Shown: in pieces, positions 1 through 64,000 of the stretch
Layout: every line of letters starts with the position of its first letter
Position numbering within the stretch: position 1 is the stretch's first letter
Sequence record: PP885688.1
DNA: 64,000 nt
Direction: 5' to 3' (one strand)
Notes under the pieces: generated by a model
Databases searched by the model: none
What the model saw: the letters and a program-made list of their open reading frames with translations, nothing else
Told to the model about the DNA's origin: nothing
Translations under genes and position numbers: made by a program

Positions 1-42
1 AACGGGGCGTGCGTGATCTTCGAAACGACGTAGACTCCCTGC

Positions 43-696
43 TTACCTGCCACTTGGAACCTCCAGAAACTTGATGATTGGTGCGTTGTTGATCACGTAC
101 GCCTCGTTCATCGCGGCGCAGTTTACGAACTCTGTGTTGGGGAAGATGGTGGTGCGCTGCTCGCCATAACTTCCGTGGATATGGCCGAAGATGTGGAGCC
201 GAGGCTTGACGCGGTTGATCGCAAGCAGCAGCTCATCGCATCCCAGGTGCTCTCCACCGGGCCGTAGCTGGTCACGGAGGCCGAGAGCAGGCCCATGGGT
301 GATCAGCACGTCGGTGTCGTTGGGAATGCGGTCCCAGAAGCGGCGGATAGGTAGACCACGCGGCACGTTGAAGGCCCAGTTCATGAACTCGGGCTGTTGG
401 GGGGAACCGTAGAACTTGATGCCCTCGATCTCGACGCCGGAGTTCTCCAGATAGATCGCACTGGTGAGGAAGCTGCGGGCGTACGAGTTCTGTCTCTCAA
501 AGAGAATGTCGTGGTTGCCCGCGATGACGATCTTGTGGCGGTGGGGCTGACTGGCAAGCCACTGGTTGAAGTCCCAGATCTCGTCCGCCACTCGACCGGA
601 GAGCATGAAGTCTCCGGCGTGAATGAGAACGTCGCCTTCCGGGATTTGAGTCAGGCGGTGAGACCCGTGTGTGTCGCTGATGCAAACGATGCGCAT
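43..696 (-). CDS. Metallophosphoesterase (calcineurin-like, MPPED/239FB type)
   Basis: Motifs SDTHG, HAGDF, GNHD, LITHGP, FGHIH. Start moved to MRIVCISD at 696, which has a GAGGT RBS. Confidence 0.9.
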   Translation of the reverse strand: MRIVCISDTHGSHRLTQIPEGDVLIHAGDFMLSGRVADEIWDFNQWLASQPHRHKIVIAGNHDILFERQNSYARSFLTSAIYLENSGVEIEGIKFYGSPQQPEFMNWAFNVPRGLPIRRFWDRIPNDTDVLITHGPALGLRDQLRPGGEHLGCDELLLAINRVKPRLHIFGHIHGSYGEQRTTIFPNTEFVNCAAMNEAYVINNAPIIKFLEVPSGR

Positions 697-752
697 GGTG
701 AGACCTCGTGCTGGAGGTCGGCTGCACCAAAACGCATCGGCCTCTCCATGGC

Positions 753-788
753 TAATACCCACGCGAGAGGCCGATCCTGGATTATCGA
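753..788 (-). promoter_or_regulatory. Class I bipartite promoter motif
   Basis: TCGATAATCCAG-N16-GGGTATTA upstream of the phosphoesterase. Confidence 0.75.
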
Positions 789-801
789 AATGCTTTAATT
801 T

Positions 802-1416
802 TTACGAGAGGAAGTTGTCCATCTGTTGTGTAGCGATTCCGGTCAGTTTGACACTCGCCTTCTTGACCGAGGCGACCTGACGCTGGCCTTCGAGGGTGAC
901 TGGCTCCTTCGCTACAGGCTGCGTCGCCGGGACGGGATCGCGCGGGACGATCACATCGGCATCGACTGCGCCGCCACGGAAGCCGTGCTGCTTGAGGAAC
1001 TCATCCAGCCAGCTGTCGCTATCGGACAGAGCCAGGGTATCGAAGTCGTTGATCGTGACGCTGACGCCACCGTTACGCGCGTAGAGCCACTTGGTGCGAG
1101 TGTCATCGTTGCCAGCGCGGTAGGCGAACTCCTCGTTCTTGAGGACGACGCCGGAGCCGGTCAACAGGTCGATGGTCTCTCCACGGAAAGGGATGGCAAG
1201 AGCCACCTCGGTAGCCTTGGGGACAGTCTTGCCATCGGTCTCTTCCTCGTAGTCGCGCTCCAGTTCATCATTCGCCGCAGCGAGAACCGAATCCTTGATC
1301 GTGATGCCATACAGGAAGAAGCTTTCGTTGCTGCTATCTTCGGTCAGACGTTCGACAAGGGCCAGCCCAGGACGGGCAGACTGCAGTTCTTCTTCGGTAA
1401 CGGTAAAGTAGCGCAT
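802..1416 (-). CDS. Hypothetical protein (204 aa)
   Basis: Start MRYFTV at 1416 with GGAGAGG RBS; phage-like codon usage. Confidence 0.7.
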   Translation of the reverse strand: MRYFTVTEEELQSARPGLALVERLTEDSSNESFFLYGITIKDSVLAAANDELERDYEEETDGKTVPKATEVALAIPFRGETIDLLTGSGVVLKNEEFAYRAGNDDTRTKWLYARNGGVSVTINDFDTLALSDSDSWLDEFLKQHGFRGGAVDADVIVPRDPVPATQPVAKEPVTLEGQRQVASVKKASVKLTGIATQQMDNFLS

Positions 1417-1432
1417 GGGTTGAGAACCTCTC

Positions 1433-2077
1433 CTATAAGGAAAGGGATAGTTGTTTGGCATCCCAGAGGTGTTGGAACACCCGGATGGACTGCTGCTTGA
1501 GGAGGTCCAGGTCGCCGTCGGGGATCTGGAGATGAACCTCGAACGGGGCACCATCCAGCTCGGTCTCGGACACGTGGGCCGGTACGCCGGACTCGAAGTT
1601 CAGGCGTTCCACCTTGATCCGTGTGCCCATCAGCTCGCCAATGAGGTGGAACTCGTTCCAGAAGCGCATGTCCCGGAAGAACAGGACATCAGCTCCATCG
1701 CGACGGGCCTCCTCGACCAGAGCCCGGCCCTTGGAGGTCCAGTACTGCGGATCCTGGGCGCGGCGGTACTCGGTACCCCACCACTGGAGCAGGACGCGCT
1801 GCTTGCCCCATGGGTAGGTCTCATCTTCCGGGGCGTTGGGATCGTAGGGCTGGTTGTAGAAGTCGCAGACCAGCTCCAGAGCCCGGTGCCCGTTGAAGAG
1901 TCGATGTGGGTAAGTACGTTCCCAGATTTTGAAGGCCTCATCGGTCACCTCCGCACGAAGCGGATCAGCGAACGAGTGTAGCCGGATGTCTAAAGTTTCA
2001 CCGAAGTGTTCCTTCACTGTGGCCGCGAAGGTGTCCTTCCCGTGTCGTGCTTTGTGACCCAAGCCGATCAAGAGCAT
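1433..2077 (-). CDS. Deoxynucleoside monophosphate kinase (phage dNMP kinase family)
   Basis: IGLGHKARHGKDT P-loop, LLQWWGTEYRR and DMRFWNE motifs; TGATG coupling to the upstream ORF. Confidence 0.85.
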   Translation of the reverse strand: MLLIGLGHKARHGKDTFAATVKEHFGETLDIRLHSFADPLRAEVTDEAFKIWERTYPHRLFNGHRALELVCDFYNQPYDPNAPEDETYPWGKQRVLLQWWGTEYRRAQDPQYWTSKGRALVEEARRDGADVLFFRDMRFWNEFHLIGELMGTRIKVERLNFESGVPAHVSETELDGAPFEVHLQIPDGDLDLLKQQSIRVFQHLWDAKQLSLSL

Positions 2078-2397
2078 CAGAGATTCCTCGGTTCGTAGTA
2101 GGCGATGGTGAGTGTGTCTTCCTCGCGCAACTCGAAGTCTTTGAGCTTGTCGGCCAACGCGAGAACCCCACACTCCTTGAGCGTGTTGAAGGCATCGTCG
2201 TAGGCCGACAGGCGGTTGTAGGCTTCCTCGACCGGCACCAGCACCGAGATCCGCTCGATGTAGGGAGGCTCGAGATTGTGTTCGGTCTTGAGCGCGTGGG
2301 AGTGGATATGTTGGGGATCCCACGTGTTGTAGACCAAGCGAACCTTGACGTAACCCGGGAGTGTCCGGGCCACGTCAAGGGCGATGGGTGTGCTCAT
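2077..2397 (-). CDS. Hypothetical protein (106 aa)
   Basis: ORF coupled to neighbours on both sides. Confidence 0.7.
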   Translation of the reverse strand: MSTPIALDVARTLPGYVKVRLVYNTWDPQHIHSHALKTEHNLEPPYIERISVLVPVEEAYNRLSAYDDAFNTLKECGVLALADKLKDFELREEDTLTIAYYEPRNL

Positions 2398-3917
2398 TTC
2401 TTGTTTTCGAAGGACCAGTTGAGGAACGTGATCAGTCCGCCGAATGAGGCGAGGCCGAGCGTTCGCTGCAGGCTGGAGAACGAGTGCTCGTTGATCAGCA
2501 ACGAAGCGATGTAGAGGATCGCGACGAAGACTGCAACAGCGAGGACCGCGTTGAACACGCTGAAGAACGAGCTGTTGTTCTCGGCAGCGATGATCTCGCT
2601 GGCCGTAACCTCAGCCTGAGTCTTCTCGATCTCAGCCGCTTCCTCTTCGATCTCCGCGCCGGTCAGGTCAAAGCGCAGACCAAGCAGGGCCTCGATCTCA
2701 CTCTTGAGCGCTTCCTGCTCTTCGAGGAGATAGTCGAGCCGCTTGTCCTGAGCCTTCTGGCGTTCGCCGAGGCCGATGATGTGATCGTGCAGCTGGGAAG
2801 CTTCGAGCTCGTGTGCCGGATCCTTCTCAGGAACATCGGACACCGATCCCAGGCCGAACTCCAGCTTGAGGATGTTGAGCGCCAGGGGACGCTGCGTGAT
2901 GCGCTCGGCCAGATCTTCGATCGCATCTTCTGCGTCGTCGATCGCGTTTTCGTTGGCGTCGATGTTGGTGTAGGTACGCTTCTCCAGGTAGGAGAGGTAC
3001 TCCAGACGGGCGGCGCGGGACTTGATGCAGCGGTCGATCATGTAGACCTTGAGCTCAAGCGCACGCTTCTCCGCTTCGGCGTTCGCAGCTTCCTCTTCAG
3101 GAGTGAACGAACGAACGGCGACGGACTCTTCGGCGACCTCAGCAACCGGAGCAACCTCAGGAGCAGGGGCCTGCTCATTGCCAGAGGTCTGCTCGACCGC
3201 TTCGGCTACAGGTGCCTGGGTGAAGTAGGAAGCGATGGTCTCGTCTTCAGAGACCGAGGCAGGACTGATCTCGATGTCTGCCTCAGCGACGGCGACAGCT
3301 TCAACCTCAACCGCAGGCAGAGCCTCGGCGGCTTCGGTGACGACGTCGGTTGTCTCGTCGAGGACGATCGGACCACCGGAAACCTCGGCATCGGGATCTG
3401 GCATGAGCTCATCGACGATGGTCTTGACGTCTTCTTGGCTGGTCAGATCGACCGTGTTGATGTTGAAGGCTTCGCTGATGTCGAGGGAGTCTGCAAGCGC
3501 CTGCTGCGACGCGCGGACGAGCACTGCTGCAAGCTTCGGAGCAGGCCGGTGGGCGCGAACTGGGATGGGTGCGTGCTCGACCGCCGCTTCAGCCGGGTTG
3601 GGGCCGTTGTAAAGCGATGCGTAGGCTTCGTCGCTCGTCTGCTTGTCAGCATCAACCGGCTCTTCCGCCTCAACGTCGCGGATCACTGTCAGGCTGAGGA
3701 AAGAGATCGTCTCTTGCTTCGGTTTCTGACGACCGCGACCACGGGCCGCCACGTCAAGGATTACGCGGCCAGACTTCTTCGCAAGAGCCGAAGCATCTTC
3801 CGGGGTAAGAGCTGCTACGGTGAGGTTGAAAAGTGGAACATCTTTGCCGGACTTCTCGGACTTCTTGTAGTCCGACTCCCGGTAGTAGGTAACTTCGTAG
3901 TTCTTAGTCTTCGGCAT
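2394..3917 (-). CDS. Acidic coiled-coil protein with two C-terminal TM helices (507 aa)
   Basis: Glu/Ala-rich middle, heptad-like region, hydrophobic C-terminus; GGAGG RBS and a class I motif upstream. Confidence 0.75.
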   Translation of the reverse strand: MPKTKNYEVTYYRESDYKKSEKSGKDVPLFNLTVAALTPEDASALAKKSGRVILDVAARGRGRQKPKQETISFLSLTVIRDVEAEEPVDADKQTSDEAYASLYNGPNPAEAAVEHAPIPVRAHRPAPKLAAVLVRASQQALADSLDISEAFNINTVDLTSQEDVKTIVDELMPDPDAEVSGGPIVLDETTDVVTEAAEALPAVEVEAVAVAEADIEISPASVSEDETIASYFTQAPVAEAVEQTSGNEQAPAPEVAPVAEVAEESVAVRSFTPEEEAANAEAEKRALELKVYMIDRCIKSRAARLEYLSYLEKRTYTNIDANENAIDDAEDAIEDLAERITQRPLALNILKLEFGLGSVSDVPEKDPAHELEASQLHDHIIGLGERQKAQDKRLDYLLEEQEALKSEIEALLGLRFDLTGAEIEEEAAEIEKTQAEVTASEIIAAENNSSFFSVFNAVLAVAVFVAILYIASLLINEHSFSSLQRTLGLASFGGLITFLNWSFENKK

Positions 3918-3937
3918 CTGCGAAAACCTCCACAGGT

Positions 3938-3973
3938 CAATACCCTCTGGAGGGGCCGAAACTGAATTATCAA
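3938..3973 (-). promoter_or_regulatory. Class I bipartite promoter motif
   Basis: TTGATAATTCAG-N16-GGGTATTG, back to back with a class II motif. Confidence 0.7.
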
Positions 3974-3996
3974 AATGAAAAAACTTTTCTTATTAC

Positions 3997-4031
3997 AAAT
4001 TCATCTTTGGCTTTTCTTGGTCCGTAGGTTG
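3997..4031 (+). promoter_or_regulatory. Class II bipartite promoter motif
   Basis: AAATTCATCTTTG-N13-CGTAGGTTG, followed by an RBS and the ATG at 4051. Confidence 0.75.
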
Positions 4032-4050
4032 TAATTGAGGGACATTCAAC

Positions 4051-4404
4051 ATGAACGTGATCGAAACTATCCGCACCGCCACCGAGATTGCCCAGAACCT
4101 TATCAACACCTCCACCAGCCGCCAGTCGCCCAAAGACATCCTCGAAGACAACCGCGACTACTTCGAAAATCGCTTCGGTCAGCCCACGACCGACGTCGTA
4201 TTTCGCAAAGTAGCGACTCCCCTGACCCAGGTAACCTTCCTCGACGGCTCCGGCAAAGCCTACGAAACCGACATAGATACGCTTGCCCTGATGCAGCAGC
4301 TGCGTGCCGAAAATAACCTCTCAGGCGTCGAGATGATTCTCGATCTGGGTCTTGCGTTCGGTCGTATCAAAGCAGTAGTCTCTTCAACCAGCCTGTCTAA
4401 CTAA
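4051..4404 (+). CDS. Hypothetical protein (117 aa)
   Basis: GAGG RBS and class II motif upstream. Confidence 0.7.
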   Translation: MNVIETIRTATEIAQNLINTSTSRQSPKDILEDNRDYFENRFGQPTTDVVFRKVATPLTQVTFLDGSGKAYETDIDTLALMQQLRAENNLSGVEMILDLGLAFGRIKAVVSSTSLSN

Positions 4405-4460
4405 CTCTCCCCCATCACGAGCGGCCCGGCGCTATATCCGGCAAAGGAACGGGTGCACGC

Positions 4461-4694
4461 GTGAGAGCACGAGACCTCATAGGACGCAAGATCGTCGCCG
4501 TGGACTTCAGAGTCTTTCAGACCGGCATCGGACAGGGGAAAGCGGTAAACCCCATCCTCACACTCGACAATGGCCGCAAACTTTCCTTCGGTTGCTCGGA
4601 GGCGGTCCACACCCACGGCATCAACATGCAGCTCAGTGAGAAACCGAAGAAGGACAATGACGTTGGCTGCGCAATCGTCAAGAAAACCAAGTAG
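4461..4694 (+). CDS. Hypothetical protein (77 aa)
   Basis: ORF in the plus-strand island, GTG start. Confidence 0.55.
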   Translation: MRARDLIGRKIVAVDFRVFQTGIGQGKAVNPILTLDNGRKLSFGCSEAVHTHGINMQLSEKPKKDNDVGCAIVKKTK

Positions 4695-4695
4695 C

Positions 4696-4730
4696 AAAGT
4701 CATCTTTGGTCGGGTTCGGTCTGTAGGTTG
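4696..4730 (+). promoter_or_regulatory. Class II bipartite promoter motif
   Basis: AAAGTCATCTTTG-N13-TGTAGGTTG. Confidence 0.8.
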
Positions 4731-4747
4731 AGTAAGAGGACACAGCC

Positions 4748-5182
4748 ATGGGCACACGCTGCAAAGCAGAGATCGAGTTCAAACAGAAATACCCCTTCGC
4801 CCACACACGTGGTACTGGGCGCTACATCGCGGGCTACGAGATCGTCCAGGTCTTCTGCGGCGATTACCTTTGCTCCGAGGGCCTCACCGCCGCCCGTGCT
4901 TACAAGGTCGCGCTGGAACTGGAGAGTGAAGGTCTCATCAGCCCTGACCCCGATGAGCAGCGGATTGTTGATGAGTGCCCGGCAGTGTCTACGCCGGTTG
5001 AGGGCCTCTGCTGGAAGGTGAGGACGGTCTTCGATCGCGGCCCCCAGTCTCACTACCGCTATAGCGTGACCGGCGACATCCTCGACACCGACCGCACCCC
5101 TCGGCCCTTCAGCTGGGCCGTCCCCGACATCAGCAACCCGACGTATGATCTGTCGGAGGCACGTTATCTCAACGAAATCTAA
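4748..5182 (+). CDS. Hypothetical protein (144 aa)
   Basis: AGAGGA RBS and class II motif upstream. Confidence 0.7.
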   Translation: MGTRCKAEIEFKQKYPFAHTRGTGRYIAGYEIVQVFCGDYLCSEGLTAARAYKVALELESEGLISPDPDEQRIVDECPAVSTPVEGLCWKVRTVFDRGPQSHYRYSVTGDILDTDRTPRPFSWAVPDISNPTYDLSEARYLNEI

Positions 5183-5193
5183 ACATTCCAAAA

Positions 5194-5871
5194 GTGAAAG
5201 AGAGTCAACACTTGAAGATTGCACTATTTCTCTGCCTTGCCATACCCTGCGCCGCCCAAACAGCGGGCAAGACCGCAACCAAGCCAGCACCTAAAGCAGC
5301 GCCAGGGGGGCCAACCCTGAAATCGCTCACAGGGGTCACGCTGTATGGGTGCCTCTACTACCCGGGGTCGGACAATCCGAGGGCCTCATTCAACCCGCAG
5401 TACTTCAACGCGACAGACGCCGACGATAAGCCAATAAACAATGATCTCGCCACCTATCAGTTCGAGACCGGTGACCAGATCCTGATCCGGGGAGCGCACA
5501 CCGATATGGCAATAGTGCCGGACCGACCTAAGAACCGCCCCACTGTGATGGTCACTCTGGACATCGAGAACAAGACCAACGCCGTGTGGGCCAGCGTCAA
5601 CGTCGAGGTGCCCAGGTCGCAGTTGACCTCAGCTGGAGTCCTGAAGGCCATTGACGACCAAGCGACCTGGTACAGCCGGACGCCGGTCAAAGATCACACG
5701 TGGCCGAGGATCGGGATGACTGAAAGCGATGTCCACTGCCGAATCGGCTATCCGCAGCACACCAACTCGGACGACCTGAGTGGCGACCAACTCGTCTACT
5801 ACGACGGTAGACTGTATGTGTACATCAGCAACCGCACTGGCCGAGTTACAAACGTCCAGAGCTCTGATTAG
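5194..5871 (+). CDS. Exported protein with C-terminal SmpA/BamE-like motif
   Basis: Signal peptide IALFLCLAIPCAAQ; IGMTESDVHCRIGYP...VYY...GRVTNVQS pattern. Confidence 0.6.
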   Translation: MKESQHLKIALFLCLAIPCAAQTAGKTATKPAPKAAPGGPTLKSLTGVTLYGCLYYPGSDNPRASFNPQYFNATDADDKPINNDLATYQFETGDQILIRGAHTDMAIVPDRPKNRPTVMVTLDIENKTNAVWASVNVEVPRSQLTSAGVLKAIDDQATWYSRTPVKDHTWPRIGMTESDVHCRIGYPQHTNSDDLSGDQLVYYDGRLYVYISNRTGRVTNVQSSD

Positions 5872-5882
5872 TAAGAGGACGT

Positions 5883-6179
5883 ATGGCAGAGAACAACGGA
5901 GACCACCACCCGAAGTTTCAGCTTGGTGGAATGACAATCACCCCAGACGCTACTGAGGCGCTGCAGAAGTCGGGGGACAACGTAGCTCTCCTGATTCGCA
6001 GACACATGTCAGGGGACTGGGGAGATCTGGACGACTACGACAAGAGCCAGAATGACGAAGGCGTCGTGCATGGTCTAAGAATCCTGTCGGCTTACACCTT
6101 ATCGTCGGGTGAAAAGCTCTGGGTGATCACCGAAGGCGACCGGTCCTTCACTACGGTGCTGACGCCTGACGAGTACTGA
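5883..6179 (+). CDS. Conserved plasmid/phage small protein (GDWG / WVITE..RS.TTVL.P.EY family)
   Basis: RHMSGDWGDL and KLWVITEGDRSFTTVLTPDEY signature of a widespread mobile-element family of unknown function. Confidence 0.75.
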   Translation: MAENNGDHHPKFQLGGMTITPDATEALQKSGDNVALLIRRHMSGDWGDLDDYDKSQNDEGVVHGLRILSAYTLSSGEKLWVITEGDRSFTTVLTPDEY

Positions 6180-6289
6180 CGAACCGTCTGCAGCTCAGCC
6201 ACATGTTCATCGCCATAGAGAGAAGTCTGCCGGGCATCAAAGCGTGCCTGGTCGAGTAGCTCTTCGGGAGATAACTTGCGCCGTGCCAT
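6092..6289 (-). CDS. Possible small hypothetical protein (65 aa)
   Basis: TAATG coupling to the upstream ORF, but it overlaps the convergent plus-strand gene by 88 nt. Confidence 0.35.
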   Translation of the reverse strand: MARRKLSPEELLDQARFDARQTSLYGDEHVAELQTVRQYSSGVSTVVKDRSPSVITQSFSPDDKV

Positions 6290-6762
6290 TAGATACGTGC
6301 TCCTCGCACCCTGAGGGCCAGCATGACGTCCGCGTCCATCGGAGGATGGTTTCCCAGCACACAATCCACAAGCAGCTTGCGCAGCGGCTTAGGATCGTTC
6401 CCTTCGCGAATAGCATCGGCCACCACGCGCACGGCGATACCACGGGAGACCGTTGGGCCCATCGTCTTCACGAACGCGCCCCACACCCCTCCTATGTCGT
6501 TGTTGATGGCATTCACGCAGTCGTTGATGACTGGCGTCTCCAGCTTGTAAGAGAGACCCAGCGTCGTCGCAGTCCGCTCCATGGAGGAGAGATCCGGAAT
6601 GACCAGGGTGAACTCACGATTCGGATACCGGCGGAGGACGAGACGCTCGACCTTAGTGTTCGTCCAGGAGACGGTGACGGCTTCATTGCTGAGAGGCAGC
6701 AGAGGTTCCATCTCGATGATGCCGGGACCGCCGTAGTTCTTCTGGACCTTGAGAGTGATCAT
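6289..6762 (-). CDS. Hypothetical protein (157 aa)
   Basis: ATGA overlap with the BCS1-like gene. Confidence 0.7.
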   Translation of the reverse strand: MITLKVQKNYGGPGIIEMEPLLPLSNEAVTVSWTNTKVERLVLRRYPNREFTLVIPDLSSMERTATTLGLSYKLETPVINDCVNAINNDIGGVWGAFVKTMGPTVSRGIAVRVVADAIREGNDPKPLRKLLVDCVLGNHPPMDADVMLALRVRGARI

Positions 6763-7988
6763 GCCTTACCCCTGGAAGCCATAGCCTGCGCGTCGGCAAT
6801 CGTTGTCTGCTCGGGCAGGGAAGCGCGGAACTCCTCCCATGACTTCTGCGGGAAGTACTCGGAGACCTTGTCGTAGAACCGGCGGAGCTCTTCTTCGCGG
6901 GCGAAGTCGACCACGAACTTGCGATCGATCCGGCCTGAGCGAACCAGTGCGGCGTCGATCTTCTCGGGCTCGTTCGCCGTCATGAAGATGATCCGGTCCT
7001 CACTGGCACCGAGACCGTCGATCGCATTCAGCAGATCAGACATGGTGATGCGTGCGTCCGATTCGCTCTCACGCGTCTGGGCGGCGGCGATACAGTCGAT
7101 ATCCTCGAAGACGACGATGGATGGCTTGGAGCACTGGTTGAGCAACTGGGACAGGCGCTCTCCATCCATACCCGTCGCCTGTAATGCCACAACGTAGACC
7201 GGCAGTTTCAGATGGGACGCGAGAGCGAGGATCATCGTAGACTTGCCGGTGCCCGGAGGTCCGGAGAGCTGGTAGCCCTTGCGGTACGGGAAGCCAAGCG
7301 CAGCGTACGCGTCCTTGCTCGCGAGGAACTTTTTGATATCGGCAACGATCTCGTCAATCAGCTCCGGCGGATAGAACGTGGTGTCGAGCTTTCGCGGCGA
7401 TATGGGCGAAGGCTCCCAGTTGCCATAGAGGTATCTGTAGAGGTCGACGTGCGGCGGCATGTTGGCGAGATAGTCGGCCTGGGCCTCGGCGAGGATGTCC
7501 ATGATGATCTCCCGGCGACGCGTGAACCATACCTGGATCCGCAGCCAGTGCATCTTCTTCGTCGTACCGGCAGCAGCTCCGGCAGGTGTAGCTTCATCCG
7601 GCCAGTGGTCGATGATCATCGGCAGCTTGTGCTTCCAGCGCATGTAATAGGTGCCATACGCGGGGATCAGACTGTAGCCGGGGCTGGATCCTTTGTGCTT
7701 GCGCTGAGAGGGTGAGTCGTCGTTCCGTTCCTTATTGCGGCGGAGCAGAAGAGCGCTGATACCCCGCGTCTTGAGGTGCTTCTCGACCCAGTGGCTCACC
7801 CATGCGTAAGCCTCGGGGTCGTCGTTGTCTTCCACGGTGATCGTCAGGCTGACTTTGTTGATGGCCCAGCCGATGGTGTGCTTGTAGATGAAGTCCCAGG
7901 CAGATTTGAGGCCGCCCGTCACCACCCCGACGCCAAGAATGGCCCAGGGTGGCACGGACTTCAGGAAGGCGGGTGATGTCAGAGGCAT
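6759..7988 (-). CDS. BCS1-like AAA+ ATPase (N-terminal TM, BCS1_N-like domain, AAA)
   Basis: N-terminal hydrophobic segment; TITVEDNDDPEAYAWV; Y.ALGFPYRKGYQLSGPPGTGKS; VVFEDID; LLNAIDG; FMTAN; DAALVRSGRID. Confidence 0.85.
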   Translation of the reverse strand: MPLTSPAFLKSVPPWAILGVGVVTGGLKSAWDFIYKHTIGWAINKVSLTITVEDNDDPEAYAWVSHWVEKHLKTRGISALLLRRNKERNDDSPSQRKHKGSSPGYSLIPAYGTYYMRWKHKLPMIIDHWPDEATPAGAAAGTTKKMHWLRIQVWFTRRREIIMDILAEAQADYLANMPPHVDLYRYLYGNWEPSPISPRKLDTTFYPPELIDEIVADIKKFLASKDAYAALGFPYRKGYQLSGPPGTGKSTMILALASHLKLPVYVVALQATGMDGERLSQLLNQCSKPSIVVFEDIDCIAAAQTRESESDARITMSDLLNAIDGLGASEDRIIFMTANEPEKIDAALVRSGRIDRKFVVDFAREEELRRFYDKVSEYFPQKSWEEFRASLPEQTTIADAQAMASRGKA

Positions 7989-8004
7989 GGCTCAGCCTTT
8001 CTGG

Positions 8005-9540
8005 TTACAGTTCGTCGTCGTCGAAGTCGAAGTTCAGAGGCTTGCGTGTGGAGACAGGTGCTGCGGCGGCCTTGACCGGCTCAGGCTTCGGAGCCTCAAC
8101 CACCTTGGCGACCTCGACCACAGGAGCGGGGACGATGACCTCTTCCTTGACCGGGGACGCAATGTCTTCCAGCTCATCGTCGAAGTCCACCACCTTGCGC
8201 GTCGGAATGGGCTGCTTGATCGGCTCGGCGGCAAACCCGACTGTGGGATCAACGACCTTCTTCTCCTCGATGATGCTTACCTCGGTGGGCTCGAAGAGAC
8301 GCTCAAGGTTTGCAGCCTCAGCCTGGGCGAGCATCTCGTCTTCCAGATGCTCCAACTCACTGTCGGAGACATCGGTCAGATCCGGTGCGCTGGCCTCGGG
8401 GTCGAGCTCGATGTGGTAGCCAGCGTCGCCCTCTTCGACGACCGACTCTGCTTCCTCGCTCTCGTCTTCGGACTCCTCATCGTCGTAGTCTTCGTTCTCC
8501 TCTTCAGGATCGTGAACTACGGTGACGGGCTGAGGTGTGCCAGTCTTGACGAAGGTGCCCTTGATCTCCGGCGTCTCGGCCACATCTTCTGCAGCTCTCT
8601 CGGCCAGCTCCAGCTCAATCTCCGCCGTGGCGACGGCTTCGGTCCAGTCTTCAGCTTCGACGGCGGGAGCAGCTTCCACAGCAGCCGCCGCGTCCGCGCG
8701 ATCTGCGGCCTGTTCCGCCGCGATCTCAGCATTCGCAATGGCGCGATCTTCGTCCGTCCAGTCATCGAAGTTGGCCTGCTTGATGGTGTCTTCCACGACG
8801 GCTGTGGCGATAGGCTCCACCACACCCTTCACTTCACCAGTCTTGGAGACGTAGGGAACGCTCTCTTCCTCACCCTCATCGTCGTAGCCATTGGAGAGGA
8901 CGCCGAGCTCGGGGCCGGTGCCGCTGATTCCCAGAGCGTTCGGCAGAAGGTTTGCCCAGGACGAGTTCGCTTGTTCGCGACCCAGATCGAAGGTGGTCTT
9001 CGCCATCGTCCGCTTGCTGTCGAGGCGCTTCACTTCGATCTTGAGAGCTTCGACCAGTGCTTCAATCGAAACGTCGGTCCGGTTCATCAGGCGTGAGTAC
9101 TCGCTGGTGGCGAGGTTCTTGATGTTGGTCGCGGGCAGCTTGATCTCTGCGTCCTGTAGGACCGAGAGCGCCGCCAGGTAGTACCACGACTCGAACGCGG
9201 CCCGGAGCTCATCGGAGTCCGACTTGGCTCGCATGAGATCGCCCTGGAAACGAATGACTTTGATCTTCCACTTCTCGATCTGGTCCTGGATGTCGCCGAG
9301 CGCGTTGAGCAGCTCCTGTTCGTATTTGACGGCGATGCCTTTGTTGACTGAGTCGAGCAGCTTGATGCGCTGGATCCCGTCGATGTTGTTCTGCAGGTAG
9401 CTGAAATGGTCCTCGAACGACACGTGCTTGTCGTCGGTCTTATAGTTCAGCGAGGCCTTCAGGTTCTCTACCTGGGTGAGGACGAAGGAGTCGGCGAGCA
9501 GGCTCTCAGCCTTCAGCAGGTTCATGATGTTGTTGCTCAT
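8005..9540 (-). CDS. Helical protein with long acidic low-complexity C-terminus (N-half possibly UvsY-like recombination mediator)
   Basis: N-terminal coiled coils, E/D/A-rich tail. The UvsY resemblance is by eye only. Confidence 0.6.
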   Translation of the reverse strand: MSNNIMNLLKAESLLADSFVLTQVENLKASLNYKTDDKHVSFEDHFSYLQNNIDGIQRIKLLDSVNKGIAVKYEQELLNALGDIQDQIEKWKIKVIRFQGDLMRAKSDSDELRAAFESWYYLAALSVLQDAEIKLPATNIKNLATSEYSRLMNRTDVSIEALVEALKIEVKRLDSKRTMAKTTFDLGREQANSSWANLLPNALGISGTGPELGVLSNGYDDEGEEESVPYVSKTGEVKGVVEPIATAVVEDTIKQANFDDWTDEDRAIANAEIAAEQAADRADAAAAVEAAPAVEAEDWTEAVATAEIELELAERAAEDVAETPEIKGTFVKTGTPQPVTVVHDPEEENEDYDDEESEDESEEAESVVEEGDAGYHIELDPEASAPDLTDVSDSELEHLEDEMLAQAEAANLERLFEPTEVSIIEEKKVVDPTVGFAAEPIKQPIPTRKVVDFDDELEDIASPVKEEVIVPAPVVEVAKVVEAPKPEPVKAAAAPVSTRKPLNFDFDDDEL

Positions 9541-9899
9541 TTTGTTTCGCTTTCCGCCTTCGCAAGGAAGGCTTCCAATTCTTCGGTGGTCTTGCCCTTG
9601 ATCTTTTGGTAGAGCGACTGGATCTTCGCCAAGCGAACGAAGTAGCCAGCGGTCTGCTTCTTGAACTGTTCGGCGTCTATCTCGCCGGTGGCGTATCGGG
9701 TTTGCTGCAGGGTCATCAGAGCGGTGGAGTAGAGATCCAGGCCGTCCTTCATGACGTCATCGGAGTCTTCGAGCGGAATCCCGGCGGACGTCTCGGGGAC
9801 CTTGGACGAGACGGAGAGGAATCTCCCCGTCCCGTTCCCATAGCTCTTGTCGCCAAACTCAAAGCTGACGGTTAGGCCGGTGATGCGTAGCTCGCTCAC
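9537..9899 (-). CDS. Hypothetical protein (120 aa)
   Basis: Coupled on both sides. Confidence 0.7.
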   Translation of the reverse strand: MSELRITGLTVSFEFGDKSYGNGTGRFLSVSSKVPETSAGIPLEDSDDVMKDGLDLYSTALMTLQQTRYATGEIDAEQFKKQTAGYFVRLAKIQSLYQKIKGKTTEELEAFLAKAESETK

Positions 9900-10198
9900 G
9901 AGATTACGTAGATCCCGTCTTCGGTCTCGTCGTCGCGGTCGTCCTGGAACTCGTCGTCGAACTCATCGTCGTCCTCGAAGTCCTCATCGTCCTCGTCGAA
10001 ATCGTCCTCATCTTCGTCGTCATCGTCGAAAATGGGGTCGGTGCCGTCGAAATCGCTATGTTCTTCGTCGTCTTCGTCGAAAAACTCATCGCCGTCCTCA
10101 TCGAGGCAGCTCAACGGGGCGAACGGGTGAAGTGGCGACATTGCCAGTAGGTGGAACGGTAAGTAAGGTGCTATTCCTGCGACGATCACTTCGGTCAC
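9896..10198 (-). CDS. Highly acidic (Asp/Glu-rich) small protein
   Basis: GTG at 10198 with GGAGG RBS; run of D/E/F residues. Confidence 0.6.
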   Translation of the reverse strand: MTEVIVAGIAPYLPFHLLAMSPLHPFAPLSCLDEDGDEFFDEDDEEHSDFDGTDPIFDDDDEDEDDFDEDDEDFEDDDEFDDEFQDDRDDETEDGIYVIS

Positions 10199-10214
10199 GA
10201 GAACCTCCACTCGC

Positions 10215-10250
10215 TAATACTCAAAATGGGGGCGCTTACCCAATTACTGG
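10215..10250 (-). promoter_or_regulatory. Class I bipartite promoter motif (variant)
   Basis: CCAGTAATTGGG-N16-GAGTATTA. Confidence 0.6.
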
Positions 10251-10252
10251 GC

Positions 10253-12256
10253 TCACATTCCCCAACGATTTTGTTGCTCCTCGAAATCCGCATGCAGAGA
10301 CGGCTTGACCTTCTTCGGTTTGGCACCCTCTTCGAAGACCATCTTGCGTTCGTCGTCGGCCTGGGCCTCGGCCAGCTGCGACCCACCGATGAAGGAGTTG
10401 AGGCTGACTGACTTGGTGTGGGCCTTCATCAGGGACAGGAACTCGGAGTCCTTCGCTGACTGCTCCATACCGGAGGCCATGTCGAAGATCTCGCGGTCGT
10501 CGAGCAGACCGGCGGAGTGACTCTCGCCGAGGATCTTCTCGAACAGCCCCTTTTTGCCCTTCAGCGTCTCGATCGCGTACTCATCGACCGTCCCGCGTCC
10601 GACCAGGCAGTGCAACGTGCAGGCGGAGTGCGGGCTGGCCATACGGACCATGCGGCCCACCAGCTGCAGCAGATCGCCCCAGCTCCAGCACATGTCCAGC
10701 TTGATCAGGTGGGCCGCCTGCTGAAGGTTCACGCCCTCGGTGGCCGCCGCGTTGATGAAGATGAGATCGTGGTCGCCATCGGGATCCTGGAAGAGGCGCT
10801 TGGCCTGGCTGCGCTGATCCTCGTTCTCCGCGCCGGTGATGCGCAGGAACTTCCGGTCCGTGAAGTGTCCCTCTTTGGTGAGCCACTCCAGCCGGTCGAT
10901 CCACGACTTCGACTTGGTGTAGACGATGACCTTCTCACCACGGAAGTCGCCGTCGAGCATGTCGAGCAGGGCCTCCTCTTTCGGTGAGAGGGTGCGGGTG
11001 AGGAACTTCTTCTTGTCGTTCACATCCAACAGCGCCGGGTGGTTGGCGACCAGCTGGTAGACCGAGAGCATCGTCATCTCGTTCTCTGGATCACGGTCGC
11101 GCGTGATGATCTCGCCATGCAACTTGATCACCGAAGGCGGCAGTTGGTACTTGCCGGACGGAATGTCCTCAAGCAGTAGTCGAGCCTGCTCCGGGTCGAG
11201 GTCGATCGGATGGATGATGGTGGTGAGGCGGGGTAGCTTCTCTTTGACCTGGCGCTGGGACCTGCCTAGAAAGAAGGGACGCATACCGGCCTTGAAGGTG
11301 GCGACGTTGCGATAGCCCTCAAGGACCTTCTTATGCTTGCCCTTGCCGATGAAGACGTTGCGGAAGATACAGAACCGCTCTTCAAACTCTGCCGGGACAC
11401 CGAACGGCTTGATCCCGATGGCCGAGGCGATCGAATACATCTCGTCGAGGCCGTTCTTGATGATCGTGGCCGTCAGAGCGTGGACGCGGGCGCAGGGCCT
11501 GGCGAGGATCTGTACCATGTTGCGGGTTGCGCCGCCGAGCGTCTTGAACTTCTGGCACTCATCGAGCACCATCAGTACGTCCTGGCCGTAGGGCTTCAGG
11601 ATCTTGATGAACTCCTTCACCTCGGAGGCAACGCGCTCACGCCCGTTGACCGTGGGATTACCATCAGCGTCGAACTTGCCCTCGACCTTCTTGCGTGTCC
11701 CCACCATCGAGGAGTACTTGCAAATCAGAACGTCGTGGTCATCCTTGGCGAGGAAGTCGGAGAGCTGGGCGAAGCGAGCTTCATACGACTTCAGCTTGTT
11801 GTACTTGTCTTTCATCACCGTGGTGCGCAGCGTAGAGAAGCGCTGATATTCGTCAGCCCACTGGCCGGTCGTCGACTTCGTCGTGAAGACGATGATCTTG
11901 AGGCGGGGCAGGCGATCTGTGAGCCAGCAGTGACTGATGATGGACTCGAGAGTCTTGCCTAGGCCTACTGAGTCCCCGTTGATGAAGCGGGGCATGCGGG
12001 ACATCGTCTGCGCCATCTGCAACTGGTACTGCTTGGGCTCCAGGACGACGCCGGTGTCGCGCTCACGGATGATGTCCCAGAGCGTGGTGCGAAGGCGTGT
12101 AGGCCACTTGAATGGGACTGGTCCATCGTCTGGGATCTTCCAGTTGCGAAGCTTGAACAGCTTCACCATGAGATCGTCCGGCAGACCTAGCTCCCGGGTG
12201 AAGGGAGTTATCAGCGGACACAGCTCTTCAACGTCGTCGTAAGTAGAAAGGGTCAC
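10253..12256 (-). CDS. SNF2-family (SF2) helicase/ATPase
   Basis: GDSVGLGKT, LDECQKFK, LTAT, EKVIVYT, TEGVNLQQA, QLVGRMVR. Confidence 0.9.
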   Translation of the reverse strand: MTLSTYDDVEELCPLITPFTRELGLPDDLMVKLFKLRNWKIPDDGPVPFKWPTRLRTTLWDIIRERDTGVVLEPKQYQLQMAQTMSRMPRFINGDSVGLGKTLESIISHCWLTDRLPRLKIIVFTTKSTTGQWADEYQRFSTLRTTVMKDKYNKLKSYEARFAQLSDFLAKDDHDVLICKYSSMVGTRKKVEGKFDADGNPTVNGRERVASEVKEFIKILKPYGQDVLMVLDECQKFKTLGGATRNMVQILARPCARVHALTATIIKNGLDEMYSIASAIGIKPFGVPAEFEERFCIFRNVFIGKGKHKKVLEGYRNVATFKAGMRPFFLGRSQRQVKEKLPRLTTIIHPIDLDPEQARLLLEDIPSGKYQLPPSVIKLHGEIITRDRDPENEMTMLSVYQLVANHPALLDVNDKKKFLTRTLSPKEEALLDMLDGDFRGEKVIVYTKSKSWIDRLEWLTKEGHFTDRKFLRITGAENEDQRSQAKRLFQDPDGDHDLIFINAAATEGVNLQQAAHLIKLDMCWSWGDLLQLVGRMVRMASPHSACTLHCLVGRGTVDEYAIETLKGKKGLFEKILGESHSAGLLDDREIFDMASGMEQSAKDSEFLSLMKAHTKSVSLNSFIGGSQLAEAQADDERKMVFEEGAKPKKVKPSLHADFEEQQNRWGM

Positions 12257-12262
12257 TTGGGC

Positions 12263-12298
12263 TAATACCCAAGCGACCCTCGTTTACCTGATTATTGA
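12263..12298 (-). promoter_or_regulatory. Class I promoter motif, leaderless geometry
   Basis: TCAATAATCAGG-N16-GGGTATTA, 6 nt before the GTG. Confidence 0.8.
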
Positions 12299-12302
12299 AG
12301 CT

Positions 12303-12584
12303 TTAGGAGCGACGAAATACAAAAGCTATCTCTTCGTTGGTCTGCTTGACCTGCCTAAGCTCCGAAGTGGTTGTGGATGCCGGATACGATACTCCTACGT
12401 GTGCGCAGGGATAGCTTGTAACAAGAACCCAGCCCTCCCGGGAAAGGGAATCGAACACAGAAGGAAGATGACCGTCACCGCCGTTGTTCTGAAGCTCGTC
12501 GGGGTATTCGTCGATGCCGTCACCGATCAGACGGAACGAGCCGTCCCTACGTGAGTAAAATCCTATTGCATGCTTTGCAGCCAT
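12303..12584 (-). CDS. Hypothetical protein (93 aa)
   Basis: Start MAAKHA at 12584. Confidence 0.6.
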   Translation of the reverse strand: MAAKHAIGFYSRRDGSFRLIGDGIDEYPDELQNNGGDGHLPSVFDSLSREGWVLVTSYPCAHVGVSYPASTTTSELRQVKQTNEEIAFVFRRS

Positions 12585-12618
12585 GTGTTGCCTTTCGTTG
12601 GTTGTACTTGTTGTGGGG

Positions 12619-13110
12619 TTACCGCTCGTAGCCGCCGTACCCCTCATCGAGGTGCACGATCTTGCTGTCCGAGTCGATGCCGTCGTCGAGGAACTTCGCC
12701 ACCATCCCGACAAAGCTGTCCTCTGTCACCTGTCCGAAGAACAAGGTAAGGATTGTTGTCCGCCTGGAGCGAGGATCGTTGTCCTTTGTGTGGCACAGGC
12801 GAAGCTGGTCGTTCTCATTTGCATGGGGCGACAGGAAGAAGTACTTATCCCCGACGGTGAACTGTGCCTCGAAGCGTCCGTCGAAGTTGAGCTCTCCGGG
12901 GAAAGACGGCATTTCCTTGATCTGGTCGAACTTGATGAAGTAGAACCGGTCTTCGAGGATGTTGCAGAAGCGGTTAAAGGCCCGCTTGCGATCCTCTTTC
13001 CTACGCAGCTCTACCCGCTCTACGATCCGGATGCGCTCGTCCTTGATGGCCTCAACACGCCTGGTGACAAGAGTATCGAAGCTAGTTGTGGGGCGATCTG
13101 AGACGATCAT
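12619..13110 (-). CDS. Hypothetical protein (163 aa)
   Basis: ATGA coupling to the PEP-CTERM gene. Confidence 0.65.
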   Translation of the reverse strand: MIVSDRPTTSFDTLVTRRVEAIKDERIRIVERVELRRKEDRKRAFNRFCNILEDRFYFIKFDQIKEMPSFPGELNFDGRFEAQFTVGDKYFFLSPHANENDQLRLCHTKDNDPRSRRTTILTLFFGQVTEDSFVGMVAKFLDDGIDSDSKIVHLDEGYGGYER

Positions 13111-13703
13111 GCGCGTATCTTTCTCACTGCAAGCTTGATGGTGCCGATCAGGCCAGTGCCGAGAAGCATCCAGGTGGACGGCTCGGGCGTAGGAGCGATC
13201 GGCGTTGTCGGAGGGCGGCTGGGAGTACTTGCGCCACCAATAGCTGTGGCGAAGTTGCTGAAGCCGGTAGAGACGGCCTGTCCACTGGTACTATCCGAGA
13301 CGCCGTACTCAGCTATGTCGGCCACATCAGGGATCCCGTCCGCACTGGTATCTGCAGCAAAGGGGAGGTCCGGGAGCTCAACATCCTCTGACGCGATCAT
13401 GACGTCCGTGTCCGCATCGATGGTGGCGAGCGGAGCGCAGGCCTTGTTGAAGTGGATGAGCGTCTGTTTCCGCGACATCTTTGGTCCCTTGGGAAGCGGC
13501 TTACCTTCGGCGAGCAGCTTCTTGTTGTAAACCGCCCAGGCGAGCAGGGTCGCAGCAGAGTGTTTGACCTTCTGGCTGACAACGGTGTAGCCGACGTGGC
13601 AGGCCTCTTCGGCTTGGCCTTTGAGTGGGTCCATGCTGAGGGCGATGAGGAACATGGAGAGGACGATGAACGGAGCCCGTAACTTGCGCAGGAAGGAAAC
13701 CAT
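13107..13703 (-). CDS. PEP-CTERM sorting-domain exported protein
   Basis: N-terminal signal peptide; C-terminus PTPEPSTWMLLGTGLIGTIKLAVRKIRA (PEP, TM helix, basic tail). Confidence 0.9.
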   Translation of the reverse strand: MVSFLRKLRAPFIVLSMFLIALSMDPLKGQAEEACHVGYTVVSQKVKHSAATLLAWAVYNKKLLAEGKPLPKGPKMSRKQTLIHFNKACAPLATIDADTDVMIASEDVELPDLPFAADTSADGIPDVADIAEYGVSDSTSGQAVSTGFSNFATAIGGASTPSRPPTTPIAPTPEPSTWMLLGTGLIGTIKLAVRKIRA

Positions 13704-13709
13704 GTTTGG

Positions 13710-13745
13710 TAATACCCAAACGGAGGCCGCTTCCTGGATTATTAT
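13710..13745 (-). promoter_or_regulatory. Class I promoter motif, leaderless geometry
   Basis: ATAATAATCCAG-N16-GGGTATTA, 6 nt before the ATG. Confidence 0.8.
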
Positions 13746-14518
13746 TTTTCCTTTTTTGCGATAAGTGTTTCGGACACTCCCGACGGCAACCCGTGTGCAT
13801 TCTCCAGTGCCCTACGCTGCAGGGCTGTCCCACCCCTGAAACCTCTAAGGTGAGGTCCCGATCTAACTTCCATTGGAATGTGAGAGAACAGGTGAGGGTG
13901 CGAATTCAGGGCTTGTCCTAACCCCACTGCATCATTTTTGATGAACCAGCCAATGGTCTTGAGAGAACCACCGTTTGAGTCGGCGATACTTTCTGCGATG
14001 GGTACCCAGTCTGCAGGGCGCTTATATCCTTGCCTCGGAAGATGTTTGAATGCATCTGGGTTTTTGGCAACTATGTGTATCAGCCCGGGGTAACCATTCT
14101 GGGCCAGCCAAGTTGTACTTGGCATGAACCCGGAGTTTTCTGTGGCGAGTTTTTCAGCCTCCACCACCCAGTCAGACACTGATCTGAATCGGCGATCTTG
14201 CACCAAGTGATTGAATAGCTCGGGGCAATTCCTGACAACCACAGCAAGGCCACTGTAACCATTCTGCTTCAGCCATTTTTGATTATGAAGAACGCCGTTG
14301 TTGTCTGCGGCCAAACCGTTGGCAACAGAGACCCATTCTTTAGGGGTGCGTTTCACCCGTCCCCTAGTACGAAGTTTGTGAGGCTCCCAATCGAAGTTCG
14401 GATACCTACCTTCAACCACCGCGATCTGCTCTTTAGTCAGAAGCCCTTCCCGTTTTTGGTACCGCAAACGTGAGAAGTATCCGTTTATCTCTAGCCGTGT
14501 CTTCCGGTCTGTGCTCAC
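13742..14518 (-). CDS. Repeat protein: helicase-associated-like N-motif plus 3 x ~55-aa repeats
   Basis: EGLLTKEQIAVVEGRYPNFDW, then three W..AE.LA..N.G.L...WL..NGY.GL.....P..F.HL units; paralog of the next gene. Confidence 0.75.
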   Translation of the reverse strand: MSTDRKTRLEINGYFSRLRYQKREGLLTKEQIAVVEGRYPNFDWEPHKLRTRGRVKRTPKEWVSVANGLAADNNGVLHNQKWLKQNGYSGLAVVVRNCPELFNHLVQDRRFRSVSDWVVEAEKLATENSGFMPSTTWLAQNGYPGLIHIVAKNPDAFKHLPRQGYKRPADWVPIAESIADSNGGSLKTIGWFIKNDAVGLGQALNSHPHLFSHIPMEVRSGPHLRGFRGGTALQRRALENAHGLPSGVSETLIAKKEK

Positions 14519-15597
14519 GCAGCCTCCGACGCGCCGATTGTCACGCCAAACTTGATCTCCAGAGCACGACGCTGCTCCGGCGTACCGTCACGGAACTTCT
14601 TGATGCCACCGCCGCCCTTATGAGCCACGATCTTGGGGATATGCGCAAAGGTCGCGGGGTCCGTGCTGAGGCGAGACGACAACGCCGCATGTGTTTTCTG
14701 GAGGGTACTGATCATAGGCAACGCTCCACCGTTCGCCTCTGCTAGCTGCTCAGCCATATGGGCGGCCTCTTGCTTGGACATCAACAAAGTCTCACGGTTG
14801 ATGTGTGCGAAGGCCTCGGGGTGTTTGTTGATCTTGGTCGCAAGTGTTCTGTGCCCTAGCGTGGCCAGCTTTGAGAAGGGGGGCAGCTTCCCGTGTTCCT
14901 TGGCCAAGTCCTCAGCCATCTTGACATACTCGGGGAGTGACTTCTGAGCCGACTCCACTCGTTGTAGATGAGCGAAGAGATCTGGATAGGTGTTCATGCA
15001 GGCGATGAGCCCCGCCAGGCCTTTCGCCATGAGTGCTGAGTGGGCTGGGACGACACCGTTGTTCTCCCGTGCCAGCTCCTCGGCGACGGGGACCCACTCG
15101 GCCCGCTTCTTGAAGTGGCCTTGTGGCTTATCCTGCGGGATATGTTTGAAGGCGTCGGGGTGCTTCCGCATCATAGCGGACAGGCCGATGTAGTTGTTGG
15201 TCAGGAGCCACCGGTCAGAGGGTAGGTTGCCACCTTTCTCAGCCGCCAACTTCTCAGCTGAGAGAACGTGATCTTGATAGTTCAGGACCCGGACCCGATC
15301 CTGTTTAATGTGCGCGAACTCTTCTGGAAATTTACACATCCTCGACACCAGTGATGCATAGCCGTTCTTCTGGAGCCAACCGGAACCCTGGAGCAGGCCG
15401 CCGTTCTCTGCTGCCAACTGTTCGGCAACCTTGACCCACTTTTCCGTGGTCCGATTATTAGCCCGTGGAGCCCAGTCCCAATCGGGGTACCTGGTCTCTA
15501 CGACGGCGATCTGCTGCTTCGTGAGGTGGCCCGAATGGTAACGCACACGTAGGTGAGCGAAGTAGCTATGGAGTTGTTCTTTGGTAAGGGTTTCCAT
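14515..15597 (-). CDS. Repeat protein: helicase-associated-like N-motif plus 5 x ~55-aa repeats
   Basis: SGHLTKQQIAVVETRYPDWDW, five repeats, and a C-terminal FRDGTPEQRRALE motif shared with the paralog. Confidence 0.75.
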   Translation of the reverse strand: METLTKEQLHSYFAHLRVRYHSGHLTKQQIAVVETRYPDWDWAPRANNRTTEKWVKVAEQLAAENGGLLQGSGWLQKNGYASLVSRMCKFPEEFAHIKQDRVRVLNYQDHVLSAEKLAAEKGGNLPSDRWLLTNNYIGLSAMMRKHPDAFKHIPQDKPQGHFKKRAEWVPVAEELARENNGVVPAHSALMAKGLAGLIACMNTYPDLFAHLQRVESAQKSLPEYVKMAEDLAKEHGKLPPFSKLATLGHRTLATKINKHPEAFAHINRETLLMSKQEAAHMAEQLAEANGGALPMISTLQKTHAALSSRLSTDPATFAHIPKIVAHKGGGGIKKFRDGTPEQRRALEIKFGVTIGASEAA

Positions 15598-15599
15598 GA

Positions 15600-17525
15600 C
15601 TACGCCTGCACCCGGCTCTTCGCCTTACCCTTGTTGGCCATCTGGTCGCGGAGGTCCGCCTTGGCGAGGAAATCCGCCTGCCATGCCTCGAAGCCCGCGT
15701 CGAATACTTCACGCAGCTTGCGGAGGTCGCGCTCAGCATACTCACCAACGAAGGCGACCGAGCGGTCCGACTCGCTGACAACTTCCATCAGTTTGTCGAA
15801 GGATGCGGAGACGAAAGATACGTCGATACCCTTCATGCGCAGGGTGTCGGCCTGATTGCGGTGACCAGCCAGCCAGCAGCGTCCCAGGAACGTGTTCGCA
15901 GCTATTGCGATCTCACGCTTGAAGTCGCCGACCTCGTGCTCGTCGAGGACACTGGCGATCGCTGCATGGATCAAGTTCGAATCCGTGCGCTTCTCGACCG
16001 GGATGCTCTCGACTTCGGTGATGAGGTCGCGCTTGAAGGCGAGGTACGAGATCCCCTGCTCTTCGAGAGTCGTCTGGAGGGTGCGGGTGGCGGATCCCGA
16101 TGAGCGGGGAGCGCCGGGGAGGGAAGGGAGCAACACAGGGTGGAAGCCCTCGTCGAACTGCATGCACACCAGCAGTGCATTGGTGCGGTTGGCGAGGATG
16201 TCCTTGATGCTGTCATCCTTCGAGGGCTCAGCGAACTCAGGGATGTAGTTGAAGACGCGGACGACTTCCTTGTGAGGAGCGAAGCGGCGGAATGGGCGGC
16301 CCATGGTCTGGACGGCGAGGGTGATGCTGCCCTCGATCGCGAGGTTATGAAGGCGGGAGCAGGGGCACCAGTCCGTACCTTCACGGCCCAGCATGCAGGT
16401 AACGACGACGCGATACGTCGGCTGACCATCGGCAGGCTTCTTCGGCTCCGCCAGCAGCTTAGCCTTGTTCGTATCCTGCGTCGACTTAGTCACCAGATCA
16501 AGGACCTGGGGCTCACCGTTGACCGGCGGGAACATCTTGTTGAGACGGCGGAGCAGCTCCTCGTGCTCGGTGCCGCCGGTACGCCACTTGCGAGTCGTCG
16601 CGGGGATGATTACCATGTGGCGCTCGTTGGGTTCGGACATGATCCGGTTGAAGCAGCTCATGATCGGATTGCCGTCGTACTGGACATACTCCAGGGCGAA
16701 CTCACGGATGCCGAGAGTGACCCAGTGATCGAAGAAGGGGAGATAGTAGACCGTGAACAGCTTTCCGATCTTGCCGGAGAGCATATCCGCCTGGTCGCCA
16801 CGGAAGGGAGTCGCCGTCGTGAGCACCAGCTTGGTGGTCTTCGAGCGGTGAGCGACGATGAAGGCGCAGATACGACCGAGGTTGTTAGCCTCCTCGCGGT
16901 CGTCACGCTCTTCCTGCGAGGTGAGCAGCTCATCCTTCAGGTGGAAGACGTTGCTGATGTGGTGGGCCTCGTCAACGCGCAGAGTGAGGTTCTTGATGGC
17001 AAGCATCCGCTCGTCTTCGGTCATCCGGCTCCATGCAATCGAGAGTGCGGTGTGAGAGGTGACGGCGATCATGCCGGTGATGGTCTTCGTGCCGCTGATG
17101 CCGGGGGCGAGGATGTTGGCCGGGGTGAGCATCCAGTAGATGAGGCGGGCGATGACGTCATTGTCGAAGACGCTGAGGAAGCGCTGGTTGGGGTGTACAT
17201 ACCACTTGTAGGCGCTGCCATCGAGGAACACGGTCTCGTCTACGAAACCGGCGTGAATGTGCGCCTGGGGGACGATCACCAGCTGCTTCTGCTTGAACTT
17301 GCTCTGGACGATGTCATAGGTGCCGAGGGTCAGCTGCAGATACGACTTGCCGCTGCCGCAGAAGGCGACCACGAGAGAGAGCAGCGCGTCCTTGACCTGG
17401 CTGAACGCGTCGGTCTGCCATGCACGCATTCCCCGTTCGATCGCATCGGGGGCCTGCCAGTTAGAGTTGTGACCGTTGACAGAGAAGTTTGAAGTGTTCG
17501 AAATATTCAGGGTAGTGCCAGACAT
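15600..17525 (-). CDS. Superfamily 2 (DExH-box) helicase-like ATPase, ResIII-like
   Basis: AFCGSGKS (I), VDEAHH (II), TATPFRGD (III), MLGREGTDW (V), QTMGRPFR (VI). Confidence 0.85.
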   Translation of the reverse strand: MSGTTLNISNTSNFSVNGHNSNWQAPDAIERGMRAWQTDAFSQVKDALLSLVVAFCGSGKSYLQLTLGTYDIVQSKFKQKQLVIVPQAHIHAGFVDETVFLDGSAYKWYVHPNQRFLSVFDNDVIARLIYWMLTPANILAPGISGTKTITGMIAVTSHTALSIAWSRMTEDERMLAIKNLTLRVDEAHHISNVFHLKDELLTSQEERDDREEANNLGRICAFIVAHRSKTTKLVLTTATPFRGDQADMLSGKIGKLFTVYYLPFFDHWVTLGIREFALEYVQYDGNPIMSCFNRIMSEPNERHMVIIPATTRKWRTGGTEHEELLRRLNKMFPPVNGEPQVLDLVTKSTQDTNKAKLLAEPKKPADGQPTYRVVVTCMLGREGTDWCPCSRLHNLAIEGSITLAVQTMGRPFRRFAPHKEVVRVFNYIPEFAEPSKDDSIKDILANRTNALLVCMQFDEGFHPVLLPSLPGAPRSSGSATRTLQTTLEEQGISYLAFKRDLITEVESIPVEKRTDSNLIHAAIASVLDEHEVGDFKREIAIAANTFLGRCWLAGHRNQADTLRMKGIDVSFVSASFDKLMEVVSESDRSVAFVGEYAERDLRKLREVFDAGFEAWQADFLAKADLRDQMANKGKAKSRVQA

Positions 17526-17574
17526 TTTTTCTTATCCTCGTAAAAGTGCCACTCTTGTGGCGACTGATACTGGT

Positions 17575-17610
17575 TGATACCCAAAAAAGCTTTCCGACCC
17601 TGAATATCAA
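17575..17610 (-). promoter_or_regulatory. Class I promoter motif
   Basis: TTGATATTCAGG-N16-GGGTATCA upstream of the helicase operon. Confidence 0.75.
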
Positions 17611-17656
17611 AATGAAGATATCTGTGGAAAACTTTGTTTCTTGGCTGCTGGATGAG

Positions 17657-17684
17657 AAAGGCCCGCCGAAATACAGGCGGGCTT
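17657..17684 (-). terminator. Intrinsic terminator
   Basis: GCCCGCC/GGCGGGC stem followed by TTTC on the minus strand. Confidence 0.6.
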
Positions 17685-17706
17685 GGGGATGTCGCGGGTA
17701 GGAGTC

Positions 17707-17949
17707 CTAATCCCGATAGGTCTCAAGCATCCCGATGAGGTAGGCGAGGGTGATCGGCTTATAGGACTCGCCGTTCTCCATCAGCTCGATCTTGAACTCG
17801 TCGGTGAGGACCATCGGGCCAAGGAAGTCATCGGGGATCACCACCTCCAGCGGTCCACCAGGGTAGCCGTCTTCGAACTTCATCCGAAGAGTGATGTTTT
17901 CGTATTCTTGACCGTTGACTTTCAGGCTTAGCTTCTCTGCAGTTGGCAT
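17707..17949 (-). CDS. Hypothetical protein (80 aa)
   Basis: Two nt from the upstream stop, followed by a terminator. Confidence 0.65.
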   Translation of the reverse strand: MPTAEKLSLKVNGQEYENITLRMKFEDGYPGGPLEVVIPDDFLGPMVLTDEFKIELMENGESYKPITLAYLIGMLETYRD

Positions 17950-17951
17950 AT

Positions 17952-18575
17952 CTAGAACTCAATCTCCGGGATATCGGTGGTGGCGGAGACTGGCTCCGGG
18001 GAGGGTTTCGTCGCTACCGGCTGAATCTCTTCGTCCGGCGAGTTGAGGAGGATGGCTTCGAGCTTAGTGCAGCGTTGCTCGAACCAGAGGGCACGGGATT
18101 CATCACCCTGGAAGTAGGGAGAGGGGCTCTGGAGTAGGTCCTTCATTGTCTGGAGATACCCGGGCAGAGCCCCTTTCTTGATCGTCTGCTTGTACCGGTC
18201 GATGCGGCCCCGGGCAGATCTCTTGACGGCGTTGTACTTCTTCTCAGCGGCGCGGAGGCGGCTGATCTCGGCCTGCTCGGCAAAGGATGCGGCTACAGCC
18301 TTACTGTGGATCGTGAGGAACTGGAGCCCGGTGCTCAGCTTGATGTAGAGATCCGGATTCCAGCGCTCAAAGTGTGGCAGTGCAGCATCGGAGATGGTCA
18401 TACGGCCCTTGCCCGACTTAGGCTTGATGGTGAAGCAGATCCGGGTCGGCTGCTGAGTAACTACGCAGACTCTTTTGTTCTCTTCACCGGCGTCGTACAC
18501 CTGACCCATGAAGTCCCAGTTCTGAGGATCCTGACCTAGTCGGTTCGTGATTTCCGTACGTGAAAGAACTTCCAT
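17952..18575 (-). CDS. Hypothetical protein (207 aa), probably leaderless
   Basis: ATG 5 nt after a class II motif. Confidence 0.75.
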   Translation of the reverse strand: MEVLSRTEITNRLGQDPQNWDFMGQVYDAGEENKRVCVVTQQPTRICFTIKPKSGKGRMTISDAALPHFERWNPDLYIKLSTGLQFLTIHSKAVAASFAEQAEISRLRAAEKKYNAVKRSARGRIDRYKQTIKKGALPGYLQTMKDLLQSPSPYFQGDESRALWFEQRCTKLEAILLNSPDEEIQPVATKPSPEPVSATTDIPEIEF

Positions 18576-18580
18576 AACTA

Positions 18581-18615
18581 CAACCTACGGAGTGAAACAG
18601 CCCAAAGATGACTTT
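18581..18615 (-). promoter_or_regulatory. Class II promoter motif
   Basis: AAAGTCATCTTTG-N13-CGTAGGTTG. Confidence 0.8.
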
Positions 18616-18626
18616 GGGTGGAAAAT

Positions 18627-18932
18627 TTATGCGGCCTGCGCGGGCGTCCACCGCTCCATGAATCCGGCCAGTACAGAGGCCAGCGGCGTGTAGTCGGTCT
18701 CACGGAGCGAGTGGGCGATCCGCTCAAGCTGTGGCCGAGTGAAGCCCTGCAGTGCAGTCATGACCCGAGTAAACTCGATGATCGTGCCGTAGGACTCGAA
18801 CATGCAGGTACGCCCGCAGATCATCGACACAAAGCACTGTTCAGAGCTTAGGTAGTCGATGGAGTAGTCGTAGACAGCCCTTACGGAAGATTCGGAGTTG
18901 TCTAGTACGTCGCGCAGTTCTGGCGTCATCAT
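18627..18932 (-). CDS. Hypothetical protein (101 aa)
   Basis: GAGGG RBS and its own class II motif. Confidence 0.7.
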   Translation of the reverse strand: MMTPELRDVLDNSESSVRAVYDYSIDYLSSEQCFVSMICGRTCMFESYGTIIEFTRVMTALQGFTRPQLERIAHSLRETDYTPLASVLAGFMERWTPAQAA

Positions 18933-18951
18933 GTCTTTTATCCCTCGACCT

Positions 18952-18986
18952 CAACCTACAGAGTGAAACAACCCAAAGATGACTTT
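18952..18986 (-). promoter_or_regulatory. Class II promoter motif
   Basis: AAAGTCATCTTTG-N13-TGTAGGTTG; the spacer is nearly identical to the 18581 copy. Confidence 0.8.
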
Positions 18987-19013
18987 GGTACAAGGCTATT
19001 TAGCGTCCGAGGG

Positions 19014-19598
19014 TCACTTGACGGCGCAGAGTTGTGCTTCAACTGCCGGGGCTAGCTTGCCAGTACCACACAGGGCATTGCCCACCTTTTCGGTGTTGCT
19101 TCCATCACCCACCGGGTAAGGTGTAAAGTCCCCCAACGTCTCATACTCGTGGTCCTTGCTATCCGGATCCGGGAACCAGAAGGTGCAGCGCACCGTTTCG
19201 TTCGGGTGCTTTTTACCGGGCGCAACACAAGAGGAAGCGAATAGAACTTTTGTGCCCGGCTGCACGTTGTCCAGAAACCATTTGTTGTGGACAACAGGAG
19301 AGGTTCGGGCACTTGGCGGAGTCAGCAGTGCGAGGGCAATCGTATGACCCTTGTTGATAGGGGCCTCGACGCGGAAGTTACCGGCATCAGTGTAGAGCAG
19401 GTGAACTCCCTGTCCACCTTGATCCAACTTGGCACCCGTGGTGGTTTTATCAAGGGTCACGTCGCCGCCGGTGTAGACGCGTACGTTTTGATCGAGTGTC
19501 GCCAGTTGATACTGGCTAACATGCTTATAGGTCTTGTCTTTCTGGGCGAAGACAGACCCAGACAGAAGCAACAGTACAGCGGTCATTCTTAGTTTCAT
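19014..19598 (-). CDS. Exported hypothetical protein
   Basis: Signal peptide MKLRMTAVLLLLSGSVFAQ; four Cys. Confidence 0.75.
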   Translation of the reverse strand: MKLRMTAVLLLLSGSVFAQKDKTYKHVSQYQLATLDQNVRVYTGGDVTLDKTTTGAKLDQGGQGVHLLYTDAGNFRVEAPINKGHTIALALLTPPSARTSPVVHNKWFLDNVQPGTKVLFASSCVAPGKKHPNETVRCTFWFPDPDSKDHEYETLGDFTPYPVGDGSNTEKVGNALCGTGKLAPAVEAQLCAVK

Positions 19599-19695
19599 CA
19601 GACTCTCTTTTCTTGGTACACCACACAATCGCCGCTTGTTTCAAGCCGAGGAGATCACTCCGCAACTTATCGGCTGTTGTGTGTGCCCATAAACT

Positions 19696-19730
19696 CAACC
19701 TACAAACCAAAAACCTCCAAAGATGACTTT
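19696..19730 (-). promoter_or_regulatory. Class II promoter motif
   Basis: AAAGTCATCTTTG-N13-TGTAGGTTG. Confidence 0.8.
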
Positions 19731-20320
19731 CAGGCGACGTTCGACGCCAAATATTCTGCCTGTCCGTCCAGCCACTTCAGCAACTGCTCCGCCCCGGGCT
19801 TCCGGACGTTCAGCTGCTTTCCGGTGAGTGCGTAGAGACCCTCCTCCAGCTCCCAGAAGTAGGGAAGCGGCAGCGTCTTGAGGATCTTCTTCTGGACCAG
19901 CACCAGCGCCCAGAGATAGGCGTAGAATCCATGCGCTGGCTTCGAGTTGATCAACCGGCGGCCTTCCCCGAAGCATGTCGTGTGCTCGAAGACGGCTTCG
20001 TTGGCGACAGCGTCCTGCAGCTCGTGCGCCATGTTGCCGACCGGCGCAGTACCGGCGTCACGGGATGCCATGCTGTGGAGCGTCAGTGACCCGTGGAGCG
20101 ACACTTCGACCTTGCCGATGTCATCACCCTTACCGGCCTGGATCATCTCCTCTGTGGTGCAGGGATTGCCTTCCCGGAATCGTTTGCGGACGAAGAGCTG
20201 CTCCCGCTGTACATGTCCCGGCAGCATCGCGAAGAGCTCCGCGTCGAGGACGGGATCGACAAAGCGTCCGGCCCACGGCAGGTAGTCGAAGGCGCTCTTT
20301 TTTGCTTTGACCTTATCCAT
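19730..20320 (-). CDS. Hypothetical protein (196 aa)
   Basis: Start MDKVKA overlapping the upstream stop. Confidence 0.65.
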   Translation of the reverse strand: MDKVKAKKSAFDYLPWAGRFVDPVLDAELFAMLPGHVQREQLFVRKRFREGNPCTTEEMIQAGKGDDIGKVEVSLHGSLTLHSMASRDAGTAPVGNMAHELQDAVANEAVFEHTTCFGEGRRLINSKPAHGFYAYLWALVLVQKKILKTLPLPYFWELEEGLYALTGKQLNVRKPGAEQLLKWLDGQAEYLASNVA

Positions 20321-20888
20321 CGACTTCAGTGCCCTCGGCCTCGCAGCCTGGCTTGTGGGAACGCATGTAGACAAAGGGTGCGCCGGTGCAGGTGTCGAAC
20401 CGCTCAGCACAACTGAGAGCGCCCTTGATGCGTTCAAGGATCGGCTGATCCGGCGTAGCGAACAGGTAGCCTAGTGCGAAGTCTGCACCAGAACCCGATG
20501 CATAGTAGTCGTCCTTGGCCTCGTAGAGCAGGCCCATGCTATTCCCGCGAAAGATGCGACCCTTGTACGCGACTACTAGACCCAACGCTTCATCTCCGTC
20601 GTTGACAGCCCTCTCAAGGCTCTTCGAGCGGAGACAACGACGGATGGCGACTGGCAGGTGAGAAGAGACGAACTCATCGTCGGGCATGCCCTCAGGGTGC
20701 TCGATGTCGCCGAGGCCGTAGGTGAGGGCATTCATATAGATCATCATGCCGCTCATCCCAATGAGCAGGTCGCCACTCCGCAGGATCTTCGGCTTCTCCA
20801 CGACGGAGGGCCTGGTGCCGGTGGTGAAGCGGCTGTCGGCACCGATCACGACTCCCCATTTGTCTTTGATAGCGGCGATGGTGGTCAC
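20313..20888 (-). CDS. Ntn-hydrolase, HslV/proteasome-beta-like peptidase
   Basis: N-terminal MTTIAA..GVVIGADSR.T, KI, GMSG, ASGSG..FALG. Confidence 0.8.
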   Translation of the reverse strand: MTTIAAIKDKWGVVIGADSRFTTGTRPSVVEKPKILRSGDLLIGMSGMMIYMNALTYGLGDIEHPEGMPDDEFVSSHLPVAIRRCLRSKSLERAVNDGDEALGLVVAYKGRIFRGNSMGLLYEAKDDYYASGSGADFALGYLFATPDQPILERIKGALSCAERFDTCTGAPFVYMRSHKPGCEAEGTEVDG

Positions 20889-21460
20889 GAGGTGGCCTCG
20901 GTGGTGCAGCAGGGTTCGTGCAGCATGTTGCTCTTCATCCCGCAGGCCTTATGCTCACCGTATTCCGGTGTGTGACAGAGGCACGTGCAGGTGGGTGCGG
21001 TCTTCGGGATAAGAGCGAGGATCTCATTACCGCGAACCTCGTAGAGGTGGGCTACGTCGTAGCAGTTGGTCTCGATGACGGTGCGAGCGAGGCGTGCGGC
21101 GCTGAAGCATACCTCGGCGGCGTCCTTGACTCCGGCGTTGTAGTTCGCGACGCGGCGCTCTGCTTCTACCTGGTTCGTCTTGGCACGATGGGCTGCGATC
21201 TCACTCAGAGCTGCACGGATTGCGATGACGTCGAACTGGCTCAGGATGTGTTCGTGGACCCCGGCTGCCATACGTGCGAGCCGTTGGATCTGATCGGCGG
21301 ACGTCGTAGCCCGCATCTTCTCCTCGTACTCTTCTCGCCGCTTCTTCGTTTCCTCTTCGTAGCCAGGTGTGGGAGCGCCGCTCAGAAAGCGGGCTAACCC
21401 TTCGGGCGTCGGGTCTCCCGCGACGTTGATCTCGTGACGTGCGTACTTTGGAATGCGCAT
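20885..21460 (-). CDS. Hypothetical protein (191 aa)
   Basis: TGATG coupling to the ligase C-half. Confidence 0.65.
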   Translation of the reverse strand: MRIPKYARHEINVAGDPTPEGLARFLSGAPTPGYEEETKKRREEYEEKMRATTSADQIQRLARMAAGVHEHILSQFDVIAIRAALSEIAAHRAKTNQVEAERRVANYNAGVKDAAEVCFSAARLARTVIETNCYDVAHLYEVRGNEILALIPKTAPTCTCLCHTPEYGEHKACGMKSNMLHEPCCTTEATS

Positions 21461-22413
21461 CAGTCCGCCCACTCCACATCAAGGCCACCACCGGCGGCCT
21501 TGAGTCCGTACTTCACAAATTGCTCATTGATCCAGTCAGTGTCGAAGTTGGGGATGTTGAGTTCCTTCGCCTTCTTCAACTTCGTCGCGCCGGGCTCGGT
21601 GCCGACGAGGAGGTGTGTTACCTTCTTCGTCACGCCACTCTTCGAGACCGCGCCCAACTTCACGAGCTGGTTGGTGATGTACTCACGGCTGCCGATCTCG
21701 TAGAACTCACCGGTGATGCAGAAGGCAACGCCCGCCAGAGGGGAACCCTCGACGACCGTGGGCTGCTCAATCGGAGTCGGGCGTACGCCTGCAGAGTAGA
21801 GACGCTGACAGATCAGCGAACCCTCGGCGTCGAGCGCGAACTTGTTCAGTTCTGCCCGCTTGTGGAAGCCGATTCCCTCGATCTCCTTGATCTCCTGCAC
21901 CAGTCCAGGCAGATACAGCTTTGCCGGAAGTGTGAGCATGCCCTCAGAGGTGAGCTTGTGTTCCTTGGCGATCACCTTACCGAGAGTGATGCCGATCATC
22001 GGAATACCAAGGGCACCGATCCAGCGATCCCACCCGGCAGTCTTTGCACGCTCAGCGGTCTCGATCATGTTGAGGATCGCGGCGGCGGCGAGACCACGCT
22101 TACGCATGACAGCAGAGAACTTCTCCTCACCGTGTTTCTCCAGGGCAGCCGCGCATTCGTTGAGGAACTCAAAGAGGTCCGCGATGTTGGTGATGTAGCC
22201 AGCCTTCGCGAGCGTCGCAGCCATCTCAGGCCCAAGACCTTCGATCTCCAGCAGCTTGCGGTCGGCGATGTAGGTGAGCATGTCGGCAACGCGGCCAGCA
22301 CAGAGAGTGTTCTCGCACCAGTGAGTGATGATCTGAGACTTGGGCTCGGTGTATTCGACGATGACGGAGCCGCAGTCCGGGCAGAGTGTGGGGGCGTTGA
22401 TAGGGGTTGTCAT
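21460..22413 (-). CDS. ligA: NAD-dependent DNA ligase, C-terminal half (Zn finger, HhH, BRCT)
   Basis: CPDCGS...WCENTLC zinc finger; IEGLGPE, ALGIPMIG and IEGIG HhH motifs; FCITG...SGVTKKVTHLLVG.EPGATKLKKAKELNI BRCT. Confidence 0.9.
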   Translation of the reverse strand: MTTPINAPTLCPDCGSVIVEYTEPKSQIITHWCENTLCAGRVADMLTYIADRKLLEIEGLGPEMAATLAKAGYITNIADLFEFLNECAAALEKHGEEKFSAVMRKRGLAAAAILNMIETAERAKTAGWDRWIGALGIPMIGITLGKVIAKEHKLTSEGMLTLPAKLYLPGLVQEIKEIEGIGFHKRAELNKFALDAEGSLICQRLYSAGVRPTPIEQPTVVEGSPLAGVAFCITGEFYEIGSREYITNQLVKLGAVSKSGVTKKVTHLLVGTEPGATKLKKAKELNIPNFDTDWINEQFVKYGLKAAGGGLDVEWAD

Positions 22414-22415
22414 GG

Positions 22416-22679
22416 TTAGGATATTTCCGTGAAGGAGGGTCCACCCGCGTAGAAGGAGGTGATCTTGACGATGGAGTGCGAAGATAGGGCGACCATGCTG
22501 AAAATCTGATCCGGAGTCTCTTTGACGGTGTGGCGTTCCCCATTTTTCTGCGCCAGGTACGTACCCTTCTCGAATTGCTGAACGGTTGAAATATCGTCAG
22601 CAACAACGTAGACAGGGCTAATCTTGCCGGGTGGGACTATTGCGCTACCTGTGGGTGTCAACTTCAGGATGTTCATCAA
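22416..22679 (-). CDS. FlbD/SwrD-like small protein
   Basis: ILKLT...VYVVADDISTVQQ..T.L..KNGERHTVKETPDQI pattern. Confidence 0.55.
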   Translation of the reverse strand: MMNILKLTPTGSAIVPPGKISPVYVVADDISTVQQFEKGTYLAQKNGERHTVKETPDQIFSMVALSSHSIVKITSFYAGGPSFTEIS

Positions 22680-22710
22680 ATCTCCTCGTCGGGCAAAGCC
22701 AGACTTTCGC

Positions 22711-22746
22711 TAATACCCTCGGAGGAGGTCGTTCCCTGAATATCGA
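22711..22746 (-). promoter_or_regulatory. Class I promoter motif
   Basis: TCGATATTCAGG-N16-GGGTATTA; would drive the FlbD-like gene and the ligase C-half. Confidence 0.8.
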
Positions 22747-22758
22747 GGCAAGTTTTTT

Positions 22759-23370
22759 CTAGTAGTAGTTCTTCTGCCGCAGCTCGGATAGAGCGTTCAG
22801 GTCGAACCGCTGCGCCGGGCTCCCCAGGTTGACCGGCAGCTGGAGATAGTCGACGATCTGGCGGATGTAGTCGAACCCGAGCGTCAGCTCCACAGTCTGC
22901 CCACGTAGATTGCCCTGGATGATTCCGTCCATGACGCTGGCGGCCTCATGGCTGTCTTGGACGCGGCCCTGCTGATGGTAGGCGAAGCTTTTGTCACGCG
23001 GGTGGTAGAAGGTGAGGTTGTTGTAACTATCCCAGTACTCATGAACCGTGTTGCGAAATGCCTGGGTGCCACCCTGCTTCGAGTACACGATACCAAGCAG
23101 CAGCGGGCTGTCCGTGATGACGTAATCAGTAGCGTGACGCAGACGATGCAACCGTCTGTTTTGCTTGGCGAGGATATAGAGCTGATCGGCCAGGATGTTG
23201 GAGCGATCCTCGTAGACCATGTCTTCCGCGTATTCCTGCACGTATTTGACGCGGAGGCCTGCACGCTTCATGAAGTAGCTGAGGCCGAGGGCTGTGCACG
23301 TCTTCCCGGTGTTCGGCCCGCCGATCAGATTGATGATCGTCGCGCCCTTCTGCTGGTCTTGCTGGCTCAC
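22759..23370 (-). CDS. NadR/AAA_28-type P-loop nucleotide kinase
   Basis: INLIGGPNTGKT, VQEYA, VITDSPLL, YHQQGR; GTG start with GGAG RBS. Confidence 0.8.
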   Translation of the reverse strand: MSQQDQQKGATIINLIGGPNTGKTCTALGLSYFMKRAGLRVKYVQEYAEDMVYEDRSNILADQLYILAKQNRRLHRLRHATDYVITDSPLLLGIVYSKQGGTQAFRNTVHEYWDSYNNLTFYHPRDKSFAYHQQGRVQDSHEAASVMDGIIQGNLRGQTVELTLGFDYIRQIVDYLQLPVNLGSPAQRFDLNALSELRQKNYY

Positions 23371-23860
23371 GGGTGTCTCCTGTGGGTTCGTTGGTTTTGA
23401 AGTAGGCCACGATGGCGTGGACAATGGGGAGGGTTAGGCCGACGCTGAACTCGGTCTTGAAGAGGTGGTCCATCAGGTGCGCCATGTCCGAGTCGTCGTC
23501 AAGGATGGCGAAGCTGGTCACGTCTGGGTGCATGTCGATCCAGTCTTGGATTTCAACCCCACGCGGGACACCAAAGGTGGTCGCGCCGGTACGATCGACG
23601 AGCCGGTTACGGTCGATGCCGTTCTCTTCGAGCAGGTCAGCGCACTCCGGGACCGTGAGGCCTGTGCGCCAGCAGCTGCTCAGCACGATCAGGAGGTCAG
23701 GGATCGTTTCGAGGAGGACGCGAAGATTGTTGGTTGCGATCGGGCACCAGGTGCGCCAGCCCTTGTCTGATTCCGCATCGTCCTTATGCAGCCAGCGATG
23801 GTAGCGTGCTGACTGCTCGGTCATCATGACGCCGTCGATGTCGAGGAAGAGGATCTTCAC
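23126..23860 (-). CDS. HAD phosphatase, Swiss-Army-Knife RNA-repair-like type
   Basis: KILFLDIDGV, IVLSSCWR, RGVEIQDWI, FAILDDDSDM, GLT. The frame runs about 245 nt into the kinase gene. Confidence 0.85.
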   Translation of the reverse strand: MKILFLDIDGVMMTEQSARYHRWLHKDDAESDKGWRTWCPIATNNLRVLLETIPDLLIVLSSCWRTGLTVPECADLLEENGIDRNRLVDRTGATTFGVPRGVEIQDWIDMHPDVTSFAILDDDSDMAHLMDHLFKTEFSVGLTLPIVHAIVAYFKTNEPTGDTREPARPAEGRDDHQSDRRAEHREDVHSPRPQLLHEACRPPRQIRAGIRGRHGLRGSLQHPGRSALYPRQAKQTVASSASRY

Positions 23861-24258
23861 GGGACATCCTTCTGTGCATCGACCAGAGCACGGTGGGAGG
23901 CGATGAGGAATCCAACTGGGTCAACACCAGCTCCGATCTGTCCGTTGGTCTTCTCGGTCAGGTACGCGGCGACGCGAGCCTCATCTCCCTCGTAGGTGAA
24001 GTCGGGGGACTTCTCGCGGATAGCGCTGCGGGTCTTGACCCACTCCTCGTTGAGGAAGGTCTCCTCAGTGGGGGACGCCACGTTGACCACTGTCCGGGCA
24101 AGCCGGATGACCGGTGCCCACTCTGGGTGGAGAACGCCCTGGATGGTATGGCGACGTCCGTTGATGTGGCGCTCGTCGATGTCGAGAGAGAAGAGAGGCA
24201 ATCCCTTCTCCTTCGCGGTAGCCTTATCGTCCTTGTCGTAACGGGGCTGGGAGATCAT
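23857..24258 (-). CDS. Hypothetical protein (133 aa)
   Basis: Coupled on both sides. Confidence 0.65.
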   Translation of the reverse strand: MISQPRYDKDDKATAKEKGLPLFSLDIDERHINGRRHTIQGVLHPEWAPVIRLARTVVNVASPTEETFLNEEWVKTRSAIREKSPDFTYEGDEARVAAYLTEKTNGQIGAGVDPVGFLIASHRALVDAQKDVP

Positions 24259-24845
24259 GCCTGGCCCGCCGCTTCCGCCGCAGCGGCCTCTGCCGACTCC
24301 GCAGCCTTCTTCACCGCACGTGCAGCCTTCTCGGCGTCAATGATTGCGTAGTACTCGGAGATCCGCAGCTCGGTGCAGCCAGTGGGGACGTCGGTGCCGC
24401 CGGGGGTGCAGAGAATGGTCTTGTCCCCGTAAACGCCGAAGGTTGCCCAGTACATGCTGTTGCCTTCCCACTTGGTGAAGGTCTGGCCGAGAGCCCGTTC
24501 GAGCATGCCGGTGAAGCCTAAGCTGTCAGGAGCCGAAGGGATCTCGTCGATCATCTTCGCGATGGCCTTACCCGCCTTCGTACGCTTGGCGGGAACGTAG
24601 TAGTCGCCGTCGAAGCGCCAGCCCTCAGGGACCTTACCTTCGGGGAAGCCGCAACCGACAAAGTAGGCGCTACCGTCGCCGCGAATCAGGAGGCGATCTG
24701 CACCTTGCTCTTTTTCAAAGGCTTCTAAGATTCCGACTCGGATTTCGGTCTTGGCGGTGGCCTCGTTGATGACGGCAAGTGCCGGTGCATCGGGTCCAAC
24801 CAGATAGTAGATGTGATCGCTCATTCGGTATTGCTCCTCGGCCAC
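24255..24845 (-). CDS. Hypothetical protein (~190 aa; start may be 24824)
   Basis: Class I motif upstream. Confidence 0.7.
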   Translation of the reverse strand: MAEEQYRMSDHIYYLVGPDAPALAVINEATAKTEIRVGILEAFEKEQGADRLLIRGDGSAYFVGCGFPEGKVPEGWRFDGDYYVPAKRTKAGKAIAKMIDEIPSAPDSLGFTGMLERALGQTFTKWEGNSMYWATFGVYGDKTILCTPGGTDVPTGCTELRISEYYAIIDAEKAARAVKKAAESAEAAAAEAAGQA

Positions 24846-24862
24846 ATAAGCGGCTCAAGGGG

Positions 24863-24898
24863 TAATACCGTTCGGGGTGGCCTGACCCTGATTATTGG
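24863..24898 (-). promoter_or_regulatory. Class I promoter motif
   Basis: CCAATAATCAGG-N16-CGGTATTA. Confidence 0.75.
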
Positions 24899-24914
24899 GT
24901 CAGCTTTTTATTGC

Positions 24915-25145
24915 TCACCCGGCCACGTCGACCAGGTTCAGCGAGGGCGAAGGACCGATCCCCTTCGCCTGGCGGGTCGCCTCATCATTCTGCCAATAGA
25001 AGTAATGGTGACTGATCTCCAGCACCTCTGTGAAGACGGTTGCCTTCTCGGTCTGGAACGCGATCTTCTCCCCGACGCGTGGCAGGACCTCGACCACGAT
25101 CGTGGCTAGTATGTCGTCCGCTTTATTAGCTATTGTCAGGAGCAT
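24915..25145 (-). CDS. Hypothetical protein (76 aa)
   Basis: GAGGAGG RBS before MLLTIAN. Confidence 0.6.
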   Translation of the reverse strand: MLLTIANKADDILATIVVEVLPRVGEKIAFQTEKATVFTEVLEISHHYFYWQNDEATRQAKGIGPSPSLNLVDVAG

Positions 25146-25374
25146 CGGAATCCTCCTCATCGTCGACATGCGGACACTCGTCCACGTTGAATGTCTTCGT
25201 GCAGGTCGTGCAGTGACCGGCGATGTCACAGTTGCGGTACGGCGTGATCAGCTCGGTGCGGCATATAGGACAGAGGAACCCTTTGTCTCTTCCGTCTACG
25301 TCAGCAGTCTTGCCGGTGCAGTCACCGCAGTGGAAGGGCTCTGGGAGAGGGTTGGGCGTGATGATTTCGTGCAT
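25126..25374 (-). CDS. Cys-rich putative zinc-binding protein
   Basis: CGDC, CPIC, C..GHC..C motifs; TAATG coupling. Confidence 0.65.
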   Translation of the reverse strand: MHEIITPNPLPEPFHCGDCTGKTADVDGRDKGFLCPICRTELITPYRNCDIAGHCTTCTKTFNVDECPHVDDEEDSDAPDNS

Positions 25375-25631
25375 TAGCGACCCCACAATTCGCGGTTCTT
25401 ACCGTACAACCGCTTGTAATAGCGCCGACGCGCGTAGGCCTGGCGCAGGGCGGACTCAACAGCATTCCGCCGAGGATCCTCCGCCTTCAGAGATCCGAGC
25501 GCCGTCCGAAATTGTGTCACCCGATAGTTCAGTTGATGGCGAAGTGACAGGCCGATTGAATAGGCATAGGTGTTGGGCCAGGGTATGTGCGTGATGATCC
25601 ACGTGGGTAGGTACTCCAGACTATTCTCCAT
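25374..25631 (-). CDS. Hypothetical basic protein (85 aa)
   Basis: Overlaps the stop of the ligase N-half. Confidence 0.6.
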   Translation of the reverse strand: MENSLEYLPTWIITHIPWPNTYAYSIGLSLRHQLNYRVTQFRTALGSLKAEDPRRNAVESALRQAYARRRYYKRLYGKNRELWGR

Positions 25632-26763
25632 CGAGCACCGCTGTGATCTGCGGGATCACATCCCCGCTGCGCACGACCTCGACACGGCTTCCGATCTCGA
25701 GTTTCATTGCACGGATCCACGAGAGGTTGTTCAGCGTCACACGCTCGATGCTGGCACCGGCGAGAATCACCGGCTCGATCACACCGACCGGCGTCAGCTT
25801 GCCCTGGCGGCCTACCTGCCAGATGACGTCGAGCAGGACACTCTCGCTCTTCGCGTTCTGTGTCTTGAACGCGACCTGGAAGTTGGCGAACTTCGAACCT
25901 AGGCCTAGCTCGCGACGGCGGGCACAGCTGTCGATCTTGATGACGATACCGTCGCGACCGATCTCCTCATCCTTGTTGTCGAGCAGCTTGACGAACTTAG
26001 CCAGCTGAGCCAGCAGCTCCGTCGCATTGGCGACTGCGACATCGTCCGGTGCGTCGAAGCCAAACAGAATCAAGTCACTAAGGCGAGTGGAGGCGGAGTC
26101 ACCTGATTCGATGGATGAGTCGAGTAGGGGAGCGATGACCTCCCACGGCTTGAACTGAATGTCGCGCTTCTTGACCTCTTGGAGATCCTTCAGCTTCATG
26201 GTTCCGGCGACAAGGTTGCGCGTCGACATGTACGGCTTGCCTCCTGCCGCCACGATCTCCGCGTTCAGCTTGGCAAGGGTTGACTGCTTCATCACCAGCT
26301 CGCCACGGATCTCGAGGTCGATGCCGTAGCCGATTTCGTTGGGGATGGCGAAGATCACCTGGACTTGGGGGAGAATCGACTCACCGGCGTCGCCGTCACC
26401 GCGTGTGACTGCCTTGACCAGTTTGCCCTTCTCATAAGTGAGTGAGCAGCTGACGCCGTCATACTTCGAGCTGAGAGTCACAGTCTGACCTACGTGCCTC
26501 TTGTACCAGGTAAGGAGGTCGTCCACGCTGTAGACGTTCTCGATCGAGCGCATCGGATGAGCGTGGGGGATACGGCCACCGGCGTCGGTGCCTACGGTCG
26601 TGAGTACGGTGGCTCCGGAGGCTTGGGATGGGTTCAGCTTGACCAGTGTCGCGAGTTCAATCTCAGCCGCGTCATACTCGGCGTCGGACATGATGGGTTG
26701 ACCGGCGTAATAACTTTCTCTTGCAGCTGTCAGCTTTTGATTCAGACTTTCCACTGTTTGCAT
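25621..26763 (-). CDS. ligA: NAD-dependent DNA ligase, N-terminal half (Ia, adenylation, OB)
   Basis: YYAGQPIMSDAEYD, SSKYDG (active-site Lys), TRGDG, EIRGE, TRNLVAG, DGIVIK, WQVGRQGKLTPV, VRSGDVIP, then a stop. Confidence 0.92.
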   Translation of the reverse strand: MQTVESLNQKLTAARESYYAGQPIMSDAEYDAAEIELATLVKLNPSQASGATVLTTVGTDAGGRIPHAHPMRSIENVYSVDDLLTWYKRHVGQTVTLSSKYDGVSCSLTYEKGKLVKAVTRGDGDAGESILPQVQVIFAIPNEIGYGIDLEIRGELVMKQSTLAKLNAEIVAAGGKPYMSTRNLVAGTMKLKDLQEVKKRDIQFKPWEVIAPLLDSSIESGDSASTRLSDLILFGFDAPDDVAVANATELLAQLAKFVKLLDNKDEEIGRDGIVIKIDSCARRRELGLGSKFANFQVAFKTQNAKSESVLLDVIWQVGRQGKLTPVGVIEPVILAGASIERVTLNNLSWIRAMKLEIGSRVEVVRSGDVIPQITAVLDGE

Positions 26764-27139
26764 GGGACTCCTCGGTTGCGTTGCCATTGATGTGATTCCA
26801 GATCGCTGCTATCTGGGGCGTGAGGCGGACCCTCTTAGCATCCTGATGCGACTGCCACGCGGCGTTGAAGAGGTTGTGTTCGACGTGCATGATGGCAGCT
26901 ACGCTCAGCCCACCGATTTCAGCTTGTCGTGATGTGCCGCCACGGAAGTGGCTAGTAGACACAAGCACGTTGCCCACAGTGCACTCGTATCGCATCACAT
27001 GGAGACCTATTTGCCTGGGCTGCCATACGAGCTCGCCCGCCCGGGTCTTGTTGGTTAGTGCAATTAGGATCTGTTCCTCTGGCGTGTACGGGTTTTCTTT
27101 AGCTGAGGCGGCGTCCTTATTACGTCTCCAAAATGGCAT
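26672..27139 (-). CDS. Hypothetical protein (155 aa)
   Basis: Class I motif upstream; the tail overlaps the ligase start. Confidence 0.55.
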   Translation of the reverse strand: MPFWRRNKDAASAKENPYTPEEQILIALTNKTRAGELVWQPRQIGLHVMRYECTVGNVLVSTSHFRGGTSRQAEIGGLSVAAIMHVEHNLFNAAWQSHQDAKRVRLTPQIAAIWNHINGNATEESHANSGKSESKADSCKRKLLRRSTHHVRRRV

Positions 27140-27182
27140 GTCTGGGTCCCTTTCACGGCGAAAAAAGCCCGCCGTCTTTGAC

Positions 27183-27218
27183 TAATACCCATTCGCGGGG
27201 CCGGAAAGGGATTATCGC
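27183..27218 (-). promoter_or_regulatory. Class I promoter motif
   Basis: GCGATAATCCCT-N16-GGGTATTA. Confidence 0.7.
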
Positions 27219-27219
27219 G

Positions 27220-27609
27220 TCAGCTTATTTTCTGACTCTCGTGAGCGGGATCCTCAGCAGCTCTGCCCGTGCCCTGGCATGCAGCGCAACCCATAAACTG
27301 CTTGTAGATGCCCATGAAGTTCTTCTCGCCCATCGGGATCTCTCCCTTACCCTCACACAGGGTGCAGATGAGCAGCAGGCGGCGTAGTTTCCGGTCGTAG
27401 ATCCCACGCGATGTAGCGTGGCCGACCACCAGCATCGCTTCGTTGTACTGCTGCAGCTTCAGAATGAGCTGAGACCACTTCATGCTGGTCCAAGCGTGAT
27501 GCTCCGGTGGGAAGCATTCCTTCGCCAGCAGCCAGTACGCTTTGTGGATGACGTCCTGATCGTCGCCAGGGCGGACGCCAAGTGTGTCATAGTGCGTGTG
27601 CGTGCTCAC
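27220..27609 (-). CDS. DnaJ-like protein (J-domain lacking HPD, plus DnaJ-type CxxCxGxG repeats)
   Basis: THYDTLGV...IHKAYWLLAKECFPP; YNEA..V.G....RGIYD; CTLCEGKG and CAACQGTG. Confidence 0.7.
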   Translation of the reverse strand: MSTHTHYDTLGVRPGDDQDVIHKAYWLLAKECFPPEHHAWTSMKWSQLILKLQQYNEAMLVVGHATSRGIYDRKLRRLLLICTLCEGKGEIPMGEKNFMGIYKQFMGCAACQGTGRAAEDPAHESQKIS

Positions 27610-28031
27610 AGCCTCAGGCCTCCCTCGGCTTCAATAATGGCGGCGATCTCTGTGTTGGTGGGAAGGTGCCGCGCGTCGGAGTCGAACACGTAGCCCTGGA
27701 GGGAGAGCTCGTTACCGAGCGTGGTCCCGTCTTCGCGGACCGAGATAGCTTTGGCGGACCAGCGGGAGAACTTCGGACCGTCGATCTTGACGTCAACGTT
27801 GATCGACCCCAGGATGCGGAACTGTAGGCCGTAGCCGCGACCGCGCATCACCATGGCGCGATGCGCCGGACCGGGCTTCGCCGTGTCGACGATGGTCCCG
27901 ACGGGTAGCTGGGCTTCGAGCGATGCCTTGAAGCGGGCTGCCAGCTCATTCTTGAGCTCACGGGCGGCGCTGTAGTGGATGTGCAGACTGTTCATTAGCT
28001 GCAGGACAGTTGACTCTGTGGCTAGGCTCAT
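27606..28031 (-). CDS. Hypothetical protein (141 aa)
   Basis: Coupled ORF. Confidence 0.65.
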   Translation of the reverse strand: MSLATESTVLQLMNSLHIHYSAARELKNELAARFKASLEAQLPVGTIVDTAKPGPAHRAMVMRGRGYGLQFRILGSINVDVKIDGPKFSRWSAKAISVREDGTTLGNELSLQGYVFDSDARHLPTNTEIAAIIEAEGGLRL

Positions 28032-28648
28032 ATGATGCTCTCGATTCCGTTGTCCACGATGCGTGAGAGGGTTTCCGTGTCGAGCTTGCCGCGCTTGTCG
28101 AGCAGGCCGACGCGACGCAGTTCGAGGCGTGCGTTGAGGTAGATCTGGATCTCTTCGGCCAGGGCGATCTTCTCTTCGATCGTGATATTCGCGGCCCCGT
28201 TGACTTGGAGGTAGATGCGGTTCTCCTGAAGCGACTCACCCTTGCGGTAGCGACCCGTGTCCTGCAGGGAGTAGACGAGCGGTCCTTCTGTCTTGTAGTC
28301 ATGCTCCGGCTCAGGGTTGGTGGGTCTCGGCCATGGCCAGATACCGTCGACTAACGCGTAGCCCTTTTCTGGTGCTGCCTTTGCGATGGCGCGTTTGAAG
28401 ATGTCGAGCGCCTCTGGGCCATCACCATTCATCGGCCAGTGGTGGCCGGGACCGAGAATCTCGTCGACGATGAACTGGATCAAGAGCTCGCGGTCCGCTG
28501 TATCCATCCGGCCATCAAAGGCGACGTTCCGACCGTCCGAATAGTAGGCAAGTTCCTTATCCGACTTGGCGGCTTTCGTTGCCTGCGCCTCGGTCAGGTC
28601 GATACCGAAGCAGTCGTGCGCGACAATTCGTAGTGTGGTGTATGGCAT
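28028..28648 (-). CDS. Hypothetical protein (206 aa)
   Basis: Start MPYTTL with TAATG coupling. Confidence 0.65.
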   Translation of the reverse strand: MPYTTLRIVAHDCFGIDLTEAQATKAAKSDKELAYYSDGRNVAFDGRMDTADRELLIQFIVDEILGPGHHWPMNGDGPEALDIFKRAIAKAAPEKGYALVDGIWPWPRPTNPEPEHDYKTEGPLVYSLQDTGRYRKGESLQENRIYLQVNGAANITIEEKIALAEEIQIYLNARLELRRVGLLDKRGKLDTETLSRIVDNGIESII

Positions 28649-28815
28649 TACTTTTCCTTGCTCCTCAGCTGCTGCTCTACTTGGGCTTTCATCTTGTCCT
28701 GGATCATCTTCAGTCTCGCCCGGGACGCTCGCATCGCACACTTCCTTAGATAGGTCGCGTGACCATCGATCTCACCACCGCGCATCACCACGCCGTACAG
28801 GATCGTCCTCTTCAT
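28648..28815 (-). CDS. Small basic hypothetical protein (55 aa, MKRTILYGVV...)
   Basis: Not in the ORF track; fills the gap with TAATG coupling at both ends. Confidence 0.65.
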   Translation of the reverse strand: MKRTILYGVVMRGGEIDGHATYLRKCAMRASRARLKMIQDKMKAQVEQQLRSKEK

Positions 28816-29279
28816 TACTCGTCGATCTCCTCTGGAAGGTGGTCACCGAAGATGCCCTCGGCGGTGTAGGGGACATGGACTGCGTCACCCTGCTCATTCT
28901 CGGTGTAGTAGCCGCGAGCATTGGTGATTCTGCAGTAAGGGCTCATCAGCTCTTTGCGCCGGGGCTGTGGATCGCCGAACTCAACCTCGACCCAGTCGAG
29001 ATAGGCGGTGAACTCGTGAAGGATCCCATCGATCTGTTTGCGTAGGTCGTCGCCGAGGTCCGATTGCGGCCAGCCTTCCTTGGACCCGTCTGGGGCGATC
29101 ATGAAGCTGACCTGGCGAACGCCGACCTGTTGCTGATTAGTGAGGGGTGTGATCGCAAAGACTGGGCCCAGGTGGTCGGGATTAGCCTCGACCAGTTCAC
29201 AGCACCGTTTGTGTGCCTCTGCGATCACCGCCGCGTGGCGCGATGTAACAACTATTGCGTGGTGCAGATACGTACTCAT
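28815..29279 (-). CDS. Hypothetical protein (154 aa)
   Basis: GAGGAG RBS, class II motif; FMIAPDGSKEGW motif. Confidence 0.7.
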   Translation of the reverse strand: MSTYLHHAIVVTSRHAAVIAEAHKRCCELVEANPDHLGPVFAITPLTNQQQVGVRQVSFMIAPDGSKEGWPQSDLGDDLRKQIDGILHEFTAYLDWVEVEFGDPQPRRKELMSPYCRITNARGYYTENEQGDAVHVPYTAEGIFGDHLPEEIDE

Positions 29280-29294
29280 CGTTCTCCTCTTCCT

Positions 29295-29329
29295 CAACCT
29301 ACAAAGCCGCTCGGTTCAAAGCTGACTTT
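29295..29329 (-). promoter_or_regulatory. Class II promoter motif
   Basis: AAAGTCAGCTTTG-N13-TGTAGGTTG. Confidence 0.75.
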
Positions 29330-29337
29330 TCGCGAAA

Positions 29338-29988
29338 TTACTTGGGACCTTCCCACTGGGTGCAGGCATGCTCCTGGAGCCGTCCGCCGGTGAACGAGCG
29401 CTGCTTGCGTGTACCGAAACACTTGGGGCAGTTGCTGTGGTCTGGGCGTGGCGGCTGGCCGTCTGAGGTGAGCTCGTGACGACGGTTCTGGATCGCACCG
29501 AAGACGTTCTGCCCGTGAGAGGAGAGCTCTTTCGGCTTCTCCGGGACCGGTAGCGCGAAGCGTTGCTTGATCTGCTCCTCCGTCAGCCGGACGCAGATCA
29601 TGCAGTGACCGTCGCCGTCGGTGTCGATACCAACTGGGCATCGTGGGCAGCCACGCGGGACGGGGGTCACCGGCGCGGCGATGAAGTGGATCAGCTGCTC
29701 GATCGTCATGGTGTCGACCTTGGCCTTGGCGAGTTGAGCCGTGTGATAAAGCTTCTTCGCGGCATCGGAGACCTGGATACCATCCTCGCGTCTGCCGGTT
29801 CCTCTGGGTTTGTCTTCCACGATATGTTTCCTCAAGTCAATTGGTGCTTGGAAGCGGCCACCGACTCGACCGCAACCTTCGCATGGTTTGCTGATATGGC
29901 TGAGACAGCCGGGGTGTTGACCGCACGCAACGCCGTCACGCAGGCGTGGTCGGGCAGGGTGCTCGGAAAGGCTATCGAACCGGCTCAT
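29338..29988 (-). CDS. Cys/His-rich hypothetical protein (216 aa)
   Basis: CGQHPGC..H...CEGC, CPRC...C..C and CPKC clusters. Confidence 0.6.
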   Translation of the reverse strand: MSRFDSLSEHPARPRLRDGVACGQHPGCLSHISKPCEGCGRVGGRFQAPIDLRKHIVEDKPRGTGRREDGIQVSDAAKKLYHTAQLAKAKVDTMTIEQLIHFIAAPVTPVPRGCPRCPVGIDTDGDGHCMICVRLTEEQIKQRFALPVPEKPKELSSHGQNVFGAIQNRRHELTSDGQPPRPDHSNCPKCFGTRKQRSFTGGRLQEHACTQWEGPK

Positions 29989-30182
29989 CGAGATACCGAA
30001 TCCAGCATGCCTGCGAGGAAAGCGAGGGCGAGTCCGAGGAACATGTACACCTCGTAGCCGTTGGGAAGCTTGGTAGCTGCTGGAATGGTGGAGGCCAAAA
30101 GGCAGCTGATCGCAATGTAGTAGATGGCGAAGATCAGTCCCCGGATAACCGGATCTGGAGTCTTGTGTGCAGAGTTAGGCAT
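29985..30182 (-). CDS. Small two-TM membrane protein
   Basis: Two hydrophobic helices. Confidence 0.6.
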   Translation of the reverse strand: MPNSAHKTPDPVIRGLIFAIYYIAISCLLASTIPAATKLPNGYEVYMFLGLALAFLAGMLDSVSR

Positions 30183-30191
30183 GGGATCTCT

Positions 30192-31121
30192 CTAAACGAC
30201 ATTTTCGTGACGCAGGTGAGCGAAGCTGAGGACCGCGAGGACCACACTCCAGATTGTGATTCTTCCGAACACCAGCACCGTCTCCCGGTCAGAGTGGGCG
30301 AGGTCACTTATCCCGGTGAAGAGGATGACCAGCCAGAAGATTGCCCACAAGAGGAAGAGGTAGCTTAGGGCGTCAACGACGAACCAGAGGAACCCGCGCC
30401 TTTCCTTAACCGGCGCAACCTCATGCTTGGCCTTGCGATCGAGCGGGTTCGCCCAGTCGGCGAGGCTGAGGATTCCGATGTCGCCGGGCAGGCCCCAGGT
30501 GCCGGGCTGCGTGATGTAGGTGATGAGCTTCGGGATGGCGTTGCCTGTGTACTCGCTGGTAGCCGGGTCCCACTCGTGGAGGTAAAGGATGTCGCCGATG
30601 CGGTAGTCACGGTCGAACTTGCGGACTTCGTGACGCTTGATGCCATTAGCCACGGCGGCGTAGGGCTCCGGGTGAGTCTTGAGATTGTGATACATCGCGT
30701 CGCGCAGAAGAGACGGTTTCCTGCTCTGCTCGATGGTGATCGTGACGAAGCCAGGCTTCTGCTGGTCACGCAGCAGCTCGATGACCCGCACCCGCAGCTG
30801 TCTCCCTACGACGGGATGCCGCTCCTGGAGGTAAATCTCGTCACCTGCCTCAACCCCTTCCAGGTAGACGTAGAGCTGGGCACGAGATCCGTTGAAGATC
30901 TTGTCGCCTTTGGCCTCGAACCAGTCGGTGGTGAGCTGCAGGGTGTGCTTCGGTAGGAGCGGTGCCCGTTGCGCCTGTTCCCGGCGGGCCTTGTCGGCTG
31001 CCACGTTCACTCGCAGGTTCTCCTGCATCTCTGCAGCGAACAATGCCGCTAATTCATCGGCTGTTTTCTCGTGGATCTGTTCTTGGGGGATGCTGCCTAC
31101 ACTGCCATCGTGGATCTTCAT
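30192..31121 (-). CDS. ASCH/DUF3850 (PUA-like) domain protein with C-terminal TM helices
   Basis: HNLKTHPEPY.AV..GIKRHEVRKFDRDYRIGDILYLHEWD...YTG; a degenerate copy precedes it; two TM helices. Confidence 0.75.
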   Translation of the reverse strand: MKIHDGSVGSIPQEQIHEKTADELAALFAAEMQENLRVNVAADKARREQAQRAPLLPKHTLQLTTDWFEAKGDKIFNGSRAQLYVYLEGVEAGDEIYLQERHPVVGRQLRVRVIELLRDQQKPGFVTITIEQSRKPSLLRDAMYHNLKTHPEPYAAVANGIKRHEVRKFDRDYRIGDILYLHEWDPATSEYTGNAIPKLITYITQPGTWGLPGDIGILSLADWANPLDRKAKHEVAPVKERRGFLWFVVDALSYLFLLWAIFWLVILFTGISDLAHSDRETVLVFGRITIWSVVLAVLSFAHLRHENVV

Positions 31122-31138
31122 ATCGCCCTCTCACTTGC

Positions 31139-31174
31139 TAATACCCAAGAGGAGGGTCGGTCCCTAAATATCAA
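31139..31174 (-). promoter_or_regulatory. Class I promoter motif
   Basis: TTGATATTTAGG-N16-GGGTATTA. Confidence 0.8.
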
Positions 31175-31207
31175 AAATAAATATTTTCGGGACCGAATAA
31201 GCCTTTG

Positions 31208-31648
31208 TTAGGCGACCTTGGCGACGGGTGTGGCGTGGCTGAGCAGGTGCTCCCGAATTGCGATCATCTCGGGCATACGCCACATGCTCTCGACGTAGAC
31301 GTGGAGCCGGTCGTAGTCGTAGTGCTTCCGCTTGATGAAGTCGTTGGCCGCGTCCAGGGTGAAGGCGCAGGTTACGAACTCGTCCCGCTTGATGTAGTAG
31401 CGCTTGGCCCACCCCTCGGGTTCGCTGCCGAAGTAGTTCTCGTAGCGTTCAAGAGCCTTGACCTTGCGGGCGTCGGCTTTGATGTAGTCGCCGCTGGTCT
31501 GATCGATCCAATCGAAGTCCTCGCTGAACTCCTCGTCCATGCCGTAGAGCTTCTTCTCGTTGTAGACGACGAACAGTGGCTGGTTGGTGCACGCGTTGTC
31601 CTGGGTGCGCATCTTGTCGGCTAAAGCTGTCAGTGCTTCAGGGGTCAT
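31208..31648 (-). CDS. Conserved phage hypothetical protein (146 aa)
   Basis: RTQDNACT..PLF.V, FVTCAFT...A..FI, YVES.WR.PEM..IRE pattern; GGAGG RBS. Confidence 0.7.
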   Translation of the reverse strand: MTPEALTALADKMRTQDNACTNQPLFVVYNEKKLYGMDEEFSEDFDWIDQTSGDYIKADARKVKALERYENYFGSEPEGWAKRYYIKRDEFVTCAFTLDAANDFIKRKHYDYDRLHVYVESMWRMPEMIAIREHLLSHATPVAKVA

Positions 31649-31664
31649 TACTACCTCCACTCTC

Positions 31665-31700
31665 TAATACCCAGTGGAGGACCCCGACCCTGATTACTAA
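31665..31700 (-). promoter_or_regulatory. Class I promoter motif
   Basis: TTAGTAATCAGG-N16-GGGTATTA. Confidence 0.75.
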
Positions 31701-31966
31701 AACGCTTCTTCGTTCTCGTAGATCAATTCGTAGATCCGATAGCGCTGTTCGGGGGATTTGTCCTTGGAGTCAGCCAGGTATTTCAGGTAGCGTTCAAAGC
31801 GCTCCAGCTCGACGCGGTCGCCTACCGAGATCTCTTTACCCGGTGCAGGCCGCATGTGCATTCCTGGGAAGGCGGTGAGCAGTACGCCGCAACCGGGGCA
31901 GTCCCCGTTGGGCTTGACGTACTGCATCAGCGTGCAGCGTTCGCAAAAGACGGGATTACTTGCCAT
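31697..31966 (-). CDS. Small zinc-ribbon hypothetical protein
   Basis: CERC...CPGC. Confidence 0.6.
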   Translation of the reverse strand: MASNPVFCERCTLMQYVKPNGDCPGCGVLLTAFPGMHMRPAPGKEISVGDRVELERFERYLKYLADSKDKSPEQRYRIYELIYENEEAF

Positions 31967-34900
31967 CGATCTCCTCCGGTACCTTGATCCAGTAACGCTC
32001 GATGTCGGGAGACAACGGCGGGAAGGAGCCCTCTTCCGTGCTCTGCTCTACCTCGTAGCCCTCCTGGATGTACTCGCGAGCGTCCTCGATCGTGTAGAAC
32101 TTACCCTTGCTGTGCGACGAGATACCCTTTTTGATGTTCGAGTCCCTCAGTAGCTCCCAGTCAGAATCGCTGCCGATCTTCTGCCCCTCGCTGTCGAGCG
32201 GGAAGATGGTGAGGCACTGCTCGAAGCGCTTCTTTGGTGCGAAGCTGTCACCCATACTGGCCCACTCGACCGCGAACTTCCGGTCCCGCCGGTCGACTCC
32301 GAGGAAGAGGTCGAAGTTGATCGACATCTCCGGCGTGGTGCGACCCAGCACGTGATAGGTCGACGGGTCATCTGATTTTTCCTTGGCCCATTCACCAATG
32401 CATCGATCCAGATACGTCTCCAGCGAGTTGTTGAAGTCCTGCATGGAGACCGGCAGCCATCCTTGGCGATGCAGATGGTTGAGCAGGTAGCCCTTCTTGA
32501 AGGCATCAGCCTTCGCGGTCGAGAGATACCAGCCGTTGTTGGTCTTGACGAGGGCCTTGTTGAACTCACTCAGTGCGTGACCCTTGTTCGCGTAGCGTCC
32601 CACAACTGTGTCGCGGATGGTCTTGCGTAAGGTCTCATCCTCCGTCACGTTGTGCAGCAGAGCGTGGGAGTAGTCATGGCAGATGGTGATGAAGTGGTAC
32701 TCGCCGCCACGCTTGCTGCGCAACACGCCGATAGGGAAGACTAGCGAGGGCTGACGCACATACCCGCCGGTCGAGAGCTCGCGGGTCCGAGCCGCCCACT
32801 TAGCGAGCGAGAGACTCGGATTGTCGAGGAAGGTCCGGTAGCTCTCCTCGAACCCAGCGACGGTGTCGAACATCTTCTGCTTCTCGTAGAACGTGATCTT
32901 GCTGCCGAGTCCAGCCCACTCTTTGGCGATCTCCCACTCATGCAGGGTCGTCTCAGAAGCTGATAGCTCGGGGAGAAGAGTCCACCGGCGAGTCGTCTCT
33001 TTGAGGCCGGTCTTGGTCCGCATGAGGCCGATGGCGTTGACCCAGACATGTGCGGCCAGACGATCGTCGCGCTCCTCAGCGGTTGGGGCCACGTAAAGGA
33101 TCATCGACGACTTACCGGTGACCACGAGACGGAGCGGCGTGCGCTCGATCGACTTCGCGTACTGTTCAGCCGCAGCCTTATGCGATCCGGCGTTGAGTTG
33201 AACGTGCATCTGGTTGAGCAAGGTAGTGAACTTTGCCTGATCAAGCTCTCCGAGGATGTTGCGGAAAGGTAGGTGATCTCCGCGATTAGCGGCCCGCCAC
33301 GCGATCACTGTCTGCTGGATGACGTCCTCAGCCTGCTGACCCGTAGCGAGCCCGCCTTCGGCCAATGCCTGACGAAGCATCGCGCGTGGCTCCTTCTCGT
33401 AGACCTCTTCCTCGCGAAGGTGCTTCACGGCCAGCTTGAAGAACTTCATGTAGGAGAGGTGATTGAGGCGAACCTCGCGGCTGTGGATGTAGAACTCCAT
33501 CTGCTCGGCAGTGACGGCATCGAGCACGAGGAACGAAAGGCGATCCTTGGCGAGGGACAGGTTGACGCGGGCCTCGAACTTTTTGTCTTTGGCTCCGTAG
33601 GACCGGCGGGTAACCGGGCAGGAGACGATGATGTCTTTCCCTTCGCGGCGGGCGATGGCGACCGAGATCTTCTCATCCGGATCCGCGACACGGTAGGAAT
33701 CGCGGCGGGAGCTGTAGCTGTCGTTCTTGATGACGCCCGGTGCGGTTGCCAGAGTCATGACATCGTTCCAGTCGCAGAGCACACGGGCACCGGAGCGCAG
33801 GTACGAGTTCTTCTCGTCGATCCACGCATGGAGCGGCTGCTTGTCCGGCAGCGGCAGCATGAACTCACCATCATCATCATGAACGAAGCGGAAGTACTTC
33901 TCCTGAAACTCGGGGCTGATGAAATCCATCGTCTTCTCTTCGTTGTAGAAGGTGCCGAAGAGGTTCAGGCGGTGATCGAGGCCTGCGAGGAGGATGAGGA
34001 AGCGCTTGTAGTGGAGTGAGAAGGCCTCGTGAGCCTCCAGGCGATCCGTGTACTCCACGTCCATGAAGTTGATGTTGTGGTCGTCCAGCTTGAACGAAGA
34101 GTACGCTCCACGGTACTTCAGGAAGATGTTGTCGAGTTCGACCTTGCCCGGGAACAGATTGTGAGCCTTGATGTGGCTGTCGATCGGGGAGTTGACCTGC
34201 CACAGATTCTCACCATCACGGACGAGGAAGCCAACCCGGCGATTCTCGCGGTTACGGTGCATGTTCGTCCACACGTCTCCGTAGTTTTTCTCACGGCGAA
34301 GTGCGGCGAAGGCTACGATACAACGGGGCGAGGCGAAGAGCTGGTCAACAAGCTTCGGATGATCGGCCAAGGCCTTGAGGAAGCGGGGCACACCGAGGTG
34401 GTCGAAGTCTTCATCAACGTCGAGGAACACTGAGAGCTCTTCGTCGGCGAACAGCTTGCCCTGCATGATGGTCAGCGGCACATCGGCAGGGGCGGACGCG
34501 CCCTTCTTCAGCTGGATGACGTCAACGTTGGTGCCGACGTATAAATCGAGGGACTGAATGCTCTTCTGCAGCTTGTCGACAAACCGGAAGACGTCCTCAG
34601 TGCGCGACAGAGCGGCGGCGGCCTTCTCCTGGAAGAAAGGAACCATCGAGTTGACGGTTTCACTAATCTTCTCGACCTTTTGCTTGATCCAGTTGGCCTT
34701 TAGCGTAGCGATCTCGTGCTTGTATTCGGCGGACAACTTCATGTCGTCGATGTCTTTGGGTGTGATGGCGGGGGTGAGCGCCACCATCTGGGTGGATGCG
34801 ATCGTTGCGGAGGATCCGGCCTCCAGCTTGCGCTTCTCCTCCCACTTACGAGTGCCGTCGGCGAGGTGCAGCTTCATGTCGAGCGAACCGGCATCACCTG

Positions 34901-35258
34901 CGGCGACCTCAGCCTGCAGATCCCCTATGCGCTTCTGGATCTTCTCGACTTCGAGGCGGCGAACCTCCTCGTGATTGGGCTCCTCTGTGAACAGCCTGAG
35001 GAAGTCCTGAACGAGGAAGCGATGTTCCTTGTAGCGGGCCGTCGTTCGGCCACCATTTTCCATTGGCACCCAGATGGACCTGTCGTAAATCGCAGGGTGT
35101 GCGCGGAGCACGATCGTGTGGGCCTGCTTGTCGACGTCACGGATCGACTCCAGCAACAGGACGTCACCTTTGATGATCGGGGTCTGAGGAATCGTCTCAA
35201 GAGCACGCCAGTACTCGCCCTGCTTCAGCTCTACGAAATCGTCTTTCTCTGTGCGCAC
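31956..35258 (-). CDS. Large uncharacterised protein (1100 aa)
   Basis: Long ORF with strong codon bias, N-terminal coiled coil, and its own class II motif; no catalytic motif recognised. Confidence 0.85.
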   Translation of the reverse strand: MRTEKDDFVELKQGEYWRALETIPQTPIIKGDVLLLESIRDVDKQAHTIVLRAHPAIYDRSIWVPMENGGRTTARYKEHRFLVQDFLRLFTEEPNHEEVRRLEVEKIQKRIGDLQAEVAAGDAGSLDMKLHLADGTRKWEEKRKLEAGSSATIASTQMVALTPAITPKDIDDMKLSAEYKHEIATLKANWIKQKVEKISETVNSMVPFFQEKAAAALSRTEDVFRFVDKLQKSIQSLDLYVGTNVDVIQLKKGASAPADVPLTIMQGKLFADEELSVFLDVDEDFDHLGVPRFLKALADHPKLVDQLFASPRCIVAFAALRREKNYGDVWTNMHRNRENRRVGFLVRDGENLWQVNSPIDSHIKAHNLFPGKVELDNIFLKYRGAYSSFKLDDHNINFMDVEYTDRLEAHEAFSLHYKRFLILLAGLDHRLNLFGTFYNEEKTMDFISPEFQEKYFRFVHDDDGEFMLPLPDKQPLHAWIDEKNSYLRSGARVLCDWNDVMTLATAPGVIKNDSYSSRRDSYRVADPDEKISVAIARREGKDIIVSCPVTRRSYGAKDKKFEARVNLSLAKDRLSFLVLDAVTAEQMEFYIHSREVRLNHLSYMKFFKLAVKHLREEEVYEKEPRAMLRQALAEGGLATGQQAEDVIQQTVIAWRAANRGDHLPFRNILGELDQAKFTTLLNQMHVQLNAGSHKAAAEQYAKSIERTPLRLVVTGKSSMILYVAPTAEERDDRLAAHVWVNAIGLMRTKTGLKETTRRWTLLPELSASETTLHEWEIAKEWAGLGSKITFYEKQKMFDTVAGFEESYRTFLDNPSLSLAKWAARTRELSTGGYVRQPSLVFPIGVLRSKRGGEYHFITICHDYSHALLHNVTEDETLRKTIRDTVVGRYANKGHALSEFNKALVKTNNGWYLSTAKADAFKKGYLLNHLHRQGWLPVSMQDFNNSLETYLDRCIGEWAKEKSDDPSTYHVLGRTTPEMSINFDLFLGVDRRDRKFAVEWASMGDSFAPKKRFEQCLTIFPLDSEGQKIGSDSDWELLRDSNIKKGISSHSKGKFYTIEDAREYIQEGYEVEQSTEEGSFPPLSPDIERYWIKVPEEIDGK

Positions 35259-35338
35259 TCGTGATTCCTTTTCCGGTTCGATGATATGGGATCAGTGCCC
35301 CGGACTGCCGTGTTGGCCAGTCCGAGACCCTACTAACT

Positions 35339-35373
35339 CAACCTACAGACCAGAAGGGCCTAGGGATGAATTT
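35339..35373 (-). promoter_or_regulatory. Class II promoter motif (variant)
   Basis: AAATTCATCCCTA-N13-TGTAGGTTG. Confidence 0.65.
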
Positions 35374-36091
35374 GGATCCAAGTTTCTTGACCTTCGTCGT
35401 CAACCGGGGCCGTATTCTTGCAGGTGATGGTCACCGAGCGTGTTGGGCCGTTCTCACCCTCTGCGCCAAGCTTGGTGATCTGCGTCGCGTCGCACTCCCA
35501 TCCGGGCTGGTGTGTGATCAGCAGGTAGACCTCCTCGACCTTGTTCTGGTCGGTGAAGCCCTGAACCTCCACGGTACCCTGCGAGGACTTGAGGAAGGTG
35601 ACGTCGGGCTGCGTGATGTCCGCAGTGGGCCCGCCAAACCGGTCGAGAACAGCGTAGTGACTTGGGTTCGGGACTACCTCGCCAATGAGAGACATCTTCG
35701 GCCACGACATCTCGGACGATGGTGACTCGGTGATGTTGGCGGCACCGAACAGGTCGAAATTGAACTCCGTCTCATCGCACTCGTCATATTCCCGGGGGCA
35801 ATTGTGAACAGAGAAGTCAGGGTCCTTCTTCTTGAGGCCGGGCAGCTTCTTGGTGAGCGAAGCAGTCTCGAAGGTAAGCGAGTTGCTGAAGGGACCTGTG
35901 TATTCGAGGGCTTGGGGTGAAGGTGCTGTCGGTGGCGGAAGTACGAACTTCGTGGCGGAGTCTGCACTGATATGGACTTCGTTGCGGTGGTGAGGATGGG
36001 TGTTGCTGTAGGCCAGCCCAGCGGTCAACACGAAAGCGATCGCGCAGACAGAGAGCAGCCGGAAGTCGAGCTTGCCGGACGTAAATGACAT
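35360..36091 (-). CDS. Exported hypothetical protein
   Basis: Signal peptide LLSVCAIAFVLTAGLAYS followed by HPHHR and a Pro-rich linker. Confidence 0.7.
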   Translation of the reverse strand: MSFTSGKLDFRLLSVCAIAFVLTAGLAYSNTHPHHRNEVHISADSATKFVLPPPTAPSPQALEYTGPFSNSLTFETASLTKKLPGLKKKDPDFSVHNCPREYDECDETEFNFDLFGAANITESPSSEMSWPKMSLIGEVVPNPSHYAVLDRFGGPTADITQPDVTFLKSSQGTVEVQGFTDQNKVEEVYLLITHQPGWECDATQITKLGAEGENGPTRSVTITCKNTAPVDDEGQETWIQIHP

Positions 36092-36126
36092 CGTAAATCT
36101 CCTGTAGAGCAATCAGGTGGTTGTCC

Positions 36127-36330
36127 TTATATCTCCTCCTCGTGAATGCTCTCGTAGATGTTGCGGCCCTCGATAATGTCGATCGTCATCTTGAGCGCGG
36201 CGTCCAGGTACCACTTGGCTGGGAAGCGCCAGCCGGTGAGCGCCTGGGAGGCGATCGCTGTGACCAGCGCCGCGAGCAGGGCGATCGGGTACATGATGGG
36301 GAAGAGGATCCACTGCAGTTTGCGCATCAC
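36127..36330 (-). CDS. Small membrane protein (67 aa)
   Basis: Hydrophobic N-terminal helix. Confidence 0.6.
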   Translation of the reverse strand: MMRKLQWILFPIMYPIALLAALVTAIASQALTGWRFPAKWYLDAALKMTIDIIEGRNIYESIHEEEI

Positions 36331-37025
36331 TCACCATCCTTCGGGTTGCCCGCAGGCAGCAGGGCAATGTTGCTCAGGTTCGTCAGAGTCTGCAGGATGG
36401 TCTCAGGGCGAAGCAGGTCGGAAAGCTTCTCCCGGAGAGTGTCGATGCGGTCACCGAACTCCTTGAGAGCTGCCCGATTCGTGTCAGTGGCTGGAATGCA
36501 TGCAATGACGCGACCGTCCTTACTCTTGAACTCACCGGGCCACGGCTCGATCTTCCATCCGCGACCATAGCGAGGAAGACTGCGCATGAGCAAGGTTCCG
36601 TCCCACGCGACGCCACGCTCGACGCGACTGTGACCGAAGGCAAGGCCTGTACCCACACCTTCCCACGGGGCGCGATGCTCGATCTCGACGAGGAAGTAAT
36701 CTTCCCACTTTACTTCGTACTTCTTATCGAGGAGTCCCCATAGGTCCAGCCGAAGGGCCTCTATGTCATTGCCATGGATCTCCAGGTTGGCCTCTGCGCA
36801 GACGAGACGGAAGTGAACTCCCTTGGTGGCGAGCGGCGGTTTGTCGGAGTCATCGAACTTCTTGATGAGGCGCAGCTCGACCGCAACCTTGGTGCCCTCC
36901 ACCGTCTGAGTGGGTGGGTGATCAAGATCAGGATCGCCATGCTCGACGATGCCCTCGTACTCGTAGTACCAGGTGTCGAGGAGCTTGCCGCCGGAGCCGC
37001 TATTGTCTGACTTATTCTTCGCCAT
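36327..37025 (-). CDS. Hypothetical protein (232 aa)
   Basis: Coupled ORF with RBS. Confidence 0.7.
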   Translation of the reverse strand: MAKNKSDNSGSGGKLLDTWYYEYEGIVEHGDPDLDHPPTQTVEGTKVAVELRLIKKFDDSDKPPLATKGVHFRLVCAEANLEIHGNDIEALRLDLWGLLDKKYEVKWEDYFLVEIEHRAPWEGVGTGLAFGHSRVERGVAWDGTLLMRSLPRYGRGWKIEPWPGEFKSKDGRVIACIPATDTNRAALKEFGDRIDTLREKLSDLLRPETILQTLTNLSNIALLPAGNPKDGE

Positions 37026-37028
37026 CTC

Positions 37029-37436
37029 TTACCTTTTCCGTGGGGCTAGGGCGCTCAATATAGCGCGGTTGATCCGCTTGGACTGGGCCTCGCTGTTTGG
37101 GGTGCGTATGAACGAATGGATCGATCCATCTTCCTCCACCACCATGCCAACGTGTCCATTACCATCCTCGTCGACCCCTAGAATGCCGTTGACGATACCT
37201 AAGACACCGACAGTACTCTCTAGTTCACCTGGCTCGTTCTCCGGAGTCCTTACCTGGACGGTAGGATGGTCGGTGAGGGCCTCGTTGCAGCGAACGCGAT
37301 GAGCGAATAGCTTCTTCATCGCTTCTGGGTCTGCAGCGAGTGCTGAGTTCAAGACCTCGACGGCCTTGATGACTGACCCATTGAGGACAGCTTGGGTACC
37401 GATGGCTCCCATCGTGTCTGTGACGGATGTTTCCAT
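37029..37436 (-). CDS. Conserved phage hypothetical protein (135 aa)
   Basis: LNSALAADPEAM..L...RV.CN..L.DHPTVQV...VGVLGIVNGILG pattern. Confidence 0.7.
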   Translation of the reverse strand: METSVTDTMGAIGTQAVLNGSVIKAVEVLNSALAADPEAMKKLFAHRVRCNEALTDHPTVQVRTPENEPGELESTVGVLGIVNGILGVDEDGNGHVGMVVEEDGSIHSFIRTPNSEAQSKRINRAILSALAPRKR

Positions 37437-37438
37437 AA

Positions 37439-37747
37439 TTACTCCTCCTCCGTAAACTTCACGGTCCTGCTTCCCGGTTTAGCGGTAGGATCATGCCTTA
37501 CGTCCAGCCAGAAAATAGTTACCCGGCCATCCCACTTCTCCCAGCGATACTTCCTGCCTTCGAGGTCCTTCAGATGAATCTCTTTGAACTTGCCGTAGCG
37601 CGTGCGGCCATCGACTCCGAGCATGGACTGCCCAATGAAGGCGCTACCCTTCTGGTGCCAGTACCTGCCGCACAGCCGAGTGAACTCCTGTGCCAGCAGG
37701 TCCTGCTGTTCAGCGAAGGCCTTTGCGATCGCTACTTCATCGTTCAC
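37439..37747 (-). CDS. Hypothetical protein (102 aa)
   Basis: GTGA overlap with the RNA ligase. Confidence 0.65.
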   Translation of the reverse strand: MNDEVAIAKAFAEQQDLLAQEFTRLCGRYWHQKGSAFIGQSMLGVDGRTRYGKFKEIHLKDLEGRKYRWEKWDGRVTIFWLDVRHDPTAKPGSRTVKFTEEE

Positions 37748-38844
37748 GAGAAGTCCTCGTCGCTACCCTTGAACTTCGAGTTGATGACCTTCGTGTACAG
37801 AGGGAAGCCTTCGCTCGCACGACGTGGTGTCACCGGGGAAAGTACGCCGCCTTCGCTTACATGCAGGCTCTTGCCGGAGACGCGTTCCTTGCCCTTCACC
37901 TTCTCGAAGAGCTCTTCCGCGTTCTCAGGGTAGGCACCGGACCAGATCAGCGGCACCCAGTTGTCGCGGAACCAGCCGAACCCGCGAATGTGCGCGATTG
38001 TGTCGTAGGGTGTCTCTACGCCATCGATCAGCAGGCGGAAGACACGCAGCGTTGGCTCAGTCGCGCCATAGGTGAAGCCACCCTTCTGGCACGGGAAGAC
38101 CTCAGCGAATACCTGGACCTCAGCGCCTTTGAAAGGTTCGAGCGCCTTCAGCAGTCCGACGTTGAATACGGCCTTCCAGTAGAGAACCGACTCGCTCGGG
38201 TTGTTACCGTTCGCGACGTAGCAGTGGCCATCCTCGGTCGAAGACTTCGAGCTGACAACCGCTTCACCCTCGGAGGTGGCGTAGATCGAAACCTGGCTGC
38301 CGTGAACCTTCTCGAACAGGTTGACCTGCTCGCCAACGACAAACTCGCGTTGGTAGATGCGGAACTGCTCGACATCATGCTTCTTGGCGAAGCGCATGAA
38401 AGGGGCCTCGGTCAGTGTGCCGAGCAAACACTCCGGGATCGGTGCCTTGTACTTGGTGATGCCGAGGTGCTTCGACATGTCCCAGTTGTAGGGGAGATCG
38501 TCGGGATCGAGGAGCACGCCGCTATCTACCAGCTTCGCAAGAGCCCAGCTCAAGGGGATCGTCACACCTTCTGACAGCTCGCCACGCAGGCGCACGGACT
38601 TGACGCGATCGTGATTCTCACCGGCGAGGTAGCTGACGCCGGTCATGCTGTTCACGTAGTGAGGGCGGAGATCTTCGGGGAGAACAGAGCGCTCCGGCGC
38701 GAAGACGACGACGTCACCGTTCTTGTATCCGTTTTCCTTGGAGACGACGACCTGGAATGGGCCTACCTTACCGACTTCAAGCTTGTCGGTGGTTGGGTGA
38801 GGGAAGAGCTCGATCGGTGCTGCGACTACCTGCCACTGTGCCAT
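37744..38844 (-). CDS. RNA ligase, DRB0094/Rnl5 family (N-terminal OB domain plus nucleotidyltransferase)
   Basis: HPTTDKLEVG.V....VVV, V...RLRGELSEG, GITKY..PIP, FEKVHGS (motif I), FAEVF, FRL, SEGGV, KVIN. Confidence 0.85.
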   Translation of the reverse strand: MAQWQVVAAPIELFPHPTTDKLEVGKVGPFQVVVSKENGYKNGDVVVFAPERSVLPEDLRPHYVNSMTGVSYLAGENHDRVKSVRLRGELSEGVTIPLSWALAKLVDSGVLLDPDDLPYNWDMSKHLGITKYKAPIPECLLGTLTEAPFMRFAKKHDVEQFRIYQREFVVGEQVNLFEKVHGSQVSIYATSEGEAVVSSKSSTEDGHCYVANGNNPSESVLYWKAVFNVGLLKALEPFKGAEVQVFAEVFPCQKGGFTYGATEPTLRVFRLLIDGVETPYDTIAHIRGFGWFRDNWVPLIWSGAYPENAEELFEKVKGKERVSGKSLHVSEGGVLSPVTPRRASEGFPLYTKVINSKFKGSDEDFS

Positions 38845-38900
38845 GACTATCTCTCTTTGAAGTGGTTACAAAATGTAACGGGTTGAAATTTTATGTTGAG

Positions 38901-39155
38901 CTACCGGCCCGGCGAGCCAGCTATGTAGAAGCCTTCCTCTACGTTCTCTGCGTGGAACTCCTGCTCATCCACGCCGATGTGAATGGGCCGAAGTTCTCCG
39001 TGCTCAAGCCAGTACTTGATGAACTGGCTCATCGGTTTTTCTGCGTGATGGTCAAAGGACATCCGGGAAACGAGCAGTCCTTTGGAGTTGAGGAGGGACA
39101 GCTCGAAACGTTCCCTGACGTAGGCGACGGTGCAGGTGCCGGGGGTCCTTACCAT
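38901..39155 (-). CDS. Hypothetical protein (84 aa)
   Basis: Overlaps the upstream stop, GGGAGG RBS. Confidence 0.55.
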   Translation of the reverse strand: MVRTPGTCTVAYVRERFELSLLNSKGLLVSRMSFDHHAEKPMSQFIKYWLEHGELRPIHIGVDEQEFHAENVEEGFYIAGSPGR

Positions 39156-39925
39156 TTGCCCCTCCCGCGTTTCGTGACCCAGCTCGGTGGCTGGTAGCCT
39201 TTCGGCTTCGTTGGTTCAGTCCTGCGGCGTGGTTCGACGTAGGGAATGCTGTCGACCACCAGGTGCTCAGCGAGAGCGGCCTCGGCCTGGGCCTTCGTGA
39301 AAGCCTCTGCGATCTGCGCGTGCAGGTCCTTCTTACCGCCATTTAGGGCGAGCAGCTTCTCGCAGAGCGGCGAGGTGCAGCCGACTCTTACTTCGTGGGT
39401 CTCGGTATCCAGGCCTTCGCGCTTTGAGCCCTCGACGTAGTGCATGAACTGGCCGTAGTGAAAGTCAGGAGTGCCGATGACGAGGACCTTGATGTTGCCG
39501 CCTTTGCCGGTGAGCGGAGTAGCAACTACCTTCGTCTTCTCCTCAACCTGATCGACCTCGAAGATGTCTGGCAGAGGCTTGGCAAACGTGACGCCCATCG
39601 CCTCCGCTTTTGCCTTCGTGATATCCGGCGTGTTCTCGAAGTCGAAGTAGACGATCGGCGGCTGGTGCTCGCGGTTCAAGCGGCTCAGCGCCTGAAGGTG
39701 GATCATCGGTGTCCAGCGGTGAGTTCCGTACACTTCGTAGGTGTCTCCGACTTCGAATCCACCATGCGGTGGCAGATCGCTGATGCTGTCTGCTCCCGTC
39801 TTCAGAAAGTCCTTGCCGACCAAGCGAGGTGCCGCGTCGCGCATCATGTCCCACAGCGAGCGCATCGGCTTCTCTTCCTCTAGGATCTCGTGCTCGTTTG
39901 CAGAAATTTGGTTCAGTTCAGACAC
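39149..39925 (-). CDS. Hypothetical protein (258 aa)
   Basis: Codon-biased ORF in an operon. Confidence 0.65.
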   Translation of the reverse strand: MSELNQISANEHEILEEEKPMRSLWDMMRDAAPRLVGKDFLKTGADSISDLPPHGGFEVGDTYEVYGTHRWTPMIHLQALSRLNREHQPPIVYFDFENTPDITKAKAEAMGVTFAKPLPDIFEVDQVEEKTKVVATPLTGKGGNIKVLVIGTPDFHYGQFMHYVEGSKREGLDTETHEVRVGCTSPLCEKLLALNGGKKDLHAQIAEAFTKAQAEAALAEHLVVDSIPYVEPRRRTEPTKPKGYQPPSWVTKRGRGKW

Positions 39926-40205
39926 TTGCGTTCTCCGTGGTGGGTTGTGCAGCGTGGGTGTATGGGCTCCAGCCGAGGGGCATGGGAGCGTGAGTCAGTC
40001 CCTTGTCCTTGCGGGCCTCGAAGAACTTGGTGAGGCAGGGCATGCAGGTGCAGTAAGGGAAGCGGATGCCCTTGTAGCGCTTGAAAGATCCGCAGGGTTT
40101 CTCGTTGCGGAAGTCAGTGCGTATGAGGTACGCGGCCACCTTCTTGCTCTTACCCTTGGGCTCAGCGACGACGACATACTGCGGTTGATCAGGCATGCGC
40201 GACAC
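39918..40205 (-). CDS. Hypothetical basic Cys-containing protein
   Basis: CTCMPC motif; overlaps neighbours. Confidence 0.55.
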   Translation of the reverse strand: MSRMPDQPQYVVVAEPKGKSKKVAAYLIRTDFRNEKPCGSFKRYKGIRFPYCTCMPCLTKFFEARKDKGLTHAPMPLGWSPYTHAAQPTTENASV

Positions 40206-40488
40206 CTCGCTGTAGCGTTATGGTGGACTTGAGGATGTGGCCGAGGCGTGACATCTCGCCGCCGCGTCCGCCGATGAAGAGCTCCCCTTCGCCAAGGTGG
40301 AGTGTTGAGGGAGCGTGGCTCGGGTAGTTCTCCAGCAGACGCTGCTCAGCCTCCGAGTAGTCCTGGCTGATGATGTTCAGCTTGGCCTTGATGTTGTAGG
40401 GACCATTTGATAAGAACGTCTGGAGAGCGTGTGCCTGCCGTCTCCGTCTGTAGCTTCGTTGTGTCCGTACCTTGAATTGGTGCGACAT
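40189..40488 (-). CDS. Hypothetical basic protein (99 aa)
   Basis: GAGAGG RBS after a class II-like motif. Confidence 0.6.
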   Translation of the reverse strand: MSHQFKVRTQRSYRRRRQAHALQTFLSNGPYNIKAKLNIISQDYSEAEQRLLENYPSHAPSTLHLGEGELFIGGRGGEMSRLGHILKSTITLQRGVAHA

Positions 40489-40508
40489 GCGAATTGCGTC
40501 CTCTCTTG

Positions 40509-40543
40509 CAACCTACAAACCTGATCGGGCCTGAGATCTCTCC
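40509..40543 (-). promoter_or_regulatory. Class II promoter motif (degenerate upstream box)
   Basis: GGAGAGATCTCAG-N13-TGTAGGTTG. Confidence 0.45.
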
Positions 40544-40556
40544 CAGGCCCCTGGGG

Positions 40557-41123
40557 TTATTTCGCGGGTGGTGTGGTTGGTGCTGGTGTCGCCGCAGCTG
40601 GTGTGGCTGCAGGAGTCGCCGCCGGTGTCGCAGCGGGAGCTGTGACCGCAGCTGCTGTCGGCGCTACACCGCCAGCGGGAACCGGCGTGGGTGTGGCTGC
40701 AGGAGTCGCAGGCTTCAACGCGCTTGCAGGGATCCTGACGAACCCAAGTGAGTCGTTGTCGAAGATCACATCCGGTCCCCACTTGTGGGCAAGCTTGACG
40801 AGATCAACCTTGTGCATGAAGGCCGCACGCCACTCGGCGCGTTCCTTTTCAAGACCGTCGATCTGACCCTGTAGAGGATCGATCTTGCCTTGAATGACCT
40901 GCTCCTGAAGCAGGATGATGTGGCCGTCCTTGTAGAACGAGCTCAGGTCTTTGATCTCATCGTCAGACATGGGGATCGGTGTGGAGCCCGGAGGAATCAC
41001 CTGCTGCTGTGGCTGCTGCTGACGCTGCGGCTGACGGGCGCGGGGGTTTTGTGGGGCTTGGGCGAACGTCGACGCGGTCGCGAAGACGATGAGGAGGGCG
41101 AGGAAGGTCGTGAATCTCTTCAA
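40557..41123 (-). CDS. Exported protein with Gln-rich linker and Pro/Ala/Thr-rich tail
   Basis: TTG start with AAGGAG RBS; signal peptide FTTFLALLIVFATASTFAQ; (PAAT)n tail. Confidence 0.75.
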   Translation of the reverse strand: MKRFTTFLALLIVFATASTFAQAPQNPRARQPQRQQQPQQQVIPPGSTPIPMSDDEIKDLSSFYKDGHIILLQEQVIQGKIDPLQGQIDGLEKERAEWRAAFMHKVDLVKLAHKWGPDVIFDNDSLGFVRIPASALKPATPAATPTPVPAGGVAPTAAAVTAPAATPAATPAATPAAATPAPTTPPAK

Positions 41124-41209
41124 GTGATGCTCCTTTGAACGGTTCCTGGTTGAGGGCATCCGGTTGGCTCGGCCAAGCAGGTCCCAACGCAATAGCGCGT
41201 ACAAAGGGG

Positions 41210-41245
41210 TAATACCCACCCACCGGGCGGCAGGGGGATTATTGA
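41210..41245 (-). promoter_or_regulatory. Class I promoter motif
   Basis: TCAATAATCCCC-N16-GGGTATTA. Confidence 0.7.
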
Positions 41246-41269
41246 AGAGAGAATATTTTTGTGGAAATC

Positions 41270-41611
41270 CTAGAAGCTGGGGATCTTGAAGAAGCTGGTG
41301 GCCGCCGAGACCTGAAGGATGTCGGTTAGTGCCGTCTTTACGCAGTCCTCACTCGACAGGATCGCGGCGACCCGGCGCTGCAGATGCTTGATGCCGGGGA
41401 TCACGTCCTGAGACAAAGTGCGGGCGGCGGCGGCGAACTCCTCGGTGCGGGTCTCCAGCTCATCCTGATTCATCTGGGTCGCCAGGTCATCGAGGTTCTC
41501 GGCCAGCGCGATCAGCTCGTCCTTGAGGGCATCGTTGGTGGTGTCGTAGTAGGCGGTCGATACGCTCTGGGCTGCTCTCTCGATAACTTCGCGTGCGTCT
41601 AACTGGGTCAT
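41270..41611 (-). CDS. Small helical hypothetical protein (113 aa)
   Basis: ATGA coupling to the lipoprotein gene. Confidence 0.7.
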   Translation of the reverse strand: MTQLDAREVIERAAQSVSTAYYDTTNDALKDELIALAENLDDLATQMNQDELETRTEEFAAAARTLSQDVIPGIKHLQRRVAAILSSEDCVKTALTDILQVSAATSFFKIPSF

Positions 41612-42402
41612 TTCTTATCTCCTGTTGCGAGCCGGTGGTGGGTCTCGGCTAGTTGCTGGATCGCTTCCTGTGCGGCGGCGAGATCGCTGTCGGCCTTCTT
41701 CGCGTCGACCTCGATCTGGGTGAGCTTCAAGATCTCGTTGCGCTTCTCGACCGGGCCGAACTTGTCGTGGTTCACCTTGATGAACTGGCTTTGCTCGATC
41801 AGCAGCACGCGGTAGTCGCCGGTGGTCTGTTGGCGCAGCGTGTGGAAGTCTGCAGAGAGCAGGGAACAGATGGTCTGCACCGAAGGATCGGCGGCCTTGA
41901 GCATCGGGGTCAGATCGCGGCGGACCTTGTGATTGATGTAGGGCTTGACGGCGGCATCGAGCGCGGTGAACGCCAGATTGAGCTGCTGCGTCGTGAGGGT
42001 GTGCGCGGTAGTCTTGGCCGCAGTCTTTGCCTGAGCAGTGACCGCAGGCGTCGTCATGGTGGATTTGGCGGGGGAAGGCTTGCCGGTGGCGAGCTCGTTG
42101 ACCAGGCTCGAATACTCGCGCAGGGAACTGATCGCGGCGTCGCGCGTCTTCAGTTCTTCAGGCGACATGAAGGGGACGATGTAGCCGGGCTTGTATCCCT
42201 TCGTCTCGTAGTTGGTGACCAGCTGGGCCTGCTCTTCGAGAGTGTGGACGTCATTGGTGGTCGTATAGGCCGAAGAGATTCTGTCGAGAGAGGGGGCGGC
42301 ACCGGCGGAGAACGCGGTGACACTCTTCACCCACGGGCCGGTCGAACATCCGGCGATGGGGTATAGGCATAGCAGAAGGAAGTAGCGCAGCAGACGACGC
42401 AT
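41608..42402 (-). CDS. Putative helical lipoprotein
   Basis: MRRLLRYFLLLCLYPIAG-C lipobox; GAGG RBS. Confidence 0.75.
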   Translation of the reverse strand: MRRLLRYFLLLCLYPIAGCSTGPWVKSVTAFSAGAAPSLDRISSAYTTTNDVHTLEEQAQLVTNYETKGYKPGYIVPFMSPEELKTRDAAISSLREYSSLVNELATGKPSPAKSTMTTPAVTAQAKTAAKTTAHTLTTQQLNLAFTALDAAVKPYINHKVRRDLTPMLKAADPSVQTICSLLSADFHTLRQQTTGDYRVLLIEQSQFIKVNHDKFGPVEKRNEILKLTQIEVDAKKADSDLAAAQEAIQQLAETHHRLATGDKK

Positions 42403-42455
42403 GAGGACCTCTCACCAAGGGTGAGAAAGTCAGCTGACGGATCTACACTGGTGCC

Positions 42456-42647
42456 ATGGCACAAGACAAGTGGACTCCCGAAGCCGTCTCTCGCATACTC
42501 ATCAATCCGCACTACGTCCTCACCACTCCGCCGGTGGTGACCGAGGAGCGGTGGATCGAAGCCAACGTGAAACTGTTGCGTGACATGGGGGCAGAGACCT
42601 ACCTGGCGACGCTGCTGTCGGTACTGAGAGCCGACTTGGGTAACTAG
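42456..42647 (+). CDS. Hypothetical protein (63 aa), probably leaderless
   Basis: TACACT 6 nt before the ATG. Confidence 0.6.
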   Translation: MAQDKWTPEAVSRILINPHYVLTTPPVVTEERWIEANVKLLRDMGAETYLATLLSVLRADLGN

Positions 42648-42685
42648 TGAGTCAATAAACCCAGTAACTCTCTCCCAGAGCAACC

Positions 42686-42716
42686 AAAAAGGCCTCCTTG
42701 ACGGGAGGCCTTCTCG
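42686..42716. terminator. Stem-loop terminator
   Basis: AAAAAGGCCTCC-TTGACG-GGAGGCCTTCTC. Confidence 0.6.
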
Positions 42717-42762
42717 CTATACACTCATTGGACTCAAGTCTTTAGCGAATTAGGAGAACGGA

Positions 42763-43257
42763 ATGAACACTGTGTTGAAACTTGCTCCCTGCCTTGTTTT
42801 CTGGTGTACCTTGGCGCTCGGCCAAACTGTATCTACGAACCCCAGCATAGTGTCGACCACGACGATCGAACTGTTCCAGAAATACGTGCAGTCTTTGGGT
42901 TTCGAGTGTCAGCGTGCCAAGGACGAAAAGGGGAAGGACGACACCTTCTTCACGTTCCGCGCCGAGGGCTACAAAATAGCTGCATTTGTGCCAGCACCAA
43001 CTCGAATCGAGCTTGATGTGGTCTTTACTGACATTCATCTCAGTCTGGCTGATCTGAATGAGTGGAACAAAGCCAACAGCCTCTCACGTGCCTATATGGA
43101 CAGCGCGGGAGAGCCCATCTTACAAAACGAGATTGACCTCACGGGGGGCGTGACACAGGAGAACCTCACCTGGTTCATTCGAAACTTCCGAGAGTCAGCT
43201 GTTAAATGGGCCCGCTTTGGTTTAGACAAAGACAGCAGCACCGCTGGAAAGAAGTAA
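42763..43257 (+). CDS. Exported YbjN-like (T3SS-chaperone fold) protein
   Basis: Signal peptide; LNEWNKANSLSRAYMD..G.PILQNEIDL.GGVT.ENL..FI..F pattern. Confidence 0.7.
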   Translation: MNTVLKLAPCLVFWCTLALGQTVSTNPSIVSTTTIELFQKYVQSLGFECQRAKDEKGKDDTFFTFRAEGYKIAAFVPAPTRIELDVVFTDIHLSLADLNEWNKANSLSRAYMDSAGEPILQNEIDLTGGVTQENLTWFIRNFRESAVKWARFGLDKDSSTAGKK

Positions 43258-43262
43258 GCCCA

Positions 43263-43379
43263 ATGCTAGTCTTCACCATCTTCACCTTGGCCGGGATCGG
43301 ACTGTTCATCACTAAACATAAGGGATGGGGAAGCCTGTGCTTCCTGATCGCTCTCGTCGCGATCATCATGATGCTCTAG
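43263..43379 (+). CDS. 38-aa two-helix membrane peptide
   Basis: MLVFTIFTLAGIGLFITKHKGWGSLCFLIALVAIIMML; not in the ORF track. Confidence 0.5.
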   Translation: MLVFTIFTLAGIGLFITKHKGWGSLCFLIALVAIIMML

Positions 43380-43416
43380 ATCCTTCGTGCATCACACCTA
43401 GCACCAAGGAGTACTT

Positions 43417-43447
43417 GGCCAGGGGAGTTGATCCCCTGGCCGTTTTT
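43417..43447 (+). terminator. Intrinsic terminator
   Basis: GGCCAGGGGA-GTTGA-TCCCCTGGCC followed by GTTTTT. Confidence 0.7.
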
Positions 43448-43520
43448 ACGCTCCACTATACGTAATCACCGTTATCAGACGTTCTATCAATAACTTACAG
43501 GAAATACTTAAAGTAGCATA

Positions 43521-43718
43521 TCACGTATCCTTGTCCTGTAGGTGCTCATCTTGGTTCAGTCGGTCCAGTACCTTCCTACGAAGCCGTCGCAGGGTTCGAT
43601 AGCTGCTTGCAGTCCATTCTTGATAGTCTCCTTCGCCTTGCTCACCAGCTCCAGCGATCGCGGCCATGTCGGCGATCAGGTTCAGCTCGTTCTTCGTGAA
43701 GCGCACTCTCTTCATCAC
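43521..43718 (-). CDS. Hypothetical protein (65 aa)
   Basis: GAGGTG RBS. Confidence 0.6.
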   Translation of the reverse strand: MMKRVRFTKNELNLIADMAAIAGAGEQGEGDYQEWTASSYRTLRRLRRKVLDRLNQDEHLQDKDT

Positions 43719-43789
43719 TCACCTCTACTAGTGAATGTCCACGAAACGGTGAAATGTGCGGTTGGCTCAGGATTTATTTTCGGGCCGGT

Positions 43790-44254
43790 TCAGATCTGCG
43801 TCTTGCAGTCGTAGCACTCGGTGTATGGCATGCCGATCGTCGTACGCTCGACCTTGATCGGATGCTTACACTCACGCAGCTCGTAGCCGGTTCCGTCACA
43901 CTTCGGACAATCCTTCGCGGACTCGCCGGGCGTTCCATCCAGCTTCCCGGGCGTTCCCGGGATCAACCCGGCGGAGCAGCCATGCACACATGGCCGCGAG
44001 TAGTCACGCTGAGATTCGTTACGGAGAACACCAAAGGCCTCAACGCCCGGCTGGATCGTTAGATTCTTGGCAACCTCACGGCCTTGTTCCTCGGTAAGTA
44101 CGCCATACACCATGGATCCCCCAAACTCATTGGTGAGGGTGATCGTGATCTTTGGACCCACCACATCCGAGAGGGCCTGGACGGCGGTCAATAGGGCGGT
44201 GTGGTACGCGGCGTCATAGTTCGTCGAGGTAGGGTTCCAGGTATCAAGTGGCAT
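43790..44254 (-). CDS. Hypothetical protein with C-terminal Cys clusters, leaderless
   Basis: CVHGC, CPKCDGTG, C.H and C..C motifs; ATG 6 nt after a class I motif. Confidence 0.7.
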   Translation of the reverse strand: MPLDTWNPTSTNYDAAYHTALLTAVQALSDVVGPKITITLTNEFGGSMVYGVLTEEQGREVAKNLTIQPGVEAFGVLRNESQRDYSRPCVHGCSAGLIPGTPGKLDGTPGESAKDCPKCDGTGYELRECKHPIKVERTTIGMPYTECYDCKTQI

Positions 44255-44260
44255 GGTGGC

Positions 44261-44296
44261 TAATACCGCCGTACAGTTCGGTTCAGCGGTTATCGA
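44261..44296 (-). promoter_or_regulatory. Class I promoter motif, leaderless geometry
   Basis: TCGATAACCGCT-N16-CGGTATTA. Confidence 0.7.
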
Positions 44297-44493
44297 TTGG
44301 AATTATTTTCGACGCGCTCCAGCTTCGCGATCGGATACTTGAACCACTCCAGGTTGGTGTCTTTCAGATTGATGCTGGCTGTACCGGCCTCGTGGTCGAT
44401 CGCCGTGATGATGCAGATCGCGCGAGTATCTGAGTCGGTGCGGTAGACCTTCTCTCCTACCTTGAGTGGCGGCGGTGTCTTCTTCGTGGCCAT
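44290..44493 (-). CDS. Small SH3/KOW-like hypothetical protein
   Basis: LKVGEKVY......ITAID....ASI pattern. Confidence 0.55.
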   Translation of the reverse strand: MATKKTPPPLKVGEKVYRTDSDTRAICIITAIDHEAGTASINLKDTNLEWFKYPIAKLERVENNSNR

Positions 44494-44494
44494 G

Positions 44495-44767
44495 TTAGTG
44501 CTCGATCTCTTTGATCTGAGCCTCAATGATATCGAGCTGCAGAAACGTTCTCGTTTGAGAGCAGATGGCATGCATGATGACGCGGAGGCTGTGAGCGGTG
44601 CGGCCCTGCTTCCCTACTACCTTCCCCACATCGGACGGATGGACTTCCAGCAGGAGGACGTCGCCGCGTGCTGTCCCTACGATCGAGACCGCAACACAGT
44701 CAGGTCGGTCTACGAGCAAACGTACGATAGCCGCGAAGCTATCCACTATCTGTTGTTCTCGCTCCAT
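44495..44767 (-). CDS. khpA: KhpA (UPF0109) KH-domain RNA-binding protein
   Basis: IVRLLVDRPDCV, LEVHPSDVGKVVGKQGRTAHSLR, LDI. Confidence 0.85.
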   Translation of the reverse strand: MEREQQIVDSFAAIVRLLVDRPDCVAVSIVGTARGDVLLLEVHPSDVGKVVGKQGRTAHSLRVIMHAICSQTRTFLQLDIIEAQIKEIEH

Positions 44768-44815
44768 TGGAGCTTAAACATTATCAGAAGTCACTTTGCG
44801 GCCTGTTTGGTGTGG

Positions 44816-45115
44816 CTACAACCTTGAAGCAATAATCTTTCCGATTAGCCCACATACGGTCGTGCCAAAGACGAGCGCGGCTGCCTTGTCGTGGCCGTTC
44901 ATCACCAGATAGGCGAAGATTCCCAGCGAGGTCATGAGAGCCGCCGTCCCGGCTACAAGCGCCCGCGTCGCATATCGGTTGGCCCGCATCCCCTCGTTGT
45001 CTATGAGCTGGAAGAGGGCCTTCACCTTCTCATCCGACAGGGCCGCGAGGTCCTTCGCTGTGTATGGTAGAAGTGGCTTTTTGGGTTTGGCCTTCGCCAG
45101 CGTAACGTCAGGCAT
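44816..45115 (-). CDS. Small two-TM membrane protein
   Basis: Two C-terminal hydrophobic helices. Confidence 0.6.
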   Translation of the reverse strand: MPDVTLAKAKPKKPLLPYTAKDLAALSDEKVKALFQLIDNEGMRANRYATRALVAGTAALMTSLGIFAYLVMNGHDKAAALVFGTTVCGLIGKIIASRL

Positions 45116-45623
45116 GGGAGTCTTGCGACAGCCTCGCTTTGAGCTGTTTTACTAAATACTCGGCCTGCGCCGTTGTGCGTTCAGACGCGGTAGCGGACAG
45201 TTTGCCGTTGATGATCAGAAGCTCGCCCGCTAGCTTATCGAGCATCACAGTTGTGGGCTCCTTAGGCGCGGAGCGTCTCCCGATCACTGCTGCAAGGTCG
45301 ACCGTTCGGTCATCGTCGACATCTTCAGCGTCGTCCTCGGTGTAGCCCTCGATGTGTGGTGTGCGTTGGCCACCAACTCGGAAAAAACCCTTCGGTGGCA
45401 TCATGGCTTCCGACGGTTCCTGGCGAGACAATACCACGGCTCCCTCTGTAGTCATGGCAGCCTCAGTCTGGACACGTTCACGCTGAACGACGAGGGCCTC
45501 TACTTCGACCTCTTCCGGGTCGTCTGCAAATACTTGGGTAGCGGCTCCTGGTTGGCGGGCTTCGTAAAACAACGCCCCTCCACTGAATCCATCCAGGAAC
45601 GCTTCAAAGGTCGGATTTAGCAT
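45108..45623 (-). CDS. Hypothetical protein (171 aa)
   Basis: TATACT box and GGGAG RBS upstream. Confidence 0.55.
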   Translation of the reverse strand: MLNPTFEAFLDGFSGGALFYEARQPGAATQVFADDPEEVEVEALVVQRERVQTEAAMTTEGAVVLSRQEPSEAMMPPKGFFRVGGQRTPHIEGYTEDDAEDVDDDRTVDLAAVIGRRSAPKEPTTVMLDKLAGELLIINGKLSATASERTTAQAEYLVKQLKARLSQDSHA

Positions 45624-45731
45624 CGCGTAACTCCCTTCCCTTAGTCTAAGTATAGACGCTCAGGCCTGGTCTCGGGATTCATCCGAGTGGGGGCCAGTGT
45701 ACCACTAAGTGATTAGCTGGTAAGGCATTTC

Positions 45732-46145
45732 TTACTCTTGCGCATCGGCCCAGCCACGCTGCCAAGCCTTGCTCTTGTTGGGGTTGTTCTCCCCACCGGC
45801 GAGCCCGACCTCGAAACCGATGTCGTGGTCGGCCAGTTCTTCTTCGGTACGCTCGCGAGCGTCGAAGGGTTCGATGTCGATGTCCTCAGGGAGATCATGT
45901 CCGAGCTTGATATGCTCCAGGCCTCCCTGCCCCTCCATCTCCATGGTCCAACCATGGATCCATGCGGCGTGGGCGTCTTTGAGCTGCTTCTCGCCACGCA
46001 CTGCAGCTTCGTGGCCGAGGCGCTCGTAGTACTCGTGGATCTGGCCATCGGTCATCCCCTCAAGCTCCGGCGGACACCACTTGCTCTTGACCGTCCTGCC
46101 GACAGACGTCACTTCTGAATCGCTGACCTTCACTACCTTTGTCAT
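45732..46145 (-). CDS. Protein with two ribosome-modulation-factor-like motifs
   Basis: GHEAAVRGE...AWIHGW and GFEVGLAGGE...AWQRGW. Confidence 0.55.
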   Translation of the reverse strand: MTKVVKVSDSEVTSVGRTVKSKWCPPELEGMTDGQIHEYYERLGHEAAVRGEKQLKDAHAAWIHGWTMEMEGQGGLEHIKLGHDLPEDIDIEPFDARERTEEELADHDIGFEVGLAGGENNPNKSKAWQRGWADAQE

Positions 46146-46146
46146 C

Positions 46147-46362
46147 TCACACCTCGTTGCAGTTTTCGCACTCGATCCCGTGATTGATCAGAGCATCGTA
46201 GGTAGCCTGGAGTTGTGTCATGCGATCGGCAGGCTCTTCGGTACCGAGTTTATCGACGGCCTCACCGGCGCATACTAGAAAAGCTTGCGCGTATTTCATC
46301 CCCAGGTCGCACGCGGGGATCTCGTCCAGCTTCCAGAGTGCGAGCAGTGCTTTATGGTCCAT
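46147..46362 (-). CDS. Small putative Zn-binding protein, paralog 1
   Basis: EIPACDLG...FLVC...AVDKL...YDALINHGIECENC. Confidence 0.7.
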   Translation of the reverse strand: MDHKALLALWKLDEIPACDLGMKYAQAFLVCAGEAVDKLGTEEPADRMTQLQATYDALINHGIECENCNEV

Positions 46363-46368
46363 GGAGCC

Positions 46369-46638
46369 TCACTTTACCATCGGAGGGCGATTGAGCCGCG
46401 CCTTGAGCGCCTTGTACTGATGGTCATTCAGCCGCAACTCCACCGATCCAGGTCTGCGCTGTTGGATGGCATACTCCACGATCTGGTGGTCCTCGACGGA
46501 GTTGTGGGCCCTACGCAACATCTCGAAGATCGGCTCCTCGGAGTTGAACCTCATGTGACCCAGACCGCGATTGCCCTCCATGAAAGTCACATGGTAGGTA
46601 CACATCATCTCCGAGTAAAACATCCGGATGATCGGCAT
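46369..46638 (-). CDS. Hypothetical protein (89 aa), probably leaderless
   Basis: TAACAT 6 nt before the ATG. Confidence 0.65.
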   Translation of the reverse strand: MPIIRMFYSEMMCTYHVTFMEGNRGLGHMRFNSEEPIFEMLRRAHNSVEDHQIVEYAIQQRRPGSVELRLNDHQYKALKARLNRPPMVK

Positions 46639-46948
46639 GCGCCAATGTTAGCTCAAAAGCGTAAGAAAGGCGAAAATCTGAGGACCTAGTCCGACACTCT
46701 CGCCGGAACTTCTTGACCAATTCCGCCGGTGGGCAGGCGTAACAGATCTGCCGGTGCCGGACGAGCTCCTCGTAAGCCAGAATGACTGCACCGGCCAGCG
46801 CGGCAGCATTGGCTGGGCCGTCATGTAGTTTATCTACTGCAGCGTACGAGCATTTCAGAAAGTTTTGGGTAAGGGTGTTTCCCTTCGTACAGACCGGGAT
46901 CTCATCAAAGTTGCTCGGCGGGGCTAAGACTTCTTCAAGTAATTGCAT
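46511..46948 (-). CDS. Small putative Zn-binding protein, paralog 2 (frame extends into the next gene)
   Basis: EIPVCTKG...FLKC...AVDKL...YEELVRHRQICYAC. Confidence 0.6.
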   Translation of the reverse strand: MQLLEEVLAPPSNFDEIPVCTKGNTLTQNFLKCSYAAVDKLHDGPANAAALAGAVILAYEELVRHRQICYACPPAELVKKFRRECRTRSSDFRLSYAFELTLAHADHPDVLLGDDVYLPCDFHGGQSRSGSHEVQLRGADLRDVA

Positions 46949-46951
46949 GGC

Positions 46952-47158
46952 CTATCTGAGCGCCTTACAGTCTTCGCAGAACGCGTGATGTTCGACGAGA
47001 ATAGAGTAGCGCCATGAGAACTCCCGGAGCCGATCGGACGCGTCGGAACCAGCAAGCTCGTTGGCGGCGCGTTCAGTACTGTCGAGAAAGTCTCTGACCA
47101 AGGGCTGACCACTCGCGCAGACCGAAACCGGCGCAAGGGTGGTAAGTAAAGCAGACAT
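46952..47158 (-). CDS. Small putative Zn-binding protein, paralog 3
   Basis: VCASG...FL...YSILVEHHAFCEDC. Confidence 0.6.
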   Translation of the reverse strand: MSALLTTLAPVSVCASGQPLVRDFLDSTERAANELAGSDASDRLREFSWRYSILVEHHAFCEDCKALR

Positions 47159-47926
47159 TACGTGGGCTCCTAGACTGATGCGGCTTCGTCGCCGCTGAAC
47201 AACACGACAAAAAGGCGAACGATCAAAAGCAATCGAATCAAGGAGATCAGGGGGTCGCGTGAACCCGATAGTTGCATGATCGAATCTTGTAAAAAGCGGC
47301 CCCTCACTCGGGAGGGGCCAATCTGCCTTGGATCTCTCCGGTTAGGAGAGGCTTCTGCAGTGTGCGTTCTAAGCCGCTTCACTGCAAACTGATAAGCGCG
47401 AACGCTAATGTGTGAGGTAAAGGAATCTGGCTCGGGAACTGGGACCAGCGAGCGCATGGGACCTGGAGGCGGATCAACCATGTGCTCGAAGGTTATGTCC
47501 CAGCCCTCGGGCGGTCTGCCGGTCCAGCCGGGCACAGCAAAGCTGCGGGGATCGACTGCTTCCCTGCCTGATTGCTTACGGCTTGCCTGGGGAGGACGTA
47601 CGGAAGACACCGAGAATTGCTGGCCCAAATCTTCTTGCATGTGCAACTTTCTAAAGGGACTATCCACCGTGGTTGCTGGGGGACAAGTAAAAAGTTATGC
47701 CAGATTTGTGGGTCGCGTCAAAGTAATATCCGTGACAAATATGTGATATCTCGGCGGAAAACTGCTCATTTGTAAAAGTTTAGTCTTGTGGAAACTTTTT
47801 TGAGAGCTGCCACGGACTCGTCCGCTAATCGTTCATGATCCGAACTAACTTCCAACTAAAGTTGTAGGCAGGTAAATCCGGATTGGCCGATCCCCTGCTC
47901 CGGATCAGTCGATCTCCAGCGGGGGC

Positions 47927-48292
47927 TTACAGTTCCCCGCCCCCGGCGAGGAGTTTGGACATACCTTCCATTAGCTCCGCGAGCTTCTGCCGCTGGGTCG
48001 GATCGGCCAGGACCTTCTCCGCTGGCGACGCACGTTGGGCCAGAATCACCGGCAGAGCCACCTCCAGCAGCCCGTTGACGATGTCGGACATAGCAACGGG
48101 CTTCAGCTTCTTGGCCGCCTCCTGAAGGTCGCTGTGGAGCTGCTTCTCACAGCGGAACGACCAGGCCACGAGAACGGGTCGTCGGGTACGTCGAGAGTTT
48201 GCCGAATCGGTGATCTTGCGTATCAGCTCCTCGCCTTGAACCAGATCAGCGAGTGCTGGGCCGGGTTTCGTGAGTTCGAATGGCTTGTCCAT
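47927..48292 (-). CDS. Ribbon-helix-helix (CopG/ParG-like) regulator
   Basis: VAWSFRCEKQLHSDLQEAA...AMSDIVNGLL; TACACT 6 nt before the ATG. Confidence 0.65.
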   Translation of the reverse strand: MDKPFELTKPGPALADLVQGEELIRKITDSANSRRTRRPVLVAWSFRCEKQLHSDLQEAAKKLKPVAMSDIVNGLLEVALPVILAQRASPAEKVLADPTQRQKLAELMEGMSKLLAGGGEL

Positions 48293-48655
48293 GCGGGCAG
48301 TGTACCACCTAGTGCGATGTATGTCGCGCTGTATAGCGGCAGAGGGTTCCACCACCATCGTACACAAATCGAAACGCTAAACCCCTTTCGGGGAGGAGTG
48401 GGCGGCTTGGCGCTATACATCGCGCTATACGTCTGTATTTCATAGGCCCGACTACGACAGAAGTGGTCTAGTGGTATGGAAGTGGTCTTCGCTTTTTAGA
48501 ATGTATAAAATTTGATGGCATCAAACGGCTTATTTGTGGAAAGCCTGTGGGAGGGATGTGGACGCTGTGAATCGCGCCCAGGTTGCCCTCGGTGCGACCG
48601 ATGGCCACCTCAAGTATGTGGTCCTATTTCATTGATAATAGGTGAGTTCGGAAAC

Positions 48656-48862
48656 GGTGCACTTCTGCGTATGAACGCCTAGGCAGGCAGGAGTTTCCAT
48701 CGATCCGGGCTCAATGGATAGAACACGGTGCACTTCCACGTAGAACGGTGCACTTCTGCGTATGAAGCCAAAAGCGCTTTGGTGCACTTCTGCGTATGGA
48801 TCCGTGCACCTCTGCGTAGGCTATATATAGAAGCAGTATTAACATTAGTTTTTTAAACCACT
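48656..48862. repeat. Iteron-type replication origin: 5 direct repeats GTGCACTTCTGCGTA plus AT-rich tract
   Basis: Copies at 48656, 48727, 48747, 48781 and 48803, then CTATATATAG...TTTTTTAAAC, directly downstream of repA. Confidence 0.85.
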
Positions 48863-48887
48863 ATGTGGAGCAGTAGTGGGTGTCGCT

Positions 48888-49913
48888 TCACTCCACCGAC
48901 GAAGACGGTAGGAATTTTCTTTTTGGATGACCAGCGACAAACTCGGTGCCCACTGGGAACGGAACAATCGTAATTCCCTTCCCTGTAACGGTGACATCCA
49001 GCAGACTGAAGGGATGTGGCATCAGCTTGATGATCCGTACTACTTTACGGAAGTTCGCTACCCAGCGATGCGGGTTTTTGTCCTGATCGTCGAACTGCCG
49101 TTTGATCTGTTCCCAGGTGATGAGGGTGTCCGTCTGACCGACGAAGCTGCGGTAGTAGAGGAACAGGGCATAGTCCAGCAGCTGGGGTTGGTCGGCAAAC
49201 TGATCTATGAGGTCGAACGGCACCGGCACCGATTTCTTTGGAGCCAAAAACTGGGCGAAGAACGTGGTACCCAAGCGAGCCATCTCGGCGATCGCGAACA
49301 TCTTCTTCGGTGTGTCCTTGACGACCCACTTCCCTGTTTTCTCGTCGACCGCACCGTTGATCGCCGCCGCCTCCAACAGAGGAGCTTTGATGGTGTGAGT
49401 CACCTCTCTGTCGCCGTCCTTCTTCACGTAGGTGATCGAGATGTTCATGTACGCTAGCCGGATGAACCGGGCCTGGGCGATCTTGTGATTTTTTCCCGAA
49501 CGTTCCCATTTCCCGAAGAGCGCCAGGTACTCATTGACGTCCTTCCAGTCGAGCAGGGTTGACTGGGCCCGCACCCCTTTGTTCGTGATGAAGTGCGCCA
49601 TGTTCCGGTCCTTCCCATACGGGAGGGGGATGTTCTCATCGGTCACAGAGAAGGTGACGGTGACCTTCTCGTTCTTGCCGGTGCGAGCAGTGCGGGTGAC
49701 CGGCTTGGAATCCTTGCGCGGCTTCAGCGGCAGGCCGCAGAGGATGAGGATCTTCGCGAGGTACAGCGCTTCCCCGCTCAGACCCTTGTTCCAGGTAGCC
49801 ATGAGCGTTTCAACCTTCTTCGCGTTGGCCGCTTCCTGCTCTTTGCGCCAGTCGCGATGGCCCGGAAGGATGGCCTGCACATCCTCCGGACTGATCTTGC
49901 TCAGCTCACCCAT
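48888..49913 (-). CDS. repA: Plasmid replication initiator, RepA_C (IncW-like) family
   Basis: LCGLP, IPLPYG..R, VPVPFD, LDYALFLYYRSF, I.WEQIKRQF; adjacent iterons. Confidence 0.8.
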   Translation of the reverse strand: MGELSKISPEDVQAILPGHRDWRKEQEAANAKKVETLMATWNKGLSGEALYLAKILILCGLPLKPRKDSKPVTRTARTGKNEKVTVTFSVTDENIPLPYGKDRNMAHFITNKGVRAQSTLLDWKDVNEYLALFGKWERSGKNHKIAQARFIRLAYMNISITYVKKDGDREVTHTIKAPLLEAAAINGAVDEKTGKWVVKDTPKKMFAIAEMARLGTTFFAQFLAPKKSVPVPFDLIDQFADQPQLLDYALFLYYRSFVGQTDTLITWEQIKRQFDDQDKNPHRWVANFRKVVRIIKLMPHPFSLLDVTVTGKGITIVPFPVGTEFVAGHPKRKFLPSSSVE

Positions 49914-50122
49914 CGGTCAACTTTACTCCACGCATAGAGGTACCTTGCGGACTTTTCAGTCCGTTGCTGGGTGCCAACTTAGGTACTACCTTTAACGGTT
50001 CCTACTTACCCTTGTGCCTGGTCGACACATGGAACGACATCCAGCGCCAGCGATTCCAGGGTTTGATGTGTGACGGCGGACGGTCCTCACAGTGCGGGCA
50101 GACACAGGGGATGCCCAGGTGA

Positions 50123-50716
50123 TTACCGTATCGACGAGCGGTATATAAGCTCCGCGAGGCGGCGGGCAAATTGCCTTGGAGGTAGATCGTATTCAACCGC
50201 AAAAGCCGTTGAAAACTGCTGGAATCTGCCGACGGCAAGGGCAAGGGTTGTTTCGGGGATACCATCTCCAGGAGATTGGAGTTCGGGTTCTTGCGCTTGG
50301 CGAGGGCGGGAAACGCTGCCGTTACTCTTCGGTTTTTGATGGGTGAGGGCTTTAGACTCCGGAGCGCTGACTGCTGACGTGCCATTGATCTGTTCTCTCT
50401 GTTTCCGATAGGCCACGGACGCGGCGGACGTACCCACCACTCCATGCGCTGTCCTGCGATGAATGCCAAGACCTGTCGGGCGATCGAACGTGCGAGGACA
50501 ATCAGGGCATTTATAGGTTGCGGGTTTCGGCGTTGGTGAAGCGAGTGGTGCAGGGGTTGGAGCAGTGCTGCCAGCGGCCAGTTTCTCCGCCTCTTTATTC
50601 TTCAACGCCACAGCTGTGCTGCCGGTGGCCTTGTGAACTTTCCTACGGTGCTTGCCCAGGAGACCTAAGGACTTGAATCCGCCCTTATCACACTCCGGAC
50701 ATTGGAGAGTATTCAC
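50123..50716 (-). CDS. Protein with two classical C2H2 zinc fingers
   Basis: CPECDKGGFKSLGLLGKHRRKVH and YKCPDCPRTFDRPTGLGIHRRTAH. The GTG start at 50716 is uncertain. Confidence 0.7.
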   Translation of the reverse strand: MNTLQCPECDKGGFKSLGLLGKHRRKVHKATGSTAVALKNKEAEKLAAGSTAPTPAPLASPTPKPATYKCPDCPRTFDRPTGLGIHRRTAHGVVGTSAASVAYRKQREQINGTSAVSAPESKALTHQKPKSNGSVSRPRQAQEPELQSPGDGIPETTLALAVGRFQQFSTAFAVEYDLPPRQFARRLAELIYRSSIR

Positions 50717-50779
50717 TATGTAGATCCAGCTTCGTACTAGAAATTCACTTCCAGTTGGAATATTACAACGCTTCAAGTG

Positions 50780-50788
50780 TTATCCACA
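50780..50788 (+). promoter_or_regulatory. Consensus DnaA box TTATCCACA
   Basis: Exact 9-mer in the divergent intergenic region within the replicon block. Confidence 0.45.
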
Positions 50789-50837
50789 AAGGCACGTGGG
50801 TGACTAGCTCGTCAATATCGAGCCTTACACTGGATCT

Positions 50838-51446
50838 ATGGCACCACCACGCACCTGGCTAAGTCGCGCAGAGGAGATACTTGAGGTCCTTCGAAAGATG
50901 AAGTCCTCACAGATCGACCGGCCCGCTATCGAAGAACTTTTTCAGCTGCAGCGCCGAGCCGCAATCACTCTGATGAAGCAGGTCGGTGCTCTCGCCGGTC
51001 GCGGTGAGGAGTTTCTGGTTGGCCGCCGCGAGTTGATCGCGTGGGTCGAGCACACCTTCAAAGCCGAGTCCGCGATCCTTGAGAGAAAGAAGTCGACCGG
51101 CGAAGAACTCTCTCGCAGTCTTCAAGAGGTGCAAGCGGTTCGAGCTGCGCTTCAGCAACAAGGTCGACCGCCGGTGCACTTCCCTCTCGTCGATGACGTG
51201 CTGCGTGCGACGTTCACTTCCCTTCCCTCTTCAGTTCGCGTTGAGCCAGGTCGGATCACAGTCGACTTCCCTGCCGACGAGCCCGAGGCGGCGCTCCCAC
51301 TTCTCTATGAACTGTCGATGGCGATTGCGAACGACTTCAGTGGGTTGCGCGAAATCTGCAACGTGACTCTCTCCACCGATGAGCTTCTCTCCGACCTTCA
51401 ACACGGCAAAGAGTCTGCTCTGAATTCCCTCTCATCAACTTTCTAG
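50838..51446 (+). CDS. Hypothetical protein (202 aa), possible N-terminal HTH, leaderless
   Basis: TACACT 6 nt before the ATG. Confidence 0.7.
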   Translation: MAPPRTWLSRAEEILEVLRKMKSSQIDRPAIEELFQLQRRAAITLMKQVGALAGRGEEFLVGRRELIAWVEHTFKAESAILERKKSTGEELSRSLQEVQAVRAALQQQGRPPVHFPLVDDVLRATFTSLPSSVRVEPGRITVDFPADEPEAALPLLYELSMAIANDFSGLREICNVTLSTDELLSDLQHGKESALNSLSSTF

Positions 51447-51481
51447 AAAAAAGTCTAGAAATCTAGATTATTTTCTAGAAA
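51441..51481. repeat. Cluster of four TCTAGA palindromes upstream of parA (putative centromere/operator)
   Basis: TCTAGA at 51442, 51454, 51462 and 51474 in an AT-rich tract. Confidence 0.65.
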
Positions 51482-51540
51482 ACAGTGGGTACCTCCTGAG
51501 CCACTTACGGGCGTAAGGCGGATCACCTAGTCTTGCGATC

Positions 51541-52206
51541 ATGGCAACCGTTATATGCGTCGCAACACAGAAGGGTGGCACGGGGAAATCCTCTACGGCC
51601 ATCAATGTAGCGTGCGCTCTGGAAGTCGCTGGATACCGCGTGATTGTTATTGATACGGATCCACAGGCGACCTTCTCGAAGTGGCACAAGAAACGTAAAA
51701 AGATAGGCCTAAACGGGTTCAAAGTTCTTGCGATCCCTAAGGGTCTACTGGATGACGAAATTCAGATCCTCCGGGATGATGAGAAGATCGACATCGTCCT
51801 TGTCGACTGTCCGGGCAACATCGAAGACATCACATCGACTGCCGTGAAGCTCTCCGATGCAGTGTTATCGCCGCTCAGGCCGTCTTCTATGGACATGTCG
51901 CACTCAGCGGACACCGTGCGGTTCATCAAGGAGATGCGCAGCTCCTATCCAGAGCTGCGATTCTTCCTCTTCCTGAACGCATCCATGCCGCGTTGGAACA
52001 TCTCACGCGACATGATTCCTGCAGTGCGTGACATGGTCAAAAACGAGCCTAAAACCGTGGTTTTGGACGCTAAGATCCCCCACGCCGTCGCTGTCGCTGA
52101 GTTCTTCGGCTCAGGTCAGTCGATCTTTGAGTACGCACCGAAGTCGGCTGCAGCATCCGCTTACAAAAAACTTACCAAGGAGATGATTCAATGCCTCCAA
52201 AACTAG
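51541..52206 (+). CDS. parA: ParA partition ATPase (type Ib)
   Basis: VATQKGGTGKSSTAIN, IDTDPQ, LVDCPG, SDAVLSP; no N-terminal HTH. Confidence 0.92.
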   Translation: MATVICVATQKGGTGKSSTAINVACALEVAGYRVIVIDTDPQATFSKWHKKRKKIGLNGFKVLAIPKGLLDDEIQILRDDEKIDIVLVDCPGNIEDITSTAVKLSDAVLSPLRPSSMDMSHSADTVRFIKEMRSSYPELRFFLFLNASMPRWNISRDMIPAVRDMVKNEPKTVVLDAKIPHAVAVAEFFGSGQSIFEYAPKSAAASAYKKLTKEMIQCLQN

Positions 52207-52586
52207 ATATTCGCGAGCAGGGAAGGGAAGAGGCGGAGGAACTGGATATCCCCGTGGTCCGTAACCTCGTCGGTAGCAACCGATCGTCAACACCAGCACC
52301 AGTAACGGCTTCGGCGGCTGCACCCGTAGAGGCATCAGCAGCTGTGGGTCCGCAGGCCGTCACGGAGGCGGTAAGGCCGCGCAACACCAAGAGGCCGGTC
52401 GACAAGCTGGCCAAGTTCGGGGTGGACTTTGAGGAGTACGAGCCGCTCAACGTACGTCTCCATAAGTGGGTCCATCGCGCATTGAACGAACGCATTTTGG
52501 AGATGAAGAAGACCAGAAAGATCAAGAAAGAGGAGATCGTCGAGCAGGCAATCATCCAACTTCTCGATCTGGTACCGCCAGAGTAG
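52191..52586 (+). CDS. ParG-like RHH centromere-binding partner
   Basis: Overlaps the parA stop; disordered N-terminus, then PLNVRLHKWVHRAL...KKEEIVEQAIIQLL. Confidence 0.7.
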   Translation: MPPKLDIREQGREEAEELDIPVVRNLVGSNRSSTPAPVTASAAAPVEASAAVGPQAVTEAVRPRNTKRPVDKLAKFGVDFEEYEPLNVRLHKWVHRALNERILEMKKTRKIKKEEIVEQAIIQLLDLVPPE

Positions 52587-52659
52587 GTGTGCGGTATGTG
52601 TGCGGTATCCCGGCCACGCTAACCAACGACTGGATTAGCCCGAAGTACCTGAGCCACAA

Positions 52660-52700
52660 AGAGAACCGCCCCATGAGAAGTCTCATGAGGCGGTTTCCTA
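52660..52700. terminator. Long hairpin between convergent genes
   Basis: GAACCGCCCCATGAGA-AG-TCTCATGAGGCGGTTTC. Confidence 0.6.
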
Positions 52701-52776
52701 TTGGATGGCCGACGCTGGTAGCTCCCAGCCATTTGACCGCCATTTTTTAGTCAGGGGCGGCACCATCCAAAGCTTG

Positions 52777-54639
52777 TTACTGGACCGTCTCCTCGATCCG
52801 GTTCTCCTCGTCGAGCGTGCCTTCAAACTGCGCCGTCTTCGGCTTCGGAATCGGATCGATCTCCTCCACCTTGGCGAACAGTTCGAGACAGCTTTCTTCG
52901 GTCAGTTCAAATTCGAGCTCAGTGAACGCAGGCGCAAGAATCGCAATCGCCTTGGCCAACGGCTCCATCGCTCTCAGCTGATCGAGCACACTCTCGTGTG
53001 TATCGGGGCCGATGACCAATGAGTCCGCGTCCGTGGGATTGAGCCAGTTCTCGGCCAGATCGAAGTACTCACTGAACTTCGGATTCTCGGCCTTGATCTC
53101 GTCGAGCAGGGAAGTGGGCGATGTCAACAGACGGACCAGCTGTTCCTCTTCGAGCTGACAGTATGGCGTCAGCAGCCGCGCCTTATGCGCGGTGAGGCGC
53201 TCTTCGAGGTTGGCGTAGCGCATGTAGAGGTGAGCGAACAGCGGGTTGCCCAGGATCTTCTCCATGATCTTCTCGCCGACATCGACCGAGGTCTCAGCCT
53301 CACCATCCGTCTCGCGGGTGATCGGGAGAATCTCCCCACTCTTGAGACCGGCGACATACTTCTGTGCCGAGATCGATGCATCCGTCAGCTGCTTGAACCG
53401 GCGCTCTTCGAGGCTGAGGCCTGAGAAGCGGATCTGGTTCATGTAGCCGAGGACCTTCATGATCATGTCGGTCTTCTCGATCGGCCACTGCGAGTTGTAG
53501 ATGATCTTGAGGATCTGATCACGCTCGAAGTCGGTGACGTCGATCGCCTTGTCCGCGATGCCGAGGGACTTGAGAATCTTGACTGCGGTGACGCGGAGCT
53601 CAGCCCGGTAGGTGAGCGCACGTTCCAACAGATCCACTTCCATGGCGACGCGCGGTGCATCTTCGCCGTGCCGGTCAGGGTCGTAGAGGGTGTTGGGATC
53701 GTCGAGCAGGACTGTCTCCTGCACGTTGGCCTCTTCCGCGAAGTCTGCGACGAGACCGAGCAGGCCGCCCTTGAGGATGGCAAAGAGAGTCTTCGCGTCC
53801 TGGTTCGGCACACCCTTGCGGTTGAAGTAGTTCGGGTATTCCAGACGGATCAGACCCCAGATGCGATCCTCCGACCAGTTCTCGACCGCGTGTGGTTTGT
53901 ACTGCGGGTAGGTCGAGATCTTCTCGCGAACCTGGTCCTCTTCGACCGGCGACAAGTATCCGTTCCAGTAAAAGAACTTGGGCTCAACCAGCTCGGCCAC
54001 CGTCCACTGCTGTGTGCAGCTCAGATGGTTTACGAACTCGGCAGCAGTCTCGTCCGGCCCGGCGACAGGGACCGTGGCTGACGTGCCCCATCCCAGTGCT
54101 TCCGTGATGGTGTCGATCGGGAGTTCCTTGACCGCACGTGCGGCAGCCTTTTTCAGACCGTTGTGAACGTCTTCCGGATAGTTTTCGAGGAGCTTCAGTG
54201 CGCCGAGGGAATCCTTGCCGCTGACACGCAGCCTGCGATTCGGGAAGAGCTCGTCGAGAGCTTCGATGATCGCAAACGCGCGAAGGACCTTGATCAGGTA
54301 GCGGCCTTCACCCAACATTTCGGCGTACTGCTGGAGACCTGCGAAGGATCCGGTGAAGGTACCGTCTGCGGTCTGAACCTGAACGCCCTGGCGAGCGTCG
54401 CCGCCGAACATGCTCTTCTTCTGGATGACGAAGAGGTTTTCAATCTTCTCAAAGCGGGGGTCGTGAACGATCTCCCACGTGGGTCCCAGTGTGTCGACTA
54501 GGCCTTTGGGCCCGAACAGGATCTGGTTGAGCACCTGGCAGTACTCGAAGTGGTCGGCATCGACTTCGCCGTCCGCCTGCTGATAGACGCGCTTACCGCC
54601 GTCCAGCAGACCCATAAGACTCTTCATTTTATCTTCCAT
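52777..54639 (-). CDS. Hypothetical protein (620 aa)
   Basis: Codon-biased ORF with GAGGA RBS and a class I motif; no motif recognised. Confidence 0.8.
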   Translation of the reverse strand: MEDKMKSLMGLLDGGKRVYQQADGEVDADHFEYCQVLNQILFGPKGLVDTLGPTWEIVHDPRFEKIENLFVIQKKSMFGGDARQGVQVQTADGTFTGSFAGLQQYAEMLGEGRYLIKVLRAFAIIEALDELFPNRRLRVSGKDSLGALKLLENYPEDVHNGLKKAAARAVKELPIDTITEALGWGTSATVPVAGPDETAAEFVNHLSCTQQWTVAELVEPKFFYWNGYLSPVEEDQVREKISTYPQYKPHAVENWSEDRIWGLIRLEYPNYFNRKGVPNQDAKTLFAILKGGLLGLVADFAEEANVQETVLLDDPNTLYDPDRHGEDAPRVAMEVDLLERALTYRAELRVTAVKILKSLGIADKAIDVTDFERDQILKIIYNSQWPIEKTDMIMKVLGYMNQIRFSGLSLEERRFKQLTDASISAQKYVAGLKSGEILPITRETDGEAETSVDVGEKIMEKILGNPLFAHLYMRYANLEERLTAHKARLLTPYCQLEEEQLVRLLTSPTSLLDEIKAENPKFSEYFDLAENWLNPTDADSLVIGPDTHESVLDQLRAMEPLAKAIAILAPAFTELEFELTEESCLELFAKVEEIDPIPKPKTAQFEGTLDEENRIEETVQ

Positions 54640-54680
54640 GTTTCCTCATCAGGCCTCTAACTAAAACGACCAATGAGGGG

Positions 54681-54716
54681 TAATACCCAAGCGAGGTGCC
54701 CGGCAGTGAATATCTC
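54681..54716 (-). promoter_or_regulatory. Class I promoter motif
   Basis: GAGATATTCACT-N16-GGGTATTA. Confidence 0.75.
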
Positions 54717-54738
54717 CGAAAAATAAGTTCCAGACGCA

Positions 54739-54766
54739 AGAAACCCGACCATCTCAGGTCGGGCGC
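54739..54766 (-). terminator. Intrinsic terminator
   Basis: CCCGACC/GGTCGGG stem followed by TTTCTT on the minus strand. Confidence 0.6.
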
Positions 54767-54949
54767 TTGCAGATTTTGATCACACTCCCTTCTAGCGGTT
54801 TGCAGTCCCTTGGATACACATACCGGCGATCGGATACTCGCGGGTTAGGGTGGGGGCGAGGGTGGACGACTTGGTCATCAGCAACTACCTCCTAGGAGTG
54901 GAACTGGCTCGGGGTGACCGGCCTTACAAAAGGGTGGCGAAGTCGGATC

Positions 54950-55117
54950 TCACTCGGACTTCAATCGCTCCGAGTAGGGGAGGTTCTTGCACCCGCAGGC
55001 GGCGCAGGCACCGAAGCTCGGTTGGTGTGAGCACGTGAGGCAAAAGCAGACCTTCACACCTTCGAAGACTTCTTTGAGCAGCTTGTTGAACGCCTCGCGC
55101 TCTTCCGGGGTCCTCAT
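54950..55117 (-). CDS. Small zinc-ribbon protein (55 aa)
   Basis: CLTC...CAAC; ATGA coupling. Confidence 0.6.
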   Translation of the reverse strand: MRTPEEREAFNKLLKEVFEGVKVCFCLTCSHQPSFGACAACGCKNLPYSERLKSE

Positions 55118-55689
55118 GGAGCGAGCACCACTTCGTGGCTCCACTCCTCCCGTTCGATGTCGGCGCTGTAGCGTGTGGGCTGACCCTCAAAGGTGACGTC
55201 CAGCTGATAGTGGGGGCACACATCAGCCATCGTCTGGCCGGGGTGATCGGTGTACACAGGCACTCCGTTCTGGCCGATATAGTCGTGCGTCGAGCCGAAC
55301 GAGGATACCTCGCATTCAGCGTCCACCATCCACAGATGGACCATGGGCCTCTTGATGCAGGCGCGATTGGGCATTCCGTTGACGCGCATGTGTTCACAGT
55401 CTAGACAGGACTTATGTTCAGCGGTTCCATTGAGGATTAGAAACCCGTTCTCTAGAAGCTCCGACTGCTGTCGCTTCCTGTTCCGGCCCCAAGGTTTCGG
55501 CCAAGTCGCCAGGTCTGCCAGCCAGGCGGCATTCACGCTGGCCTCCACCACTGTTTCCTCCACAAGGGCTGGGGGAGTCAAAGGCACGGGCGTGGCTTCC
55601 GTGCTGACAGCTGCCGCAGTGAGCAGCTTCGGAGAGAGAGCATGTGCTGTGAGCGCTGCGACACCCGCGATGAGCTTCCGACGATTCAT
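55114..55689 (-). CDS. Tat-signal protein with Cys/His cluster
   Basis: MNRRKLIAGVAAL twin-arginine motif; CLDCEH..C and CPHY. Confidence 0.65.
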   Translation of the reverse strand: MNRRKLIAGVAALTAHALSPKLLTAAAVSTEATPVPLTPPALVEETVVEASVNAAWLADLATWPKPWGRNRKRQQSELLENGFLILNGTAEHKSCLDCEHMRVNGMPNRACIKRPMVHLWMVDAECEVSSFGSTHDYIGQNGVPVYTDHPGQTMADVCPHYQLDVTFEGQPTRYSADIEREEWSHEVVLAP

Positions 55690-56111
55690 ACTGTGACTTC
55701 TTTCTGTGGAGCTAATACAGTGACGTCGTGGCGGACCAGCTCCACGTCGCGAATATGTTTCCGGGTGAGGTAGTCGTTGTACATGGTACGGGCGATCTCT
55801 TCGACGAGGAAGGGTTGACTACTGCCTGGCTTGCCTTCCATGAGTCCTTGCGACCAGACCCAGCGGACGATCCAGCGGGTCTTCTCCAGCTTGCCTAGAC
55901 GCGCGTGGCATAGAGCCCAGATACATCCCAGGGCAAACGTCTGCACGTCACTCGACAGAGGGTCAGCAGTGTAGCCTGCGTTGATGTAGATCCCGTCGGG
56001 GAAACCAGGGTCTGCGACGACCGAATACTTGTCACATTCAAAGTACATCGCGAGCGCTTTGTTGGTGGCGGCGATCATCTCCGCGTCCATCCTCACGTCT
56101 TCTACTTTCAT
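55686..56111 (-). CDS. Hypothetical protein (141 aa)
   Basis: ATGA coupling at both ends. Confidence 0.65.
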   Translation of the reverse strand: MKVEDVRMDAEMIAATNKALAMYFECDKYSVVADPGFPDGIYINAGYTADPLSSDVQTFALGCIWALCHARLGKLEKTRWIVRWVWSQGLMEGKPGSSQPFLVEEIARTMYNDYLTRKHIRDVELVRHDVTVLAPQKEVTV

Positions 56112-56416
56112 GTCGTGCTCGCTTTCTTCTGGATCGAAAACTTCAACGTCGTCAGGTCGTAGCCCCGCTTGACCAGCTCCTGTATGAAGCTGTCCTCGTA
56201 CACGCTCCACATGTAACGAGGGGATCCCAGTGGTGCATCGTAGTTCGTCCGGGCACGGGGAGCGGAGAAGGCCCAGTGCATGAGGTGACCGTCCGCGATG
56301 TTGATGCCCTCGCCCCACGCGTAGCAGAGATCTGGATTGTTGTGCTCGTCAGGCTTGGCCCAGGCAGCGCGAAGCTGGCCGGGCTTAGCCCTAAGCCGCC
56401 GGTAACGCTTTGGCAC
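56108..56416 (-). CDS. Conserved phage hypothetical protein (102 aa)
   Basis: SFIQELVKRGYDLTTLKFSI motif. Confidence 0.7.
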   Translation of the reverse strand: MPKRYRRLRAKPGQLRAAWAKPDEHNNPDLCYAWGEGINIADGHLMHWAFSAPRARTNYDAPLGSPRYMWSVYEDSFIQELVKRGYDLTTLKFSIQKKASTT

Positions 56417-57368
56417 TGCGCACCCCCGTGTGGAGTTCGATGTCGGGGTGGAGTAGAGCCCGTAGCTTCTCGAGAGTCTCCTGGATGTGTCCTGGGCTGG
56501 CAGAGGTCAACGCCAGCACCGAGTTCATGCGGGGGACCAATTGTGTCAGCTCTTTCTTGTCGGTCACCAACAAGCTGAAGAGACGCGCGGTCACCTTGCG
56601 AGCGAAGAGAGAGTCGTTGAGGATGCTGCCGCCGGACTTCGACGTGAACACATAAGGGACTGTGTCGACAGCGAACTTGCCGTCACCGTAGCCCTCCTTG
56701 AGGAGCAACGGAGCCGCGTCCCAGGTGAAGTAGTAAGCGGTCCGGAAGAGCGGGAGGTGAAGGAACTTATCTCCGCCGACGCCGAGCATCGACAAGTTGC
56801 CGCTATCGACCAGCGTCGGTGTGGATCCGATTGGGCTGACACGGTAACTCATCGCGGAGAAGGGAGTCGTCTTCGTGATGATGTTGAGCGCCTTCAGCGT
56901 CGAGAGGTCGTGGTTATACTCCTGCTGCTCTACGGTCGCGGCGGTCTTGAACATCTTCGGCTTGGCATCGAACGGGCTCGGCGTCTTACCTTCCCACTTC
57001 GCCTGCAGCTCGTTGGAGACATTGTTCGCAGCGGCGGAGGAGTAGCTGAGGGAGTGTATTGGCTGGACGTTTAGGTAGACCTGGGTGAATAGGTTGAAGT
57101 CGAGCTCGTGATACAGGTGCCCTAGGATCGATAGTATGTCGTGTGGTGTAGCCAGGGCCTTTACTTCGAGGCCATGCTCACGCCAGACGATACGCAGCTC
57201 CTTGCGGAGGATGTGGTGCCAGCGATCGGTGCGGTCGAATTCGATGCCGGGGAAGTAGGTCTCGTGCAGGGCCTTGAGAGTCTCTTCACTCTGAAAGTGC
57301 TTCTGGATGACGGTAGCGAACTGCTTGGCTACGCGGGCGTAGATGAGGTCGACGTCTAGATCTGACAT
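56391..57368 (-). CDS. Hypothetical protein (325 aa)
   Basis: AAGGT RBS, codon bias. Confidence 0.7.
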   Translation of the reverse strand: MSDLDVDLIYARVAKQFATVIQKHFQSEETLKALHETYFPGIEFDRTDRWHHILRKELRIVWREHGLEVKALATPHDILSILGHLYHELDFNLFTQVYLNVQPIHSLSYSSAAANNVSNELQAKWEGKTPSPFDAKPKMFKTAATVEQQEYNHDLSTLKALNIITKTTPFSAMSYRVSPIGSTPTLVDSGNLSMLGVGGDKFLHLPLFRTAYYFTWDAAPLLLKEGYGDGKFAVDTVPYVFTSKSGGSILNDSLFARKVTARLFSLLVTDKKELTQLVPRMNSVLALTSASPGHIQETLEKLRALLHPDIELHTGVRSAKALPAA

Positions 57369-57386
57369 GGTGATACCTTTCGGGCG

Positions 57387-57731
57387 CTAGTAGCCGCGCT
57401 CAGCCTGAACCTTGAGTGGGGGAAGGGACTTGGACTTGATGTCAGCAAGGCGGCCCTTCGCGTAGGCGGTGAACAGTTCAAGATCCTCGATGTGGTGCTT
57501 GAGGGTCTGGAAGGTTGCGGTGTCATAGTCCTGCGGGTTGTCGAGAACGTACTTCATCTCGGAGATCAGCCGGTCGGTCTCGCCGATCAACTTGATCTCG
57601 CATGGCTTCACGACGGGTGGTGCGTCCACGTCTTTGCGCCTGTGGCAATCTCGCCCGAAGTCCTCCCGGCAGTGAGGAAACCGGCATTCGTTTTCGTCGT
57701 AAGGGCACGGGATGTTGGTGAAGCTGCTCAT
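57387..57731 (-). CDS. Hypothetical protein with N-terminal Cys cluster
   Basis: CPY...C..PHC....C. Confidence 0.65.
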   Translation of the reverse strand: MSSFTNIPCPYDENECRFPHCREDFGRDCHRRKDVDAPPVVKPCEIKLIGETDRLISEMKYVLDNPQDYDTATFQTLKHHIEDLELFTAYAKGRLADIKSKSLPPLKVQAERGY

Positions 57732-58090
57732 GCTGTGACTTCTTTCTGTTTGGGTTGCCAGTTCTTGCGGCCTAGCTTTGCTACTGGCTGCTGTTCGCCA
57801 CCGCAGACGATTGCGTCAGCGACTGAGCACCAGTTCGTTGGCCACGGCCTCGCTATGTCGAGGACGGAGATGACGACCCGGGCTCCCGCCTGGATGAGGA
57901 TCATGTTGTAAGGCGCGAGCAGCGGGTTCGCCTGCTCCACGCTGATGGTTGCGCCGCAGTCGTCGTCGATCTCTTTCACGGAGTCATAGACCTGGAAGGG
58001 GACACCATACTTCTCCAGCCAGTGCGGGGACATCTTCTCCCATTTCTTTGCCGCGTTGAACGATCGCTCCGCTGCCTGTTCGTAGCTCAT
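57728..58090 (-). CDS. Hypothetical protein (120 aa)
   Basis: ATGA coupling. Confidence 0.65.
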   Translation of the reverse strand: MSYEQAAERSFNAAKKWEKMSPHWLEKYGVPFQVYDSVKEIDDDCGATISVEQANPLLAPYNMILIQAGARVVISVLDIARPWPTNWCSVADAIVCGGEQQPVAKLGRKNWQPKQKEVTA

Positions 58091-58737
58091 GCTGTGACCT
58101 CGAACGGGATGCGTGGTGTGGTGTAGGCCAGCATCAGCGGGTGGTAGGGCGTGCCGTTCTTGCTCATACCGAGGCAGGAGATCGGTAGCTCGGGACGGAC
58201 GCGACGGATCATGTCGATGACCTGAGCCGGACGTTCCCGAAGGCTCTTATCCTCGACTTTCTTGCGCAGCGTGCTCTCACACCCCCATGCAGCAACCACA
58301 TGAGTCGAGTCCGCGATGACGCCGGTGAGGATGGCGTCATTGTCAGGACCGATCGGATCCCAAGGTTCATCGTTCTCCTCGGTGTCCAGCGACCCGCACT
58401 TCTCGCAAGGCCTGGGCCCTGTGTATTCACCATCCAGCTGCACCCATTCGTGGAGGCAGGTGCCACACATGACGCTGATGAAGTTCTCGAACAAGTCGAG
58501 TGGATCGCGTGAGCGTAGTGCAAAGAGATTGACTACACGGATCCGGCCAAAGCCCCAGGTCTTCGCGAAGCCGACACACTTGCGGATCGTGGCGTCGTCG
58601 ATGGTGGCGTCGGCGGTCGACGGGTTCATCATGATGAAGGTGACGATCGGTAGCAAGTCGTCCCAGTCGCGGCTGAGCCAGTAGCGGTAGTTCCTGCAGG
58701 GTGACAGCAGTGCATTCTTAGCTGTTGAGTTATCCAC
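58087..58737 (-). CDS. DUF1643 family protein with inserted zinc ribbon
   Basis: ALLSPCRNYRYWL.R.W, FIMMNPSTADA..DDATIRKC, VVNLFALRS, VVAAWG, HPL. Confidence 0.85.
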   Translation of the reverse strand: MDNSTAKNALLSPCRNYRYWLSRDWDDLLPIVTFIMMNPSTADATIDDATIRKCVGFAKTWGFGRIRVVNLFALRSRDPLDLFENFISVMCGTCLHEWVQLDGEYTGPRPCEKCGSLDTEENDEPWDPIGPDNDAILTGVIADSTHVVAAWGCESTLRKKVEDKSLRERPAQVIDMIRRVRPELPISCLGMSKNGTPYHPLMLAYTTPRIPFEVTA

Positions 58738-59089
58738 GCTTGCGACCTACCTTCTGCTTGATCCAGTCGAACTTCCGGCGCTTGGTGCGGAGGTTCGAGT
58801 CAGAGCCACAGTGGCGGCAGAGGTTGTGCTTCTTGGCGCAGCTCATGCAGACTGTGTCGGAGTTCGTGTTGTGGTGGACCAGCTCGTCGCCGCAGAGCCC
58901 GCAGGGGCGATAGCAGAACGCGTTGCCTGCGATCGAGCCCCGCAAGAAGTAGAAGCAATGCGGGCAGAGTGCCTGTTGGTCACGCGCCTTACGGTCAACG
59001 TCGCTGGCGATACGCTCGGCAGTCTCGAGATAGTCATCGAGGGCCTTGCGCTTCGCTGCCGTGCGGAACGCGACCGACTCGGCGCTCAT
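58730..59089 (-). CDS. Multi-CxxC zinc-binding phage protein
   Basis: CPHC, CGLC, CMSC and CRHC. Confidence 0.7.
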   Translation of the reverse strand: MSAESVAFRTAAKRKALDDYLETAERIASDVDRKARDQQALCPHCFYFLRGSIAGNAFCYRPCGLCGDELVHHNTNSDTVCMSCAKKHNLCRHCGSDSNLRTKRRKFDWIKQKVGRKRG

Positions 59090-59129
59090 GCTGATGGCGG
59101 ACTGTCTCACAGGACCGCCGCCGGGATGT

Positions 59130-60128
59130 TCACCACTCCGTCCCGCTTGGGGTTTTGAGAGCGATCCCGATGAGACGGTCGGTGCCAGCTTGGTACATCG
59201 GCGTACCCTCAGGAATCTCGCGCGTCTCAGGCTTCTTCGCCGGGATGTAGATGTCCGTTGCGAACATGCCGCAGGCGGAGGCGATGTCAGCGCCGGGGCT
59301 GTCATACCACTCGGTGGGGATGCCCAACTCTTCGAGCATCGAGCGGAAGTACTTCGTCCACTCCTCGTCAGGGGAGAGGTGGGGATCACCAGGGGCTGGG
59401 TTGTACTTGAGGAACTTGACTGGAATCTTCGACTCGACGAGGAGGCTGCGGAGAGTCCATCCATCGCGGACCGTGTCATTGACGCCGTCGATCAATGTGT
59501 AGTGGATCTCTACAGGGTTGCCGGTGAGCCTGCGGTAGTCGCTGAGCATGTAGAGCGCTTGCGCGATCGAGGTCGCTGTGGGCATCCACTCCAGACGCTT
59601 GGCATTGTTTGTATAGTGCAGCGACAGATGTACCTTTACCGGCAGCCGGAGACCGGCGATCGTGTTGATGAAGTTCTGGAAGTCCGCTACGTGCTTGAAA
59701 GGCATCATCGTGGCAAGACCGAAGCGCACGTTGAGGTTGATGAGCGCTCCCCAGCCACGAAGGCGGATCATTGCGTGAATCAGTTCAGCGGTGTTCGCCA
59801 TCGGCTCGCCTACGCCCATGAAGGAGACCAGCAGGTCGCCTTCGGTTTCGGCGAAGCCAGCGTCAACGAAGGCCTCGCGGGCGATACTCTCGATCTCGAA
59901 ACGGGTGAGGTTGGTGACCGCTACCTTACCGGCGAGACCAGTCGTGTGACAGAACTTGCAGGCCTGAGCGCAGTTGGTTTGGGTGGGGAGGCAGAGGATG
60001 ACCTTGCCGTCCTGCTTATCAATGGCACTCACCTCGATGGTGGTGTCACCGCTTGGCCGGGCGAGCGTATAGATCAGCTTTTGCGTCCGGTCCTTCTGAG
60101 AGTGGATCCTGTCCTGCAAGGTAAGCAT
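59130..60128 (-). CDS. RlmN/Cfr-family radical SAM RNA methyltransferase
   Basis: ILCLPTQTNCAQACKFCHT (CxxxCxxC plus the upstream Cys), SFMGVGEP, LSLH, YTLIDGVND, GADIASACG. Confidence 0.88.
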   Translation of the reverse strand: MLTLQDRIHSQKDRTQKLIYTLARPSGDTTIEVSAIDKQDGKVILCLPTQTNCAQACKFCHTTGLAGKVAVTNLTRFEIESIAREAFVDAGFAETEGDLLVSFMGVGEPMANTAELIHAMIRLRGWGALINLNVRFGLATMMPFKHVADFQNFINTIAGLRLPVKVHLSLHYTNNAKRLEWMPTATSIAQALYMLSDYRRLTGNPVEIHYTLIDGVNDTVRDGWTLRSLLVESKIPVKFLKYNPAPGDPHLSPDEEWTKYFRSMLEELGIPTEWYDSPGADIASACGMFATDIYIPAKKPETREIPEGTPMYQAGTDRLIGIALKTPSGTEW

Positions 60129-60134
60129 GAGGGC

Positions 60135-60170
60135 TAATACTCAAAAACTGAGCCTCGCCCTCAATTCGAA
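60135..60170 (-). promoter_or_regulatory. Class I promoter motif, leaderless geometry
   Basis: TTCGAATTGAGG-N16-GAGTATTA, 6 nt before the ATG. Confidence 0.7.
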
Positions 60171-60176
60171 AAGAAT

Positions 60177-60437
60177 TTATTTCTTCGGTCCCTGGATACA
60201 GACTTCGATGTCACCGGCCTTGAAGGTCAGGGCCTTACCCTCACCAAGTTTGGCGAGTGTCTCGCGGTTGAGTCCGACACGAACTTTGCGTACGGGCTGC
60301 TCCTCGGTGTGTTCACCGAAGACCTTTGCGAATAGGCTGTTGGGTCCCTCGAACGTGCGACCGAACAGACTATCGGGTCCGTCGAAAGTCTCCTCAAAGA
60401 TGGAGCGTGGCTTGGGGGTGGGTGCTTTCTTAGACAT
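60177..60437 (-). CDS. Hypothetical protein (86 aa)
   Basis: Coupled ORF. Confidence 0.65.
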   Translation of the reverse strand: MSKKAPTPKPRSIFEETFDGPDSLFGRTFEGPNSLFAKVFGEHTEEQPVRKVRVGLNRETLAKLGEGKALTFKAGDIEVCIQGPKK

Positions 60438-60723
60438 ACTTTCCTTTCACCTCAAACCGGCGACGCTTGATATCCGCGATCGAGATCATGGGCATCGATG
60501 CGATCTCGAAAGTAGGAACAGTGACGCGCCTGGGCACGGGCTGGATTGCTACAGGGTTGAAGACCATGGACGGCATGATCTCTTTCATCGACTCACCGAT
60601 CGCACGAAGATCTGGCTTCGGTGCCGGGGCAGGGAAGAGCTGCATCATCCACTTTGGCGCTAGCGCGAACGCCAGGGCGACAAGGGGAAAGCGGAAGAAC
60701 TGGCGACGTGTCATGGTCTGCAT
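60430..60723 (-). CDS. Small Tat-signal protein
   Basis: MTRRQFFRFPLVALAFALA. Confidence 0.6.
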   Translation of the reverse strand: MQTMTRRQFFRFPLVALAFALAPKWMMQLFPAPAPKPDLRAIGESMKEIMPSMVFNPVAIQPVPRRVTVPTFEIASMPMISIADIKRRRFEVKGKYV

Positions 60724-60725
60724 CG

Positions 60726-60839
60726 TTAGACCTTCGTTCGGATCCGCTTGACGAACGAGCGGAGGTAGGCGAGCAGACGTGCACGCCGGGTTGGCTTCGG
60801 CTTCACGTAGTACATCGGTAGCGGTTTATAGAGGCCCAT
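60726..60839 (-). CDS. 37-aa basic peptide (MGLYKPLPMYY...)
   Basis: GGAG RBS after a class I motif; not in the ORF track. Confidence 0.5.
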   Translation of the reverse strand: MGLYKPLPMYYVKPKPTRRARLLAYLRSFVKRIRTKV

Positions 60840-60869
60840 GAATGATCTCCGTTGGGAGGTACTCTTCTC

Positions 60870-60905
60870 TAATACCCACGCGGAGGGCTCGATCTTGAAT
60901 ATCGA
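60870..60905 (-). promoter_or_regulatory. Class I promoter motif
   Basis: TCGATATTCAAG-N16-GGGTATTA. Confidence 0.8.
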
Positions 60906-60910
60906 GCACG

Positions 60911-60940
60911 AAAAAGAGGACCCCCGGTCGAGGTCCTCTT
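60911..60940 (-). terminator. Intrinsic terminator
   Basis: AAGAGGACC/GGTCCTCTT stem followed by TTT on the minus strand. Confidence 0.7.
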
Positions 60941-60957
60941 ATGTGCCATGAAGCTGG

Positions 60958-61716
60958 TTATACGGTGGCTGGCCGATACTCTACGATCTGCGGAGGGAAC
61001 GTGAAGTCGGATATGACGCCAGAGGTCAGTCCGAACAGCATGTCAACCTGCACATCGCGGATGCGAACCGGGTGAGGGTTTTCGCTACAGCGGTACTTCA
61101 ACAGGATCATGCTAACGATCGTGCTGTGGAACTCGCGAAGGTCGTCCCTGACGCTGAGGCCAATGGTGGTATCGGCGAGCCTGTGTATTTCGCTGTAGGG
61201 CAGGTCGTCAATTTCGAGACCCTCTGGGCGGAGGCGGGAGGCGGCGACACGGATGGTTGCAACGATCGTCACGCCGTACACGACACAGACCTTGCGGAGG
61301 GCCTCCAGCTGCCCTGCTGCTGCCCTGTGATCGCGCGGGAGATACTCCTGTAGATCGTCGATCAAGATGATGTTTGGCCTGGAGGTGACCGGCAGCAGGA
61401 TCAGGTGCACATTGAGGAGAGACGACAGATTCAGCGAGAGGTGCGGATTCTTCACGCTTGAGACTACCGTTTCGAGATCGATCTTTGTGCCGTTTGCCAT
61501 TCTGGGATCCGACGCCATCCGAAAGATGATGGTGGCCTCGGTGTCCGCCAGGGACTCGGTCGTGAAGTGAGTGACCCGAAGCTTCGAGAGGAGGGCCGCT
61601 GCCGTGATGTTCCGCAGCATGGTCGTCTTGTAGTGACCCATGCCACCGGCGATCACAACGAACTGACCATGACGGACCGGGACATCATTGAAGAGTGAGA
61701 GGTGGGACTTGAACAT
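60958..61716 (-). CDS. Divergent DnaB-like RecA-fold ATPase (C-terminal domain only)
   Basis: VIAGGMGHYKTT, VTHFTTE, ILIDDLQ, LRKVC..YGVTIVAT, RP..DDL, ADTTIGL. Confidence 0.65.
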   Translation of the reverse strand: MFKSHLSLFNDVPVRHGQFVVIAGGMGHYKTTMLRNITAAALLSKLRVTHFTTESLADTEATIIFRMASDPRMANGTKIDLETVVSSVKNPHLSLNLSSLLNVHLILLPVTSRPNIILIDDLQEYLPRDHRAAAGQLEALRKVCVVYGVTIVATIRVAASRLRPEGLEIDDLPYSEIHRLADTTIGLSVRDDLREFHSTIVSMILLKYRCSENPHPVRIRDVQVDMLFGLTSGVISDFTFPPQIVEYRPATV

Positions 61717-61729
61717 GTGAGTCTCTTTC

Positions 61730-61969
61730 TTAGGCTGAGAAACGGTCGATGAGGTAGTAGCCCGAGACGCCGGTGAAGAACGCGACTGGGTCACCTGAGT
61801 CGGAGACGTAGGCCTCATGGCGCACGGTCGTGTCGACGGTGTCCCCTGAGTCCTTGCGGAGCTTACCGGCGGTCCCCACGGGGTAGCGGCGGTTGAACTC
61901 CACGACGTCGCTGGCGGCTGCGGCCTTCGTTGCTGCGCGGTCGGATGTTGTGCGTCGTGCCACGGTCAC
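61730..61969 (-). CDS. Hypothetical protein (79 aa)
   Basis: FNRRYPVGT...TVRHEAY pattern, GTGA coupling. Confidence 0.65.
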   Translation of the reverse strand: MTVARRTTSDRAATKAAAASDVVEFNRRYPVGTAGKLRKDSGDTVDTTVRHEAYVSDSGDPVAFFTGVSGYYLIDRFSA

Positions 61970-62397
61970 TCCCCTGGGGCGCGGTAGCGCTCAAGGTGTC
62001 CAATGGCATCCTCGACCCATGACTTATAGACCGGGACCGTGCAGATAGCTGTACGTACCGTGGAGGGAGTTCCATAAAACTTGGGGTTGCTGTCGCAGAA
62101 TACTACGACCTCGTGATCCTCCTCCAACTCGCGCATCACCTTGGTCAGCTCAGCACTGTTCCTCACCGATAGGTTGATGGTGGTGATTGGATCCGTACCG
62201 TACTCGTCGATGTTCTCCATCCGCATCTTGGAGACGACGTGCTCGCCCTGGGCCATGAGACGTCCGGCTTCCATGATGATCGTCGTTGTGCTTTTGGATG
62301 CCCGGCCCATGGTCGGTACCTGCACGCTGAGTGGCAGGATCACGTAGATCCGCTTCTCATCCGGTTTCGTCTTCGCCTTGCTCAACTTCTTTGCCAT
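61966..62397 (-). CDS. Peptidyl-tRNA hydrolase 2 (PTH2)-fold protein
   Basis: IYVIL, GRLMAQGEH, TINLSV.NSAEL, VFCD..P.F, RTAICTVP. Confidence 0.55.
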   Translation of the reverse strand: MAKKLSKAKTKPDEKRIYVILPLSVQVPTMGRASKSTTTIIMEAGRLMAQGEHVVSKMRMENIDEYGTDPITTINLSVRNSAELTKVMRELEEDHEVVVFCDSNPKFYGTPSTVRTAICTVPVYKSWVEDAIGHLERYRAPGE

Positions 62398-62405
62398 CAC
62401 TTCTC

Positions 62406-63410
62406 CTATAGACCGCACAGCTCGGCGGCCAGGTCGTACAGCTTGGGTTCGTTGGCCGGGCACAACTCCCGGAGGACGTCGCGCTCGTCGGTCGACTCGA
62501 TGCCGGTGACAGCCGTGTCCATCTCTTTGAAGAACTGGATGACCTCATCCGACTGCCGGACCCGCTCGACTTCGTTGTTGGCTGCTGTGAAGGCGATCTC
62601 CAACGGTTTGACTGGGACGAGAACTTCCTTGAATCCAATCTTATTAGGCTTGAACGAAATCACCGCTGCAGCCACTGGCCGGTCGACTTCATCCATCGCC
62701 AGGGACGCGCGAGAGAGTGAGCCCAGGCGGACATGGGTGCAGTTGCCGACTGTGACTGTCTCGGTGCGTGAGTGATCGTGGCCCCAGAGCGCCATGTCGT
62801 AGTCGCAGGCGGCCATCGTATCGAAGCCGATGATCGGCGTACCGAACATGGTGGGGTTCGACTCAGGGCTGCCGTACTGGTGCATAAGCACGATGCGGTA
62901 GGTGACTCCCTCTACGCGAGGCGGCGCATTGAGCACGCGATCGAGAGTGACCAAGTCATCGGCGTAGGGGTAGGCGTCGACCTGGACCCGTACGGAGCCG
63001 TCAGCATTCTCGAAGATGATGGACTCGGTGGAGATGTCGGTGTAAGCGCCGGAAGCGATCAGAGCGCCAATAGGCTGGCTCGGGATGCTGTCGGTGCGGT
63101 CCATGTAGATGTCGTGATTCCCGTGTGTCCCGAACTGCGTGCCGAGAGGATTGCGGCGTAGCGCGTATTCGAGAGCGGTGAGCAGAGAGAAGGTGTTGCC
63201 CCTCGCGGATGGGCTCTTCGAATGGAAGACGTCGCCACCGCAGAGGTGTACACCGTTGACCTGATGCGCGAGATCGGCACAGAAGTTGACCTTGGCCATG
63301 ATCTGATCGCGGTAATCACCGGTCCGGCGACCTGGCGGGTTGTCGGTGAGATGCCAATCAGTGGAAAATACAAAATTTACTGACGTGTGATCGAGCCTGA
63401 TGATGCGCAT
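62406..63410 (-). CDS. Mre11/SbcD/gp47-like metallophosphoesterase nuclease
   Basis: TDWH, GGDVFH, HGNHD, LMHQ, WGHDH, GSLSR. Confidence 0.85.
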   Translation of the reverse strand: MRIIRLDHTSVNFVFSTDWHLTDNPPGRRTGDYRDQIMAKVNFCADLAHQVNGVHLCGGDVFHSKSPSARGNTFSLLTALEYALRRNPLGTQFGTHGNHDIYMDRTDSIPSQPIGALIASGAYTDISTESIIFENADGSVRVQVDAYPYADDLVTLDRVLNAPPRVEGVTYRIVLMHQYGSPESNPTMFGTPIIGFDTMAACDYDMALWGHDHSRTETVTVGNCTHVRLGSLSRASLAMDEVDRPVAAAVISFKPNKIGFKEVLVPVKPLEIAFTAANNEVERVRQSDEVIQFFKEMDTAVTGIESTDERDVLRELCPANEPKLYDLAAELCGL

Positions 63411-63414
63411 AGAC

Positions 63415-63816
63415 CTACGCTTTCTCCACGTACACCGCACCGGCAGCCTCTGCGACTAAGATATCGCGCAGTAGGTTATCCCAATGAGGAATCATCTCTT
63501 CATTGCAACCAGCAATGCAGCACGGCCCTCCCTCAGCAACCCACGAGGATCCTTCCACGCGGACTGAGCCCGACTGACCCGCACCGCACCATTGGGGCCG
63601 GGGAACTGCCTCGCGTAATAAGTATGACCAGGCAGCGTCGACAGCCTCGATCGGGCTTGGAGCCAGCGGCCCTAAGAACTTACCTTCCATATCCACGGAC
63701 TGAACAAACCACAAGAGATTTTTGTCCCACATCTTGATCACTGCGTTGCCTATGACCAAATTGATCAGCAAGAATTTGTGGCGATAGTCGCGTACTTTTT
63801 TCACATCGTTATTCAT
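63415..63816 (-). CDS. Hypothetical protein (133 aa)
   Basis: Start MNNDVK at 63816, downstream of a terminator. Confidence 0.5.
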   Translation of the reverse strand: MNNDVKKVRDYRHKFLLINLVIGNAVIKMWDKNLLWFVQSVDMEGKFLGPLAPSPIEAVDAAWSYLLREAVPRPQWCGAGQSGSVRVEGSSWVAEGGPCCIAGCNEEMIPHWDNLLRDILVAEAAGAVYVEKA

Positions 63817-63853
63817 ATTGATGACAAACTCCAGATTTATGTCGTTGCGGATG

Positions 63854-63873
63854 AAGCCCCCTTGCGGGGGCTT
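63854..63873 (-). terminator. Stem-loop after the PEP-CTERM gene
   Basis: AAGCCCCC-TTGC-GGGGGCTT. Confidence 0.6.
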
Positions 63874-63877
63874 GTGG

Positions 63878-64000
63878 TTAGTTGCTGGAGGTGAGGGTCT
63901 TGGCGCGGCGGTACGCCATGCCAGCGGCACCGAAGAGACCGGTTCCGAGCAGGACCAGTGAGCCGGGTTCAGGGGTAGGTGCGACCGGCACGCTCTGGCT
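63878..64000 (-). CDS. PEP-CTERM protein, C-terminal 40 aa (gene continues beyond the window)
   Basis: Reverse complement reads SQSVPVAPTPEPGSLVLLGTGLFGAAGMAYRRAKTLTSSN*; missed by the ORF track. Confidence 0.85.
   Translation of the reverse strand, partial: SQSVPVAPTPEPGSLVLLGTGLFGAAGMAYRRAKTLTSSN

Follow-up and report, generated by a model that had tools for sequence, protein, structure and literature searches.

A plasmid-type maintenance module common to Terriglobales plasmids in the genome of the jumbo phage Tunturi 5

The window, the whole 64,000-nt stretch analyzed here, is 100% identical to bases 62,001 to 126,000 of the genome of Tunturiibacter phage Tunturi_5 (PP885688.1, 308,711 bp). 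From about 47,930 to 52,980 of the window runs a maintenance block that comprises a replication initiator gene, its origin, a partition operon, and small genes around them. All open reading frames (ORFs) of the block are intact, and three of its iterons are identical over 15 nt.

The initiator gene, gp155 (48888 to 49913, minus strand), encodes 341 amino acids and is labeled "replication helicase" in GenBank. Direct searches of Pfam, NCBIfam, PHROG, and PDB sequences returned no match, RepA_C included. When a profile of the gp155 clade was compared using hhalign, however, it aligned with pKUN4507_1 RepA (97.3% probability, E = 2.8e-11, 252 columns), a true RepA_C reference that scores 92.7 bits to PF04796, and with RepA of IncW R388 (96.6% probability, E = 5.9e-10). 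Identity was 26% over 279 amino acids to RepA of Granulicella pACIX905 and approximately 24% to true RepA_C members. The IncW-like RepA_C initiator proposed by an earlier, sequence-only reading of this DNA thus stands as a remote homology, not as a direct Pfam assignment. An AlphaFold2 model of gp155 (pLDDT 90.4, pTM 0.86) was matched by Foldseek to domains 2 and 3 of RctB from Vibrio chromosome 2 (E = 8e-7) and to RepE54-iteron complexes of mini-F (E ~2e-3), with probabilities of 0.94 to 1.00 and TM scores of 0.5 to 0.6 on the target, as well as to the Rep-iteron-DUE complexes 8aan and 8ac8. Sequence similarity of gp155 to RctB, RepE, or the Rep of 8aan/8ac8 was not detectable, and in comparison with RepE, gp155 is longer and has an extra N-terminal helical segment. 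Judged by its modeled fold, gp155 is a predicted double winged-helix iteron initiator. In the collections searched, its clade occurs only in Terriglobales Acidobacteriota, and identity to any sampled relative is 41 to 58%, with the nearest found at a locus designated L001 (L numbers denote related loci).

Just past the rep stop codon lie an AT-rich tract and five iterons that share one strand. A repeat and motif scan placed the iterons at 48653 to 48822 (minus strand); written on the plus strand, their 15-nt cores start at 48657, 48728, 48748, 48782, and 48804, with 0, 2, 0, 0, and 1 mismatches, respectively. These were the only matches in the 64 kb, where 1.49 would be expected by chance over the whole window. 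Start-to-start spacing in the direction of rep is 22, 34, 20, and 71 bp, and L001 and L002, which have the core AAGTGCACC in common, show an identical 4+1 arrangement and spacing. The five 15-bp iterons of the sequence-only reading were correct in count and place, although the repeat unit is really about 19 to 23 nt. Iterons occupied the position downstream of rep in all seven related replicons examined, and those of L012, L013/L014, L015, CP132936.1 (L016), and pACIX905 are lineage specific in sequence, as expected if iterons coevolve with Rep. The AT-rich tract, likewise noted beforehand, lies between the rep stop codon and the first iteron (48815 to 48868). It peaks at 78% AT per 40 bp, whereas only 0.27% of all 40-bp segments of the window reach 70%, and it contains a CTGCTTC-TATATAG motif (48822 to 48840) that was kept in 7/7 origins compared. 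From its sequence, we consider this tract a candidate unwinding element.

Two further elements of the origin were conserved. A 30-nt block with three ACCAC units (48463 to 48492, minus strand) is 100% identical in CP132936.1 and L018 and 91% identical in L002, replicons whose Rep proteins are only 41 to 53% identical to gp155. Three elements that resemble DnaA boxes and have TCCACA or CCCACA as their core (48535 to 48565, minus strand) keep their position in relatives; L002, L012, L014, and CP132936.1 each have two or three of them at the corresponding place, and L001 has weaker ones. This conserved cluster inside the origin is a putative DnaA binding site. The consensus DnaA box of the sequence-only reading is a different element. 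A single exact copy of TTATCCACA is indeed present at 50780 to 50788 (plus strand), in the gp156/gp157 divergent intergenic region, but it stands 2 kb from the iterons, outside the conserved origin, and was absent from the seven related loci checked. With one mismatch allowed, TTATCCACA matched 7 times against 6.3 expected, which is chance frequency. It is probably not an origin element.

On the far side of the origin, gp154 (47927 to 48292, minus strand, with a possible start as far upstream as 48367) encodes a small DNA-binding protein of the ribbon-helix-helix (RHH) type. Homologues occur 3' of the iterons at six related loci, one of them 75% identical (L014:4436-4801). The protein itself gave no direct domain match, and its best PDB profile match was the MazE7 RHH antitoxin (E = 0.14). 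The RHH assignment, suggested before, was supported at the family level, where 2/7 members match Pfam RHH_10 at 2.7e-5 and others match RHH_3, CopG antitoxin, and RepB regulator models. A repeat scan around the gp154 start (48316 to 48433) found inverted repeats with half-sites TATAGCGC and GCGCTATA and 26-nt arms that are 81% complementary. L014 and L015 have these arms as well, and we read the repeats as a putative gp154 operator.

Upstream of rep lie two further genes. An unannotated small zinc-finger-like ORF (50002 to 50166, minus strand; conserved part 50005 to 50151) shows 87% identity in L020, 81% in L002, and 77% over 31 amino acids in the plasmids CP132936.1 and L018; its best Pfam match, a Zn-ribbon, is weak (E = 0.058). 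The accessory C2H2 zinc-finger gene gp156 (50123 to 50716, minus strand; Pfam zf-C2H2, 4e-8) was found in L020 and in L002, where the small ORF is joined in frame to a gp156-like gene, and was absent from plasmids CP132936.1 and L018.

The partition operon gp157-gp158-gp159 is encoded on the plus strand. Its first gene, gp157 (50838 to 51446), is 84% identical to its counterpart on the Tunturiibacter gelidoferens replicon, 54% to that of L013/L014, and 43% to that of L001. An AlphaFold2 model (pLDDT 81) predicts a winged helix and a coiled coil; its Foldseek matches were weak (E ~0.1), and all were winged-helix regulators (BusR, Rex, MarR, and TubR). Directly upstream of parA, four TCTAGA palindromes spaced by 12, 8, and 12 bp (51442 to 51479) account for 4 of the 9 such sites in the window and constitute a candidate centromere or operator. 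A matching four-site cluster precedes parA in L001, and the stretch is 86% identical in CP132936.1 and L020. The parA gene recognized beforehand, gp158 (51541 to 52206), was confirmed as a small ParA ATPase lacking an N-terminal DNA-binding extension. It matched phrog_164 (1e-45) and, over residues 4 to 214 of 221, the full length of NF041546 (1 to 203 of 203; 9e-45), with a score of 152.7 bits that lies below the curated cut-off of 180. The ORF gp159 (52191 to 52586) overlaps the parA stop by 16 nt and encodes the presumed centromere-binding partner. A small gene is conserved at this position in L001 (33% identity), CP132936.1 (61%), and L013/L014. The RHH partner proposed earlier is present as a gene, but its fold is unverified; gp159 matched no RHH model, and its alignment shows a C-terminal strand-helix-helix pattern. 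Between gp159 and gp160, still within the plasmid-homologous stretch, is a GC-rich, terminator-like hairpin of 14 pairs (52664 to 52695, minus strand).

The block is a complete, intact plasmid-type maintenance module common to Terriglobales plasmids. Its gene order, with a gp157-like gene, ParA, and a small partner running one way and Rep, the iterons, and an RHH gene the other, is found again in CP132936.1 (a 138,912-bp T. gelidoferens replicon that has VirB3 and VirB4 genes), in pACIX905 of Granulicella tundricola, and in the metagenome contigs L013 (with VirB3, VirB4, TrbI, and CagX) and L018; the module also occurs in Edaphobacter genomes. These replicons have type IV secretion genes and lack virion genes, whereas Tunturi 5 has virion genes, and beyond the module no genes common to both were found. 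The par operon is 77% identical to that of CP132936.1 over 2.2 kb of nucleotide sequence, and the proteins are 86% (ParA), 84% (gp157), 61% (gp159), and 41% (Rep) identical. Codon differences are mostly synonymous (synonymous to amino acid changing, 79:31 in ParA and 76:32 in gp157), a sign of purifying selection between phage and plasmid that is not assignable to the phage branch over the plasmid branch.

The genome around the module is that of a phage. Tunturi_5 is an isolated, plaque-forming jumbo myovirus of tundra-soil bacteria in the phylum Acidobacteriota, a host group that the sequence-only reading had guessed. PP885688.1 gives the whole genome of an isolate that had been plaque purified and whose myovirus particles were verified by electron microscopy. 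Genes for terminase, portal, sheath, and baseplate are annotated outside the replicon block, and the record contains no chromosomal flanks. On these grounds, a megaplasmid identity was rejected, and the anatomy inferred earlier, an iteron replicon with a ParA operon embedded in a virion-forming phage, proved correct, with its features located where they had been placed. Elsewhere in the genome, a complete replisome is annotated, with the phage's own polymerase, primases, and helicases, together with gp261, the DnaC-like loader gp262, gp37, and the recombination-dependent replication genes UvsX, RuvC, and SSB.

We propose, with a probability of roughly 55%, that the module is a plasmid-type maintenance unit that lets Tunturi 5 persist extrachromosomally. 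None of its 350 genes is annotated as an integrase; any persistent state would therefore probably be extrachromosomal. Against a plasmid state, the experimental data describe lytic infections only: the published account reports lytic cycles and plaques and nowhere mentions a plasmid replicon. With a polymerase and sigma factors of its own and 43 tRNAs, Tunturi 5 is equipped like a virulent jumbo phage that is self-sufficient, and its annotation includes neither a repressor or antirepressor nor an immunity module. Among the bacterial assemblies and metagenome contigs on record, none contains the exact Rep or the helicase gp94, and no plasmid state has been seen.

Known systems provide parallels for each part. 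Like IncW RepA-oriV (R388, pSa) and other RepA_C (PF04796) replicons, to whose initiators gp155 is homologous by hhalign, the gp155 clade and pACIX905 have direct iterons, spaced by about two helical turns, adjoining rep; unlike them, gp155 has no Pfam match of its own, its clade is confined to Terriglobales in the collections searched, and the replicon resides in a phage. Type Ib systems such as TP228 ParF/ParG/parH and pB171 par2 comprise a small ParA that lacks an N-terminal DNA-binding domain, a small downstream partner, and short upstream repeats, an arrangement that gp158 and its surroundings resemble by description; the conserved first gene gp157 is additional. Phage P1 lacks an integrase and combines RepA and 19-bp iterons at oriR with ParA/ParB/parS and a separate lytic replicon. 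It is about 94 kb, with a type Ia ParA, a large ParB, and a defined C1 immunity system. Tunturi 5 would follow the logic of P1, pairing an iteron initiator and a ParA system for the prophage state with a distinct lytic apparatus, and its separate lytic replication candidates (gp261/gp262, gp37, and the replisome) parallel the dual-origin layout of P1; it differs in its small ParA and partner, gp157, 309-kb size, own replisome, and lack of a known immunity system. Among jumbo-sized phage genomes, pBtic235 of Bacillus thuringiensis, from a different phylum, is described as a circular prophage-plasmid with an established prophage state, kept as an extrachromosomal replicon (PMC9700832).

The Rep-iteron unit could instead serve ordinary lytic infection by initiating its early theta replication, in the manner of lambda O at ori-lambda, with ParA positioning the replicating DNA and no plasmid state. 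Some phages use iteron initiators at lytic origins, Tunturi 5 is reported as lytic, and the block sits among replication and recombination genes (helicases gp94 to gp100, DnaB-like gp174, and SbcD-like gp177). We nevertheless consider this unlikely. The entire module, including partition operon and RHH regulator, is of a kind found in Terriglobales plasmids, several of which have type IV secretion genes, and gp155-type initiators were absent from other phage records and from IMG/VR contigs. Alternative initiator and loader candidates and recombination-dependent replication genes are available to the phage, and it is not obvious what a partition system would do in a lytic burst of one step.

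Less probable still is that the block is a functionless fragment of plasmid backbone, captured by recombination in a plasmid-carrying cell and so far undecayed. Jumbo phages tolerate extra DNA, the par operon is close in nucleotide sequence to that of a host-genus replicon, and the block is mosaic, with nearest relatives that differ for Rep (L001, 58%), par (CP132936.1, 86%), and gp154 (L014, 75%). Yet all ORFs and cis elements are intact, with three of the iteron cores identical and all four TCTAGA sites exact; the origin is fully preserved despite the divergence of Rep; and neither flanking repeats nor mobility genes marking a recent insertion were found. Least probable is that the phage par copy destabilizes resident plasmids by partition incompatibility, for example removing plasmid-borne defenses, or that the phage borrows their partition proteins, since although ParA, gp157, and the TCTAGA region are near those of CP132936.1 and Rep and iterons differ, the idea is purely inferential and makes a full Rep-origin unit superfluous.

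Under extrachromosomal persistence, gp155 would bind as a monomer to each of the five direct iterons and melt the adjoining AT-rich tract, probably helped by host DnaA at the TCCACA cluster, and a replicative helicase would be loaded for theta replication, with copy number limited by iteron pairing. The gp159 protein, possibly with gp157, would bind the four TCTAGA sites, and ParA-ATP on the nucleoid would segregate the copies; gp154 may regulate itself at the TATAGCGC repeats. For lytic replication, the phage would rely on its UvsX system and on a polymerase, primases, and helicases of its own. A phage-plasmid lifestyle is plausible for Tunturi 5, in which the circularized genome, maintained as a low-copy episome, would be copied once in each cell cycle and passed on without integrating, either as a true plasmid prophage or in a carrier state that resembles a plasmid, in hosts that grow slowly.

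The block at the center of this analysis is, on well-supported grounds, an intact and complete plasmid maintenance module of the Terriglobales plasmid type that resides inside a jumbo phage. Record PP885688.1 (Tunturiibacter phage Tunturi_5, here Tunturi 5) is circular and 308,711 bp long, with window positions equal to record positions minus 62,000; a megablast search with window 40,001-64,000 returned one match, PP885688.1 itself, at 100% identity. Tunturi 5, which infects Tunturiibacter psychrotolerans X4BP1 (Acidobacteriota), is a jumbo myovirus that was plaque-purified from Finnish tundra soil and imaged by EM; its gene content comprises 350 ORFs and 43 tRNA genes (PMC11924767). Because the window is 100% identical to this plaque-purified isolate, the element is genuinely a phage that forms virions. 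Examination of the whole gene list revealed annotated virion genes (terminase, portal, sheath, baseplate, and capsid), and with the EM images these bear out the phage-like genome proposed in an earlier sequence-only reading. The circularity that the reading had asked about is present in the record, and the chromosomal flanks that it had feared are absent from the complete genome of the purified isolate. The annotated replisome consists of a DNA polymerase, primases, a clamp and its loader, DnaB-like helicases, UvsX, and SSB, and two further "replication initiation proteins" are annotated, namely gp37 and gp261, the latter beside a DnaC-like loader. By annotation only, neither an integrase nor a repressor is found among the 350 genes, most of which are hypothetical.

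Some gene labels outside the block also drew comment. The gp90 gene (6759-7988, minus strand) is labeled "major head protein", and a second gene of that name, gp334, sits in the structural region; given this second gene and the BCS1_N (1e-13) and AAA ATPase (3.5e-22) domains that Pfam assigns to gp90, the label of gp90 seems incorrect. Its neighbor gp91, labeled "tape measure", matches nothing in Pfam or PHROGs, and a 3.3-kb tape measure gene, gp257, lies elsewhere in the genome. Both gp108 (21460-22413) and gp116 (25621-26691) are labeled NAD-dependent DNA ligase. The NAD-dependent ligase may be split or truncated, since gp116 (a 388-amino-acid ORF) contains adenylation and OB domains only; two ATP-dependent ligases are also listed in the genome.

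Within the block, gp155 (48888-49913, minus strand) carries the GenBank label "replication helicase". Direct searches of Pfam, NCBIfam, PHROGs, PADLOC, and PDB sequences gave no match, and the RepA_C family HMM (PF04796) did not match even at an E value of 0.1, so the gathering score was not reached. An exhaustive HMMER search recovered 217 relatives, where a word-indexed protein search gave only two. Among 66 aligned relatives, 17 matched Pfam RepA_C and 10 matched RPA, all weakly (best 3e-7), and searching PDB with the profile of these 66 sequences returned only a spurious match (E value of 1.3). Plasmid matches obtained by tblastn were genes labeled RepA, the best of them in plasmids of Granulicella tundricola (Acidobacteriota; E value of 6e-26). 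With a profile of the six sequences closest to gp155 as the query, hhalign detected both reference RepA_C proteins: pKUN4507_1 RepA (97.3% probability, E value of 2.8e-11, 252 columns) and RepA of the IncW plasmid R388 (96.6%, 5.9e-10, 228 columns), which score 92.7 and 84.8 bits, respectively, against PF04796. An AlphaFold2 model of gp155 (pLDDT, 90.4; pTM, 0.86) was matched by Foldseek to RctB domains 2-3 (E value of 8e-7), to RepE54-iteron complexes (probability, 0.94 to 1.00), and to Rep-iteron-DUE complexes.

From the hhalign and fold matches, gp155 is predicted to be an iteron initiator with tandem winged helices that is remotely related to RepA_C, and not a helicase. Since it misses the Pfam threshold, we describe it as a divergent RepA_C relative and not as a scored member; the RepA_C family assignment of the sequence-only reading thus holds at the level of homology to genuine members across most of the protein but not for the family HMM score. 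The helicase label is ruled out by the hhalign matches to RepA_C proteins and by the tandem winged-helix fold; gp155 is mislabeled in the published annotation, and a correction is due. No other phage was found to carry such an initiator, as tblastn against 50,697 phage records returned only Tunturi 5 itself, at 100% identity, and a scan of IMG/VR with the gp155 clade profile yielded no relative.

Just upstream of rep lies a small unannotated ORF (50002-50166, minus strand) that overlaps the 3' end of the zinc-finger gene gp156 (50123-50716) and encodes a peptide with a conserved Cys-x2-Cys ... His-x4-His pattern. The product is 87% and 81% identical to its counterparts in the related loci L020 and L002, respectively, and 77% identical over 31 amino acids in the plasmids L016 (CP132936.1) and L018 (a metagenome contig). 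In L002 the counterpart is fused in frame to a gp156-like zinc-finger gene; it is unfused in the window, where it occupies a different frame, and in L020, where it forms a separate stretch past the gene's stop. Possible explanations are that the gene has been split, that a frameshift site is present, or that the ORF is a small regulator in its own right.

Downstream of the initiator, the five iterons and the AT-rich tract that had been proposed were both recovered. Five copies of a 15-nt core, all on the same strand, occupy 48657-48818 (0, 2, 0, 0, and 1 mismatches), and nothing else in the window matches; the full unit spans about 19 to 23 nt, and a tract of 78% AT separates the rep stop codon from the first iteron. 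The strongest evidence that this region would act as an origin is comparative. In every relative fetched (the related loci L001, L002, L012, L013/L014, and L015, together with L016 and the G. tundricola plasmid pACIX905), 4 to 13 direct repeats with a spacing of about 20 to 23 bp follow the rep stop. The repeat sequence is lineage specific, as expected for an initiator and its sites that coevolve. Taken with its predicted tandem winged-helix fold, the direct-repeat array and AT tract would place gp155 among the iteron-type Rep proteins of the RepE and RctB class. In pACIX905 (L004:4950-5730), the stretch downstream of the RepA gene contains thirteen repeats of 17 nt, many of them spaced by exactly 23 bp, which apparently constitute an unannotated iteron origin.

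Most relatives share one order of elements, consisting of a CTGCTTC-TATATAG motif, the iterons, an AT-rich stretch, TCCACA or CCCACA elements, a 30-nt block, and inverted repeats, which surround the start of gp154, the small gene downstream of the origin. The two or three TCCACA or CCCACA elements at 48535-48565 are likely DnaA sites. The 30-nt block (48463-48492) contains three ACCAC units and shows 100% identity to its counterpart in L016, a replicon of Tunturiibacter gelidoferens, within flanking origin sequence that has diverged and beside a Rep with only 41% amino acid identity; this conservation marks it as a strongly constrained, putative binding site. The consensus DnaA box reported earlier does exist, as a perfect TTATCCACA at 50780, but it occurs at chance frequency, lies 2 kb from the iterons, and is absent from the seven related loci checked, and it was rejected as an origin element. 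The 10-nt iteron core GAAGTGCACC recurs exactly once more, at 51173-51182 (minus strand) inside the gp157 coding sequence, which may be due to chance; with one mismatch allowed, 7 matches were counted versus 5 expected. A search of Rfam gave no match in 46.9-53.0 kb, and a promoter scan gave nothing useful.

The partition operon comprises gp157, gp158, and gp159. The gp158 product is a ParA of 221 amino acids with KGGTGKS at residues 11-17; it aligns to NF041546 (residues 4-214 versus 1-203 of 203; 9e-45) with 152.7 bits, below the curated cutoff of 180, and to phrog_164 (1e-45). As a small Walker-type ParA lacking an N-terminal extension, and hence the N-terminal DNA-binding domain, it agrees with the type Ib assignment made beforehand. 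That gene's supposed ribbon-helix-helix (RHH) partner fared less well. gp159 is indeed a small gene directly downstream that overlaps the parA stop codon and is coconserved with ParA, but the RHH fold is matched by no model or structure: gp159 has no match in PLSDB plasmids, PDB, or Pfam, and hhalign against the RHH family of gp154 homologues gave a probability of 1.6%. Its C terminus shows a strand-helix-helix pattern. The second RHH gene of the sequence-only reading is gp154, whose family matches the RHH_10, RHH_3, and CopG models. gp157, the first gene of the operon, is more widely conserved than the gp158-type ParA; in L013/L014 it is 54% identical, with ParA at only 26%. In the gp157 model, a winged helix at the N terminus is followed by a long helix and a small domain at the C terminus; fold matches (BusR, Rex, MarR, and TubR) are weak, and PDB yields no sequence match. 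Four of the 9 TCTAGA palindromes in the window cluster just upstream of parA, a feature missing from the sequence-only list. L001 has this cluster as well, and L016 and L020 are 86% identical to the phage across the region; the cluster is the best candidate for a centromere or operator and could be only an operator.

The ParA match, the RepA_C hhalign results, and the Foldseek matches together uphold the claim that a complete, intact plasmid replicon and partition genes lie within a phage genome. In plasmid-like settings the module has the same layout, with a gp157-like gene, ParA, and a small partner oriented divergently from Rep, the iterons, and an RHH gene. The metagenome contig L013 encodes VirB3, VirB4, TrbC, CagX, and TrbI. 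L016, a 138,912-bp replicon of T. gelidoferens and thus of the phage's host genus, encodes VirB3, VirB4, and a tyrosine recombinase, and further relatives occur in Granulicella pACIX905, Edaphobacter modestus, and E. aggregans. The phage par operon (50826-52983) is 77% identical to CP132936.1 in nucleotide sequence over 2.2 kb, and protein identities are 86% for ParA, 84% for gp157, 61% for gp159, and 41% for Rep. Among the codons that differ between the two, synonymous-only changes exceed those that alter the amino acid (79 versus 31 in ParA and 76 versus 32 in gp157). GC3 composition did not separate the phage and plasmid copies. The block appears to be mosaic, because the nearest relative differs among its parts: L001 for Rep (58%), L014 for gp154 (75%), and L016 for the par operon. 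We also considered that the related loci might be fragments of Tunturi 5-like phages; this was rejected, since L001, L002, L012-L016, and L018 (the set tested, without L020) have no other gene in common with the whole Tunturi 5 genome.

Plasmid-homologous DNA extends from about 47,968 to 52,983, and no direct or inverted repeats of at least 10 nt flank the block as insertion scars. At its left edge, a gap of about 770 bp between gp153 and gp154 (47159-47926) has no annotated gene and no Rfam match from 46,900 onward; the only long ORF (47170-47667, minus strand) has a low GC3 of 0.58 and no family match. On the right, plasmid nucleotide homology reaches about 400 bp beyond gp159, through a 14-pair hairpin (52664-52695), into the minus-strand gene gp160. 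It covers the last 69 or so codons of this 620-amino-acid hypothetical protein (52777-52983), including a 24-amino-acid remnant that is 71% identical in L016. Because homology extends into the 3' end of gp160, a recombination junction may lie inside this gene.

As to function, the module would most plausibly provide episomal persistence, as a plasmid prophage or in a plasmid-like carrier state (probability of roughly 0.55). This role is favored because only a genome passed on through cell divisions has a use for a partition operon and a copy-controlled origin, and because an integrase is absent and separate lytic replication machinery is present. Three observations count against it: published Tunturi 5 infections are lytic cycles only (PMC11924767), no repressor or immunity module is annotated among the 350 mostly hypothetical genes, and exact-sequence look-ups of Rep and the helicase gp94 found no record in assemblies and no host-associated copy. 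A block serving as a lytic origin would accord with those infections and less readily with a partition operon or a second set of replication genes, and we regard it as unlikely. Passive cargo is less probable still for a module that is intact. Least credible of these readings is that the phage interferes with resident plasmids, or exploits them, through the par system they share.

Phage-plasmids are a recognized class, and the first Acidobacteriota phage isolates date from 2025. To our knowledge, no phage-plasmid has been described for Acidobacteriota, and a full-text literature search found no paper whose title or abstract links "phage-plasmid" with "Acidobacteri*". A jumbo phage-plasmid is known from Bacillus (PMC9700832). 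In a survey of persistent Escherichia jumbo phages, paired plasmid replication or partition genes were not found in them. The Tunturi 5 sequence and its ParA label are already published, in a paper that does not mention a plasmid replicon (PMC11924767). We tentatively suggest, at less than even odds, that Tunturi 5 may be the first Acidobacteriota phage-plasmid, and an unusual one: a 309-kb myovirus that encodes a replisome of its own and could switch to once-per-cycle, actively partitioned plasmid inheritance, whose replicon would have been exchanged with conjugative plasmids of the host genus and whose near-identical par system might set phage and plasmid in competition for segregation.

Cloning vectors for Acidobacteria could be built on the delimited origin (Rep, the iterons, and the conserved blocks beside them) as a candidate minimal replicon, and the development of genetic tools for these bacteria is a stated goal of the isolating authors (PMC11924767). 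In addition, the block documents that genes have passed between a jumbo phage and conjugative plasmids within one host genus. Jumbo phages that encode their own replisome are usually taken to be strictly virulent; an origin and a partition operon of plasmid type in one of them offer a concrete, testable mechanism of persistence in slow-growing soil hosts.
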